A stretch of 64,000 nucleotides of DNA from Podarcis vaucheri (Eukaryota), in NCBI GenBank assembly GCA_965113315.1, contig OZ220377.1. One strand, given 5' to 3'. Each line of letters begins with the position of its first letter. Position 1 is the stretch's first letter. Of this stretch, positions 1 to 64,000 are shown piece by piece. A model generated the notes under the pieces. It was not told the DNA's origin. It saw only the letters and a program-made list of their open reading frames with translations, and searched no databases. Made by a program: the position numbers and the translations under genes.

Positions 1-607
1 ACCTGATTCAGTGTTACCAGCTTTTCAAAGTTGATAGTCAAATAAACCTCCAGTGCCGCATCCCCACCTCTTAGCATTTTAGGTAATACTATTGCCTGCT
101 TTGGAAACCACTGGGTTAGAGTGAACTGGGAAGCACCTCTTCATCACATCAGATTGAGACCAAAGCTTTTACATATACAAAAGGCACACAAAATACATTC
201 TATAGTGGACAGTGATCTTCCCTTTGCTCCAAGGCACCCTCAAGTTTCCTCTAATGTTGCTTATCCGGGCCTGCAATGTCACGTTTCCATACCGGAAGCA
301 CCTGCTAGGAAGATAGACTAATATGTGGACTTTCTTCTACATGGATTGTAAAACGGTGGCAGGGGTGAGGGTTGCAGGATAGACATTCACTCTCCCTGTG
401 TGCTTTCTGAGGAAGCTTTGGTACTTTGAGTCTGGGTGCAGTGCTCCTTGCCAGCCTCTTCGCATTCACACGGTTTGGCACTTGGTGTTTTTGTGTCAAG
501 GAGCATATGAAGGAGGCCTTTGTGACAGCAGGCCCAAGCCACCATTGCTTCTGGTTGCAGCCAACACATCCAGTTCCTACACAGGCTTCCTTTTCTCAAA
601 AATATAG

Positions 608-659
608 GTGGATCTTCAGCAGCTCCGGAGAGAGAACCGACATCTGGAGAATGACCATG
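608..659 (+). CDS. MTMR4: MTMR4 candidate alternative 5' exon (mostly UTR, ends ATG ACC ATG, giving M(TM)-GEEGPP...)
   Basis: Acceptor cttccttttctcaaaaatatag|608 and strong donor ATG|gtgagt at 660. Phase 0 matches exon 12777, giving the MGEEGPPSLEY N-terminus recalled for mammalian MTMR4. Confidence 0.6.
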
Positions 660-2325
660 GTGAGTGGGCTTTCTGTTCTGTTTTGCCTTGTCTCCATCTC
701 ACTCTGCTGCGGATTTGTTTTGAGGTTCGCTCTGGTGGTGGCTGGAGGCTGCTGGTTCTGTGCCTGTATGGCTTCTGCAATAAGAGCTGAAGGATGCAGA
801 AATGCTGTGCCGAGGGCTAAGGAGAAGCTGATCTGAGATCAAGTGCTGCAGAATGGAGGCGGCTGCAGCATGCTTCTCTTTGGGTAGGAAGGTCTTGCCC
901 AGCTTTCTTGCTGCAGTCATTTATGGAGGGACATGATCCCTCTTTAAAGAGCTTGGGGGGCAGGAAGGGCAGGTCAGCCTCTACCTGGTTTCATGTGGCT
1001 GGAGTCCAGAGGGAATGTCTGTGTGGTGGGGAGAAGCTGAACTGAGTGGGGAGAGGAAAGAAAAAGGGGAAAGAAAAGTCCCTTGCAAGTGATCAGTTCA
1101 CATGTCTTGGAAGGGGGGGGAGAGAGGGGTGGCCCCACCCACTGCCACCTTTGTTCTGCCCACTGCCAGAATGCTTCTCTCCACATAAAAATGACCCACA
1201 CCCCTTGCTTGACTGTCTTTTTAAGACAAGATGTAGGGGGAGACCAGGGGGTGACGAGTAGAGGGCTTGGGAGGGACAGCTTTCTGCCCAAGGCCTTTAG
1301 AAGGAGGACCCTAGAATGTCAGCCTGTGGGCAGGACTCGTTTTCTATCCTGGTACAGCCCTTCTCTAATTTATAAGTGCCTAGCCAATAATAATTCTTCT
1401 ATTCTTAGGCCAGCTAGAAGCAGATGTGCAGGCTTCTTTGCTGCTATTCCCTGACCCGTACAATCGGACCCTGTTTTTATGTGTTTGAATCCCTTGAATT
1501 CCTGGTTTTGTTTTTTTAAAAATATACTTTTATATTATTGTTTTATTGGTTTTTACTGTGTGTTTTAGTGATATTGTTGGGTTTTTTACATTGTATTCTA
1601 CTTAGAACATTTTCAACTATCAAGTGGTTTATGAATGCTTTTAAATGAAATAAAAAATGAAAATTTTTACTGTCCTGAGATCACAGGCAGGAGGGGAATA
1701 GCACAGGTTTTTCAGAGATAAGGTCCCAAGATAAGGCTCTTGGCATCTCCAGATCTTCTGTTCCAAGCTACATATGATGTTAATCCCGTGGTCTGCTTTT
1801 TAGTGGCGGTGTAGGCTTTCCAATAAAGTTGGGGTGATTAGGAGTTCTAGATCAGACCCTAGCATGTGGAGGAAGAAAGGGCTTTAACCCTTTGCCTTCT
1901 GCTCTCAGTCCTGAAGGGGCTCCTGTGCCTGCTATTTGCAGCTGGGGAGCTCCCATTAGAATAAATGGCAGGCGGGAAGGGAGGGATTAAAGCCCTCCCC
2001 ACCTCCTATAGAGTTCTAGTCCAGACCAATGCTGGCTGTTTGTGATGAAGGAACCTGCCACTCAAGGGCAAACTACCTGATGGATGCCAGGTATAGTTTG
2101 GTGTTCAGGTAGCCAAGCTGGGAGCAACCCCTGCCTCAAGGCCTCTGTGAGCCACAGGTGAGTGGAGATGGCTGCAGGTGGTGAGGACAAGTGAATTGAT
2201 CTCTTCTAGCTGTAGAGGAGCTAGAAGAAGCACACTAGAAGTGGCATCTGCACACGTATGTGACGTCCCGCCCCCGCTGCCCCCGGTGACAATGTAGGCT
2301 AGCTGTTGTCTAGTGGAGGGTCATA

Positions 2326-2658
2326 CAGTGGTGCCCCGCAAGATGAATGCCTCGCAAGACGGAGAACTCGCTAGACGAAAGAGTTTTCCGTTTTAGAGGT
2401 GCTTCGCAAAACGAATCTCCTATGGGCTTGCTTCGCAAGACGAAAATGTCTTGCGAGTTCCTGCGGGTTTTTCCCCCTCCCCCCTTTTTCTAAGCCGCTA
2501 AGACGCTTATCAGCTGATCCGATAAGCTGATAAGCCGCTAAAAGCCGCTAATAGCGCTAATCCGCTAATCCGTCAATGGGCTTGCTTCGCAAGACGAAAA
2601 AACCACTAGACGAAGAGAATCACAGAACGGATTCTTTTCGTCTTGCGAGGCACCACTG
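2326..2658. mobile_element. Non-autonomous Tc1/mariner (Tigger/pogo-like) MITE, 333 bp
   Basis: Left TIR CAGTGGTGCCCCGCAAGATGAA vs reverse complement of right end CAGTGGTGCCTCGCAAGACGAA (20/22). TA on both flanks (2324-2325, 2659-2660). Internal repeats of cgcaagacgaa and gccgctaa. Confidence 0.9.
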
Positions 2659-3149
2659 TATTAGAAGTATGGGTGTGTTTTGATAGAAACTTAATGAAAT
2701 GGCCTTCATCTGTATTTGGCTGGATAGCTTTCACTTTCATTGCATTTGAACAACTGCTAGGCACAAGCCCCGGTTACCTCTGACATGAGGGAGCTCTTTT
2801 TCTATTGTGCTTTGACTTGTTGTTGCTTTAAATTGTGATGGTATTATGATTCTTTGTAAGGCGGCTTACAGCAATCCAGGTACCTCAAGCAGGAAGCCAC
2901 TGTCTAGGGTTCTTTAGTGAGGTAAAACATGAATTGAGGTGAAACGGCATGTCTACCTTACGTTCCTAAAGTTCCTGGAGATGTTTTATAGAAGCCTTAC
3001 CTTTCCTGGGCCCAGCTGTGATCCCAGGCCAGTGCCACCCCCTTCCCAGTCAGTTCCTCCTACACTCTGGCAAGGCTCCAGGACCTGAAATAAAAGCAGT
3101 TGGGGGGTGGGAGTGTTTGCAGAGAGAGCCAGTAGGCTGGTAAGAGTTC

Positions 3150-3440
3150 AAATGAGACAAATTGGAACCGCTTCAGAGGAGGGCAAGAAAGAAGGTCACT
3201 GGCATGGAAAATAAGTCTGATGGGGGAAAGATTGAAGTGACTGGGAATGTTCAGCCTGGAGGAGGGTAGGCAGAGGAGGGAACTTGAGTATAATTTTCAA
3301 CCCCCTGAATGGCTGTCCCAGAGAAGAGGACAAGCATTTGTCCTGGTAAGAACAGCTTGAGGAGTGGTGGGCTCTCTCCCTTGTTGGAGGCCTTCAAGGA
3401 AAGGCTGGATAACTAACTCTTGGGGATTCCCTGAAGCATC
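3150..3440 (+). mobile_element. Degenerate CR1 LINE ORF2 3' fragment
   Basis: ttggaaccgcttcagaggagggcaaga...ctgggaatgttcagcctggagg...ggaggccttcaaggaaaggctgga resembles the CR1 RT C-terminal region. Boundaries approximate. Confidence 0.55.
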
Positions 3441-4195
3441 TCCAGCGGATAGGTGCTTCTCCAGTTCTTAGAGGAGATTCCCTTTTCCAGTAACCCATTT
3501 CCCCTGCATATATATGCCCCACTCCCACCTTGAAAGAGGCAAGCAGAGAGCTGCGAATAGGACTGTTGCATAACACCTAGATTTGTCCTCAGCACTAGGC
3601 TTGCGTTGCTTCGTGCTGGGGCAGGACCCTAATTCCCAAGTAAGCAATGCCTGATCTAGCAGGGGACCTGGAGAGGAAATAACAAGGCAGAACCAACATA
3701 GTCCTCTAGTTATGTCAGCGGAGGACTCAGGCTGCTTAGCAACATCTTGATCTTCTGCCCAAGTTCTACCATTATTCAGCATTTAACCGATTGCCGCTAA
3801 GGTAGGCTGCAATAGAATCCCTGCCCCCCAGATTGCCCCATGCAGAAGAATTGTGGTGCTTTTCAGTTTGGGCAGAGTTAATCTTTGAATAGGTGGGGTT
3901 TAAAAAGTGTCATATTTTGCCTGGCTTTTTTCCTTTATTTGGGCTATTTTTAGATGTTTTGTAGTTATAACCTACTTGATTGCTGACAGTGTGTGCTGAG
4001 GGCTCATGGTCCCAATAAATTTAAGAAGAGGATGGTATAGCTAGCATGTTGTTCTCCAGAAATGGGAGGGGCATCTACTCCTGAGCATCTGACTGAGGAG
4101 CTTAAGGTGGTTTGTCACCCTCTCACAGAATGTGGCTTTGTTAGTTCAGAAATCCCACCCCCACCCCCTGGCAAGGTTCATAGGTTAAGGGAGCA

Positions 4196-4428
4196 ATTAT
4201 TTGTTTGTTTTATTTATCATTGCATTTTTATCCTACCGTTTTCTCCGTGGAGCTCAAGGTGGCTTACTTGATTTCCCCCCTCCCCATTTAATCTCCATAA
4301 CAACTCTGTGAGGTTGGTTAGGCTGAGTGGCAGGTCACCCCCATTGAGTTTCATGGCTGCGTGGGAATTTGAACCCTGATCTCCCAGGTCCTAATCCAAC
4401 ACTCGAACCTCTACACCCCGCTTGCTCT
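4196..4428 (-). mobile_element. tRNA-derived squamate SINE (Squam3-like)
   Basis: Reverse complement of the family at 8903-9135: (ttat)n tail, ggagctcaaggtgg, ctgtgaggttggttaggctgag, B-box tttgaaccc. Confidence 0.7.
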
Positions 4429-4739
4429 CTCTCTTGTGCTCTCACCCCCACAACAGCTACTGCTTTCCCCCCTAGCTTGTGACAAAACAAGACTCCCCTT
4501 GTAGTCTTGCATAAGAGGTCGGGCTTGGGCAGCTGTCCCCTCAGCTTCCACCACCTGTCCAGAGAACCCCTCTTCTCATGCAATCAGTGCAGTGATACCT
4601 GGGGGATTCCCCCCCCCCCATTTTGAGCTGACTTTGTTGCCCAGCCTCCCTTGGGTGCTGAAGGAGGCAGCTCCTTTGGGGCCAGAGCGAGGTCTAAGCA
4701 CACTCCCTCCTTTCCTTGCTTTGGCCTGAGTCTCTTGTG

Positions 4740-5419
4740 TTGTTGTGCCTTATTGCGGGGTGTGCGTCTTCCGGAGATGTCAACCATGTAGTCTTTGGAT
4801 CCTAGCCAGAGGAGACTGCAGGCCCCGGGTAGCCGTGCAGCAGAGCTGGCAGGTACGGCAGCGGCATGCCCCTTTTCTGCTCTCCTGCTGCTTGGCTGTC
4901 CTGCATGGACTGGACGTGAGCTCCGAGCGGAATCCTGGCCGGGTCTTTCTCCTGCCGGAACACACAAAGCCAGGCTGCCGCTGCCGCTGCTGCTATTGTT
5001 CCCTGTGCATTCCAGCACATGCCTCTTGGCCCCTTTCCTTTCCGCCCCTGTAGTCCCAGGACAAAGGGGGCGGGTAAGGGTTGCCGAGCCCAGAACCCTG
5101 CTGTAAGGGACTCCATTTTCTGTGCTTGGCTGTCAGGGAGTCCCCTGGCATGGCAGAGCCTCCTCTGGCTTCTATCGGAGAGAGGTGGAGTCTCTCTCCC
5201 TCCTCCTCCTCCTCCTCCTCCTCCTTCCTTCCCCTCCCCTCCATTGTCAGCAGCCACTGAAGCAGCCAGCGCACCTGCTCTGGCGGCAGCGGCGGCAGAG
5301 ATGCTCTAGCCCTTTGCATGTCTTGGCGCGCCTGCCCGCCTGCCTGAGTCGTTAGGGGGGCAGGGGGAAGCGATGCCACTTGCCTGCCCCCGAGCCGGCG
5401 ACCTCCCCGGGAAGCGACC
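4740..5419 (+). promoter_or_regulatory. MTMR4: GC/CpG-enriched promoter and 5' UTR of the MTMR4 isoform starting at 5420; includes (CCT)n at about 5198-5225
   Basis: Local CpG enrichment and a GC box (ggggcggg) directly upstream of an ATG-containing exon. TSS not determinable. Confidence 0.5.
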
Positions 5420-5464
5420 ATGACTCTACCGGGCCGTGTCTCATGCTCCATGCTCAACTGCTTT
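5420..5464 (+). CDS. MTMR4: MTMR4 coding exon 1 (MTLPGRVSCSMLNCF)
   Basis: accATG start and donor TTT|gtaagt, phase 0. Resembles the recalled mammalian long-isoform N-terminus MSLTARVSCSMLSCF. Confidence 0.8.
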
Positions 5465-8400
5465 GTAAGTGGGTCTCTTTCCCCGCCCCCACCCCTTTTA
5501 TTCTCTGTTCTGTCTGCCTACCTGCAAGGCTGCTTGTCAGTCTGGATTTTTCTCTTCGTGTCTGATATTGGGGGGGGGGCAGGCGGGAGGGGTAGGAGGT
5601 GTCTGGAAATGGAGCATCTTGTGAACTGCTTGTCTGAAGGCGTCTGGCCTTTCTGTACAGCTCTCTCTCAGCCTAGTACTTGGGGAGTGGCTCTGCTATC
5701 CCACCTCCAATTCTTCACTCTCACCTTGATCTGGTGGACACCCTGTCTCCCCCCCCCCAGCATTTACCTTATCCTCAGCTGGAGGTTAGAGGTCACCATT
5801 CCAACTGGGGTTGCAAAATGGTTGCATAGACACCCCCCGCCCCCCACTGAGCAAAGCAATAGGCGTCAAAGATGCAGGCAGGCAGAAGTTTGATTTCCTG
5901 CCTGGAAGGTGCATCCACCCAGCAAGAGTAAATCTCTCTTTCTGGTGGCTGTGGGTCCTCTTGCTTTGTACTTCTCTCTAGGTCATAGCCACATGGTGGC
6001 TGTTGAGGGGGCCTGGCTTGCTGAGACACCGGTCTTCCCCTTAGAATCCCCCTCTTCGTGTTGATTGATACCAGGAGAGGCTCACACTGACTGCTGCTTG
6101 GTTGCAGAGGGGAAATGAGAAGGCGGCCTGCTTCACGCCCATCTTCTGCTGTCCTCTGAAAGAGATTCCCACTCCCCACCCTTCATGAGCAGCAGCTGGC
6201 TGCAGCTCCAAATGCAGTTACTCAGCATGGCGGCACGGTAACCTCCCTCCCGGCTTCCTGAGTGCATCCTCCAGCCTGTTGTCTCTTGAAGGAGCTCTGA
6301 TGGAAAGTCACTTGGACAGATTGTCCCCGAGAAGAGTAGAATGTGGAGCCAGCCCCAGGGGGGTGGGTGTGTATGGTGGTTCAGAAGCCAGTTATCGCCT
6401 TGTAGTATCATGCAGTACAAGTTGTGTAGCAGGGGTGCCAACTTGAGTAAAATATTGTAGGGGCCGAGGCAAGCCCCACCCTGCGTAATTGATCACATGA
6501 TGTGGGGCACACACACCATTTGAATGGGAATGCCCATAAACTTTGTGGAGGCCCGGCCCCCCTTAAATATTTTATTGTTGGGACTGAAGCCCCCACGGCC
6601 CCTAGGAGTTGGCTCCTATGTTGTGCAGTTTTATATGTTGTTGTCCTGACTGAATGATGCTTTGTTATCACACACACGGATGCCTGTACCTTGCAGGTGT
6701 GTGTGTGTATATATGGGGAGGGCTGTTAGGTGTGCAAACATGATAATAGGTTAGTCCAGTGGGTCAAGTGCTTGCAGACATGGGGGCCTGTGCAGAATTA
6801 GGTGAATCACAATGTGCCTCTTGGCATTATTATGAAAATAGTTGCACACAGAGCAACATGGGGGAGGAGAGAGGAGAAGGCATTTCCTTCCCCTGAGAAG
6901 CTTGCAGCCTAATTTTACCAGGATGTGGTCCATGAAGGCACATATTATTGGTGTGGATCAGGGCCTGAATGGGAGACTACCTGGGGTGCCTAGGAGCATG
7001 TATTATCAGACCATTGGCCCATGTAGCTCACTGCTGTCTATACCGCTTGACAGCAGCTCTCCAGAGTTTCAGGCAGGAGTCTCTACTAATCCTATCTTCA
7101 GAGACTGGGGATTGAATTTGGGACCTTCTGCATGCAAAGCAGATGCTCTACTATTGAGTTTCCTTCCTTCCTCTGTGCACTGCCTTGAGTTCTGTGATAG
7201 AAGAAAGGCAGGCCCTCAATATAACAGATGATTTTCAGCCTTTGGGAAAGGATAACGGGGACAAAGTGAGCAAAATCAGCTAAGTGTGCTTGGACTTTCC
7301 CCAACTTGGTGCCCTCCAGATATACAGGGCTACAGCTCCCATTGGCCCCAGCCAGCACAGTTGTAGGATGCTGGTGCTCACATGAGTTGTATTTCAAAAC
7401 AACTGGAGGGCACTAGGTTAGCGAAGGCAGTGTTAGGGAGCAGAATAAGGGTTTGTACCAAAAGCTTCTTGGAAGAGGTGGTGAAGGCTGGTATATCCTT
7501 GATCCATGTTGTGAGTGTGCATGTGCACATGTACCTATAGTTGGCAGTCGCCTAGCACTATCCATCCTGCAGTGGACATTGGTGTGTGTGTGTGCAGACA
7601 AGCCGGGATGAGGGTCATCCCAGTGCTAATTCTTAGGAATAGGGGAAGGGCAAGCTGGGGGGGGGGGGTTCAATTGCATGTATTGCATTTATATCCCACT
7701 CTTTTCTCCAAGTTGCTCAAGGTGGTGTACATTCTCCCTCCTCATTTAATTCCCAAACAACCCTGTGAGGTAGGTTAGGCTGAGATGCCCAAGAGGCCCA
7801 GTGGACTTTCTTGCCAAGTGGTGATTTGAGCCCTGGTCTCTCCCAAGTCCTACTTCAATACACTAACCACTACACAGCTCTGGCTGTATGGTTTACGGGA
7901 GCAGCCAATGTTTGCTGTGCCGTACATTGCACTTTGCACTTAGCACTGGCAAGCAAATGTTGAGGCCACTTTTTTTCAAAGCCATTCGGTGGTTTGTGCC
8001 AGTGGATTAATTTTTTATAAGCCTGTCTATAAAGATGTATGTCACAGAGAGAGCCTGATTTCATTTTGGATCCCAGAGTCCTTAATTTGTGGGGATAAGC
8101 TGAATTCCCATTGATATTTCTACCCATGTTCAGATTTTGCTGTTATAGTCAGGTCAAAGCGCTACCCACCACTGAGACCAAGATTGCTTGCCAGGTCCTA
8201 TATGGGTGCCTAGACCACCTCCCTCTGCTATCATGGAATGACTTATGCATGAATTTCATTACTGGGCATCCTCTCCAAATTGTGTGCTGCCCCATTGAAC
8301 ACGACCACAGGTACGTGGTACATGACAACCATCCTCTGTCTTCTTCTGGCTCATGTGTGCACAATGACCATGAATGGCGCCAAGGATTGTTTGACACTTG

Positions 8401-11400
8401 GTTGTGGGAAAAAATATTCTGACTCAGAAACGATATTTCCTTATTTATTTAGCTAATTTTTATACTGCTTTGTACTTTAAAGAAGCCACTGAGGGGTTTA
8501 CAGCATCTGAAAACCCCCACAAATAAGATAAAATAAAAGTTCCACATTTTAGCGCAGCAGAAAATGTAGAATTGTAGAGTTGGAAGGGACCAAAAGGGCC
8601 ATCTAGTTTAACCCCCTGAAATGCAGAAATCACAGTTAAAGATAGATAAGTTATCCTTAAATGTCAATATAAACCAAAACAATAAATAGATGGAGGCTGT
8701 AATAACTACTAGCGGACCTGAAATACAGTAGAGACAACCAGCCCCATCTGCCAAATAGACAAGCTTTTATTTATAGGTAGCAGAAACACTCTCCTCTCTG
8801 CTCGCTCCCCACCTTAAGCTGGCACAAGAAGGGGGTGGGGGGAATGATACACTTCTCACCCCACCCTTGGAATTCCCTGCTGTCATCAGACAGCACCTCT
8901 TTGAGCACCAGTGAGGTGCAGTGTTTAGAGTGCTGGACTCTGACCTGGAAGACCAGGATCCGAATTGCCACTTGGCCACGAAGCTCTCGCTGGGTAGCTT
9001 TGGCCAGCCACTGCCTATCAGCCTAACCTACCGCACAGATGTGTTGTAGGGATTATATGAGGAGAGGGAGAACCATGTACACCTTCTCAAGCTCCTTGCA
9101 AGAAAAGGTGGGATATACATGTAAGAAATAAATAAGTTCCTACCCTGTTAAAAGCTTCGTTCAGAACTTGGGAGAAACTTCAGAGACTGCCTCCTCAGCC
9201 TCAAGACTGAGAAGGTAATAGCTCCATCTTGGCCTATATTTATCATGGGCTACATACACAGCCCTTTCTTTTTTTAGACTAGCAAAAAAAGAAGAAGTCA
9301 TTTTCCAGGTATCTAATTTGAAGAACAGTATCTCTCTGGGAAACAGTGAATGCTCAGCCCCTGATTGAAGTTGCCTCTGAAGAAACTGTTAACTAGCTTC
9401 CCTAAAATATTTTTCTCCTTGTCCTATTAAACGTCTCCCCCCGCCCAATCACCACCACCTTCTCGGGGGAAGATAAAATGTGTGCTTGATAATAGGTGAA
9501 GCAGCTCATATTGTGAAGTTTGAAAGCAAGCAAAACCTAGTTTGGTTTATTTAGAAGAGCCTGGTGAACTTGAATGTCTCAGTGCTGAATTTCCAATGAG
9601 GGATGATGTCATTTTTCAAGGGAAGAAATTGTTTTAATGCATCCTAGAAATTCTGGTCTTTGTCAGTGTCTGAAGGCAGACCACAGTCATTTAGTAGATC
9701 AAGAATAGGTAAGGCTGTATGTCTAATTGGATCAGATGTTGGGGCATCCAGAATCAATATCTCCTGAGCTTAAAATGGATTTTTGTCATGGGGCCAAAAC
9801 ATTTTTGGGTGGGTGGGATAAATGCTTCAACTTCACAAGGCTTTCACATCATTAAAAAGCTTCTCCCATTTTAATTAAAACTAGTTTCACTGCAGTCTTC
9901 TTGAGTATTACTGTAGGTGGGTGGATTCTAGATTTGACCAATAGTATTGAAATATGTGAACATATGACAACTGCCTTTATGTGTCAGACTATCCTGGTAT
10001 ACATCAGGATGGAGATGCTCCCATGAACACAGAAAGCTGCTATATTCAGAATCAGGTTAGTGGTCCACAATTTCAGCTTCTCCCGACCTGCAGTTTTGGA
10101 CTACAAATCCCATCTGCTCCAACCAACCTTCATCATGCTACCTGGGGCTACTGGGAATTGTAGTCTAACAGCTTCTGGAGAGCACCAGGTTGGGGGAACC
10201 TGATCTAGGCCAGTATGCCTTTTCTGACTATCAGTGGCTCCCCAAAGCCCCTAGCAGAGATTCATCCTGGCCCTGCTGCCTTATATCTGTAAAATGGTCA
10301 TAGAACCTGAGACCTTCCAAATGCAAAGTGAATGCTCTGCCTCTGAGCTCTGGTCCCTTCCCAACATTTTAATAGGTTCCGTGCTAGGTCTGAAAACTCG
10401 GTACAGTGTCCATGACCCTCCCAGTCCAAGCTTTGAAACTGTGATGTGTACATGCGCCAGCCAGACCCAGGTCATGAGATAATATAAGAAAACCCTGGCT
10501 GCTGGGATCAGGCCAGAGGGGGTCAATCTAGTCCAGCATCCTGTTCTCACAGTGGCCAACAAGATGCCCCATTGTGAAGCCCACCAGCAGGACGTGTGGG
10601 CAGCAGTGCTATCTCCACTCATGTTCCTCAGCAATTGGCATTCAGAGGTCTACCAACTCAGACAGTGACGGCAGAACAAAGCCAGCATGGCGAGTAGCCT
10701 TATCCACCATGGATTTGTGTTATCTCCCTTTTAAAGCCATCAAAGCTGGTGGCTATGACTGCATCACGTGGGAGCAAATTTCATAGCTTAGCTATGTGCA
10801 GCTATGTAAGATGCCTTGGTTTATTGGTTTCTGGGGAAGAAGTTTGATCACCCTCCTGCTTTCTTCAGATTCTTCTTATGCTTCCAGTTGAGATGAGGGA
10901 ACAAAACACAATCGGGAAAAGATCAGATGGAAAGGGTGGGGGAAATACCCTCCATTTCTATCTGATGGCCTTTCAGAGTGAAAATTAACTTTTACGACTG
11001 ATAATGGCTGGGAATTGTAGCTCTGTGACAACTTTCAGCACCCTTAACAAACTACAGTTCCCAGGCTTCTTTGGCGGGAAGCCATGACTGTTAAAGGGGT
11101 ATAAGGGTGCTTTAAGTGTATGGTGTGAATGGGGAGTCATACTGGCATTGACAAGGTCATTTCTAGCTTAAAAAAAAGTAACCTAACCTCAGGACTAGAA
11201 AGCCCACTCCTCCCCATTTCTTCATTTCTTACAAGAATTTATGCTGGTTCCTAGGAATTTGAAATATTTTCCACTTCTGGTAGTTCCTGACACTTAAAGA
11301 CATGGGCATCCTTTGTGTAAAAAATGGGTTTAAAATAGAAGAAGGGTCCCTTCTCTCAAGAGACTGTGGAAAAATTATTTATTGTTCAGAAAATGCTTAA

Positions 11401-14400
11401 TTCCCCATTTCTTTTGTGCAGATAATTTATGGGTAGATACCTTGAAAAAGGTGGGGGGCTTAACCACACAGCAGGCTTTATTTCATTTATTCATTTGACA
11501 GGATTTATATATTGCTTAATGAATTATTATGACCTCTAAGCTGTTTAATGGTCATTGCTTTGCACTGAGAGTCTGGGGCTATTGCGTTTCTGTTGATCAC
11601 AGTGGCTTTGTAGAACCTCCATGTTCAGAGGCATTCTGCTGCAGGATTCCAGTTGCAGGTGACCCTTGCCTTTGCACACTGTTTATGGCCTCCCCCAAAG
11701 TGTCTTGCTGACCACTGGACGGAGGGGGGGGAGAGACAAAATACTGGACTTATTTGACCTGGGTTTTTTTTCTTACAACTCGTGATTATTTTCAGACAAT
11801 TCTCAGCATCTGCATATAACTTTGTCCCAGAGTCCCTGGGCCACTTTCAAACTGATTTAGTGAAGATGGGGCTAGAGAATTTTTAGAGACTGCATGCAGA
11901 ATATGATTCTAAGAATGCTGGGATACTGAGATGAGCCTGGGAGTTGAACAGAAGCTATCCAGACTTCAGAGGGAAATCAGGAGAGGTCTTATTTTTAAGA
12001 GAGACATCTCCCTGCTTGGTTTTAAAACAGGGGGGTGCTTAGTTTGGGAGGTGGGATCTAGATCCAGTCCATATCTTGGGGAACACACACTGGCTTGTGA
12101 TGGAACGCAAGGACAGTGCTTCTATACAAAGGAATTAGGAATGTTTCCTCCTCTACATTTTTGGAATTTTTGTGCTGTCCAGCCTATTCCTGGGCAAGGG
12201 GGCAATGGGTCTTACTCTGATATGTAGTGGTTGCTAACTGGATTGTGAGTGGTTATATTGTCAGCTGTTTGCCCCCAAGCTGATTATGTTTTATTCTGTA
12301 CCATATTTTAGGATACATTTTAGAGAATTTAATGAATGTTTTAAAAATCTGGTGCTGCATAAATCTACTCATTAAAAAATAAATAAATAAATTCGCGCTG
12401 GGCAGAATTGGGGGCAGCAGAAAGGGTTATTCCTATGTATTCTGAGTCCTGGACTATAGCAGATGGTTCAGTATCAGTGTGTCAGTATTATAAGCCTTCC
12501 CACAGTATGGACCCTGCCTGTCCTCTTCTTTGGCTCATCCCTGCACAGGAAACCTGTGTCGTTTTGTGTTCTTGCAAAGTTACATGCTGTATGTAGGCAA
12601 AAGAAAGATTGTTTTCGGGTTGTTGTTGTTTTTTTGCAGGGGAGAGGCAAAGTGTGGCAGTGTAGCAGGAGGCGTGCAAGCAGTGTATCTGTGTTGTGTT
12701 TGGGATGTGCATCCCGTGGCGTTTTGGCAAATGTGCTGTGCCCCTCTGAGCGTTTGCTCTTGTGTTTGGCATCCAGGGTGAAGAAGGCCCACCCAGTCTG
12801 GAATACATCCAGGCCAAGGACTTGTTCCCTCACAAAGAGCTGATCAAGGAAGAAGAGTCTTTACAGGTAAGCTACCTGGGGGGCTCTGGCAGGCTGGATG
12901 GTGCTTGGTGCGATTCCTTATGGCCGGGCAGGAGGGGTGAGGACTGCGGGTGTGTAATAAATCTCCCTCCAGACTCCTGGAAGCGAATGTTTCCTGCAGC
13001 CTGAGTGCAAAGCTGTGTCACAGCTGCTGCTGCAAGGACACACTGTTATCACTCTGGAGTCATTCAGACCTCTGTGAGTCCTGGTCCTTTCCCCTGCTCC
13101 TCAGAGCTAGTTCTCTGTCCCTTCTAGAGCTGCACCATATTTCTTCTGCTTTGCAAGGGAGGGACAGGGACAAACAGAGTAGCACACACAATCTGCTGGA
13201 ATGTGCAATCTCCTGGAGACTTGTGACCACCAAAAGAAAAGAAATAGTGGGAAAGAAACTGAAAATTCAAAATGTCCTTAATGACCCTGAGTTTTTGTTT
13301 TTTAATGTGCCAGTCTAAGCCACTCCTGGCAATGAACTGGGACAGTGAACAGCCAGAAGCAGAATCTCTTTAAATGTTGCAAATCTGTCTATCAGCTGCT
13401 GATAGCCAAGAACACAACTACCTCCCGTACCTAAGCTGTCAGGCTGGGCTGGACTTTATTATTACATTATAGCTATTGTCACAGTAAAATTCACGTTGGG
13501 CTCCCAGAATGAGAAATATGTAGCAACAGAGGTCACAAAGAGTCGGACACGACTAAACAACAACAAAAGCTTTTACATTATCAAGGGCTCAATCTTTGGG
13601 TTACAGAGATCTTTGTGAGTGTTCAAGGCTGAAGAAAACGGCTACTGGGCTAGACTAGCATTGACCCCAGACATGTTTTGTCATGTCTTAAAATAGTTGT
13701 ACAGTTTTCTGTGCACGCCTTTCAGAGGGCCAATCAAGCCTTGGTTTCCTTTTGTCTGTAAAGGCGTTTGAGAAATTTCTATGTCGACCTGGGATAGTTC
13801 AGTTGGTATATCACGAGACTCTCGCGATCTCAGGGTTGTGGGTTCGAGTACCACATTGGGCAAAATTTCCCTGCATTGCAGGGTGTTGGACTTAATATTC
13901 CTCATGGTCCCTTCCAACTCTACAATTTTAAGATTCTGGGAGACTGTTAATTCACTGTCCAAGTTCCCTATGCATTTATAGACTGTAAGGTGTTGTGCAT
14001 CTTAGAAAGGGGAACCTCCACAATAAAAGAGGCCTTCTGAGCTGAAGCTAATAAATATAGAAAATGTAGTTGCACCTGGATTTCAACATGGGCCATGTAA
14101 TTGGGCAATGTAATTGGAATGTCATATGAACAAGATCTTGTCTGGTGAACTCAGTGCAGATTTAAGCAAAATCCCCCAAATACCACTTCTGAACACATTT
14201 ATTATATATTGGATTAAAAGGGATTGGGGGGATGATAGCTAAATATCCTGTAAAGTGACCATAGGGAAACAGAACCCACACAGAGAGGAATTTTCTGTGG
14301 CTCCCCTCTGATGCCGCCTCCTTTCCACCCAAATACTCTGAGGAGGACTGTAATAATTTATTGTTTGGGCCAGCTATTGGCATGGGAGGATTACACTTCC

Positions 14401-17400
14401 AAATATGAGGCTGAATTTTTAGCATATATTTTTCTTTGCCTTGATTTTTAAATTGTGTGCATTGACACACACTCTAGATCTTAGAATATTAAACTCAAAC
14501 AACCAAGTAAAACAGAGGGATGCTGCATATGGAATTGGGGCTCCCTGTCTTCTGTGTGCTCATACATATATTTTATCATGGTTATGCATGGGGGCAGTGA
14601 GAACAAATTACAGGAGGAGGCTTTTAAGAATATGCCCTGTGATTTGCTTCCTGTGATGTGCCGATGTGCCTTTGAGCCTTGTTCAATTTTGCTGTGTCAG
14701 TGTTGCCACAGAAGAGTTGTAACGGGGGGGCGGGGGGGAGGAGAGGCAGCCTGGGCATCCCGCTGCACGATTTCATATTCTCCTTCCCCCAGGGAATAAA
14801 ATCACATTTCATAAAATCTCAGCGGTGTTTCAAAGACGCAGGCAGCCGGCTCTGAACGCTTTCTTGTTCCTTGTTGAAGCCCAGAACTTAAAAGGCCAGA
14901 GTGAGGCAGCGAGGCGTCCCTTTTTTATGCTGCCAGCTAAATATCACTCCAAACCCTCCCCCTCTGATTTCCACAGTCCTGTGAGAATTTCACATCCCCT
15001 GCACAATTTCACACCAGCCTTCAGGTGTTAAGCTTCCCAGTTAACCAGCAGAAAGGGAAAAAAGAGGAAAGGAGGAGATCTAAATTTAAGCATGGGAAGA
15101 TACCCCTTGATGTTTTCAGGAGGAAACAAACACAATTTAGCAGTTCGGTTCAAATGCAGTACAGACCAACAGTTCAGAGGATCATCTCTTCCCACATCCT
15201 TGATGGGGGGTGGGGGGAAGGGGTTGGGGGAAAGCTCTTAAAATGTGGTTGTATGGTATTTGTGCAGTATGTATCTTAACATAGCAGGGAGATACAGCAA
15301 TTGGGAGGTAACTTTAGTTGGCTGGTCACATTAGAAACAAAGAAGCTGCCTTATATACAGAATCATCTAGTGTAGCAAGTGAAGACTTGTGGGGGTCTCT
15401 CCCAGCCTTCCTGAAGAAGCAGGGGCGCCATCTCACCCTCAGGATTGTGGGTGCCAGCCACCATAACGCGAACATGTGACATCACACACACAACGTGTAA
15501 CATTGCGTCACATTTTTGGAGGGGGGCTTCTCCAAAAATGCAACATGACGTTGCGTGCTGTGTGTGTGGTGTCACACTCCTCATGTTCCTAACTCCTTGT
15601 TTTAAAAGAAGAGGAAATCCGAGGCTGTATTTTGAGGAGATTGAAGCCATTGTTTCCATGCATCTCTTGGGACCTGTTCCCACTGCAGACACCCAGAAGA
15701 GTGCTGGACTGATGGTGAGAACTGTAGAGCCAGGAACAGGCTTAGTGACCTTGCTCTTTTTGTATCCCAGTGCAGTGTCCTTCAACCCTTCTTGTCCCCA
15801 GGTGATTTTGGCCTACAGCTTCCATCTTTCCTGACTGTTGACTATGCTAGCTGGGGTGGGGTGAAGTGATGGGACTTGTAGTCCAACATCTTCAGGGGAT
15901 TCCAGATTGTAGAGCACTGCTCCAGTACCTTGAGAACTTTCCAGCTTGTTCCCAAGTGGAAGTCCTCATGGACTTAGATGTCAATATTTTTCTCTCTCTC
16001 TTAGTCACCTGTTCAAGTGATGCTGTGGGTGGTGGCCTCCTTGGAACTTCAGCCAGAAGGTTTTAACACTCCTCCTTTCCCCTTCCAGGTTCCATTTTCA
16101 GTGCTACAGGGAGAGGGTGTGGAATATTTGGGCCATGCGAGTGACGCCATCATTGCCATTTCGAACTACCGGCTCCATATCAAGTTTAAAGACTCTGTAA
16201 TCAACGTACGTCTGGGGCTACACGTCTGTCTCTCTGTCTGTTTGGGCAGAGTCTGCAATGTCTTTGATTAGGTCGCTCCCCCCCCTTACCATTGGAAGAG
16301 TCCTTTATTCTCCCCTTTTCAACCCTGCTGCCAAAATGGTCCTATTTGGGTGCTCCTTGCTCCCCTGTCCCCCTGATCAACCCACTCAGTCTGGGCTGTT
16401 TGTTCTTCAAGCAGCCCCAGGTGACTCAAGCAAAGGGAGGGAACAATCATACCCTCTGGAGGAAGATACATGCACAAACACCCTTAGAAAGATCACTACC
16501 AATCTGACATTTGTGGGTGAGGTGCGTGGAATTCCTTCTTGAAGGATTCACTGAAAATTGTAACACAATAATATGCAAATATAGGAAGTAAAAGAAACAA
16601 TGGAAATGCAATTAAAAGTCAATATGAATGCCTCTGGACCGCCTGGGTGAAACTTGTGGGCAACTGGTGGTATACAGATAAACTCTGTGTTAGAATAATA
16701 CAGATTTTGTTGCTAATGCTGTGGGGCCTCATTAATGTGACATCCCTTTGGACGTCAGCATATCTTAATCTGGGATATTAGAAATGTGGGAAGTTTGGTT
16801 AGGTTTCTGCCCGCAGAGGTTGGCATTTGCCTGCCTTGTTAGTTAGTTAATTTACTTATTAATTACATTTATATCCCACCTATCCTCCTAGGCGCTCAAG
16901 GTGGTGTACATAGTGCTCCCTTCCCCTTTTATCCTGTGCAACTCTGTGAGGTAGTTTAGACTGTGGCTGGCCCAGTGTCACTCAGTGAACTTCATGGCTG
17001 AGCAGGGATTTGAACCCTGGTCTCCAAGGTTCTTGTCTGACACTCCATAACCACTACACCGCACAACCTCACACTGATTCATTAATTCCTTGTCTTTTGT
17101 TCTAGGTGCCTTTGAGAATGATGGAAAGTGTGGAGAGTCGGGACATGTTCCAGCTTCACATTGTCTGCAAGGACTCCAAAGTAGTCAGGTAGGTGCTACC
17201 TGATAACAGCCTAGGGTTATAGCAGGCAGGTAACTAACATAGATGAGGGGGTGGGGGAAACTCATTTTGGGTGAAGGGCCACATTCCCCTTGGAAACCTG
17301 TTGTGGTTATACATTCCAGTATTGGGTCAGACCAGACCCACACATCTGCCTGTTGTGTCGTGACCTGCCTTGAGATCATCTATGAGAAAGGGCAGAATAT

Positions 17401-20400
17401 TAATGTTATTAAATAAACAAAAATTAATGCACACCATCACACAAACCTATTTCCCATGGAAACAGACGCATGTATTTAATTCTTAGCAATGCCATTCATG
17501 TTTCACGTTTTTCTTCGTCAGCCCTTTTTTCCTTTTTTTAGCACAGAGATTATAGAAAAAGCTCTTCAACACCCTTTATCTATCCTGGCTTTGAAAAATG
17601 CAAACTCATTAAATCCCCTTGGAAGAATGCAAATAACTTCAGCGCACACAATTGAACTACAAACTCTGCCTTACGGTTTTTGTAAACTTCAGAAATCAGC
17701 TGCATCTCAGAAATTGCACACATGCAGTTGCAAAATGCATGGACTCCTTTTTGCATATTTGCAAGGGTTCTGAGTCTGCCAAGACATTTCCAACATAGAA
17801 AGCTGCCTTGCACTAAGCCCAGACCTTTGGTCCATCTAGCTCAGTATTGTCTACATCTGAATTGACCGGCAGAGGCCCCCCAGGGTTTCAGACAGAGAAC
17901 ATTCTCAGTCCTACCTGGTGCTGCCATTAGTAATTGAACCTAGGACCATCTACATCCAAAGCAGATGCTCTACCACTGAGCTACGAGCCTTTCCATGCTT
18001 TAAACTTGTAATGGGCAGAGCTGCCATTGCACGCTGCATGGCATCAAAACCCTTCCTTCCTTCCCCAATGGCACAGTTAAAATCTGGCTGTGAGCTGCAT
18101 GCAGGGGATTCCCCACCACTCCTCTTAACGTATGGTGTTGGTAGTGTGGTCTGTAAACCAGGTCCCCTCACCAGAACATAAGAATTGCCTAGGTGAATTA
18201 GGCCAAGGTTAAACTTGCCCAGTGTTCTCTTTCCAATGGGGAGCAGCCCAGAAGCAGTTCGTGAAGGCAGCAGTGCCCCCCCATCCACTTTATTTCCTCC
18301 ATCACCATCTGGTATTCAGAGGTAGACTTCCCCTGCAAATGGAAGTTCAGTTTTCTGCCCTGGCTAACAACACCTTGCAAAGAACTCTCCTCTACAAATT
18401 TGTCTTTGGGGCTACCAACGCTGATGGCTTTAAAAGAAGATTAGACAAATTTATGGAGGAGAGGGCTAATGATGGCTACTAGCCACGATGGCTCTGCTCT
18501 GCCTCCACAGTCAGAGGCTGTAATGCTTTTGAATACCAGTTGCTGGAAACCACAGGAAGGGAAAGGGCTCTTGTGCTTGGAATCTGTTGGAGGGTTTCCT
18601 ACAGCTATCTGGTCGGCCACTGTGAAAACATGCTGAACTACATGGGCCTTTGGACTGATTCAGCAGACTCTTCCTATGTTCTTAAGTGGTTTTTTGAAGT
18701 TGTATTTATATGTATGTTTTAAAAAGCAACAGCACTAGGAACAAAAGTGGTTAACGGTTAAAGGAAAAAGGGAGTTCAAACCTTGCTGTTCTTAGGTACA
18801 TGTCACAGGTCTAGTAGATATATCATCCCATTATACAGAGTTTTTGTTGTTAAATGTTTTTATTGAGTCTCTAAGCTAGTGGCCACAGGCAGTAGACATC
18901 AAAGAGATTGTGGGTGCTTATGTCTCCTTTCATTCCTGTAGTTCAGTCTGTCTGTCTTGCTTTTCTGAGCATTACAAAGTGTGCCTGTACCCATCTATGT
19001 CTTGCAGGTGCCATTTTTCTACTTTTAAGCAATGCCAGGAATGGCTGAAAAGGCTGAGCCGAGCCATCGCTCGCCCTACCAGGCCGGAAGACCTGTTTGC
19101 GTTTGCTTACCACGCCTGGTGCTTGGGGGTTTGTGCTGATGAAGAGGACCAGCATGCTCACCTCTGCCGCCCTGGTAGGTCAAAAGGGACACCTTCTAAG
19201 GCAAATCTAAGAGGGGCCTCTAGCCGCCGTTTTTCATGCCTCGCCATGCTGGGCCCCGTTAACCCCCTCCTCACCAATTTAAGACAGAGCTGTGCTCTGA
19301 CAGCCTTTGCTTACCTGGTTTCCCTCCAGAGATTTTGGACGACAGCTCCCATCAGCCCCAGCCAGCACGACTGTGCTGCCATCTTTTGCAGCATCATGTG
19401 GCAGTTTTGACAGGGAATGGTGGGAGCTGGAGTCCCAAACTTCTGGATGGCACTTGGTGCTTGAGCTGACTTTAAAAAAACTGCTTATCCCTTTACAGGA
19501 GACCATGTGAAATACCGCTTTGAGATGGAGCTGACTCGGATGGGCTTTGACTTGCAAAATGTGTGGAGGGTTTCTGACATCAATAACAACTACAAGTGAG
19601 TCACCGATAAAGGCTTCACCGTCTTCAGAGGCAAAAAGAATCTGCAGCCCCTCACCCGCCTTGTTACTGGGCATTACATTAGCTAGGCATCTATCCCTTT
19701 AGAACAGTGGTTCCCAAAGGGTGAGATTACCTGGGGGGGGTGTGCTGGAGGTAGATATGACTATCAGACTTCAAATGCTGGCATCACTGGATCAAGTTCA
19801 TCACCTTTGTTGAATTAATTCTTTAACTGGATTTTGAATAAATGTGCAATAGATTGTTACTGCTTTGAATTTTATTGTGTTATTATCTTCCATAGTGGGT
19901 CCTCCAAATGGCTATTCTGAATAATGCTTCTTTTAGGGTAGGATACTGGGAATGAGTTTATGGGACCCAAGGGGATAGTGGTCCAAAAAAGTTTGGGAAC
20001 CCCTGCTTTAGAATATAGGAACGTGAAACAAATAATATAGGAGCAGAGACAATGCCTCTTGCTTGTCTGGATGGAGAGAGGACGTGTGTGTGTGTGAGGT
20101 GTGTAGAAACCCACAAAAATTCCAGTTTTGTGTGATTGGAATGCATCTTGTTGTACAAAGGTGAGAGTCACATCTTTGACCCACCCACTTTTGCCTCTAG
20201 CTCCGCCCATCACTGGCATGCAGCCTTTGGACATTTCCCCAGGTCCGAAGTGCTACCCTTGGGCTGAAAAAGGCCCCCTGCTCCCGCCCCACTTGTGATC
20301 ACCTAAGATTGCCTATCCCTTTTCTTCCCCTTCTATTTCCAGTTGAAGAGCCCGTTGTTGTTGTTGTTGTTGTTGTTGTTGCTGCTACACATTTCAGAAG

Positions 20401-23400
20401 TTCTTCTTAGTGGCTCTCCAAACATGCACAGCCTTGCAATTTTTTAAAAAAAAATAAGGTCTGGAATTTGCTCTCATTTCTTTCACTCCTGTCCCATGGT
20501 CAGCTCCCTGTGTCTTTTCTTTCTTAGGTTGTGCACCAGCTACCCGCAGAAACTCCTGGTTCCTGTTTGGATCACTGACAAGGAGCTGGAGAACGTGGCT
20601 TCCTTTCGATCGTGGAAGCGAATTCCAGCAGTTGTGTATAGGTACGAAAAAGAACCCTTCAACTATAGAAGGTTTCAAATCCAGTGGCAGCTGAGGGGAA
20701 TCACTGAGATTCTGTGGATTGAAGGCTGCAAACCATGGTCCTGCTTATATCTTATCAGCCAAAGATTGATCAAATTGGATTATTCATCTGTTTTTAGATA
20801 TAGGCCAAGTAGACTAGACGATCTGTAGGCTCATGGCCTGATCTACAAAACCCTTACCATCCTTGTTGCTGTCTGGTTTGGTTCTAGAGTTGCTATGGGA
20901 ATTTATTTGTTATTTAGTTGGTGTTGTATGTACAGAGCCTTTGCAGAAAGAGAGTGAGTTCAGGGCTGTGTACCCTCATCTGCAGCACAAGGTCTGGTCT
21001 TTGACACAGAATTTACCTTCTTATTTTTGCATTTTCATAACTCAACTAACAGGGAGGACCTTTTCCTCATGTTGCTTTGCAGATCTTTCTCTCTGTCTCT
21101 CAGTCCTACAACTCCTAGCATCCCCAGCCAGCATAGGCAATGGACAGGGATCATGGGATTTGTAGTCCGAAACATCTGGAGGGTACGGCATTGTGGAAGG
21201 TTGCTGCAAACATAGAATTGTAGAGTTGGACGGGATTCTGAGGGTCATCTAGTCCAGCTACTAGATCATACATGCAATATGGAATAAGGCTCCATATTCT
21301 TTCACGGGATCCTGGGAAATGCTACTTCTCCCTGACCTCCCCGATCAAAAAATATCCTTATTATTTGGCTGAGAAGCTGTGGCTTCTTGAGACGGGTCCA
21401 TGTACTCTGGAACTAGTGGGCTTCCTTGATTTCCCTCCCAGACATTTGCGCAACGGGGCGGTGATTGCGCGCTGCAGTCAGCCGGAGATCAGCTGGTGGG
21501 GCTGGCGCAACGCTGATGACGAGTACCTCGTAACCTCCATCGCCAAAGCCTGTGCCTTGAACCCTGGACAGAGGCTGGCAGGGGGGACCCCGCACTCTGG
21601 GCTCAGCGACGGGAACGAGGCCTGTGATGCTGGTTTTGGTAAGTAAGGCAGGCAGGCATGTTCTCATCTCTCAACTTTTGCTGCTTAAATGCTGTATCGC
21701 CCTTCGACAGAGTTTGGTCCCTTGACCATGATAGCATAGGCCTGGCCTTACTTCTAGTGTCTTCTTGAAGAGTGTGGTTAAAATTGTAGCCCCGGAATTC
21801 TCTTTAGTCCAGTCCCTGTTCCACATAGGAATTGTGCAAATAAAGCCACAAGCTGGTTTTCTGCTGAAAGGTTCTAGGAGGGCAGCTACTGCCAGAAGCT
21901 GGAAAGAAAGACTCCAAGATTATGATCCCAGTTAGCCATCTAAAAAGCAGATCATGAGAGCTGATAAGTCGTTTCCCCCCCAGCTCTGCTTTGAACACAC
22001 TGCAATTGGGAGTGTTGTGAGAGCATAGAGAGAAGGCTGCAAGCCGACCTCTGATTCCCTATCAAAACAGCTAATGGCCAGTGTAAGGACATTAATGGTT
22101 GCGCCTACAGTTTTTGTTTAAAGAGTGTAGTTCGTTGTCATCTCTTGTTATGCCTCTGACAGACTTGTGGAGTGCAGTTATACCCTTTCCTCATTACTTT
22201 ATCCCTGAAAGCTGCTCTCTGTTTGCCACCTCCAATTTCTGCTTGAATTTCTCCTCCTTGAACACTTGTTCACAAGGCCCAAACCAGAAATAGTATTCTA
22301 GATATGGCATCATGTAATGCTTCTGAGAATTATGACTGCAAAGAAGGCAAAGGCTGCTTAGTTATCCTTTGTTGGTACTTTTGTTCAAGTTCATTCTGAG
22401 GCCGCTTTTTTATTTTTCTTCTGAATTCCATATTGCTGGGCAGATTGTATAGAATTAGGACATTGATCGGGAGATGGGAGACTGAACTGTCCTTTTTGCA
22501 GATTCATCTCTGACTGCGTGCTCAAGTGTGGAGAGTTCAGCAACACCTCAGAAGCTGCTGATCCTGGATGCCCGGTCCTACACTGCCGCTGTCGCCAACC
22601 GAGCTAAGGGAGGAGGCTGTGAATGTGAAGGTACGAGGGGCATTTGAGCACACAATAGGGGTACATGAGTCAAAGCCCCTAAGAGAAGTGCTGGTGTGGC
22701 TTTCTGCTCCCCAGCTCCCCATCTCTGTGCTTTACTTGTCAGGAGGGGATGGGAGAGGACAGGAGCATGCGCCCAGGGCAAATCCAACCTGTTTTGCCAC
22801 AGCTGAGTCACAAGGTGTCCTTTTCAGAAAAGTCTCTGCTGCTATTCATTTATTCACTCACTCACTCACTCACTCACTCACTCACACACATGCTATTCTT
22901 TGTGAGTGGGTCGGCTGTAAGGCAGGTTGGAGGGTGCATCTGCAATGTGTGGTCAGATTTTAAGCATTCCTCCCATTATTCATGCCTCATTGTGGTTGGG
23001 TTATATAGGCTCATGTTAAAAACTTTGATATATGTAATTGCAACTCTGTAATATGTTTTTTATATCGAATATGTTCCGTGTATGGTTCTCTTACTGTTTA
23101 CATGTTTATGTGTTAGTTTGTGACAGATCAGTAACAAATAGAATAATATTTTTTTTTGCTGCGAGATATTTCCTTTGACAGCCAGCGTCAGCTTCCAGCT
23201 GACCCTCTCCCTTTCTGTGCTGTGTTTCAGAGTATTACCCAAACTGTGAAGTGGTGTTCATGGGGATGGCCAACATCCATTCCATCCGCAACAGCTTCCA
23301 GTACCTGCGGGCTGTCTGCAGTCAGATGCCAGACCCTAGCAAGTAAGTTCCAATCTGCGTTTTCAGTTGGTTAATGGGACTGATAACTTTTAACTCCAAT

Positions 23401-26400
23401 TTAGGGTGAGGTTTCTTCCCAGGGCCTCCTGATCAGGATGGGATAGCACAGGGGCACAGCCCAACACCTCCCCACCTGTGTTCAACCAAAGGCAAACTGT
23501 TCCAGAAGCTCTGCAAACGCCATCTTGGTAGTTAAGATCACCCCATAATTAACTGGTAGTTGTTGTAACAGTGAGCTCACATATGTCTATATTCACTTGC
23601 TTTGATACAGGTTAATTGCCTTGCTTTGAAGTTCTCCTTATCTGGGCGGTTTGGAGTGCTGGGCTCTGAGCCCAGAAGGGGAGCTGACCTGTAAGATTTG
23701 GGTATTTGCCACCTATGCCCTCATCTGTTCAGGTGAAGTGATGAGAGGTCCTTGGGCACGGGCAAGGCATCTTCTTGCTGCAGTGTCTGTCCCACGTCTG
23801 TAAAAGGTTGGGAGACCTGGCAGGTTGATTTGCTGTAAGTCTGCACCTTCTTTAATAAAGCCCTAGAACTGGCCGTTCTGTTGTTTTTTGACATCCTTCT
23901 TTGGTTATCCCTGCACCCAGCCACTCCCACAAGCCCTCCTTTGGGCTTGTGGCTCAGAACATCACCCCATTCATTCTTCCAGCAACCATGAGAATTTGAG
24001 AGGAGGTGATTGTTCCAGGGTCACATGGTGAGCTTCATGGCCGAGCATGGATTTGAACCCAGGGCTTGACAGTCTCTCCACTATGTCTCAGTGTCTCTCT
24101 GGGTTTTGTTTTTTTTTTTTTTTTTTGCAGGGCAGGGGGATCTTATCTGGCCACTCTCTTCCTAGCTGCTCCACTTTCTCTTGCCTCCTTTCCACCCCAC
24201 AGGGCAATGACCTCAATATTGATAGCTGCTCTCTCTGCCCCTGCCTTTTCTGCTGTGTCTTTTTAGGCCAGCTTCATCACATCACTCTTCTTTTCCCCTG
24301 TTGCCATGGAAATGTTTCCTCCTAGCTTATTGAGGGCCAGCAGTCTGAAGAGCAGGAGGGAGCTTTCTCTGTTTCCTTGTGCTGCTGCTGGTTGCCAGCA
24401 GCTGCTGCAAGTGCATGCCATGTCCTTGGTAAGGAGCTTTCTCCTTGGAAAAGGTGGCATCTGCTGTCGATCTCTCTGTGGATCCTCGCTTTCCAACCCT
24501 TGACGCAGGGGAGGGGAGCTTCAGGTTGGAAGGTGTGCAACCTTCCAAGGGCCATATGGGGACAAATTGGAAAGTGGGTGGAGCAATGAATATAATTAGT
24601 ACCTGTAGTGGTTCTAGGGGTTGCTCGTGTGTAAGCCGGTGCAAACATCTGGCTGGGTTGCCTGAGTGAACCTTTTCTGTCCGGACAGCCACTCTCCCGT
24701 GGCTGTCTCAATCGCTGGCAGAATCCGTCAGTGGGCGTTTCTTAAACTTCTTCCAGCAAAGAAGCTCTTTGACGCCTAGTCTCCTCCTACTCTCTCTGGG
24801 CGAAAGCCTTCTGCGCAAGCAGGGCGTAGGCAGCGGAGGACCTCTACTCTCCCCGCTGGTCCCTGGCAAGGAGTCATGGGACCGCCTCGCCGCTTCCCCC
24901 ATCTGCCCCCCTTCTCCACTGGTGCTACGCTGATTCTCTTCCCCAGAAGATGGGCTGCTTCTCCCACTCCCGGGACGCTCTCTGGAATCCCTCTGGATTT
25001 TGCTCTCTCCCTCCGGCACTGATGGCAGTTCCCTGACAGTACCTTTGTACAGTAGGAAAGTGTCTAAACACACTTCTACACATCTCTCCATCCTCCCCGC
25101 AGGCAAGGCAAGAGGCATGAACAGGGAAGGGCAGGAGTGGGCTAGGATAGCAGTTCAGGGTGTAGGTTGGGGGGCAGCTAGTTAAAAACTATCAAGACTG
25201 TTGGATCTGATGCAAGGCCAGTCTGGTCCTGCATCTGGAAACCCACCCCTGCGGACAACCAACTTTGTGGGCTCTGATGAGGGTGCTACTAATTGAGAGA
25301 GAAGAGGAGGCATTTCTGGATGAAGCAGGTCATGGAGACAACTGATAGGACAGGGCCGAGGGGTGGTTGTCAGCTAGAGCACCACATTCCCTTGTGAGCC
25401 ACATTCCGGGGGTCACAGCCCAGTGGTGGCTGGGAGCAGAGGCAGAAGTGGGTAGGGCAATGGATATGACTCTCTTCCCTTTCTACACTAGCGGCTTCCA
25501 GCCATGCAACAGCCAGAAGCAGGATCACAGTTCGAGGACATATTCCATTTGGGCAAAAGCAGCCAAGGAGGGAGAGGAGCTGGGCCAGTGACGGAGGGTG
25601 GCTGTGTGAGAGGGAGTGTGGCTGAGAAAGAGAAGGGGGTAGCATGGGGAGAGTGAGGGCTGAATTGAGGGGCCTGGAGAGCAGTTGCTCCCCGCCCCCG
25701 TTCTGAGGGTTCCCCACAGCTCCCTGTCAGAAGCATAATGTTCTCCCATTCCTGTGTCCCTTTCCAGCTGGCTGTCGGCTCTGGAGAGCACCAAGTGGCT
25801 GCAGCACCTTTCTGTCATGCTGAAGGCAGCTGTGTTGGTCTCCAATGCTGTTGACCGAGAAGGGCGCCCTGTGCTGGTTCACTGCTCAGACGGCTGGGAC
25901 AGGACCCCACAGATTGTCACCCTGGCAAAGATCCTTCTGGACCCTTACTACCGGACAATGGAGGTATCCTGTCTCTTTTGCCTGTTAACATAAGGAGAAC
26001 CTGACCTGGCTGGGTGGGGCATTCTCTTGCTTTGGCCTCTTTATATAATAGTCCAAAAGTAGACAAAGCACAACCTATTCTCATGCTTCTCCCAAGTCCT
26101 CTATGTCTCTTTTTTCCAACTGATAGGGCAATCTCTCACAGGAGGCAATGAGCTTTCACCTTGTTATCTCTTCTGGAACAAGCTTGTGCCTTTCTGTGAA
26201 ATTAAAAAGAGTTTACTTTTTTATTTTGGAGTGTTACCCAATCAAGAAATTAGGACATCATCGGCCATATAAAGTTGGTCGGATAAATGGTTCTTCATAT
26301 TATTTTTAGATAGGCACACAGCACCTTACAGAATGAGAATAGTCAGGACCCTGCCCTCAAGGAGCTTACAATCTAAAACAAACAACGTGGAAGATAAAAG

Positions 26401-29400
26401 GAAGCTGGTGGGGGGAAGGGTAGATGGGGACAGCAAGGGAAGAAAGTGGGCAAATACAGTAACATGGAGTTAGACTTCCTACATTTCAGGGGGTTGGACC
26501 AGATGGCCCTTGGTGTCGCTCCCAACTCTACAGTTCAAGGAATAGGTGAGTTTTGAGTTGGGATCTGTCGAGTGAGAGAAGGCACTGCACAATTTGCCTA
26601 GGAAAAGTGTTCCAAGCATACAAAGCAGCAAGGAAGAATGGACATTGTTGTATTTGGAATCAAGGGATTTTTCTGGTGGCCAAGCTGGGACTAAAGATCA
26701 CAGGAAGCGATCTAATGGAAAGGAGAGCAGAAGAATGGGGTAGGGCAAGGCTGTGGAGAACTTTCAAGGTCGGAAGCTGCCTTATACTAAGTCAAGGCAC
26801 TAGTCTGTCTTCCTCAGTATTGTCTATTGGCAGTGGTGGCTCTCCAGAGTTTCAAACAGGGAGTCTCATCCAGCCCTACCTGGGGATTGAACCTGGGGCT
26901 TACTGTGAGTGCTCTACTGCTGAACTATAGCCACTGAGCTAAGGCAAGGGGTTGTGCTGGAAACACCAGTGAGGGGATATGAGGAGGAATGTTACAATCT
27001 GAGGAATGACTTTGGCAGCCCTAGAAGCTTCCTGCCCCTTCATTGTGGGCTGCCCAGTGGGTCTACGGCGGTGACATTTCTCTCCTTCCTCTTGGCAGGG
27101 TTTCCAGGTGCTGGTTGAATCAGACTGGCTGGATTATGGCCACAAGTTTGGGGATCGCTGTGGACACCAGGAGAAGGCGGAGGATCAGAACGAGCAGTGC
27201 CCCGTTTTCCTGCAGTGGCTGGATTCTGTCCACCAGTTGCTCAAGCAGTTCCCCTGCCTTTTTGAGTTCAATGAAGCTTTCTTGGTAAGAGAGAGCCTGC
27301 AACAGCCTAGGGAGGGACAAATCACAGGAGACCCATCATTTTATCACAGGCTGATCTTTCAAATGGGAGAGTCAAGATGGCTCACAAGAGCTTAGTTTGA
27401 AGAATAAACCATGCATTCATTCATCATTTTATTTGTACAGCATCCTGCTTTTGTTGGAGAGAGAAGTTTGGAAGAGAGATTCTTACTCTTTCATAGCAGA
27501 GTTAGCACAATGGTGATTGCTCCAAGGACGTTGAAACTTGGTGCCCTTATCCACCTTTAAATAAACAATCCCCATGAGAATACTTAGGCTAGAATAAATC
27601 AGACACTTAGCTTACAGAGTTTCCAGAAGGCCCTTCTCTAAGTCCCACCACTCTCGCAGGCATGCTTGGTGGGAGGGAACTTTCTCAGTGGCAATTCCCA
27701 GGCTTTGGAACTCCCTTCCTAGAGAAGCCAGAATGACTCTGTCATTGTCCTTCCACCAGCAGCTGAAGACTGTTCCATTCCAACAGTCCTTTCAGGAAAG
27801 GGCCTGTGCTCTTTGACTACCTGTATTTTAAGAGATTAAATGTTTATATTATTTTAATTCTATTAGAGTTTAATTACCTTTTAACCATAATTTTTATATG
27901 CTTGTAGTTGCTTGTATTTTATCTGTGTTCTTTTCATTTGTGTAAGCTGCCTTGAAACCCTATCCGGGGAAAAGACAGGATAAATAATAATAATCAGAGA
28001 ATATCGGATATTAATAATAAGAAATAATTTGAGAATGAAGAGTTCAAATTGCATAAAATAGTACATCACAGTTTTCCCTTTCTTCATGCAACACACTTTC
28101 TCCTGCCCTTGACAGCAGGTAGGCTGGTCCAGTCATTAGTTTCAGTTATACTTTAATCATGAGCATCTGAAGTGTGAGCGCACAGGGCCAAGAATACCCC
28201 AGGTAGTTTCCAAATATAAGTCTATAAACATTTATTTCTCATATATTTATTTCTACCGACCGTGTCCTGAGACACCTTGCAGTGTATAATTTTTTTAAAA
28301 ATAACACAGAAACATGAAAAGCGTTCTTCCGGAGATGGGCTCATGCAAGCTTTAACCCAAAGCCCTTCCTGTCATCTCCTCCAGGTGAAATTGGTGCAGC
28401 ACACCTACTCCTGCCTTTATGGGACCTTCCTGGGGAACAGTCCCTGTGAGCGCGAGATCCACAACATCGCCAAGCGCACCTGCTCGGTCTGGTCCCTCTT
28501 GAGAGCCGGCAACAAGAACTTCCACAACCTGCTCTACATGCCTGGTAGCGAACAGGTGAGTGGGATTCCCACCCCTGGTGCTGGAGGAGGGGGAGGTGTC
28601 CTGCCCTGACTGAGCTTGCTTTTCTCCACCTTCCATGGCAGGTGCTGCACCCCGTATGCCATGTGCGAGCACTGCACCTCTGGACGGCTGTGTATCTCCC
28701 GGCATCCTCCCCATGCCCCCTTGGAGAAGAGGGCATGGACCTCTACCTGCCTTCTGGATCCCAAAGCCAGGAGTTTAGCAGCAGGTCTCTTGACAGGTAG
28801 GATAAAGTGATCCTTGTCTTGTGAGTTGCACCAGGGTTTCTAAGGATGCCTGCTTGCATTAGCTGTGGTTTCTGCATTGTAAAGGGTGGGACCAGATGAT
28901 CCTTTGGGTCCCTTCAAACACTACAATTCTATGATTCTAGGTCTAGAGCATAGCTCAAATTTTGCCATATATTTTCCATTTCCACTATATACAGTGGGTC
29001 TTGTCCAAGGGAAGGTTCTGGTGCTTTCAACCTACTTTGTATTCCATCACATTATCCACTTGTATATTCTGACCTTCCCCACTGCCCTAAAAAATCTTGG
29101 AAGAGTTGTTAATGTCAGTGCTTATCAAGAACCTGACATTTAAATCTAACACACCAAGAAAGGATGCTTCTACGTATGTGGTGATTTCTTTACTGTTTTT
29201 TTCAAAGCTTTGGAGAAAGGACCATATAAGATACATTTTGAAATGCCAAGGTGCATTGTAAGGATTGAATGCCTCTTATCCAAATGGTTGCTGAGGGTCC
29301 CCTCAACCTGTTCATCCTGAGATACACAGTCGTAATTGCTGTGTACTGAGCATTAACATAAAAGAAAGAGACCATTAGAAACAGTGAGGCTTCTGAAGCC

Positions 29401-32400
29401 CTTCGGAAAATATCTAGGTTTTTATCCATTGGCCATAAACACTTGACGTGGGGCCAGAGACTAGTTGGCAGACTTTCAGGTAGTGAGGACAGGCTCTGGC
29501 CACTTGGCTGCCTGCGTCCATGGTGAACCCATATCCTGTTTCAGGCCCTGCAAGGGCCTCCACGGGCAGAGAGAGATCATTCTCTCCGGTGCCTAAGGTT
29601 TCCTTTTGTGGTTCCAGATTACCAAAGACCAGATCTATGGACGATCTTCTTTCTGCCTGCGATCCCAGCAGCTTGCTGACCCGCACATCAAGTGATCCGA
29701 ACCTGAACAACCACTGTCAGGATGTCAGGGTCAGCCTGGAGCCCAGGCATCCTGGTGCTGAGGAGACGGCAGCTGGCAAAGAGAGTGTGGGAGAGGAATC
29801 TCCCCAGGTGCCTCCACAGCAGCAGGAAGAAAAAGAAGTGCACCCCTTGCCTGTTGCCAGCGACGGGAACTCTGAAAACAACAGAACTGAACAGCCACAG
29901 ACATCACAAGACCATAGAGGGTCTCAGCAATTAAATGGTGTATCTCCCAAGGTAGAAACTGTAAGCAGAGCAAGTCCAGAAGCAGTGGAAGGTCCCTGCC
30001 CCACTCAAAACGCTTCTCAGTTGACAAAGCCTTTGGGGGAAGTGACTGGAACGGATGAGCAGCTTGGAAAGTCCCTCTGCAACCATGTAAAAGATGTTGG
30101 CCTGGAATCTAACGGCCCCTTGGACCTTGCAGAGCCCTGCTGCCCTGACACCTCCCTCCAGCCTTCAGTGGGTGGCCCCCGTTGGATTCCACCAGCTCCG
30201 AGTGTTCCAAGGCAGGATGCTCCTGGATGCCGGAACGAGGAGGAGGACGGCAAGAGTGGCCGCGTCAGGCATGGGGAAGAGGGCAGCCAGACAGGGAAGG
30301 CTCAGCCGGAGTTGTGGCGGAAAGGGATCTCTCAGAGCCAGACGAGCGAATTTTCTTTCCTGGGAGCCAGCTGGGACAGCTTTCAGGGAATGGGGACGTC
30401 GCTTCCCGGAGGTGACGTGGGTCCCCGGCGGCTCCTCTCTTATGGCTGCTGCAACAAGAGGCTGAGCAGCAGGCACTTCTGGGCCTCTGGACTGTGCCTC
30501 AGTGGTCAGTGGCCTTTGAAAGAGAGTGCAAAGCCCCCTGGCTGCTCCAGCCACTCCGGCACCCACTGCGCAGGCTATGCTGGGAAGTCCAGCAAGGTGT
30601 GGCTCCCTTGCCATCTGAAGCAGGCCCTCGGCTCCAAGCACGCACCACCGAGCAGCCCCTCCCCAGTGCCTCCACTCTACCTAGATGACGACGGGCTCCC
30701 CTTCCCAACAGATGTGATCCAGCACAGGCTGCGGCAGATCGAGGCCACCTACAAGCAGGAGGTTGAGCAACTACGCAGGCAGGTGCGGGAGCTGCAGCTC
30801 AGGCTGGACATTCGCCATTGCTACCCGCCTCCAGCTGAACTGCAAATGGACTACGAAGACGACTTCGTAAGTGACGGCTCGCGGGTGTGGTTTCTTCAGC
30901 AGCCCCTGGGGAAGGCATGCAATCATTTAATTGTAGATGGGAGGAGTTGAAAGGTCATCAACAACACACCTGCCTCAGAGGCATCTCTGTCTCCTAGTGG
31001 GTTCCAAGCAGAACATAGCTACAAAGCTGTGAGGTTCTGGTGGAGCAGATAAGGCGTACACACTGCCAGATTCCATTCACATAGTTCTGAGAATCATTTG
31101 TTCCTTGCTTGCGTCTCCTCTTGTCTCCCCCTCTCTTCCCGTTTTCCAACAGAGGCATTCCAGAATTCCCCAGTCTCCCACTCCACTGTTCCGTTGGTTG
31201 AAGAGGGTCTGTAGTTCAGTGGGGGAGTTCATGATTTGCGTGTGGAAGTCCCATCCTAGGTTCCATTTCTGGAAACTCCAGTTATAAAAAGATCAGGCAG
31301 CTGTTATGGGAAGGACCCTCTGCCTAAGACTCTGGAGAAGTGCTACTGGTTACAGTAGATACTGGGGTAGATGGGACAGTTGGCTTGACCTGATACAAGG
31401 CAGCTTCCGATGCCCCTGTGAGCGTAATTATTCCCAACTCACTATTAGAGGATACTGAGGTTTCAGGGGGAGGTGGAAATGTGTGTGGTATGTAACAGAT
31501 TAGCTAATGGCTGTCGTGGCCTTCCTTGCAGACCTGCCTCAAGGAATCAGATGGCAGTGAAAATGAGGACTTCTACTCTGACCACAGTGAAGACTGTCTA
31601 TCTGAAGCAAGCTGGGAGCCTGTTGATAAAAGGGAAACTGAGGTTTGTTGCATCTCCTTAGTTGGCTAGCATGACATGAGAAGCAGCTGCATGGCTGACA
31701 TGGGTAGCATGACATGGGAAGCTCAGTATTTCCATTATTTTGTGTGTGTCTGCTATTGCCCCATTCTAGATCTGGTGTTACAAACTCTCTTGCATTTCAC
31801 TATATCTGGATGTATTAAGGGTTTAATGAACTGTATGTCTAGAAGTACCCCTTATTTGTCTACTCTGGACTTCCTACCTGGATGTCCTTCATATGTTTTG
31901 GACTGCAACTCCTATTATCTTTGACCAATGGCTGTGTTTACTGGGGCTGTTGGGAGTGCTAGTTCAAAACTTGTGGAGGCACCAGGATGGGGAATGCCAG
32001 TCTACTCCAAGGAGCAATTATTCTCTGACATCCTTTCTGATGCTTGAAAACTCAGCATTCTTCCTATTTCTAGAGAAAACATTCATTTTATTGTTTGCTT
32101 TTTCCCATCTTAAACTGTCAGTGTGGCCCCTTTCTGAATTGTTTCCTGTGTGTCAATCACTTTTCTGAAACTGGAAGTGCTGGAAACACAGAACTCCAAG
32201 CAAAGCTTTCAAATGTGCCAAGTAAATGCTGCTCCCTGACTCTGTATACGAATATCCTTCTAACCAACAGATACACACTGTGATTTCTCTGCAGGTCACT
32301 CGCTGGGTTCCAGACCACATGGCCTCACACTGCTTTAACTGTGACTGTGAGTTCTGGTTAGCCAAACGCAGGCACCACTGCAGGTAACGCTTAGCAACTG

Positions 32401-34462
32401 CTATGACTTTTCCTTGTCAGTTGTCTGTTTTATTTTTCTTCCCCTAAGTTCAGTAACTACATCTCAAATGTTCATGGTGAATAGAATTTTGAGAAGGATT
32501 GGGCAGCAGATTCCCCACTGGAGAGCAGGAGGAATGGTTTCTTTCCTGGCAAGTATGGGACGGTTGGCCAGTGTAATTGCCAACCATTTGCTTAAATGCT
32601 TGGAAGAGTGTAGGGTGTTTTGCTCTCAGGAAATTAACAAAGATGTTCACTACATCAGTATTTTTAGATTACATCCTTTATACTTAAAAATTGTATAAAC
32701 AGTTTGCCTGATGTTATGCTTTTACAAGGAAAATTTAGGATTCTGCGGATGAAAAATTGGATAATGAATATTCCTAGAAAAGCCATTCTTAAAACTCTGT
32801 GGGATTAAAATCCACTAAGTCCTGTTTTTTTGTTTTTTGCTGATGACAGCATTTTCCTGAAAGTACTAAATCAGTGCCTTAACAAGACTGTAGTATTAAT
32901 AACCAAGATAAAATAATAGGTATATAAGAAGAGAGCCCTGCTTGTTCAGACCTAGGGGTGGAGGGATGTCTGTGTCTGTTTTGCATGTGTTCATTCATAA
33001 GACCATTTTGTCCTTCTTTCCAAGCAGTTTTGTCTGCTGCTTTCTAGACATGGGTCCAAGTGGTTTTGCCTTTGCCTCATGGCTTCCCCCTGGAAAACCC
33101 ACTCCTTTAGTTTTAAGTCAGAACAAATGTTTGTTCCGATTCAGCAATAAACCACAAGTTTCTCTGGGGGAAAGTGGTGGGGCACACGGCTGTGTGGCTG
33201 AGCCCCTAGCACCAAATGTTGCAGCCTCTTCTCAAAGTGGAGTTGCTCCATCTGCTTGATCAATTTGGTTTCCCTTTTCTGAACCTTTTCCAGCCCTTAA
33301 ATATCCTTTCTAGGCATGGCGAACAGAATTGTACACAAGTGTTCCAAGTGTGGCTGCACTGTAGAATTCCATAAAACATTACAGTATTGGCAGTTTTATT
33401 TTCAGCCCCTTTCCTAATGACCCCTAACATGGCGTTCACCTTTTTCACAGCTGCCACACACTAGGTCGACGTTTTCATTGAGCTATCTACTACAACGCCA
33501 GATCCTTTTCCTGGTCAGTCACCACTTGCTCAGACCCCATCAGTGTATATAGAATCATAGTATTGTAGGGTTGGAAGGGACCAAAGGATCATCTGGTGCA
33601 ACCCCTTGCCATGTGTAGTTAGGAATTTTTTTGGCCCAATGTATAGAAAGTACAGGTATGTCGGCATACATGAGGAAGTGAGAGGCCTTACAGAAAGGGG
33701 AAAAAGTTGGAAAGGGCAAAGATGGAATTCTGTGAGGAGATAGTTGAGTACTGTGAGCAGAGCTGAAATGGAAAGCTTGGAGGACAAAATGGGAGTGGGG
33801 ATGAAAGGTTTCTGAGCAGGAGTTGTGGGCTAAATCAGCTGTCAGTGCTTTAGCCCAGCTTTATGTGAACATATAAAGCTGAAGGTCTTTCCCAGCCCCA
33901 CTGAGATGCCAAGGACTGAACCTGGCACTTCCTGCATTCAAATATGTCCTCTGCTGCTGAGCTATGGGCACTCCCTGCAAGCAACTGCTCTTCCATTCCC
34001 ACTTATAAGCCAAAAAGTAGTGCATAGCAGATGTAAGAAGCTCTGGTTAATTCATGCTATATTCCCAGTGCCCCCACAGGAGAATCTGTTCCTTAAGCCA
34101 CAGGGGCTACTAAGAACCACAGTGCAGCAGAATACCTGGGGTTGCTTGGATGACATTGTCTGATCCATTACTGTGCCAAACAAGATAACAGAAGCCCCTT
34201 CTCTTTAGACAAGATCCTCCCCATACCAGACCACTTAGGCTCCAGGGTGACAGCTGTCCTTGTGTTCTTTTACTCCTTGCCCAGGAATTGTGGGAATGTG
34301 TTCTGTGCCAGCTGCTGCCACCTGAAGCTGCCCATTCCTGATCAGCAGCTCTATGACCCGGTCCTCGTCTGCAACACCTGTTACGATCACATCCAGGTAT
34401 CCCGTGCCAGGGAACTTATGAGCCAGCATCTGAAGAAGCCCATTGCCACCGCTTCTAGCTGA
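5420..34462 (+). CDS. MTMR4: Myotubularin-related protein 4 (PI3P phosphatase; PH-GRAM, PTP-like domain, coiled coil, FYVE); 18 coding exons, 1161 aa
   Basis: join(5420-5464,12777-12866,16089-16205,17106-17188,19008-19174,19499-19595,20528-20641,21442-21638,22502-22630,23231-23342,25768-25963,27099-27284,28385-28555,28642-28796,29618-30866,31532-31642,32295-32383,34285-34462) = 3486 nt, open frame, all GT-AG. Contains HCSDGWDRT, PPLY, FYVE RRHHCR and C-terminal KKPIATASS. Confidence 0.97.
6430..6620. mobile_element. hAT-type non-autonomous DNA element, 191 bp
   Basis: Imperfect TIRs CAGGGGTGCCAACTT / reverse complement CATAGGAGCCAACTC. 8-bp TSD ttgtgtag (6422-6429) / ttgtgcag (6621-6628). 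Confidence 0.7.
7005..7165 (-). mobile_element. tRNA-headed SINE, second family (related copies at about 10180-10360, 17815-17995, 26790-26940, 33880-33975, 42025-42165, 48325-48480, 58230-58425)
   Basis: Shared ggggattgaa..tgggaccttctgcatgcaaagcagatgctctac.actgag is the reverse complement of a tRNA-like A/B-box head and recurs through the window. Confidence 0.65.
7673..7885 (-). mobile_element. Squam3-like SINE
   Basis: gcatttatatcccac...ctcaaggtggtgtacat...caaccctgtgaggtaggttaggctgag...cactaaccactacac. Confidence 0.7.
8903..9135 (+). mobile_element. Squam3-like SINE, near full length
   Basis: tRNA-like head gagcaccagtgaggtgcagtgtttagagtgctggact, body cagcctaacctacc, tail aaaaggtgggatatacatgtaagaaataaataa. 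Confidence 0.75.
10483..10800 (-). mobile_element. CR1 LINE 3' end fragment (related copies at 37648-37720, 42445-42610, 58008-58100)
   Basis: ataagaaaaccctggctgctgggatcaggcc...ctagtccagcatcctgttctcacagtggcc...ttttaaagccatc is the reverse complement of the element at 18408-18685. Confidence 0.7.
12777..12866 (+). CDS. MTMR4: MTMR4 coding exon 2 (GEEGPPSLEYIQAKDLFPHKELIKEEESLQ)
   Basis: atccag| ... CAG|gtaagc, 90 nt, MTMR3/4-type N-terminus. Confidence 0.97.
13531..13566 (+). mobile_element. 3' terminus of a BovB (RTE) LINE or BovB-tailed SINE
   Basis: ggtcacaaagagtcggacacgactaaacaacaacaa matches the characteristic BovB 3' end with a (CAA)n tail. Confidence 0.7.
13786..13937 (+). mobile_element. 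tRNA-Lys(CTT)-derived SINE with CR1-type 3' tail
   Basis: 13786-13861 is a decayed tRNA-Lys(CTT) (gggatagttcagttggta...ctcagggttgtgggttcgagtaccacattgggc), followed by ggtcccttccaactctacaattttaagattct. The same tail occurs alone at about 8568, 21212, 26485, 28870, 33550 and 58908. Confidence 0.8.
15475..15576. repeat. Inverted repeat, 47-bp arms and 8-nt loop
   Basis: Arms 15475-15521 and 15530-15576 align without gaps, with 11 mismatches, all transitions. Confidence 0.9.
16089..16205 (+). CDS. MTMR4: MTMR4 coding exon 3 (VPFSVLQGEGVE...FKDSVIN; PH-GRAM)
   Basis: ttccag| ... AAC|gtacgt, 117 nt. Confidence 0.96.
16852..17062 (-). mobile_element. Squam3-like SINE
   Basis: acatttatatcccacc...ctcaaggtggtgtacat...cttcatggctgagcagggatttgaaccctggtctcc...aaccactacacc. 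Confidence 0.7.
17106..17188 (+). CDS. MTMR4: MTMR4 coding exon 4 (VPLRMMESVESRDMFQLHIVCKDSKVV)
   Basis: ttctag| ... AG|gtaggt, 83 nt. Too short for the ORF track, translated by hand. Confidence 0.96.
18408..18685 (+). mobile_element. CR1 LINE 3' end (ORF2 C-terminus DGFKRRLDKFMEE plus 3' UTR); an inverted related fragment lies at about 18180-18390
   Basis: The peptide FKRRLDKFMEE is typical of the CR1 ORF2 end. The element terminates in ctcttcctatgttctta. Confidence 0.8.
19008..19174 (+). CDS. MTMR4: MTMR4 coding exon 5 (CHFSTFKQCQEW...HLCRP)
   Basis: ttgcag| ... G|gtaggt, 167 nt, contains LFAFAY. Confidence 0.96.
19499..19595 (+). CDS. MTMR4: MTMR4 coding exon 6 (DHVKYRFEMELTRMGFDLQNVWRVSDINNNY)
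   Basis: ttacag| ... AA|gtgagt, 97 nt, myotubularin E..RMG..WRVS.IN motif. Confidence 0.96.
19705..20005. mobile_element. hAT (Charlie-like) MITE, 301 bp
   Basis: TIRs CAGTGGTTCCCAAA / reverse complement CAGGGGTTCCCAAA. Perfect 8-bp TSD ctttagaa at 19697-19704 and 20006-20013. Confidence 0.9.
20354..20380. repeat. (GTT)9 microsatellite
   Basis: Read directly. Confidence 0.95.
20528..20641 (+). CDS. MTMR4: MTMR4 coding exon 7 (LCTSYPQKLLVP...FRSWKRIPAVVY)
   Basis: tcttag| ... AG|gtacga, 114 nt. Confidence 0.96.
21442..21638 (+). CDS. MTMR4: MTMR4 coding exon 8 (HLRNGAVIARCSQPEISWWGWRNADDEYL...)
   Basis: tcccag| ... G|gtaagt, 197 nt. Confidence 0.96.
22502..22630 (+). CDS. MTMR4: MTMR4 coding exon 9 (SSLTACSS...LLILDARSYTAAVANRAKGGGCECE)
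   Basis: ttgcag| ... G|gtacga, 129 nt, DAR...AN.AKGGG.E myotubularin motif. Confidence 0.96.
22853..22885. repeat. (TCAC)n microsatellite
   Basis: Read directly. Confidence 0.9.
23231..23342 (+). CDS. MTMR4: MTMR4 coding exon 10 (YYPNCEVVFMGMANIHSIRNSFQYLRAVCSQMPDPS)
   Basis: tttcag| ... AA|gtaagt, 112 nt. Confidence 0.96.
25768..25963 (+). CDS. MTMR4: MTMR4 coding exon 11, catalytic CX5R motif HCSDGWDRT (25880-25906)
   Basis: ttccag| ... GAG|gtatcc, 196 nt, intact active-site Cys and Arg. Confidence 0.98.
27099..27284 (+). CDS. MTMR4: MTMR4 coding exon 12 (GFQVLVESDWLDYGHKFGDRCGH...FEFNEAFL)
   Basis: tggcag| ... TTG|gtaaga, 186 nt. Confidence 0.97.
27640..27995 (+). mobile_element. Probable L2-type LINE 3' fragment
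   Basis: ctttggaactcccttcct...ccttccaccagcagctgaagac...tgtaagctgccttga...ggataaataataataat resembles L2 3' ends. Boundaries approximate. Confidence 0.45.
28385..28555 (+). CDS. MTMR4: MTMR4 coding exon 13 (VKLVQHTYSCLYGTFLGNSPCERE...MPGSEQ)
   Basis: ctccag| ... CAG|gtgagt, 171 nt. Confidence 0.97.
28642..28796 (+). CDS. MTMR4: MTMR4 coding exon 14 (VLHPVCHVRALHLWTAVYLP...SRSLD)
   Basis: tggcag| ... AG|gtagga, 155 nt, preceded by an 86-nt intron. Confidence 0.96.
29618..30866 (+). CDS. MTMR4: MTMR4 coding exon 15 (large exon: LPKTRSMDDL..., disordered linker, PPLY motif 30669-30680, coiled coil)
   Basis: ttccag| ... TTC|gtaagt, 1249 nt, inside ORF 29520-30950. Confidence 0.96.
31532..31642 (+). 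CDS. MTMR4: MTMR4 coding exon 16 (TCLKESDGSENEDFYSDHSEDCLSEASWEPVDKRETE)
   Basis: ttgcag| ... GAG|gtttgt, 111 nt. Confidence 0.94.
32295..32383 (+). CDS. MTMR4: MTMR4 coding exon 17 (VTRWVPDHMASHCFNCDCEFWLAKRRHHC; FYVE N-half)
   Basis: ctgcag| ... AG|gtaacg, 89 nt, WxxD and RRHHCR motifs. Confidence 0.97.
33260..33545 (-). mobile_element. CR1 LINE ORF2 (RT C-terminal) fragment, frameshifted
   Basis: Minus-strand peptide AAVKKVNAMLGVIRKGAENKT...CVQFCSP is typical of CR1 ORF2. Confidence 0.8.
34285..34462 (+). CDS. MTMR4: MTMR4 last coding exon (NCGNVFCASCC...VCNTCYDHIQ...KKPIATASS*)
   Basis: gcccag| acceptor, FYVE C-half, TGA at 34460-34462. Confidence 0.97.
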
Positions 34463-35568
34463 ACGCCAGCAGAGGAAAACTTGTCAAGGCCTGGCCTTTT
34501 CAACTTGCAGACTGGAAGGAAAGGGGAGGGGCTGCCTCTGCTGCAGCTGCGGAGGTCGGTAGCGCAGCACTTGATCACCAAGCCTTGTATGCACTGTTGG
34601 CGATTTTCCCCACTTGGTGCCCCGTGTATTGGAGATGAGGAAATTGGATTAAAGAGTGTGATATGGCCCACCTCATGGTACTGTTTGTGGTCTGAAGACC
34701 TGAGGCTAAATCGGAGACCGCGGTGTCTTTACTTCAGAGGGCTGGCGAGGGATGTGGTGCAGATTACAACTGCCTTGTTCCCAAAAGCAATAGGAAGGTA
34801 TGATCAGAACCAGACCCTCTTCTCCCCCACCTCACAAAGGCAGGCAGGTTGACTTGTGCAAGGAAGAAGAAGACTGCAGCCTCAGAGTTGTACATCTGCA
34901 GGAGTTCACTCTGGCTGTGTCTGTCACGTCTCAGTTGTGTTCGGCTTGCCAACCACTTCCCTGAGTGGCTCAAGGCCAGCACTAGTACAAAAAGCAGGAG
35001 CTGGGGCGGGGACTTCCATACTAAGCAGAGCATCTCTCTCTCTCTGTCCCTTCCCTGTGTCTCTTCAGGGAGTAAGACTCTTTGCCCCGGCAGCTGGGCT
35101 GTTGCTTGTGGAAAGCAGTTAAGTTTGGCTTGCTATACACTTCCTGCCCTCTGTGGGTTTTGGGCAGCCAGTTCCCGCCTGGCGTCTTCGCAGGAGACAC
35201 CTCAAGCCTCCCTCGATCTACACCACAGTGTGTCATTCTCCTCCACTCCTTATTGCTGCACTTGTGTCTATTTCTGGTTGCTCTTTTATCCTGAAAACCT
35301 GGTGCCTGGAGGGGGCAGTCTGTGTAGGTTTTCTTTACCTCCTGGAATGTGCTGTTTATAGTGTGCTTGAGGGTTTCAGTCCAAAATGCTGCTAATGTTA
35401 TTTCTCTCTGCACTTAAAAACTGTAGTCTGGAGAACAAAAGTGGGGGGTGGGGGTGGGAGGGAGGGAGGGAAGAATGCCAATTTCACAAATGGGAGGTGG
35501 CGAACACTTGCAGACAGGGACTTCCTGTTCCTGTCACTCAAGAAGCTGCAAGGGGTAATATAAAAGGC

Positions 35569-35588
35569 CATCATCATCATCATCATCA
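35569..35588. repeat. (CAT)n microsatellite in the MTMR4 3' UTR
   Basis: Read directly. Confidence 0.9.
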
Positions 35589-36479
35589 CCACCTTCACAA
35601 AACTGCTCTCCAGCTCATTCTGACATCAATAAACCCCCTTGTTGGAAATGTCTCTCTTGATTTATAGATGCTTCACTTCAGTGACTGTATCAATTACTTT
35701 TCCCTAATACTTTCTCTTCCATCCAAACGAGCACTTACATGCTTTACAAAAGGGGAGTGAGATGCGGCCAACATTTCCACAGCTTTTCATGAGCGCAATG
35801 TTCATGATCACTTTTTCCTGAAGTGTAGTACATCTGCAGGGGGGTTTGTAGAGTGAACAGGATTGTGAGGGTTTCTTCCAGCTGGTCTAAGAGCTCTCAG
35901 ATGCTCCACCAATAGGCTGGGCCAAGACATCTTGTCTCAAGAATGCGAAAATACTGCCCTCTCCACACTCAGATTGCATTCTTGCCAGTAGTCTATTCCT
36001 GGCTGATTTTTTTTTATAAAAAAAAACTTTCAGTGAAGTTAGTGGTTCTGTCTACCTTATTCTTTCTTCCACATTTCAGCTTGCTTTTGGTCATAAGCCT
36101 AAAAGTCAGCATCATCCTCTGACACTGGATCTCCTTGAGTTGCCCTGTGGCCTCTTTCAAGGAGCAAAAAAAAAACAACACACCACACACCTCATATTGC
36201 TAAAAGCTGGGATCTCCGATTTTGCCATATTCTGAGCTTTGTCCATGTGAAGTGATGGAAATAGGAGGAAGAGTTCAGGTTTGGTTCCAACTCATTTGCA
36301 CAGATGTTGAACAAAAATCCGAAAACAAAAGTAGAATAAAACCCTCCCAAGTCATGGTTAATCAAAACTGCTTTCAGCTCTCATGAATTTGTGTCACTGT
36401 CTTCAGGCAAAAAACAACTCCAAAATCAGATCAATAGCTTTGTGACAGGCAATGTGCTGTAAGAAATTCAATACAGTTG

Positions 36480-36485
36480 AATAAA
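36480..36485 (+). terminator. MTMR4: Candidate MTMR4 polyadenylation signal (others at 35628-35633 and 36335-36340)
   Basis: AATAAA followed by T/GT-rich sequence (tgctttgttggaccgttttattt), near the end of the TE-poor 3' region. Confidence 0.5.
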
Positions 36486-38209
36486 ATCTCTATATTAGTG
36501 CTGCTTTGTTGGACCGTTTTATTTAATCATGAGTGAATGAATGATCTTCCTGGAGCCTTTCCTAGAGGAGGATATAACCCGGGGCTGCTCTGTTTCTCCT
36601 AGGTGAAAAAATGACTTTTCAAAAGAAAAGGTTGGTGGTTAACAACTTGGAGAGGGCCCTTAATTTAACTGTGTCAAGAGCAGGCTGGGATCAGTGCCAT
36701 TATGGACTCCACAGCACTTTGCAGAAAAATAATAAATCACAGGTCCCTGGCTTGAGAAATTTCAAGCTGAATATTCAACACATGGCAGGCAATGTTTTTA
36801 TATGGCTTTTCAGGCAAAACAAAGCCATTTAGATAAAATCATTCAAACGGCCTTTGGCAACCTGGTGCCCTTCAGATGTTTTGGATAATTGTTCCCATCA
36901 GCCCCAGCCAGCTGGTCCAAGGTCTGCATGCAGCCCCAGCCAGCTGGTCCAAGGGCAACTTTCCAGGGCCTGCATGTATGCCAGTGTTGGGCAGGGCCAC
37001 AGGCAAAAGTGGCTGGAGGAACAGATATGACCCTTCCCTTTGGACAGAAGGGAAGCCATGTAAAAGTCAGAATTTCCACACAGACACACGCTTCCACCCC
37101 AGCAAGCAAAGAAGCAGTCACAGCTCAAGGGTGTATTCCAGACATGCAAAAGCACTTGAAGGCCATTGCTGCAGCAGCATTTTTACAGGAGAGGTTTCCT
37201 AACCCATGCTACCAAGCCTGAGTTGACAAACGACTAAAGCATATTTTGGAAAAGCCATCTTAAAATATCCCCCCTTTTTTAAAGTGTGGGGGTGGGGGCT
37301 CAGACCTACTTGGCAACCCTGCTGATTGTAAGGCCACCTGTGGGGCCCTGTGCATTTCATTCATATAAAGCACCTAGTATATTTTTGGCACTTACATAAA
37401 TTGGGGTGACAATTCTAAGAGCATGGGGCGAGGTTTGTTAGTTTATTAGTGGCAAGGGGAAAAGCTCTGTATATGCACAGAGCTACATTTATTACATTTA
37501 ATTATTTTCAGATTTAGGTGGCAATTACAGTTAAGGGTGGGTAATGTTCAAACACTATGGTTTATGTATATGCATTTTTTGCATAAGTTGGGAAAGTGTC
37601 CTGAACACATGCAGTTCTCCCTCAATCACCAAATTTGAGAATGAGGAACATAGGAACCCAGCTGCTGTGTTTGGCCAAAGGGGACCCATCAAGTCCAGCA
37701 TCCTGTTCTCACCATTGATGGTAACATCCTCTAGGAAAAGCCAGCCAGCCAGCCAGCCAGCCATTCACTGGCTCAGAGCACCCTTTTTAATTTGTAAAAG
37801 TTATGGGGCTCAGGCTACGTACACCACATTGAGTTCCTTGGAGGAAAGGGGATATAAAGGTAATAAAAATTGTAGTATCCATGTCAAGTTGTGAGCCAAC
37901 AGGAATTTTATTCATGTGCTGTGTGTAATGTATTTTTAGCCTGTTTATGAAGGTGATTCCAAGAGTGCAGAATCTTGTGCTCTTGAGGTGAGGGCAAAGC
38001 ATCCTTTGTACAGATTTGTTACAACCTATACCAATTTGCTATATGTTAACTATTTCCATGATGTGCATTTGTGTTTACGTAGCCAAGGTGTATATTGTTT
38101 TTGTTTTTTAATGACATTTGCACATCATCTCAGGGAGGGAGTAAAAGGGAACTCTGAAAACTGAGGTGATTATTATTTTAAAAGATGCACTTGTTCAGTT
38201 TGCAGAAAT

Positions 38210-39620
38210 AGCACGCAAACGAAGCAAAGAACTGCGAGATGCGGATTTGGGGGCGAGGGGAGGAAATGGATGAGAAAATCCATAAGATTTTCGCAGGTAT
38301 CAAGTCGCCTATCCCAAAGATAGCCTGGCAACACACGACTCGAGGCACGTGCCGCCGCGTGTGCAATACGTTATCGTTACTATTTACTGTTTTGTCAAAT
38401 GATTATTGTTGTCGTTGTTGTTGTGTTTATATTTTTATGTGTTTGCCCAATCGCCGTTGTTGTGGGGGGTCAGTTGTGCGGTTTTGGCGGGAGACAACGA
38501 AAGCGGCCTCGGCGCGTGCCTTTCCCGCCCGCCTCTGCCTCGTCGGCGGCGGCCCCGCGGGTGATTGACGGCGGCGGCCGTTGGGGGAGGAAAAAAAAGC
38601 CGCCGGTCCCTCGCGCCGTCCGTCCGTCCGTCCGTTGGGCCGTCCTGAGGCGGGGGCCATGGGGGCAGGAAACGAGTGAAAGGAAAGGGGGAAGAAGGAG
38701 GGGTGTCTCGCTCTGAGGTGCGCGCGAGGCCTCGCCGCCCGTTTCTTCCTCCTCAGAAGCGCCATGGAGGACTCGCTGCTGTCGGCGGCGCCCATCAACC
38801 CCAACAACTTCCCGGCCAAGCTGTGGCGGCTGGTGAACAGCCCGCGCTTCCGCTCCATCCGCTGGGACGCCCGCGGCGAAGGGCTCCTCATTGACCAGCC
38901 CTTGTTCGAGGCGGAGCTCCTGGGCGCCGGGGGAGGAGGAGCAGGAGGAGGAGGAGCCGGGGGAGGCGCGGCGGTGGCGGCCGTTGGGGGAGGCGGCCCA
39001 GGCGGCGATGGAGGCGGCGCCTCGGCCTCGTCGTCGGGCGTCCCCTCAGGGCCGCCCGCCTCCCCGGAGCTATTCAAGACCACCAACTTCACCAGCTTCA
39101 TCCGCCAGCTCAACCTGTACGGCTTCCGAAAAGTGGTGCTGGGCCCGCCCGGAGGGGGAGGCGGAGGAGGGTCGGCCTCGTCTCCTTCGGCCTCCTCGGC
39201 TTCCTCCTCTTCCCCGGCTTCGTCGTCGTCCTCGGCCCCCGGCGGCCCTTTGCACCATTTCCACAGCCCGCACTTCCGCCGCGACCGGCCCGACCTCTTG
39301 GTGCACCTCAAGCGCCTGACCAGCGCCAACAAAGCCAAGCTGGCCGCCGGGCTGGAAGTCACCAGCCGCCCGCCCAACCGCTTCCAGCGCCTCCTCAGCA
39401 CTTCCCTGCACGGCGGGGAGGCCCTCCTGGCGCAGCAGCACCAGCAGCACAACAGCCCCGCGGGGCAGGCCGCCGCCGCCGTGGCAGCAGCAGCAGCCGC
39501 CTCCGCCGCCGGGGCGGCCGCCAAGAGCAGCGACAACAAGCCCGGTGAGAGAGACGGCGCGACGCAGCAACAGCTCCTGCAAGACCAGAAGGCTCTTGAG
39601 CACGTGCAGAGTAACCACAG
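38210..39620. promoter_or_regulatory. HSF5: CpG island covering the HSF5 promoter and exon 1
   Basis: Abrupt rise in GC and CpG density. CCAAT 38447-38451, E-box 38346-38351, E2F-type sites 38482-38493 and 38521-38529. Confidence 0.9.
38764..39544 (+). CDS. HSF5: HSF5 exon 1 (HSF-type winged-helix DNA-binding domain with Gly/Ser/Ala-rich inserts)
   Basis: Kozak gccATGG and donor CCCG|gtgaga, phase 1 matching exon 2. Confidence 0.93.
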
Positions 39621-42600
39621 CCTGCCAAGGGCCGTCGAAAGAGCCTCCAGGGTTCAACCTCACACCCCCACCCACCCACAAAAAAAGCATTTAGTTTCTT
39701 GAACAAGGGCAGCAAAAAGCTTTGTGGCACCCATTTTATGGATCTCTTTAGGCAGCAGTCCTAGCTCTACTTACCTAGGAGTGAGCTCTGTGGGATTCAG
39801 TAGAGCTTACTTCTGAGTAGACATTTAAATTGCTCACAGACTGCTTCAATAGTTCAAAATCCCAGTGCACTGTGCAAAAGAATAAAAAACATTCAATGCA
39901 TGTGTTAAAACCCACCAATATAAGATAACAGCGTAAAATAAAATTTATCTGTCACGGTAATATATAGACCAGGTAAATAGAAAAGGCTTCGATGGAACTA
40001 AGACATTTTTAGCATATGTAGTTGGCATGTGCCTTAGTTCCAAATATGAACTAGCTAAAGATGAATCTTAAAACTGAAAAAAGGCATAAACATTCTGCTT
40101 CAACAGAATCACCAAGTGTTGCCCACAGTTGACAGTTCTGTCTATGTGTAGATTACACATATGTATATGGTCACACAGGATGGAAGTTCATGTCATAATA
40201 AATATATTAGCCTTTAAGGTGCCACAAAACTTGGTCTGCTGCAGAAACAACACACAGTGACACACACACACACCCCGTTCTTAGCAGCCCATGGAGAGCT
40301 GCTGCCACTCAAAATACATAGAATTGGACTGTATGTTCATTGCCCCTTACAGCAAAATTCACTTTCATTTTTAAATGGAAACTTCTAGTCCCACATAATG
40401 GTTGGATGTGTGAATGTGGCTGCAGTTACTCAGTGCTGATGTGGAATGCATATGACAGGCACGCACCAGAGTTTAGTTCTAGCATTCAGATTTAAGCCCC
40501 CTATGAACACCTCCCACAAGTTGAAAGCACCTTGGTACCACATGTGGACATAGTTCCATTCATACACATGCCTCTGCCCAATTTCCTAGGGTATGAAAAT
40601 AGACACTGTTGAAATTCATCTAGCCTCTTTTCAAGTAATCATGCCATTCACTTCAGTTCTAACATTCTCTGAAACAGCCTTTTGGTCCAGATTAAACCTT
40701 ATCCTCTGGATCTATAATCACAAAAACGCTTGTTTGAATCTCCCACTGTGTCCATATGTACTGACTGAAAGGGCAGGAGGAAAATCCATTCTGTTACCAT
40801 CTTAAGCTATCCAGCTTCTGAGTACCATAGGAAAGTTCAGATACCTCCACAAGCATCTAATTTATATTAACTAAAATTAAACACGCAACCTCAGCAAACA
40901 AGATCACAGGATATTCACAAAGTCATACTCCAGAAGATTGGTGGTGGTAGCAGGTGCTCTATCTCCTTCCCTCTCCTACTTCATGTGTTTCAGCTCTGCA
41001 ATGCCTTAGCTGAGAAGACTCCTCCCACCACAAACTCCATCTACATTACTGTTGCACTCATTGCGATAGAGATGTGGGGCAAGAGTCTCTTCTATTGCAA
41101 ATCAGTGCAGAATAACTCCCCCTTCATGATACTGTCCTATTGCATAATGCATATACTGTAAATTTCAAGTTTGCTTTCTTCAGAGAACAATGGAAAATAA
41201 AGAACCTGAGATCCTAGTCAGGGCTACAATTTATTAATTTTTTTTGAGGAGAAACAGGTGGTTAAGTGGACTGAATTTTGCTGCGTAGATATGCCCACAA
41301 ATACATTTTATCTGTTCCCAACCTTTAGGGCAAGTGTGCACCAGCTCATTTTGTACACTAGTTGTCGCTGTATACTGCAATTAGCTGGTGCAGTTTGCAT
41401 CTTATATCACCCCCCCCCAAGAAAAAGTAGAGCACCTCTAAGAAGAATTAGTCTTGCTAAACAAATTGGACCATTTCTTATCCTAGCCATTGTCTCACTC
41501 TTCCTTTACTACTTTCCTCAGCCCAAGGAATAATGATATTTATTTTTATAGCTGCTACAATTAAGCAACGTTCACAAGCCTCTTCTCCTCTTTTGCATAC
41601 CCAGTAGGGTGCAAAAATGACTGCACAGTATTTCGAGCCCTAGCCTCAAACCCAAAGAGGAGGTTGTGTAGCTGATGGTCCTACTAGGTTAATGATACAA
41701 AAGGAAAGGAAACAGGAGGCAAAACATTGGGTTGGAGATTGCCCTTCCTCCATTTTTAACACAATATACATTTTTAATTTATATCTATCTTCCCCCCCAG
41801 CTCAGCCTGAGGAGGAAATGTATAAACATCAATAATGGGTGAAAGTACTGCTAACCTCTGCAGGGAGATAAAGAAGGCCCACCCTTTAGAAGAGCAGTGC
41901 ATTTGCCTGAGATATACACCTTATAGACAGGGACTCTTCACACAACACACAATTCCTACACAAATACCACATCCATACAAGAAACGCCCACAAATACAAT
42001 AGAATGTGACAAATAGGAAACTGGTCTATGCAGCTCAATATTGTCTGCGCTGACTGGCAGGGGCTCTCCAGGGGTTCAGGCAAGGAGTCTCTCCCAGCCC
42101 CTTAAGGAGTTCTGGAAGTTCGGTATTGAACTTGGGACGTTTTGCATACACTGTGCCATGGCCCTTGTTAATTTCTTTTTAAACAAGTTTATTTAAAACA
42201 TCCACTTATCCTCAGTTTAGTTCAGAGAAGTGAATAACAATGAATTAAAACAATGTTAGCTGTTTTAACAGTGGAAATGCTGAAGCAGCAGGATATAAAA
42301 CAACAAATTGCCATTAAAAATATTTTATCTAGAGATCCTATACAAATAAAAATAAAAATACAAGGACAACTTCTCATGGTCAAAACTCTGGTTAGTTTTT
42401 AAAAACCAAACAGCTGTCAGTCTGTTAACTGGGCGAGAGTTATAATAAGAGCTCTGCCTCATGAGACTGAAGGCCTATCTAGTCCAGCATCCTGTTCTCA
42501 CAGTGGCCTACCTGATGCCTTTAAGAAGCCCACAAGCAGAAGATGAGTGCAACAGCACTTTATTGATTTGTGATTCCCTGGCAGCCAGCAGTTGGTATTC

Positions 42601-42692
42601 AGGGACATACGTAGTCTGAATGGCCTGGTCTGTTTCTAGACCCAGCTCTGCATACTGGTGCTTACCTTTAGAGCCCATCAGGGTTTGAGACT

Positions 42693-42738
<46 letters not shown>

Positions 42739-45700
42739 TAGCAAGTGGCAACCAGGGAAAGGGATGATGGTGTCCCATTTCCAAGGTATGCCTACTAAAG
42801 ATGCTCTCCTGGCTTTCCACGCTGATGCTGTTTTAGCATTAGTTAAAGCTCTTTCTTAGTTATTTTAATTGTGAATATTAATTTCTGGTTAGTTTTTTAT
42901 TTGCTTTTCTGTTGCTTTTAGATTTTATTGTGTTTTCGTTTCTTTATTTTAAAATTTGATAACAATAGTGTGTATATTTGTTATAAACTTCCCTGGGATC
43001 TTTTTGGGGTGCAGGACACAAATACCTTAATATATAAATGAAAACTATGCAAGGAGCCTCCATCACATTGCACTCCTCCAGTTTCAATTTGCACATATAA
43101 TTCAAAAGAGTTTGCAACACTGATGTGGCAGTAAAGTCAGGCTATTGGCAACATGGTCCTGCCTGCTATCTAAATGGCAGCTTCTGATTCTGAGCTGGAA
43201 ATTCAGGCTGTGTATCCCTCTAAAATTTAAGCTTTGTAGTGAGATCCTGGGCATAGTTTGATGCGAAAAACAGGAAGGGATCACAGTTAAATCCTGGATC
43301 AGGGCTGTACAGATGGATGGACAAATATGTCAATTTCAGTTTCTCCGGTTCCTCATTTTTCCAATCTTAAATCCAGTTCACATTTCTGCAGCAATTTTTT
43401 TTTAAATAATCCTCAAGAAATTGTGTCAGCTATTAATGTGAATTTCTCATAATCACATTTCTGCATGCAGTTTTGACTATTTTTTTGCAAGCAGTTTCCC
43501 AGATGCAGAATATGTTTTTTGTATGTTATTTTCAGTAATATATGCATTTTTGTGCACACTTTCCCCAAACTCAGCAAATACAATAGAGATAAAAATCATT
43601 AAGACCTTTAAATCAGAAATAACTTAAAATGCTTGCTGAAATAAAATGCTTGCTCTCTGTAATATTTTAATTATAGCTAATATTGAGGTATCTACTGTTT
43701 TATGCTTGTTAATAATCCAGTGAATACTTTCTTTCCCTCTCCCTATGCAGCACCACTGACTTTAGGACAGTTTCACCGGTCTTTTCGGCGAGATAATTTA
43801 TCTCCATACTCATACCTGTCACCATCATCTCACAACCAAAATACCTTCCCACTGAAAGGTTCAGAACGGACTCCTCTTCCTCCAAGAACATGGCAGAACT
43901 CCCTTGGGATGCTCCCAGGGCAGGTGGAGACATCAACTTTTTCTGACAAAGGAGTTCCATTTCCTGTGCTCCAGAGGTTTCCAACTGAGGTAACTTACAC
44001 TCTGCAGCCCAGCGCTACCTCAGTGCACATTCAGCAAGGACCGCAGACGATTGCTGCATCACCCCAGAAATATACCAGTTACGCAGCTTCAGCACCATAC
44101 TCCCAAGCTTACTACCCAACAGGTAACCTGATCTAGGTATTTCAGAAAACAACAACATACAAGTGTGCTTTAATGCAGGGTGGGCAGAAAGCAAATGGTA
44201 GATAACGGGATTATTCAGACTAGATTGGGAAGAGTTTCTGACTCGCAGTTGTTTAACAATAGCAAGAGCAGACTGCCGCCCTCCTCACCTAAAAAAAAAA
44301 AAGCCTGTTAGAAGCTCTGATCTGTAGTAATTCAGATATAGAATGATACTTACGTAGGGTATTCAAGTGTAGGGCTCATGGATTATAGGGTAGACCATTT
44401 ACTCTGCCCCATGGGCCACTACTTTGAATCTGGCTTCCTTCACAGACACAATTTTGTACCTTTATCTAGTTGCAGGATTTGGTGGATTTCTCATCAAAGT
44501 AAATTCCACAAGCCTAATGTCTGTCCAGGATGAATATATATTATATATAGTGGGAAGAAGAAAATGCAAATAAAGTAAATCCAAAAAGAAGGCATTTCTT
44601 TTCTTGAAATTTTTTCAAAAGATACATCCCGTTTGAACAGTGCTTGGCCCTTTATACAAGACTTATATCATTGCAATTGAACACTGATTACAGGAGCGTT
44701 AAGTAGGCTTTCTCTGTAGTGAACGGTTTTTTAGTATTGGACTGGCATTAGTTAAAAGGCACAGGCCATTGTGGATTATTTTTCATCTCATAGTCCCATC
44801 CACTGTCCTCATTATATATTTTGGAAGGAAACTTGTGACACTGTTGTAGGGCATTTAGGGTGGAATCACCATTCCTCATTTTCTATTTTTTTGCAGTCCA
44901 TCCACACAACATCGTTACCAATCTTCTTATTTTCCTGGAGGCTTTTCTTATGGCTATTTGAAAAATGGTTCATAGTGCTCCTTTTTCATCTTTTCAAAAG
45001 TTGTGGTTTAATTGCTTATAGTGGGCAGAGGAATCTATCACCATTTTTCATATCTGCTGCAATTGTTTTCTGGTGTATGGGTTGGGAACGCTGTATTGGT
45101 GCTGCTTTCCCAGCAGGGAGACAAACTTCAACTGATCAGTGTTCCTGGATGTATTCAGATCTTACCACAATGGCGCACAACCAGATTCAGAAGAAGGAAT
45201 ATATAAAGTGAAGTGACCTCTGAAATACAGTGGACATTATGTGAATAATGTTGTGCATATACAATATAATATGTTACATATGGGCAGAGAGACAAAAGTA
45301 TGAACTTAACAAAAACATCACAACAGAAGGACAGAAAAAATTAGATACTCTAAACAAAGTGTATTCCCACTAAGGAACAGGCTTGGCTTATGGCTCTTCC
45401 TTTGTTCACCTGAAAATTATGTTGCAATACTTCCCACCTTTGTCCCCCATTGTTTAATTCATTCATTCAATAATGGGAGGAAAGTTTGTATGCACAGATC
45501 AGCTCTTGTGGGAACAAAAAAAGGATGCTTCACTTAGAAGAGATTCATCTGCTAATTGGAAGCATACATGCAGAACAATCTGGCTTACACATCCCTCTGC
45601 AGCAGGCTTGTTTGGAGGAGTCCCAAGAAGAGCAGCAGGTACGCAGCCGTCTCTTCTTGTGGCTTCCTTGCTAAGATTGGGTTTTAGGTACCACTACTGG

Positions 45701-48152
45701 AGCCAGGTTGGGACAGATAGATCTGACCTATGGGACGCAATTTATTGTAGAAATGTTGTGCAAACCAGCCCTGCGTCTGGTTAATCACCATTATTGGGCT
45801 TGGAAGGTGTTTTTCTGGATCATATAGAGAGGTAACCCCCATGGGGTCTTTTTTGCCAATATTCAAAGCATGGTGCTTGGGCTATCTACATGAGGTTTTA
45901 CCTGCAGCAGGCACCTCTAGCCTAGATTCATTACTTGCCTCTTATTTAGAATGCATTACAGCCTGCCATGCCAGCAGTGAACTGATTTCATTTTAGTTTG
46001 GATGAGACAAGCAGTTCTTTACATATTAGAGCTTTTGTTTACAACACAATAAGTTTGCAATTGCCACTCATTTGTTGGGAGAGTAAGGATCTTGAGGATT
46101 TTCCCGGTCCTAGTTACAATAGTAGGAAAATGTAATTGCCCCTTGAGCTGGTACCACACTTGTGAACATAAGCTGGTTGCCAAATTACAGCAACTGCCCT
46201 GTGGGAAGGGACCTCTGATGCCTGCTCCTGCTCCAGTGAGGCTGGTGTGGTTCTTGGGGTCACCTCCAAACTGTTAGTTTTCTGAAGGGATTCGAGCACA
46301 TACCAGAAAATTTAGGTTTGCACAAGTAAAGTGGATTAAAGGGCTCTCTTGCCCCAGTGAGAGAAATCCACTTTAAAAAAAGATAAAACTGACTTTTTGC
46401 AATTGGAAAAGTGATGGGGAAATGTGTGGGATGAACACGGGATTAACAGGCAACACCTCACAAGCAGATCAAAATGAATTTTCAATGTTGAATAGCTTCT
46501 CTGCAAAATCAGAACTCATGACCAATAAAGACTTGATAGAGTCTAGCCTCCATGTAAGCTTTGTGCAAGCAAATGTGGAAGAGCTCTGTTGTATTTTATA
46601 AGTGCTGTTAGCCACCTTGAGGACAGTAGTGAAAAAGCAACTAAAAAATAATACATGAGCACAGTGTGGAATTTATTTATTTAACAAAATTGATGTAAAA
46701 CCAAAGAAACATCAAAGTGGTTTACAAAAAAAGTGGAATACGGTTGCATGATTGTTATATACCTTGTAAAGTGTCTTTTTAAGATCACTGTGAAAAGCAG
46801 TACAAATCCATACTCACTCATCCCACTGGCTGATGTTCTAAATAAGTTTTATCATTTATATTCATGTATGGTGTGAATGTCTTCTAAATTAAGAAAGAAA
46901 ACTGGACACAAAATAAGATAGACATTTATTCATACGTCAAAATCTAGACATTGTTGAGCAGGACCATATACTTTTCAGTAGAGCATGGGATTTTAAAAAC
47001 AGAAATAGTAGCAAACATCAGCAAAACTATTCTCTCTTTTGGCAAGAGTACCCTGCTATTTTTGAAACCCTGTGTTTTTGCTTTCTATGTACGTCTTTGC
47101 CAAGCTGTGCATTCCTCCTCTTTAATACCTCTCTGAAACCAGGCTGTTCCTTCTCCATTATGTGCAGATAGAATATTGCATTTTTGTGCTAGTTTGGAGC
47201 TAGTAGAACTATAGTGTGTATTTAAAAATACAATCCAGAGAGGTTTCTTAATGGTTGGGAAAGTTTATTATTATTATTTTACCTTTTCTTCCCCTTTCCA
47301 GCTGTATTACAGTGTTGCTCTCCACCTACCCACATGGATCCCTTAAGTGGCTGTGCTAGTCCTACTGCCTCAACCTATACACACTGCAGTTATTTTCAGG
47401 TGAGTCAAATAAGCAAGTATATTGGCCATGATCTAATGAGCCACTTTAGGCATACCTAATGCAATATTTGACTTTGAAGAGCAGACTCTTTTGATGTGCG
47501 CATCGCAAACTGTTTTTGAAGTTCTCCTCTGTTTCAAAAGTGGCTTGCTATATGCCAGAGAGGAGCTGCAGATTTGTTCACACAGAACAAATTGAACATG
47601 TCTTTGGATCATAGCCCGTGTATCAAAAGAGTTTCATTCTGGTTCGCTACTTCAGCTACATATCAATGCATAAGAAACGTTGTTTTGCAAAATTGAAAAA
47701 TAAGTGGAAAGAAAACACTTCATATAATAAGAGAGCTGGAAGGGACATTGTAGGTTATCAAGTCAATGTAAGATCTGCAATGGAAGAGACAACTACAGCA
47801 TCCTTGTCAGACGTCCATCCAGTCTCTGCTTAAATAATTCATAAATGAAAGAATAGTGTGTGAACTCTTTACATTGTTTTGGAGCCAAATGACTGATATA
47901 AACAAGTAATCACAAATAACTATTTAAGTTTCAAAGAGAAGTAAAATTACTTTTCCTTTTAAAATCATTTTCTTCTAAAATCATTTTGCCTTACAAAAAC
48001 CTTAACTAAAACTGTCTTTTGTTTTAGAAACATTTTGTCTGAGGACTTGTTATTCACCCTTGTCTCATTGCCATACCACTTTACCCAGTATAGGGAGTAG
48101 GATGGGTCAGTTAAATTCCAGAAGGCTAAAGGGCTGTTTAGTGGAGGCAGCC

Positions 48153-48198
<46 letters not shown>

Positions 48199-51100
48199 GT
48201 GGACTTGGCTTGGCTTGACTGTTTACCTCTCTTCTCTCACAGTGCAGGCCACAATCCTTTCCATCTGATGTGTTCATGGTATTGAAATAAAACATTTTTG
48301 TTTTTAATGAACATCAAAAATGCAACAGCTCAGTGGTAGAACACCTCATTGAAAAGTTATCAGGTTCAATCCCCAGCTTCTCCAGCTAAATCTTTGTAAA
48401 TCATCATCATCATCATCATCATCATTATCATCTCGATACACCAGGGTATCTGACATAGTATAAGAAGCTTTCCATGTTCATATGTTCCTAACCCAAAAGG
48501 CGTTAATAATGCTTCATGCCCCTTGTCTGCTCCATACTTATAAATTACACCTCATTAGACAAGGCGTATTGTTCATTTGGTTGGACAAATGAAAGTGTTT
48601 GACTTATTAAGCCAAACCAGAATGATAATGTTAACATGGTTTTAATGCATGTTTGTATATGATTTGGTGGCATTTAACATTGTTTGTGGAGGGCCCAGTT
48701 GACATTGTTGAAAGAGCATCACATATATGCCAAAAACAAATAGATAAATGGAATAAATATATTTGTTGCCTTTACCTTGCCAGAACCCACCAATGCAATC
48801 TTCATACCCTGTTGAATTTCTACCTTCTAACTGGTCCTGCAACACCTCTGATGAAAACAAGAAGACAGAAGTAAACTTGGAGGCTGTCTTCCAGATTGTA
48901 GATGAGATGCATTCATCCCCCAAGTTGGAAATGGTGAAGGTGGAACCAGTGGAAAGCCAGTGTCCAACTTCACAGTCAAACCGAGGCCAGCAGTTACTAG
49001 TTAATCCAGGGAACAATGATGCACCTTCTTCAGGCCAGGCTAGCCACCTAGAACCTCTGACACCTGTGGGCTCAGATATTACATCCTTTGTGGTGGAATC
49101 AGAGCAAGCTATAGCATGCTCCTTGCCTCAGTCTCCTGAGTTTATTTACACTATCCACACCACTGAACCAGTGGAGAATACCACAGCGCAAATAGTGCAG
49201 CAGCCTGCAGCCACGCAGCCTACACCAGCAAAGCTGAAAGAACAGCTGAACCAATCTTCAACACAGTCTTCCATGGTGTTTGCACAGGAGGAACTTCCCT
49301 TCAGTCAGCCACAGGTATGGTGTAATGCAGTGAAAAGGGGTACGACATTCTGCTGTGATAACCTAGCCTGAATATTTTTATGTGACAAGCCAATATTTAT
49401 ATTACTACCAATATAACTTCTATTTACAGCATTGTTCATTTTCCAAAGTTATAAACATAAATATTCCATATTGTATGTCACATAGACTATTTAGATCACT
49501 GTATAAGTTTTGCTGAGAGACGTAATGCAGAAAGCTAGTGTGGTACAGTGGTTAGTGGGCTAAGACTGGGGAGACTTAAGTTCAAGTCCCCACTCAGCCA
49601 GAAAGCTCTCACTGGTTGACCTTGAGACAAGTCCAATCTCGCTCACAAAATTCTGAGTACATATAAGATGTACTCTTGGTCTCCTTAAAGTAAGGGCAGG
49701 ATATAAATGTTTCAAATAAATAATATGGTGTAAAGTAACATCTTCAAGGGACTGTTAAAAGGACATTTATGTGAACACTTCATGGGGGATTTTTTGTGCA
49801 TTTTTTAAAGGAGGATCCCAGTATCAAGTGTCAGACAAATCCATCAGAGACAGTTGTGTCTTCAGAGCAGATAGGATTCCTCCTTTCGGAGGTGGGTCCT
49901 CTCAGCAAATGTGCCAAAGATTCAGTTTCCTCCATCCAAACCAAATGCAGAGAAAGAAGGAGCAGTTCACAGAAGGGCAAATCCCCTGGTAAGAATGGCA
50001 GGCTTTAAGGATTTGTTGAAACAAATGTATTGTTGTGCGCCACCTCAATCTCTGAGCTGTGTGAAATTCCTGGGCTTCCAGGTGCTTACCCAGGGGTTGT
50101 GCTTTCTTTTGGGAACGAGGCACAGCAGAGACTGAAGTGTCTTTATGATATATGGTTTATTTACACATATATACAACCAGAGCCTATAATGGAAGGGTTA
50201 ACAGTATTAGCACCCCAAGAGGTTTTTGTTTCTCCCATAGCCACAGGCTTGGATTCAAACAGACACCAAACATTGCTTTTGGCTCTCTTTCTAGCTTGCT
50301 GATTTTCTTCTAGGTCACACCCCTCCTAAACTCTAAATTCTGGTTTTATCTGTTGAGGGAGCCCCCCCCCCAACCATTTGTGTCTCCCATGGAGCCCCTA
50401 AGCCTCTTTAATAGCTCATCACCCAGGCCATCACCTCACAGGAAGCTAGGTTGGCTTGATTAGATTTTAACATTTGCTGGATATAGGGATTAATGGGATC
50501 TGGTACCCATAAACTCAAAGCAGTTTTTATACTAGGAATGTGTCCCAGCCATAAGATTTGACTGTTGCTTTGTGTCTCTCAGGACTGAATTAGATTTGTT
50601 AAAACTGAGGGTGTTGTGTTCTCCACATTCACTATAATGTCACCTCTAAAAATGGCTATACCTTTCCCCCCGTTTTCATTGAACTGAATAAAATTTGTAG
50701 GCATAGCAGATCATCCAGGGGTTTTGTGCAGAGCACCTTTGAAACAAAGGGGAAAGTCTACATTTTCATTTTCTGTCATAGTTGAATGCAATTTGCAGGT
50801 ATGGTCACCCCTTCTGAGGGAATGGAGCCTGTCTAATTTCACAATGATGGCTGTAGTGATTCTCCTCCAAGGACAGAATTTACCATTTTGGGGCGGGTAC
50901 ATAGGGGATGGAGTGGGATGGTGGTGGAAGAAAGAGCATATATCCCTAGGAATGGGGTGGGCATGTATCACACCCCAGCAAGGGCTCAGTGTTAAAGATG
51001 GTTAGTGCTAACGAGTTTATTCATAATCAAGATGTGAAGACATTAAACATGGGAGGCAAGCAGGTAGGGGAGGGAGTGTAGGATCTGCTGACCTGCTGCT

Positions 51101-51934
51101 GATCATTGGACAATGATTAAGGGACAGAGTTAAATCTCTGTTTGCCCTGTCAGTAATACATTTTTAACATGAATCACATTGTAGATGAGTAGGGGAGAAT
51201 TATGTGTTACATTACACTCTTGTGTCATGAAATCCTGATCCTTTGCAGAGCAAACCCTGAAAGGCATGCACTGCACTAGACAAGGGTTTGGCAAAAAGGA
51301 AGAGCTCCATTCTCTGGGACTCTGCCCCTACAGAAGTTGTTGTTTAATTTATGAATCACCTTTTCAAGTATTTCAAGGCAGTTAACAAATATGCCATAAA
51401 TACTGCTAAACAAATTTAAACCACACAAAACAACGAAATATGGATTTTAAAATAATACAAACTGGACACCTAAGACTGAGACCTTTTGATTCAGAAACAA
51501 AAATATCTTGAAGTGCTTCTAGAATGTACAGACCCCACGTACCTCTTGTGTGCTGTTCCACAGAACAGGGGCAGCCACCCTGAAAGCCCTGCTCTAAGTT
51601 ACTACTCAGTGGGCTGGCTGGATAGCTCAGCTGGTTAGAGTGTAGACTTCTGTTACTGCTGCCAGTGCTCTGGAACCATTTTTAATTTACTGACATGGGG
51701 CTTGAACCTCCCAAGGATAAAGGCAGGTATTGGTGGGTGAGTTTCATGTGGAAAGTAACTGGCAAGGGAAGGCCTGAGCACGCATTTCTGCCTCTTAAGA
51801 TGTAGCATGCATTTCCAGTGCCCTCCAAAGCAGATATTGAATTGCCCTTTCCATTCCTCCTAGATCTACATCTGCTAGTGGATGTGGCTTGCAAACAAGA
51901 ACATTTTCCAAAGGAAGAAGAATTAAGGGAGTGA
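38764..51934 (+). CDS. HSF5: Heat shock transcription factor 5; 6 coding exons, 676 aa
   Basis: join(38764-39544,43751-44122,47302-47399,48784-49314,49811-49988,51864-51934) = 2031 nt, open frame, GT-AG. HSF DBD FPAKLWRLVN / FTSFIRQLNLYGFRKV. C-terminal DLHLLVDVACKQE. Lies between MTMR4 and RNF43 as in mammals. Confidence 0.96.
42695..42737. repeat. (TAA)14 microsatellite
   Basis: Read directly. Confidence 0.95.
43751..44122 (+). CDS. HSF5: HSF5 exon 2 (PLTLGQFHRSFRRD...SQAYYPT)
   Basis: atgcag| ... G|gtaacc, 372 nt. Confidence 0.95.
47302..47399 (+). CDS. HSF5: HSF5 exon 3 (VLQCCSPPTHMDPLSGCASPTASTYTHCSYFQ)
   Basis: ttccag| ... CAG|gtgagt, 98 nt. Not in the ORF track. Confidence 0.94.
48156..48195. 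repeat. (AC)20 microsatellite
   Basis: Read directly. Confidence 0.95.
48784..49314 (+). CDS. HSF5: HSF5 exon 4 (NPPMQSSYPVEFLPSNW...FSQPQ)
   Basis: tgccag| ... CAG|gtatgg, 531 nt. Confidence 0.95.
49533..49723 (+). mobile_element. Squam3-like SINE, internally deleted
   Basis: gctagtgtggtacagtggttagtg...gttcaagtccccactcagcc...gggcaggatataaatgtttcaaataaataa. Confidence 0.7.
49811..49988 (+). CDS. HSF5: HSF5 exon 5 (EDPSIKCQTNPSE...QKGKSP)
   Basis: ttaaag| ... G|gtaaga, 178 nt. Confidence 0.93.
51864..51934 (+). CDS. HSF5: HSF5 last coding exon (LHLLVDVACKQEHFPKEEELRE*)
   Basis: tcctag| acceptor, TGA at 51932-51934. Confidence 0.94.
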
Positions 51935-53727
51935 GAACTTGGTGGAAAGTGTGTGCAAATGCCGAGTAGTGGCCAGCTGGGGAAGAGCAGTGCCTTTCAC
52001 TCCAAAAGGACTTTGGATACTTTTCCTTCGTTATTAACAAAACACTCTCCTTATCTGGTCATTTTTGTTTCACATGTAAATAGTCCCGTCATTGTTTTTA
52101 TTATACCTCTTTCATAGGTTTAAATATTTTTTCTGGTCAATTTCTCCTGATTTATTTGCCCAAACTCTTTAAAAGTAGAAAACATGGTCTCTTGATAAAC
52201 AGAAAAACTTAACATTCTCAGGGAGCTGTTCCAGTTGCAGAATGTTCTTTGTTTTGCACTGGAATGTCTACACTATGTTGTAGCAAACAGCAGCAGCAGC
52301 TTCTCCCACCCTTAGGACTGTTTAAAATTCATTTGGAGAGCATTTAAAGGTGGAGGGTTTTCCAAAACAAACAGAACTCAAAGGAACTTGAGGTCTCAAA
52401 ATCTGAGGTCCAAATTGGTCATTAATTCTAGAAAGGCACTCAGAATGATGAGCTCATATTCTAGGTGATTGCACAGGAAGTTTTCTTCTTTTTTGCATTT
52501 GTTCCTTTTCAACAGCAAATATTATCTTGTCTAAGAGAATAGCTGCTGCATATTTTATGTTAATGTAGCATTCTTGGGTTTTAATAATTTCCTCATTCTA
52601 GAGGCACTTTATAATAATTAGTTAAGGCAATTGTTGTTTTACTATATTGCTTAGTTTAAATATATCTTCTCAGGCTATTTTAACTTGTTTAACATAATTA
52701 TATGTATTGATAATATATGTTAAAGAGCCATGTCTTTGCACTCCTATTTATTTGTGTTGTAAGTATATTGGTAAATATGTGTGTGTGTTTGTGTGTGAAT
52801 GATGTAGCACGGTGAGAATGTGCTTTAAGCTAGTTCACTCATATTTTCAGTGTCAAATTCTGCCACTGTGAAAAATGCACAAGAAAGTACTTGGAAAAAA
52901 GCAGAGAGAACAAACAGATCTGCAGCTTATTGCTCTCTTACATTCGTTATCTCCCAGTACCCATGTGAACAGCAGGATGAACCAAGGTCAGATGTACATA
53001 CTCGGCTGGAGCCTCATATTAGACAGAGATCTTAATGTTATGTCTTTTCCTTCAGAAATGCCATTGCATATCTTACCAGATATTTTGAATACTTTGAGAT
53101 AGCCCTCAATTAGTCTTCTGCAACCTTGTTTTTCCATCTTGAAATTCAGTATTATTTTAAAACAAGCAGGTCAAATTGAGCTGGGAAATGCTATTGTAAT
53201 CAGGGACTATCTAGCAGGGTCTCTGAGATGCTGAAACTGAATGGTAAGAGTTGTAGTAGTCATGTTGCTTGAATCCAAAATAGCTTAGCGATGGGTGTTT
53301 GGCACCAGACTAGTATTGATCCATATTAATGCAGGCAAAACTGATTTTTTGACACTCTTTCATAGGATTATTCCAAAATTTCTCTAGTAGTCATTTATGA
53401 GCAATCAGTAAAGTAAGAGCTTTCACATGGGTCTGTAGTTTTAAAGCGGAATTAGGAAATTGTATTTATTATCTTTCTCCTGTCCATGAGCTAATTGAAA
53501 CAAAGAGGCCAAGGAGCTGGATCTCCTGCCATATTTATAGGCACAATTATTTAATTTTACTGGCTCTTGAGCATTTGTAAGATAGCAAAAGAGAAAGGAC
53601 ATTCACACTGTCTAAAGAAATCTGCACAGAAATCTGCACAGTATCGCTGAAACTAATAGAACAGGGTTAACTCTCCAGAATAGGTCTTCTCAGTGTTTCC
53701 ACAGTTTTAGCCCTAATGTATGTAGTC

Positions 53728-53740
53728 AATAAACAATAAA
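53728..53740 (+). terminator. HSF5: Candidate HSF5 polyadenylation signals (tandem AATAAAcAATAAA; another at 54097-54102)
   Basis: Two adjacent hexamers at the end of an AT-rich 3' region. Confidence 0.5.
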
Positions 53741-54499
53741 GTGCCCACTCCAAAGAAGTCTACAGTTTCGTAGTTTGTTTTAAATTGAGTAGTGAATTAC
53801 AAAAACATCCCACCCACTAAGTGTGAAAGGAGACTTGCATATCCATTGAGTTGTAACCTTCTACCGTAATGGTACAGTTCTGTCTTAAAGATCTAACAGC
53901 CAAGAAGCCTTAGGAAGTGATGGAGGTATTGTCCTGCCACTGAAGATGAAGCCACATCAGTGGAATGATATGTCCACTGGCAGACCTCCCCTAGTATGTT
54001 GGTGGAAGCCTCCGATATCCTGAATGATCTGGACAGAAACAGGGTGTGTTGTGGGCATAAAATTGTTACTCTGTATTGCTCCTCTTTATTTAAAGCAATA
54101 AATTAGAAACCATCGTACATAACACTTTCAACCTAGATAATGACAGATAATTAACTAACAGAGTTCACAGAACTTTAGTAAAAATATCCATATTCAGCTT
54201 GCCACAATTGTACAAAAGGTGAAGCTGGCTAAATGTTTGGATCTTGGCAGTTTTCCTTCTTTTATTTAAGATGATGTAGTTTTTCTCTGTACCTAAATAG
54301 ATTTTATTGAAAAAATAGATTTTGTCACAAGTTTCTGTACATTGCAGGATACTTGACTTTCTAGTAACCTGAACACTGTAACCCAGTGCAGTATATCACA
54401 TGAGAAGTTACAACTCCCACTTGCAAACTTACTCACCTCTTAGTGATGTCAGAGGAGAATAATACAGTAGTTGAATTCCAGGTCTCTGACATCAGCATG

Positions 54500-55535
54500 A
54501 CCTGAAATCTTCCTTGCAGTGGCTACGGCGGGATGGGGTGAGGTGGCAGCAGTGGTGGAAACATCTCCTGAATCAAAATTAACAAGAGCTGAAGAAAAAC
54601 TGTGGGATACACAGTTCTCCCAGCTGTGAATTGATTCTTGCTCCTGTGTGGAAGTGACTTACAGATACTAGCCTCTGTGCTATTTAAAGTGCTACAGTGA
54701 AGCTGGTTAGTCTACATTGGCAAATGAAGGAGCCCTAACAATTTTTTTGGACTGAACTCATTTGACTTTTAATTTCCATCTGTGCTCTTGTTGCGTGCAG
54801 TTCTTTGGAAGGGAGAAGTGAGCAAATCTGGCTTACATAGAACAGATGATTCAGTTGTCAGAAGCGAAGTGAAGGCTGTACTTGAATGCAGTTTAGCCGT
54901 GGATCAGGAGAGGGAGTCTAGGAGCTCTGAAAACCAGATTTAGGGGGTGGGGTCGTTGCCTTTGGCTGCTCCACCCTCACTTTGTGTCAGCAGGTAGAAA
55001 GTGCTTGCAGTCCCAGGGGAGGGAGGCAGAGAGCAGAGAGTACAAGCTACGAGCCACAGGTTTTTTTGGAAGGGTTTTTGCCTCCTAGTAGCTGATCCAG
55101 TGGTGCTGTTCTGGAAAGGAAGCTCTCCCACGACCTCTGCAGAGCTGCCCAAGTCCACTCAACCCCTCGGGTCCCTGCTACTCCTTTGAAGAACAAGATC
55201 ACATTCTCCCTTAAAGCAACCTTCCGAAGTTTGCCGCTGGATTTCTGCTGTTTGAAGCAACTTCTTTCCTGCTCCCTGCTCAGACTTGCTTACTGTATCC
55301 GCTGAAAGAAGGGGAGGTTGTTCTGCTCAAACTCAAAAGGAGTTTTCAGAAGTGCTCCTGGATTCCTAGCAAGATTTTTTTTAGGTTGCTTTGGAAGCTA
55401 GATTGTCGCCACGCCTGGCCCACGAGTCTTCAGCCTGGAGTCAATTTTTCCTTCTGATTCAGACTGGAATTTCACATTTACCTGTATAGAATGTCTCTGC
55501 AAGTCTCCTCACTCTCCCCTCAGTCCCTGAAATCT
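54500..55535 (+). promoter_or_regulatory. RNF43: Probable RNF43 promoter and non-coding first exon (donor aatct|gtaagt at 55536)
   Basis: Repeat-free sequence between the HSF5 polyA signals and RNF43. TATTTAAA at 54681, TCF-type CCTTTGAAG at 55183-55191, consensus donor. TSS is inferred only. Confidence 0.4.
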
Positions 55536-56353
55536 GTAAGTAAGATTCAGCACACATTTTGATTGATTACTGAAATATTTTTTTGTCCAGGATTTGTAGT
55601 GAACCTTCCAGCTGTTACTTAAACCCATGGATTCTCAGAGGCAAACTACATACCAGGTTTGCATGCCACTTTAAAAAAATATTTCCCCTCCTTTACTTGA
55701 CTGAACAAACATTTTCGCAGATAAATGTCTATGATTTTCTGCAGTCATGAAGATTTCCGGTGGATATTTTTTTTCTAATGTTTAGGATGCCTTCTTTCAT
55801 GTTTTCAGTAATGCACATCTAAAAGCGGATATATTAATTCCGAGATTTGTGTAGGAATGGAATAAAATGCACAGGTGTCTCTCTCCGTAGTTGTTTTTCC
55901 TGTTTGGGGCCTTTTTAAATTTCCAAGATCTGAAAAACATCTGAGCAATGTCTTGTTCCTTTCATGAATTTAGGGAGTTGCAGATTATACCATCTGGATT
56001 AAAAATGACAAACGGGTGGAAAATTCCAACCTAGAAGATTGATTTTAATACCTACAACCAGGTGACTGAGGTGTTGGCACCAGAGGCAGGTGGAGAGAAA
56101 TAGATGAAGACATAGCTGATGACAGTGATCTTAATTTAACATGAAAAAAACTGGTTGACTGTTCTGACTCCTAAATGGAGCCCCTTCCCAGTCACCATTG
56201 CCTGTTCATCTGTGGCATGGAAAGGAGAGAGAGACAAGAATAGTTAACGTTCTTGGAGAGGAGTAGATGGGAAAAGTAACTCACTGGTCAGAAGTCAACA
56301 AGGGCTGCTAAGGCCATCTGATATCAGGGGATTGGCCCTGTTTGCCATCCTAG

Positions 56354-56811
56354 GATATAAGAGGCTAAAAGGATTTGGGAAGCAGAGATTGTCTTTCCAT
56401 GGGGAACTGCCTCTCTCCAACCACCAGCTCTGACACCCTTCCCAGAAGAACCCAAGAGCTCTTTGTACCCTACGCTCCCCGAGCCCCCTTGGTTCTGCTT
56501 ACAACATCTGAGTTCATCTGGAGGAGGAGGAGGAGGAGAACCTGACCTGATCCTTGTGATCTTGTGGAGCTTGAGGCCTTCATACACGTGGCACGGAGAA
56601 ACCTTCCTAGCACAGGGGAAACAAGGAGAACCGGAGGTAGGGACGGCAGGTAACCCTGCTCTGTTTTCTCCTCTGACCCATTGACTGCTGCCGCCACACG
56701 GAGGGCTTCTAATCCTCAACAATTTTTGCCTGTTGTTGGAACCTGCTGGCGGGGTGAGGACACATTCCTGAGCAGTATGTGTGGCCGGAGCGCACTGCTG
56801 CACCTGGGAGC
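56354..56811 (+). other. RNF43: Probable 5' UTR part of the RNF43 ATG-containing exon
   Basis: Acceptor ccctgtttgccatcctag|56354. Mammalian RNF43 is recalled to have a long UTR in this exon. Confidence 0.5.
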
Positions 56812-57048
56812 ATGAGTGTTGGCCCCCAGCTACAGCTGGCAGTCCTCTGGCCTTGGCTGCTAATGGCTACGCTGCAGATACGCCTGGGCTACTCAGGACT
56901 GGCTCTGGTGGCGGCCATGGAAGCCGAGCGCTCTTTGGTCCAGAAGGCAATCATCCGGGTGATCCCTCTGAAGCTGGAGCCCCTCACACTGGAAGGAGTC
57001 TTCGCAAGTGTGGCCGAGGTCACCCCAGCTGAAGGGAAACTGCTGCAG
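56812..57048 (+). CDS. RNF43: E3 ubiquitin ligase RNF43, first coding exon (signal peptide and start of PA ectodomain); gene continues beyond the window
   Basis: [22 protein letters not shown]...[11 protein letters not shown]...[22 protein letters not shown]|gtaaga, 79 codons, matches the recalled RNF43 N-terminus and synteny. Confidence 0.96.
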
Positions 57049-57318
57049 GTAAGAGGACCTTTATTCTGCTTCCCCCCAGCCCCTCTCCCTGCCCCACTTC
57101 TGTCCAGTGGTTGGTCTGTTGACTACAGGGGTATTCCATTCCACCAAGAAACCAAAGCCTCAGAGTTTTCTTGTGGAGGTGCCCACCTGTCTGGTTTTCA
57201 GTGTTGTTTTTACTCCTCTTCCGGCTGCTAAGCAAGCATAAAGTTAGGGACATGTGGCTTCCATGCAAAAGTGTGAATTCTCTTTGTGAATGAAATGTGA
57301 AGGCACCAAAACCCGAGG

Positions 57319-57320
<2 letters not shown>

Positions 57321-57364
<44 letters not shown>
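57321..57364. repeat. (CT)22 microsatellite
   Basis: Read directly. Confidence 0.95.
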
Positions 57365-57370
<6 letters not shown>

Positions 57371-60024
57371 CATCATTTTGGTCTTCCTCCATTGCATCCA
57401 GAAATCTTTCCTCCCATTTGGTTTCTTTTGGCGACAAGGTGTGTTTCCAGATAGTCACCTCCAGTGATCTGCTCCCTTCTCCTGTCCCAAAGAGCTGTGT
57501 TCTGAAGTGATGGCCATGTATCTTTTGACCACGAGTTTCTATGATGACTCAGAAACTTCAGTCATGGGTTCTCTTGTTTTGGTCATGAGAGGGAGAGATG
57601 CAAGAAGGGGCTTCTTGCAAATGGGAAAACCCAACGCCCCTCGTTGTGAAGCCCAGTCTATTGTGATGGAGCACAGCTGCTGCTCTGCGTTCGTGTGCCA
57701 TCTTGCCTCGCAACCTGTGACTCACCTCGCAGGGTCCTCACATGACTTGAGTTCATTGTTGTCAAGGCAAGTAGTACAAAGCCCAGCCGATGCCCTGTAG
57801 TTTACAAAATCCAGTTCAGAACCCTTAATGAGTTGGAAGCTGCCGACAGTGGTTGAATTTAGCTGGGCTGAAACCAAAATTGTAAGTGAGTTGGAGCAGT
57901 TGCGTTGGGTTGAACTGGTTTGAGGGGGCTACTTGGGAGACAGAGAAGAAACAAAAAGTGGCAGATTTATTGGGTGGTTTATGAATGCCCATGTGAACAG
58001 AAGAAGATAAGAAGAGCCTGCTGGATCAGGACAATGGCCTATCTGGTCCAGCATCCTGTTGTTACAGTGGCTGACCAGATGCCTGTGGGAAATGCACAAA
58101 CGTAAGAGCACTCCTGTGGCTCAATGGGTCAAATTGTTGAGGTCCAGGAGTTGAGGGATTAAGAATGCAACTCCCCACTAACATGTGAGAGAACACGAGT
58201 CTTCTCTTGGGTTCCTGTGTCTTCTCTTGGTGGTGTTGGTAGAACATCCATCTTGCATGTGGAAGGTCCTTGCTTCTTATAATCCTAGCATCTCCATCTC
58301 AAAGGATCTGACGTGAGTAGAGCTAAGAGCCCTGTCTGTGACTCAGAGAACCTCTGCCAGTCAAAGTAGAAAATGTTAAGCAAGTTGGACCATTTTTTCA
58401 ATGCAGCACCAGGCAGCTTCATATGATTAAAGGAACATGTACTTGTTTGGCCTATTTAAATGTGGAAGAGCCTTGCTTCATTGCTGACATCACTTATTAA
58501 AGGATCTCAGGTAACAGGCTGGGAAAGACCTCTCTCTGCATGAGATCCTGGCTGCCAGTCAGAGTAAGTGATACTGGCTGCAAGGAGCAGCAGCACAAGG
58601 CAGCTTCATACATTGCATTGGATTTATTTACTTTACAGCAATGTTCACTAGATGTCTGATGCTGACATCGGTCAGTTATCACAGCTTAGATGCTAGTAGT
58701 GATAAAGTTGGCTCTGGATACTTGTTCAGAGAGTTTTGGGCAAATGATTACCTTCTGGAGATGCAGAATGTTATCTCGCAGAGCGGAATGAGATGGTTCT
58801 GGAATAGAACATCTCTGATAATTGCAAACGAGAATAAGGCTGCCTCCTGCACACTTCCAGAGCAAAAGAATGTCCCGTCAGCTTGATCTGACTATCTCAA
58901 TCTTTTTTAGAATCCTAGAACTGCAGAATTGGAAGGGACCCCAAGGGTCAGTTAGTCCAACCCCCTACAATGCAGGGATTACAGCTAAAGAATCCATGCA
59001 AGAGTAATATTAATATTACTCATAGTTCTTGTATCCCGCCTTATTTTGTCCAAGGCTCTCGGAGAAACCTATATGGCATACACAGTAATTTAGCTTATTT
59101 TATCTTCAGAACAACCCTATGATATACATTATTACTGAAAGATAATAAATGGCCCAAGGTCCCCTATTATTTATTTATTTTCATGCCACCGATATGCTTG
59201 AAAGTCCAAGAGGACCAGTCCCTGCCTGATGAAGGAACGTAGAGGAATTTGACAACAGGGGAAGTGAAGGCAGGGAAAGAATGTGCAATTATTCCATTTA
59301 TTTCTTAGATTTATTTCCTGCAACTTTCTCCAACATGTATGCATATTAAGGCTTGGTGACAGACTAAGTTACAATATAGCATGGTTGTGCGGAAGACTTC
59401 CTAGAAAAGTTGGGTATTAAGGGGGAATTTGAAGGAAGTGAAAGATGGCAGCATCCATGCGTTGTGGGGGAGCAGGTCCAAGCAAAGGAGAAAAGATGGG
59501 GTCATATGAGAGAGCTGTGGGTCCCACCCAGCATGTGGCTGATTCAAGGCCCATATTTATTTATTTATTTATTCAGTCTGTGGCACCAAGTACATCACAC
59601 CGGCTTTCAAACATCTTGTCATGAGCTGAAAGGCCCCTGCTGGGACCCAGTGCTGAAGAGAGCATGATTCTGCAACTGTTATTTGTGCCTTTCATAACTA
59701 ACAGGTTAGGGTTGCTGCTATGCATTCTGTGTGGAACTGCCTTTAAAAATGGCAGTGGCTCTCATAATGATGGTCAACAGCCACAATTGCACTCTGTGTG
59801 TTCAGTATGAATTGTTTATTGTTGTTGGTGCTGCAGGCAAATTTAATAAAAACTTTTTTTAAAGAATAAGCTGCCAGAATGTTATCTGAGCCTGTCATAT
59901 GGAGCCTACAATTTAGAGGGCTGGCTTTAGCCTTTGGAGCTGCCAGACGCAAAGTGGGCTATATTGCCCCTTCCGGAGGGGGCAGTGTGATTCCCTAGCG
60001 GACTTGAATTAACTAAACCACATA

Positions 60025-60413
60025 GTGTTAACTGGATTTTGAATATGCGTGCATTGAATTGTTGCCATTTCACGTTTTACTGTCTTTATTCTCTTCCTTA
60101 GTGTGTCATGCAAACTGCTATTCTGAATAATTCTTTTTATGTGCCTCATCCACATATATCGATTTCATACCACTTTAACAGTCATGGTTTCCCCAAGGAA
60201 TCCTGGGAACTGTAGTTTGTTATGGGTGCTAGAAACTGTGAAGTGACTCCCATCTCTCTCCCAGGACTATAATTCCCAGAGTTCCCTGGGAAGAGGGATT
60301 GACTGTTAAAACCAGTTTGGCATGGATGTGCCCTATAGTGTGTGGTAAGGGGCATTGTGGATGAGTGTATGGAACCAAGAAGACGGTGGCCCCCCCAAAA
60401 TTGGGAACCATGG
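60025..60413. mobile_element. Diverged copy of the 19705-20005 hAT MITE, interrupted by a second element (about 60142-60350)
   Basis: 60028-60141 aligns to about 19823-19935 and 60350-60413 to about 19936-20005. The insert resembles the reverse complement of about 11005-11130. Confidence 0.65.
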
Positions 60414-63400
60414 ATTTAGAAATCTACTCTGAGTGGGACTAACATTAGATACAACCCATAAGCTTTCCCATTGTTGGCACTGGCATTATGCAACACTCTC
60501 CCAAGGGACACCAGTCTCCATCACTGTTCACCTTCTGGCTGGCAATAAAAATCCAGTTATTCATTGAGGACAGGGAGGCATTGAGATAGGACAGGCTGAT
60601 TGTGAGTAGCTTCCTTTTGACCCATCTGTTGGCTGCTGCTATTCGCTATTCCTGCTGTGTTGATTTGACCTCCTGCCCGTTATAAATTGCTTTATAATCT
60701 TTTTATTGTGGTAGTCCACCCCGGGAGGTCTTTCATTTGGAAAGTGTTTGAAGTCAATAAACAACAAGGAACTTGGGAGCCCACAGTGATACCTGGAGGC
60801 CAATTGCCGCAAATAACTTCTAGGTCAAAAGCTCAAAATCTGGCAGCTACACATCTGGTAAGGCCACCTCTGAATCCATTGTCCAAGCAAGGCAAGGACT
60901 CAGTGGTGACTGTTTTTTTTAGGGTAGTGGCACCTCTCAGCACCTCTCTTCTGCATGCGTCCAGGACTTTAAACAGGCTGATACCTTCTGTGCATCCTTA
61001 GAATCTAACAGGGCCATTGCTGGCTGCACCACATGTACCAGCAATCTTCACTAATTATTTTTGAGTGGATGCAACCTGAAGCACTTCCGACATCTTCAAG
61101 GGCAATCCAATAGCAAGCGCATTGCAGCAGCCCATCATAAAAACTTACGCATTATGTTGCACAGATCTGTTTCAAGGGAGAAGCACTTGATCTTCTGAGG
61201 GATCCTTTCCACACTGGGGGTGGGGGTGGGAAGGGAAGCTGCCATTAAGACATCCTGTCTGAATGGCAAAAGATGCACAAATCCAGGGCAGAACCTGCCA
61301 GGTTGAGCTTCTGCGACATCTGCTCAGTGACAGAACAGTGTTTTAGAAAATCAAAAGTCGGTTTAGGTTAAGGGGATGGATGCCCATGCAGCTTGGGGAA
61401 AGGATTGGTTCTGAGTTGGAATTGAAGGTGTGGGCAACATGGAGTAATGCCTTGACTCTCATATTTAGGAGGGTAAAGGAGCGGAAATCAAGGATAGTGT
61501 AAATGCAAAAGGCTGATATGAGATGAAGCAGGCCAGGAACCAAAGGAGGGGGGAGCCCTCCGCACATAGGTCTGCCACTCTAAGCCCCAATCCAGTGCCA
61601 GAGGTTTCTATGTGGAGAGACTGAGGTGTGCAGCGCTGTAAACCTGGGGTTTGCCTGGTCAGGTGAGGGAGCGGGGTGGGGGGCGGACTTGCTTGTCATC
61701 CTCCACTGGCCTTGCTCTGTGTGCTGTGAGCAGGAAGGAGCATGACGCTGGGAGGGCATCAAAGGAAACAAGCAGGAGGTGAGGGGGTTAGAAAGGGGCT
61801 CAGTTTCAAGCCAGAGTTCTCAAAGTGAGTTTGGTAGTGCTTAAACCCCCGCCCTGCCCAATAATTGCATTTTAATCTGGGTTGGTGATGGTCCCATGTA
61901 ACACTAGATCGGACGAGTGGGGGGTGGGAGAGGCTATGTGATGCCTAAACCCTGATTGTGGCCATGATTCAGAAGAGAACCCAATCCCATCCCATCCCCC
62001 GCTTTTAATTTCACAAATGCCAGCCCCATTGTCCTAAATAGTTTTGGATTAAGAGTGCTTAACCAGATAGGAAGCTTCCAAGACTGGAGGCTCACTTCCT
62101 CCTTACATTAATGCAACCTGAGAGCGAATTAGAAACCTACAAAGGTTTAAACTCAAATCACTCCCAGCTTGGCTTTTGCATGCATATATTCACATATATT
62201 TTACATATATAGATTGCGTACTCTAAAGAGCCTCAATGCTACAGTAACCTCAGGAAAAGACAACAACTTTCTGCCACAGTCTTAACCTAGTGTTTTCATT
62301 TTAACCCCTTTGAACTCTCTCATTTTCTCTCAGTACCGCATTTCATTTCCGTACCCCATCTCTGTTGACCCCCTTGCATGCTGTAACGTTTGCATTCTCC
62401 ATCTTCCGGTAGCCTCTTTTTTTCTTCAGTCAGGTTTTCTTGTTGTCTTTCTTTTTCTTAATCCCCATCTCTTTCCCCTCCCTGCCTTCACATCTTTCCC
62501 CTCCTCCTTGCACAGTTCTGCGGCAGAAGCACACAAGCCTTTCACTCTCCCAGCAAGTCACACTGTAGGAAGGCTAGGGTGTCTTGTATGGCAGGTTGGT
62601 TGGTTGCATTTGGCTGAAAATATTTAGTTCCACTTCACTTCTAAATCCAGGGAGAGGAAAGCACTATTTCTCTATTTTGGCTGCAAAAAGTAGGTGCCTT
62701 ACCTGGTGCAGACCTTGCTTAATTAAGTGATATTATTCTAGAGGATTTGTTCTGGACTAACCACTGCTTTTTCTTTTCTTTTTTTCAATGGGAAAGAGAG
62801 TGAAACTTCATCCGGATCAACATTCCTTTGCAATATCTATAGCTGTGAAGGAAGTGGCCTGTTCACTGTGCTCTTGAATTTAGCAAGAAATTTAAGCGCC
62901 TAGTGAACACCCAGCTTCCTTCATGGCTATAGATATACCACCTGCTTGCTTTCAAGAAAATAACACAAGCAAGACAGGGTGACGCCTGATCGAAATTTGC
63001 AAAATTCAGGTGGTGCATGACGACTGCATTTCACATTTTGGAACATTTGGAACTTTCCCCTCTCTTTGCAGCTGTAATATACATTTCAGTCTCTCAGTTG
63101 TGCTCCATCTTGAAACATGTAGATATGATGAGCTCTCAGCATGTACCTGTATTTCTACCACCACAGAGGAATGATTGGTGACTTGTGAGGCATGTTCACA
63201 GTTCACGCACAACAACCCCAGACCTGTCCAGCACCCTGTTTGTGAGCTAAGGGTGTGCCCTAGAATTGCTCACATCCCCATAATTCTTTGCAACGTATAA
63301 GGGCTCAAACGCAAAGCTCATTGGCAGCTGAAAACATTTTGACAGTTTTTCCTGAAGACAGGAGGACTGATCTCTAACACCAGGGCAATAAGCAGGGCTG

Positions 63401-64000
63401 CTATATGTTCTCCTGGTTGGCATTGGCGCGGAGAGAGAAAAGTGTAGGATGTAGAATTGGGTACGTAAACTTGCTTTCATTTTGTTAAAGGTTCTAGTCC
63501 TCATGGGTGCAAAACTCCATATTTGGGAGGATGATATTTAGCACTGGGGAGCACTGGATGCAGTGACCAAATTCAGGGGTGGGTGGGTGTGACACAATTG
63601 TCTTAGTACAGGAAATCTCACTGAATTTGGGAGTGAGGAGGCAAGTAGGAGACACCATACATTTTTTGCTTTTTAAACGTTCATCGGCATTCATTTCCTG
63701 CATAGTCCATATCCATTGTGCTAAACATCCAGTTCCTTTGATGATCCATGTGTGTCGTGAGTTGACATTCCTGCTACCTGATAAGATCACCCCTAGTTTC
63801 TTAACTCATGAAAAGATTGGTTAACCACAGCCCCATGACTGGTTTAGCATGAAAAGCTACCCTTCAGAGGCTCCTAGCTGTAGGAGGAGAGCAGCAGTGA
63901 ACATGGTACGTTTGGGTGAACTCAAGTCTCTGGGTACCTGGCAGCTTCTTGCTCCAGAACTGATGAATGAACTTCCCCAGAGGCTGAGTACAGGTGTTAA

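Follow-up and report, generated by a model that had tools for sequence, protein, structure and literature searches.

The meiotic-entry switch is known across vertebrates at the level of its proteins, whereas its DNA code has been shown, in the papers found, in mouse and human only. The closest described system is the mouse STRA8 motif (Kojima, de Rooij and Page, 2019, PMC6392498). The word CNCCTCAG is the top motif at mouse STRA8 peaks and its copy number scales with binding, according to the accessible part of that paper. Meiotic and other mouse genes differ in mean copy number (2.0 vs 0.63), in the share with at least one copy (78% vs 46%) and in the number with at least six (5 of 85 vs 5 of 15871; 26 of 15871 in human), and CpG-island promoters with five or more copies give about ten times the ChIP signal of those with none (PMC6392498). 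For Hsf5 the accessible part of the paper gives one motif, binding in one replicate (three for well-bound genes), the score 'not STRA8-bound' and no up-regulation at meiotic entry (log2FC -0.21).

A MEIOSIN motif, TGWGGDRR, has been described in mouse (Shimada et al., 2026, PMC13637641). As far as its accessible text goes, that study reports MEIOSIN with both domains in reptiles, finds more motifs in early than in late targets, and classes Hsf5 as a late, possibly indirect target. MEIOSIN shares the STRA8 consensus according to a review, and STRA8 is expressed in Pogona gonads according to a published report, both sources being available in part. Yoshimura et al. (2024, PMC11059408), in the sections available, count Hsf5 among the MEIOSIN/STRA8 targets on the strength of a peak at the mouse locus, and find HSF5 protein only from mid-pachytene and hardly any expression in the fetal ovary. 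The placement of mouse Hsf5 downstream of MEIOSIN/STRA8, from which the preliminary description of the lizard locus had started, is thus backed by the peak of Yoshimura et al. but not by the score of Kojima et al. or the late class of Shimada et al., each paper being available in part.

The lizard system resembles that of Kojima et al. in that the same word lies within 1 kb of a CpG-island gene start, the meiotic enrichment is of similar size, and SIX6OS1 tops the tested sets in both species. It differs in that mouse is known by ChIP and human by counts, while lizard is known from sequence counts alone, and in that lizard uses TNCCTCAG as often as CNCCTCAG (18 and 19 copies at meiotic promoters). 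It also differs at HSF5, with six copies in lizard and one in mouse, where the orthologue is not motif-rich, well bound or entry-induced; since the mouse promoter has a single copy, scored as not STRA8-bound, conservation of a mouse cluster does not account for the lizard one. The MEIOSIN motif, described in mouse only, has Hsf5 as late in the accessible text, whereas lizard HSF5 is early-like and motif-rich by CNCCTCAG count. The gene of Yoshimura et al. is orthologous and has peaks at its locus, but that description, in the sections available, is one of peaks with no motif cluster and of a protein present from mid-pachytene onward. A literature search over titles and abstract openings, with subscription papers mostly outside its coverage, returned no report of the motif outside mammals.

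The HSF5 locus and its motif copies

The window, that is, the whole stretch of lizard DNA analysed (64,000 nt), contains HSF5 coding exon 1 at 38764..39544 (+), from the ATG at 38764 to a GT donor at 39545; the alignment of the P. muralis X1 isoform runs past this donor to about 39624. The best matches of the exon are HSF5 proteins (97% identity to Podarcis muralis HSF5), and it encodes a split HSF DNA-binding domain (Pfam HSF_DNA-bind) with the SFIRQ helix and a low-complexity insertion ahead of the helix. Four further exons were placed downstream, at 43.7-50.0 kb. Upstream lie phosphatase- and FYVE-like exons, which by synteny we take to be MTMR4. About 120-130 kb upstream of HSF5 (G000:C37:15.34-15.36 Mb, L299 and L300) are first exons that we take to be METTL27- and VKORC1L1-like; these genes presumably hold the position of TEX14/RAD51C near human HSF5, which suggests a rearrangement. 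The promoter and exon 1 share a CpG island at 38251..39775 with 145 CpG, the sole strong island of the window (GC 0.72 and CpG observed/expected 0.90 over 38480-39560; 0.9-1.2 across the island). Two raw RNA runs of unspecified tissue gave 0 reads and one partial read on the stretch upstream of HSF5.

An exact recount recovered all six copies of CNCCTCAG of the preliminary description, with the same coordinates and strands. The distal copy (CACCTCAG, 38161..38168, -) lies 600 bp upstream, beyond the CpG island, and also matches the MEIOSIN motif TGWGGDRR. Three proximal copies, at 38645..38652 (CGCCTCAG, -), 38713..38720 (CACCTCAG, -) and 38749..38756 (CTCCTCAG, +), fall within 112 bp ahead of the ATG, as had been claimed, from 119 to 8 bp 5' of 38764; the last, 8 bp from the ATG, matches TGWGGDRR as well. 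The other two are in coding exon 1, at 39042..39049 (+), read as Val-Pro-Ser-Gly within the low-complexity insert, and 39391..39398 (+), read as Leu-Leu-Ser. In all, the six comprise two coding copies, one distal and three proximal; four of the six match TGWGGDRR, and HSF5 scores six exact copies within 1 kb for any assumed centre from 38400 to 38764. The copy at 38749 resembles a pyrimidine tract followed by CAG, but its reading as a 3' splice site is disfavoured because a contig of a related lizard (relative G) continues unbroken across it, though this contig may be DNA.

Elements for E2F6/MGA (PRC1.6) and A-MYB mark germline promoters, and words of these types adjoin the lizard cluster. Four MYB-type sites (consensus YAACKG) start at 38454, 38471, 38578 and 38632 (38454..38637, -; 0.68 expected), two E2F-type sites (consensus GGCGGGAR) lie at 38486 (+) and 38522 (-) (38486..38529; 0.12 expected), and an E-box CACGTG at 38346..38351. 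The likeness to such promoters is qualified by the assignment in lizard through consensus words and by the marginal E2F enrichment counted per gene (p about 0.05); as a hexamer, the E2F-type TCCCGC ranks 10 of 2080 at lizard meiotic promoters. The E2F6 motif was also found enriched in mouse, according to the accessible part of Kojima et al. (2019, PMC6392498).

Relative G is represented by one contig, about 89% alike and of depth 9.9, which spans 38356-38780 and hence the upstream stretch only. Of its 25 differences 20 are listed as substitutions, four of them in 38601-38750. One of the three proximal copies is broken (38713..38720, its core lost by one substitution at 38717), and two, including that at 38645..38652, are without a listed change; the second E2F-type site is broken, and three of the four MYB-type sites are without a listed change. 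A neutral rate of 5-6% predicts about one change per 21 motif bases, as observed, so these losses indicate neither constraint nor its absence. Should the contig derive from RNA, the proximal copies would be part of the 5' UTR.

Motif density at HSF5 and at lizard meiotic promoters

The whole window contains 19 copies of CNCCTCAG against 12.0 expected, and the excess at HSF5 stands up to local 1-, 2- and 3-mer shuffles: six copies within 1 kb of the ATG against 0.35-0.73 expected (none of 3000 shuffles reached six), and three in the 250 bp ahead of the ATG against 0.05-0.18. The earlier expectation of about one copy per 8 kb, given for uniform composition, was too low. CpG-poor DNA of the same genome has about one per 6 kb (116 copies in 730.5 kb, observed/expected 1.04), and control promoters one per 2.6 kb.

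Housekeeping control promoters were taken as matches to a YY1-type consensus word in the same genome (117 places; the reversed word gave 0), and 92 of the 100 listed matches, in listing order and with one overlap removed, gave 91 controls. These have 0 (45), 1 (30), 2 (10), 3 (5) or 4 (1) copies per 2 kb, with a mean of 0.76; none reaches five or six, and one of the 91 has three copies inside 120 bp. A density similar to that at HSF5 was not found among these 91 controls, their maximum being four against six, and a negative-binomial fit to the controls gives P(at least six) of about 5e-4. A further set, selected by TCTCGCGAGA, consisted mostly of CpG-rich repeats, and 4 of its 15 loci were retained as controls.

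Meiotic genes were found by family searches, the promoter being the closest CpG-rich segment, repeats excluded, that lay at the first coding exon or 5' of it, and motifs were counted in 2-kb windows centred on the CpG peak (16 usable promoters, HSF5 left out). At 14 of the 16 the motif positions had been seen before the rule was fixed, and the centres are partly post hoc. Paralogue names in this set rest on Pfam and recognition of the sequences, and the TEX12 and SYCE3 segments are judgement-based. Eight genes were left out ahead of the count: SYCE1 and REC8 gave no match, the promoters of DMC1, MAJIN and SPDYA were unlocated, and STAG3, HSF2BP and ZCWPW1 were unconfirmed as genes. Candidate promoters of ZCWPW1, HSF2BP and a second Speedy gene, whose identities are unconfirmed, have 2, 0 and 0 copies.

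These squamate meiotic promoters are enriched in the mouse STRA8/MEIOSIN motif, about twofold against the 91 controls and about 3.8-fold after adjustment for composition. The mean per 2 kb is 1.56 at the 16 meiotic promoters against 0.76 at the controls (Mann-Whitney p=0.0027; 1.27 and p=0.0072 without SIX6OS1), and at least one copy is present at 14 of 16 against 47 of 91. SIX6OS1 has six copies, RAD21L1 three, SYCE3, SYCP2 and two MEIOC-family genes two each, two HORMADs, SYCP1, SYCP3, SYCP2L, PRDM9, TEX12 and EAF2 one each, and SMC1B and SPO11 none. RAD21, RAD51, MAD2L1 and SMC1A have none either; the control EAF1 exceeds EAF2 (three copies against one), and the XRCC3/ZFYVE21 island has four. 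Permutation of gene labels against the 91 controls gave p<1e-4 (0.0007 without SIX6OS1 and PRDM9). Against 16 controls of paralogue, neighbour and BANP type the exact motif gave p=0.014 (0.08 without SIX6OS1) and the core hexamer CCTCAG p=0.002 (0.006 without SIX6OS1). In GC-matched controls (n=15) 15 kb yielded 2 copies, whereas the 16 kb of meiotic promoters yielded 19.

The core CCTCAG occurs 41 times at the 16 meiotic promoters against 12.0-17.5 expected. In a model that takes in the composition of each promoter separately and uses the control rate, it ranks 3 (order 1) and 4 (order 2) among 2080 hexamers, and CNCCTCAG ranks 14 and 56 among 16384 gapped words. In the unadjusted ranking of gapped 8-mers CNCCTCAG is 196th of 16208, below AT-rich words, because the two sets differ in GC (0.51 at meiotic promoters vs 0.61 at controls, with CpG also lower in the former). 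Runs of GCGCGC/CGCGCG outrank CCTCAG as the most enriched hexamers at the 16 promoters. The flanks of the lizard sites yield the consensus YYNCCTCAG, derived post hoc from the sites found: of 46 sites, 40 have a C or T at position -3 and 42 at -2. The MEIOSIN motif TGWGGDRR, with 6.4 copies per 2 kb at meiotic and 3.5 at control promoters, has the reverse complement YYHCCWCA, which overlaps this consensus. At the level of sequence YYNCCTCAG thus bridges the two mouse motifs, CNCCTCAG and TGWGGDRR.

Other motif-bearing promoters

SIX6OS1 was tested first because the mouse gene has 14 copies (PMC6392498). In lizard five copies of CNCCTCAG lie in 180 bp round a first exon that is non-coding and precedes the exon with the ATG, and one more in intron 1; the five are interleaved with E2F-type words (L054:7165-7345; G000:C1:9347165-9347345). 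This promoter is the best squamate site for trying binding. Other high mouse counts were not retained in the lizard genes chosen for them: SYCE3 has 2 (6 in mouse), PRDM9 1 (6), SMC1B 0 (5) and EAF2 1 (5), while RAD21L1 has 3 (0).

Upstream of a HORMAD gene (L058:4550-4800) four CCTCAG cores lie in an inverted repeat some 170 bp long, two per arm; this repeat may be a co-opted MITE-like element. A PRDM9-type gene (L118:2200-2960 and L296), with SSXRD, a PR domain verified by Pfam and a zinc-finger array, has six to seven CCTCAG cores and one exact motif. Two multi-exon MEIOC-family genes, at G000:C34:44.50 Mb and C33:58.46 Mb, have two motifs per promoter; the mouse list has one Meioc (Kojima et al., 2019, PMC6392498). 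The STAG family was found at four loci (G000:C19, C42, C18 and C25), the C18 copy being divergent. A TEX12-like match at G000:C1:88415726-88415914 carries five stops and is likely a pseudogene.

A genome scan for motif pairs gave 121 matches, and 61 places were inspected (28 returned loci and 33 picked mostly for CG-rich spacers). Five of these have six to seven copies and two have five; SIX6OS1 is the only known meiotic gene among the five. The other four, CpG-island promoters at L226 (G000:C10:81.97 Mb), L257, L260 and L205, belong to genes that are candidates for unrecognised germline targets. The 61 places yielded no new meiotic gene, Pfam being blank for three of the richest loci. The recognisable genes with two to five copies are non-meiotic; by Pfam they include adenylosuccinate synthetase, a KRAB zinc-finger gene and a COQ10-type gene, and we take further motif pairs to lie at KIF5C-, MED29- and semaphorin-like first exons. 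Since non-meiotic or unnamed promoters have five to seven copies, a rich motif cluster is rare but not diagnostic of meiotic genes. The KRAB zinc-finger promoter (L232, G000:C10:134.09 Mb) combines four motifs with E2F-type words in tandem, and a minisatellite downstream adds more CCTCAG cores.

Interpretation of the cluster and of the enrichment

Given these counts, the word is probably a functional meiotic code in squamates. Its clustering at HSF5 and its enrichment at lizard meiotic genes make it likely that reptiles use the same switch proteins to read it. The comparisons are best explained by a code that persists as an excess of the word at meiotic promoters, while individual sites come and go and their positions are not fixed. 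Conservation of the entry code in squamates, as put forward in the preliminary description, thus gains support from the enrichment, while its HSF5-specific premise is weaker and one of the three proximal sites is broken in relative G. We tend to regard the HSF5 cluster as a real, putatively functional homotypic cluster. We also lean, a shade less firmly, towards the island being a composite germline promoter, at which putative binding of lizard MEIOSIN/STRA8 would raise or prime transcription at entry. On the mouse model, MEIOSIN/STRA8 would bind the proximal three copies in germ cells entering meiosis, presumably additively, because in mouse both binding and induction grow with copy number, and this binding would amplify or prime HSF5 transcription. 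The four MYB-type sites would supply a later pachytene boost, and the E2F-type sites with the E-box would impose somatic silencing, these being the usual roles of such elements.

The motif could also be a genuine lizard code and yet have gathered at HSF5 by chance, in one lineage, within an island that is GC-rich and low in complexity; the gene would then be late, as in mouse, and driven mainly by A-MYB through the four MYB-type sites. We consider this unlikely, though it has several observations in its favour: mouse Hsf5 has one copy and is late, as far as the papers were accessible; two lizard copies are coding and one distal; a proximal copy is broken in relative G, where three of four MYB-type sites are without a listed change; MYB-type sites number four against 0.68 expected; and other promoters have six to seven copies, the motif having been sought with the identity of the gene known. 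It is opposed by the control-promoter tail of about 5e-4, as against at least six copies in 5 of 85 mouse meiotic genes, by the MEIOSIN/STRA8 peak reported at mouse Hsf5 in the available sections of PMC11059408, and by the literature search, in which no Hsf5-A-MYB link appeared in titles or abstract openings. Departing from the composite-promoter reading in the opposite direction, YYNCCTCAG could be an amniote-wide entry code that predates the mammal-reptile split, its strength redistributed by turnover, with lacertid HSF5 a strong, early and direct target. Having six copies against one in mouse, the gene would then switch on at entry, perhaps in both sexes, and not late or in males only; this extension of the sequence counts is rather doubtful.

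It is improbable that CCTCAG is a general promoter-proximal element with another reader (initiator-like CTCAG, AP-2-like or zinc-finger) and that the excess reflects promoter class. Such an element would fit the controls, in which observed/expected stands at 1.8 and 31 of the 69 copies fall no more than 200 bp from the anchor, as well as the motif pairs at non-meiotic genes named above, including those presumed from KIF5C-, MED29- and semaphorin-like exons, and the control sets are without tissue-specific non-meiotic promoters. Yet observed/expected is 6.9 at meiotic promoters against 1.8 at the 91 controls and 3.1 in the second control set, the copies occur on both strands, unlike an initiator, and the accessible part of PMC6392498 reports the AP-2 consensus as not enriched at STRA8 sites. 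The same part of that paper has mouse STRA8 binding many non-meiotic CpG-island genes, so non-meiotic clusters need not be false. A mutational origin, in which CpG decay turned CCGAGG into CTGAGG at germline promoters with partial methylation, would agree with the lower GC (0.51 vs 0.61) and CpG of meiotic promoters, but was rejected as very improbable, the sister decay words not being enriched (GTGAGG 588 and 1278, TTGAGG 1155 and 1424, ATGAGG 167 and 126 of 2080 in the two rankings); CpG-poor tiles with observed/expected of 1.04 and the CpG observed/expected of 0.9-1.2 in the HSF5 island also stand against it.

With the code read by the entry switch, as we prefer, the lizard sites would represent a known mammalian element in a new lineage, a view which the independent gene set supports and whose direction a specialist would expect. 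The enrichment found in lizard makes the code at least as old as the ancestor of amniotes, about 310-320 My. Should the word still be enriched at meiotic promoters of lineages without STRA8 (zebrafish, hagfish), its reader would be the MEIOSIN HMG box, and a comparative motif count is a cheap assay for the question of the reader raised in the accessible text of Shimada et al. (2026). The HSF5 cluster is useful as a test bed, and the promoters described here offer candidate control sites for squamate meiosis, including that of parthenogenetic and hybrid lacertids.
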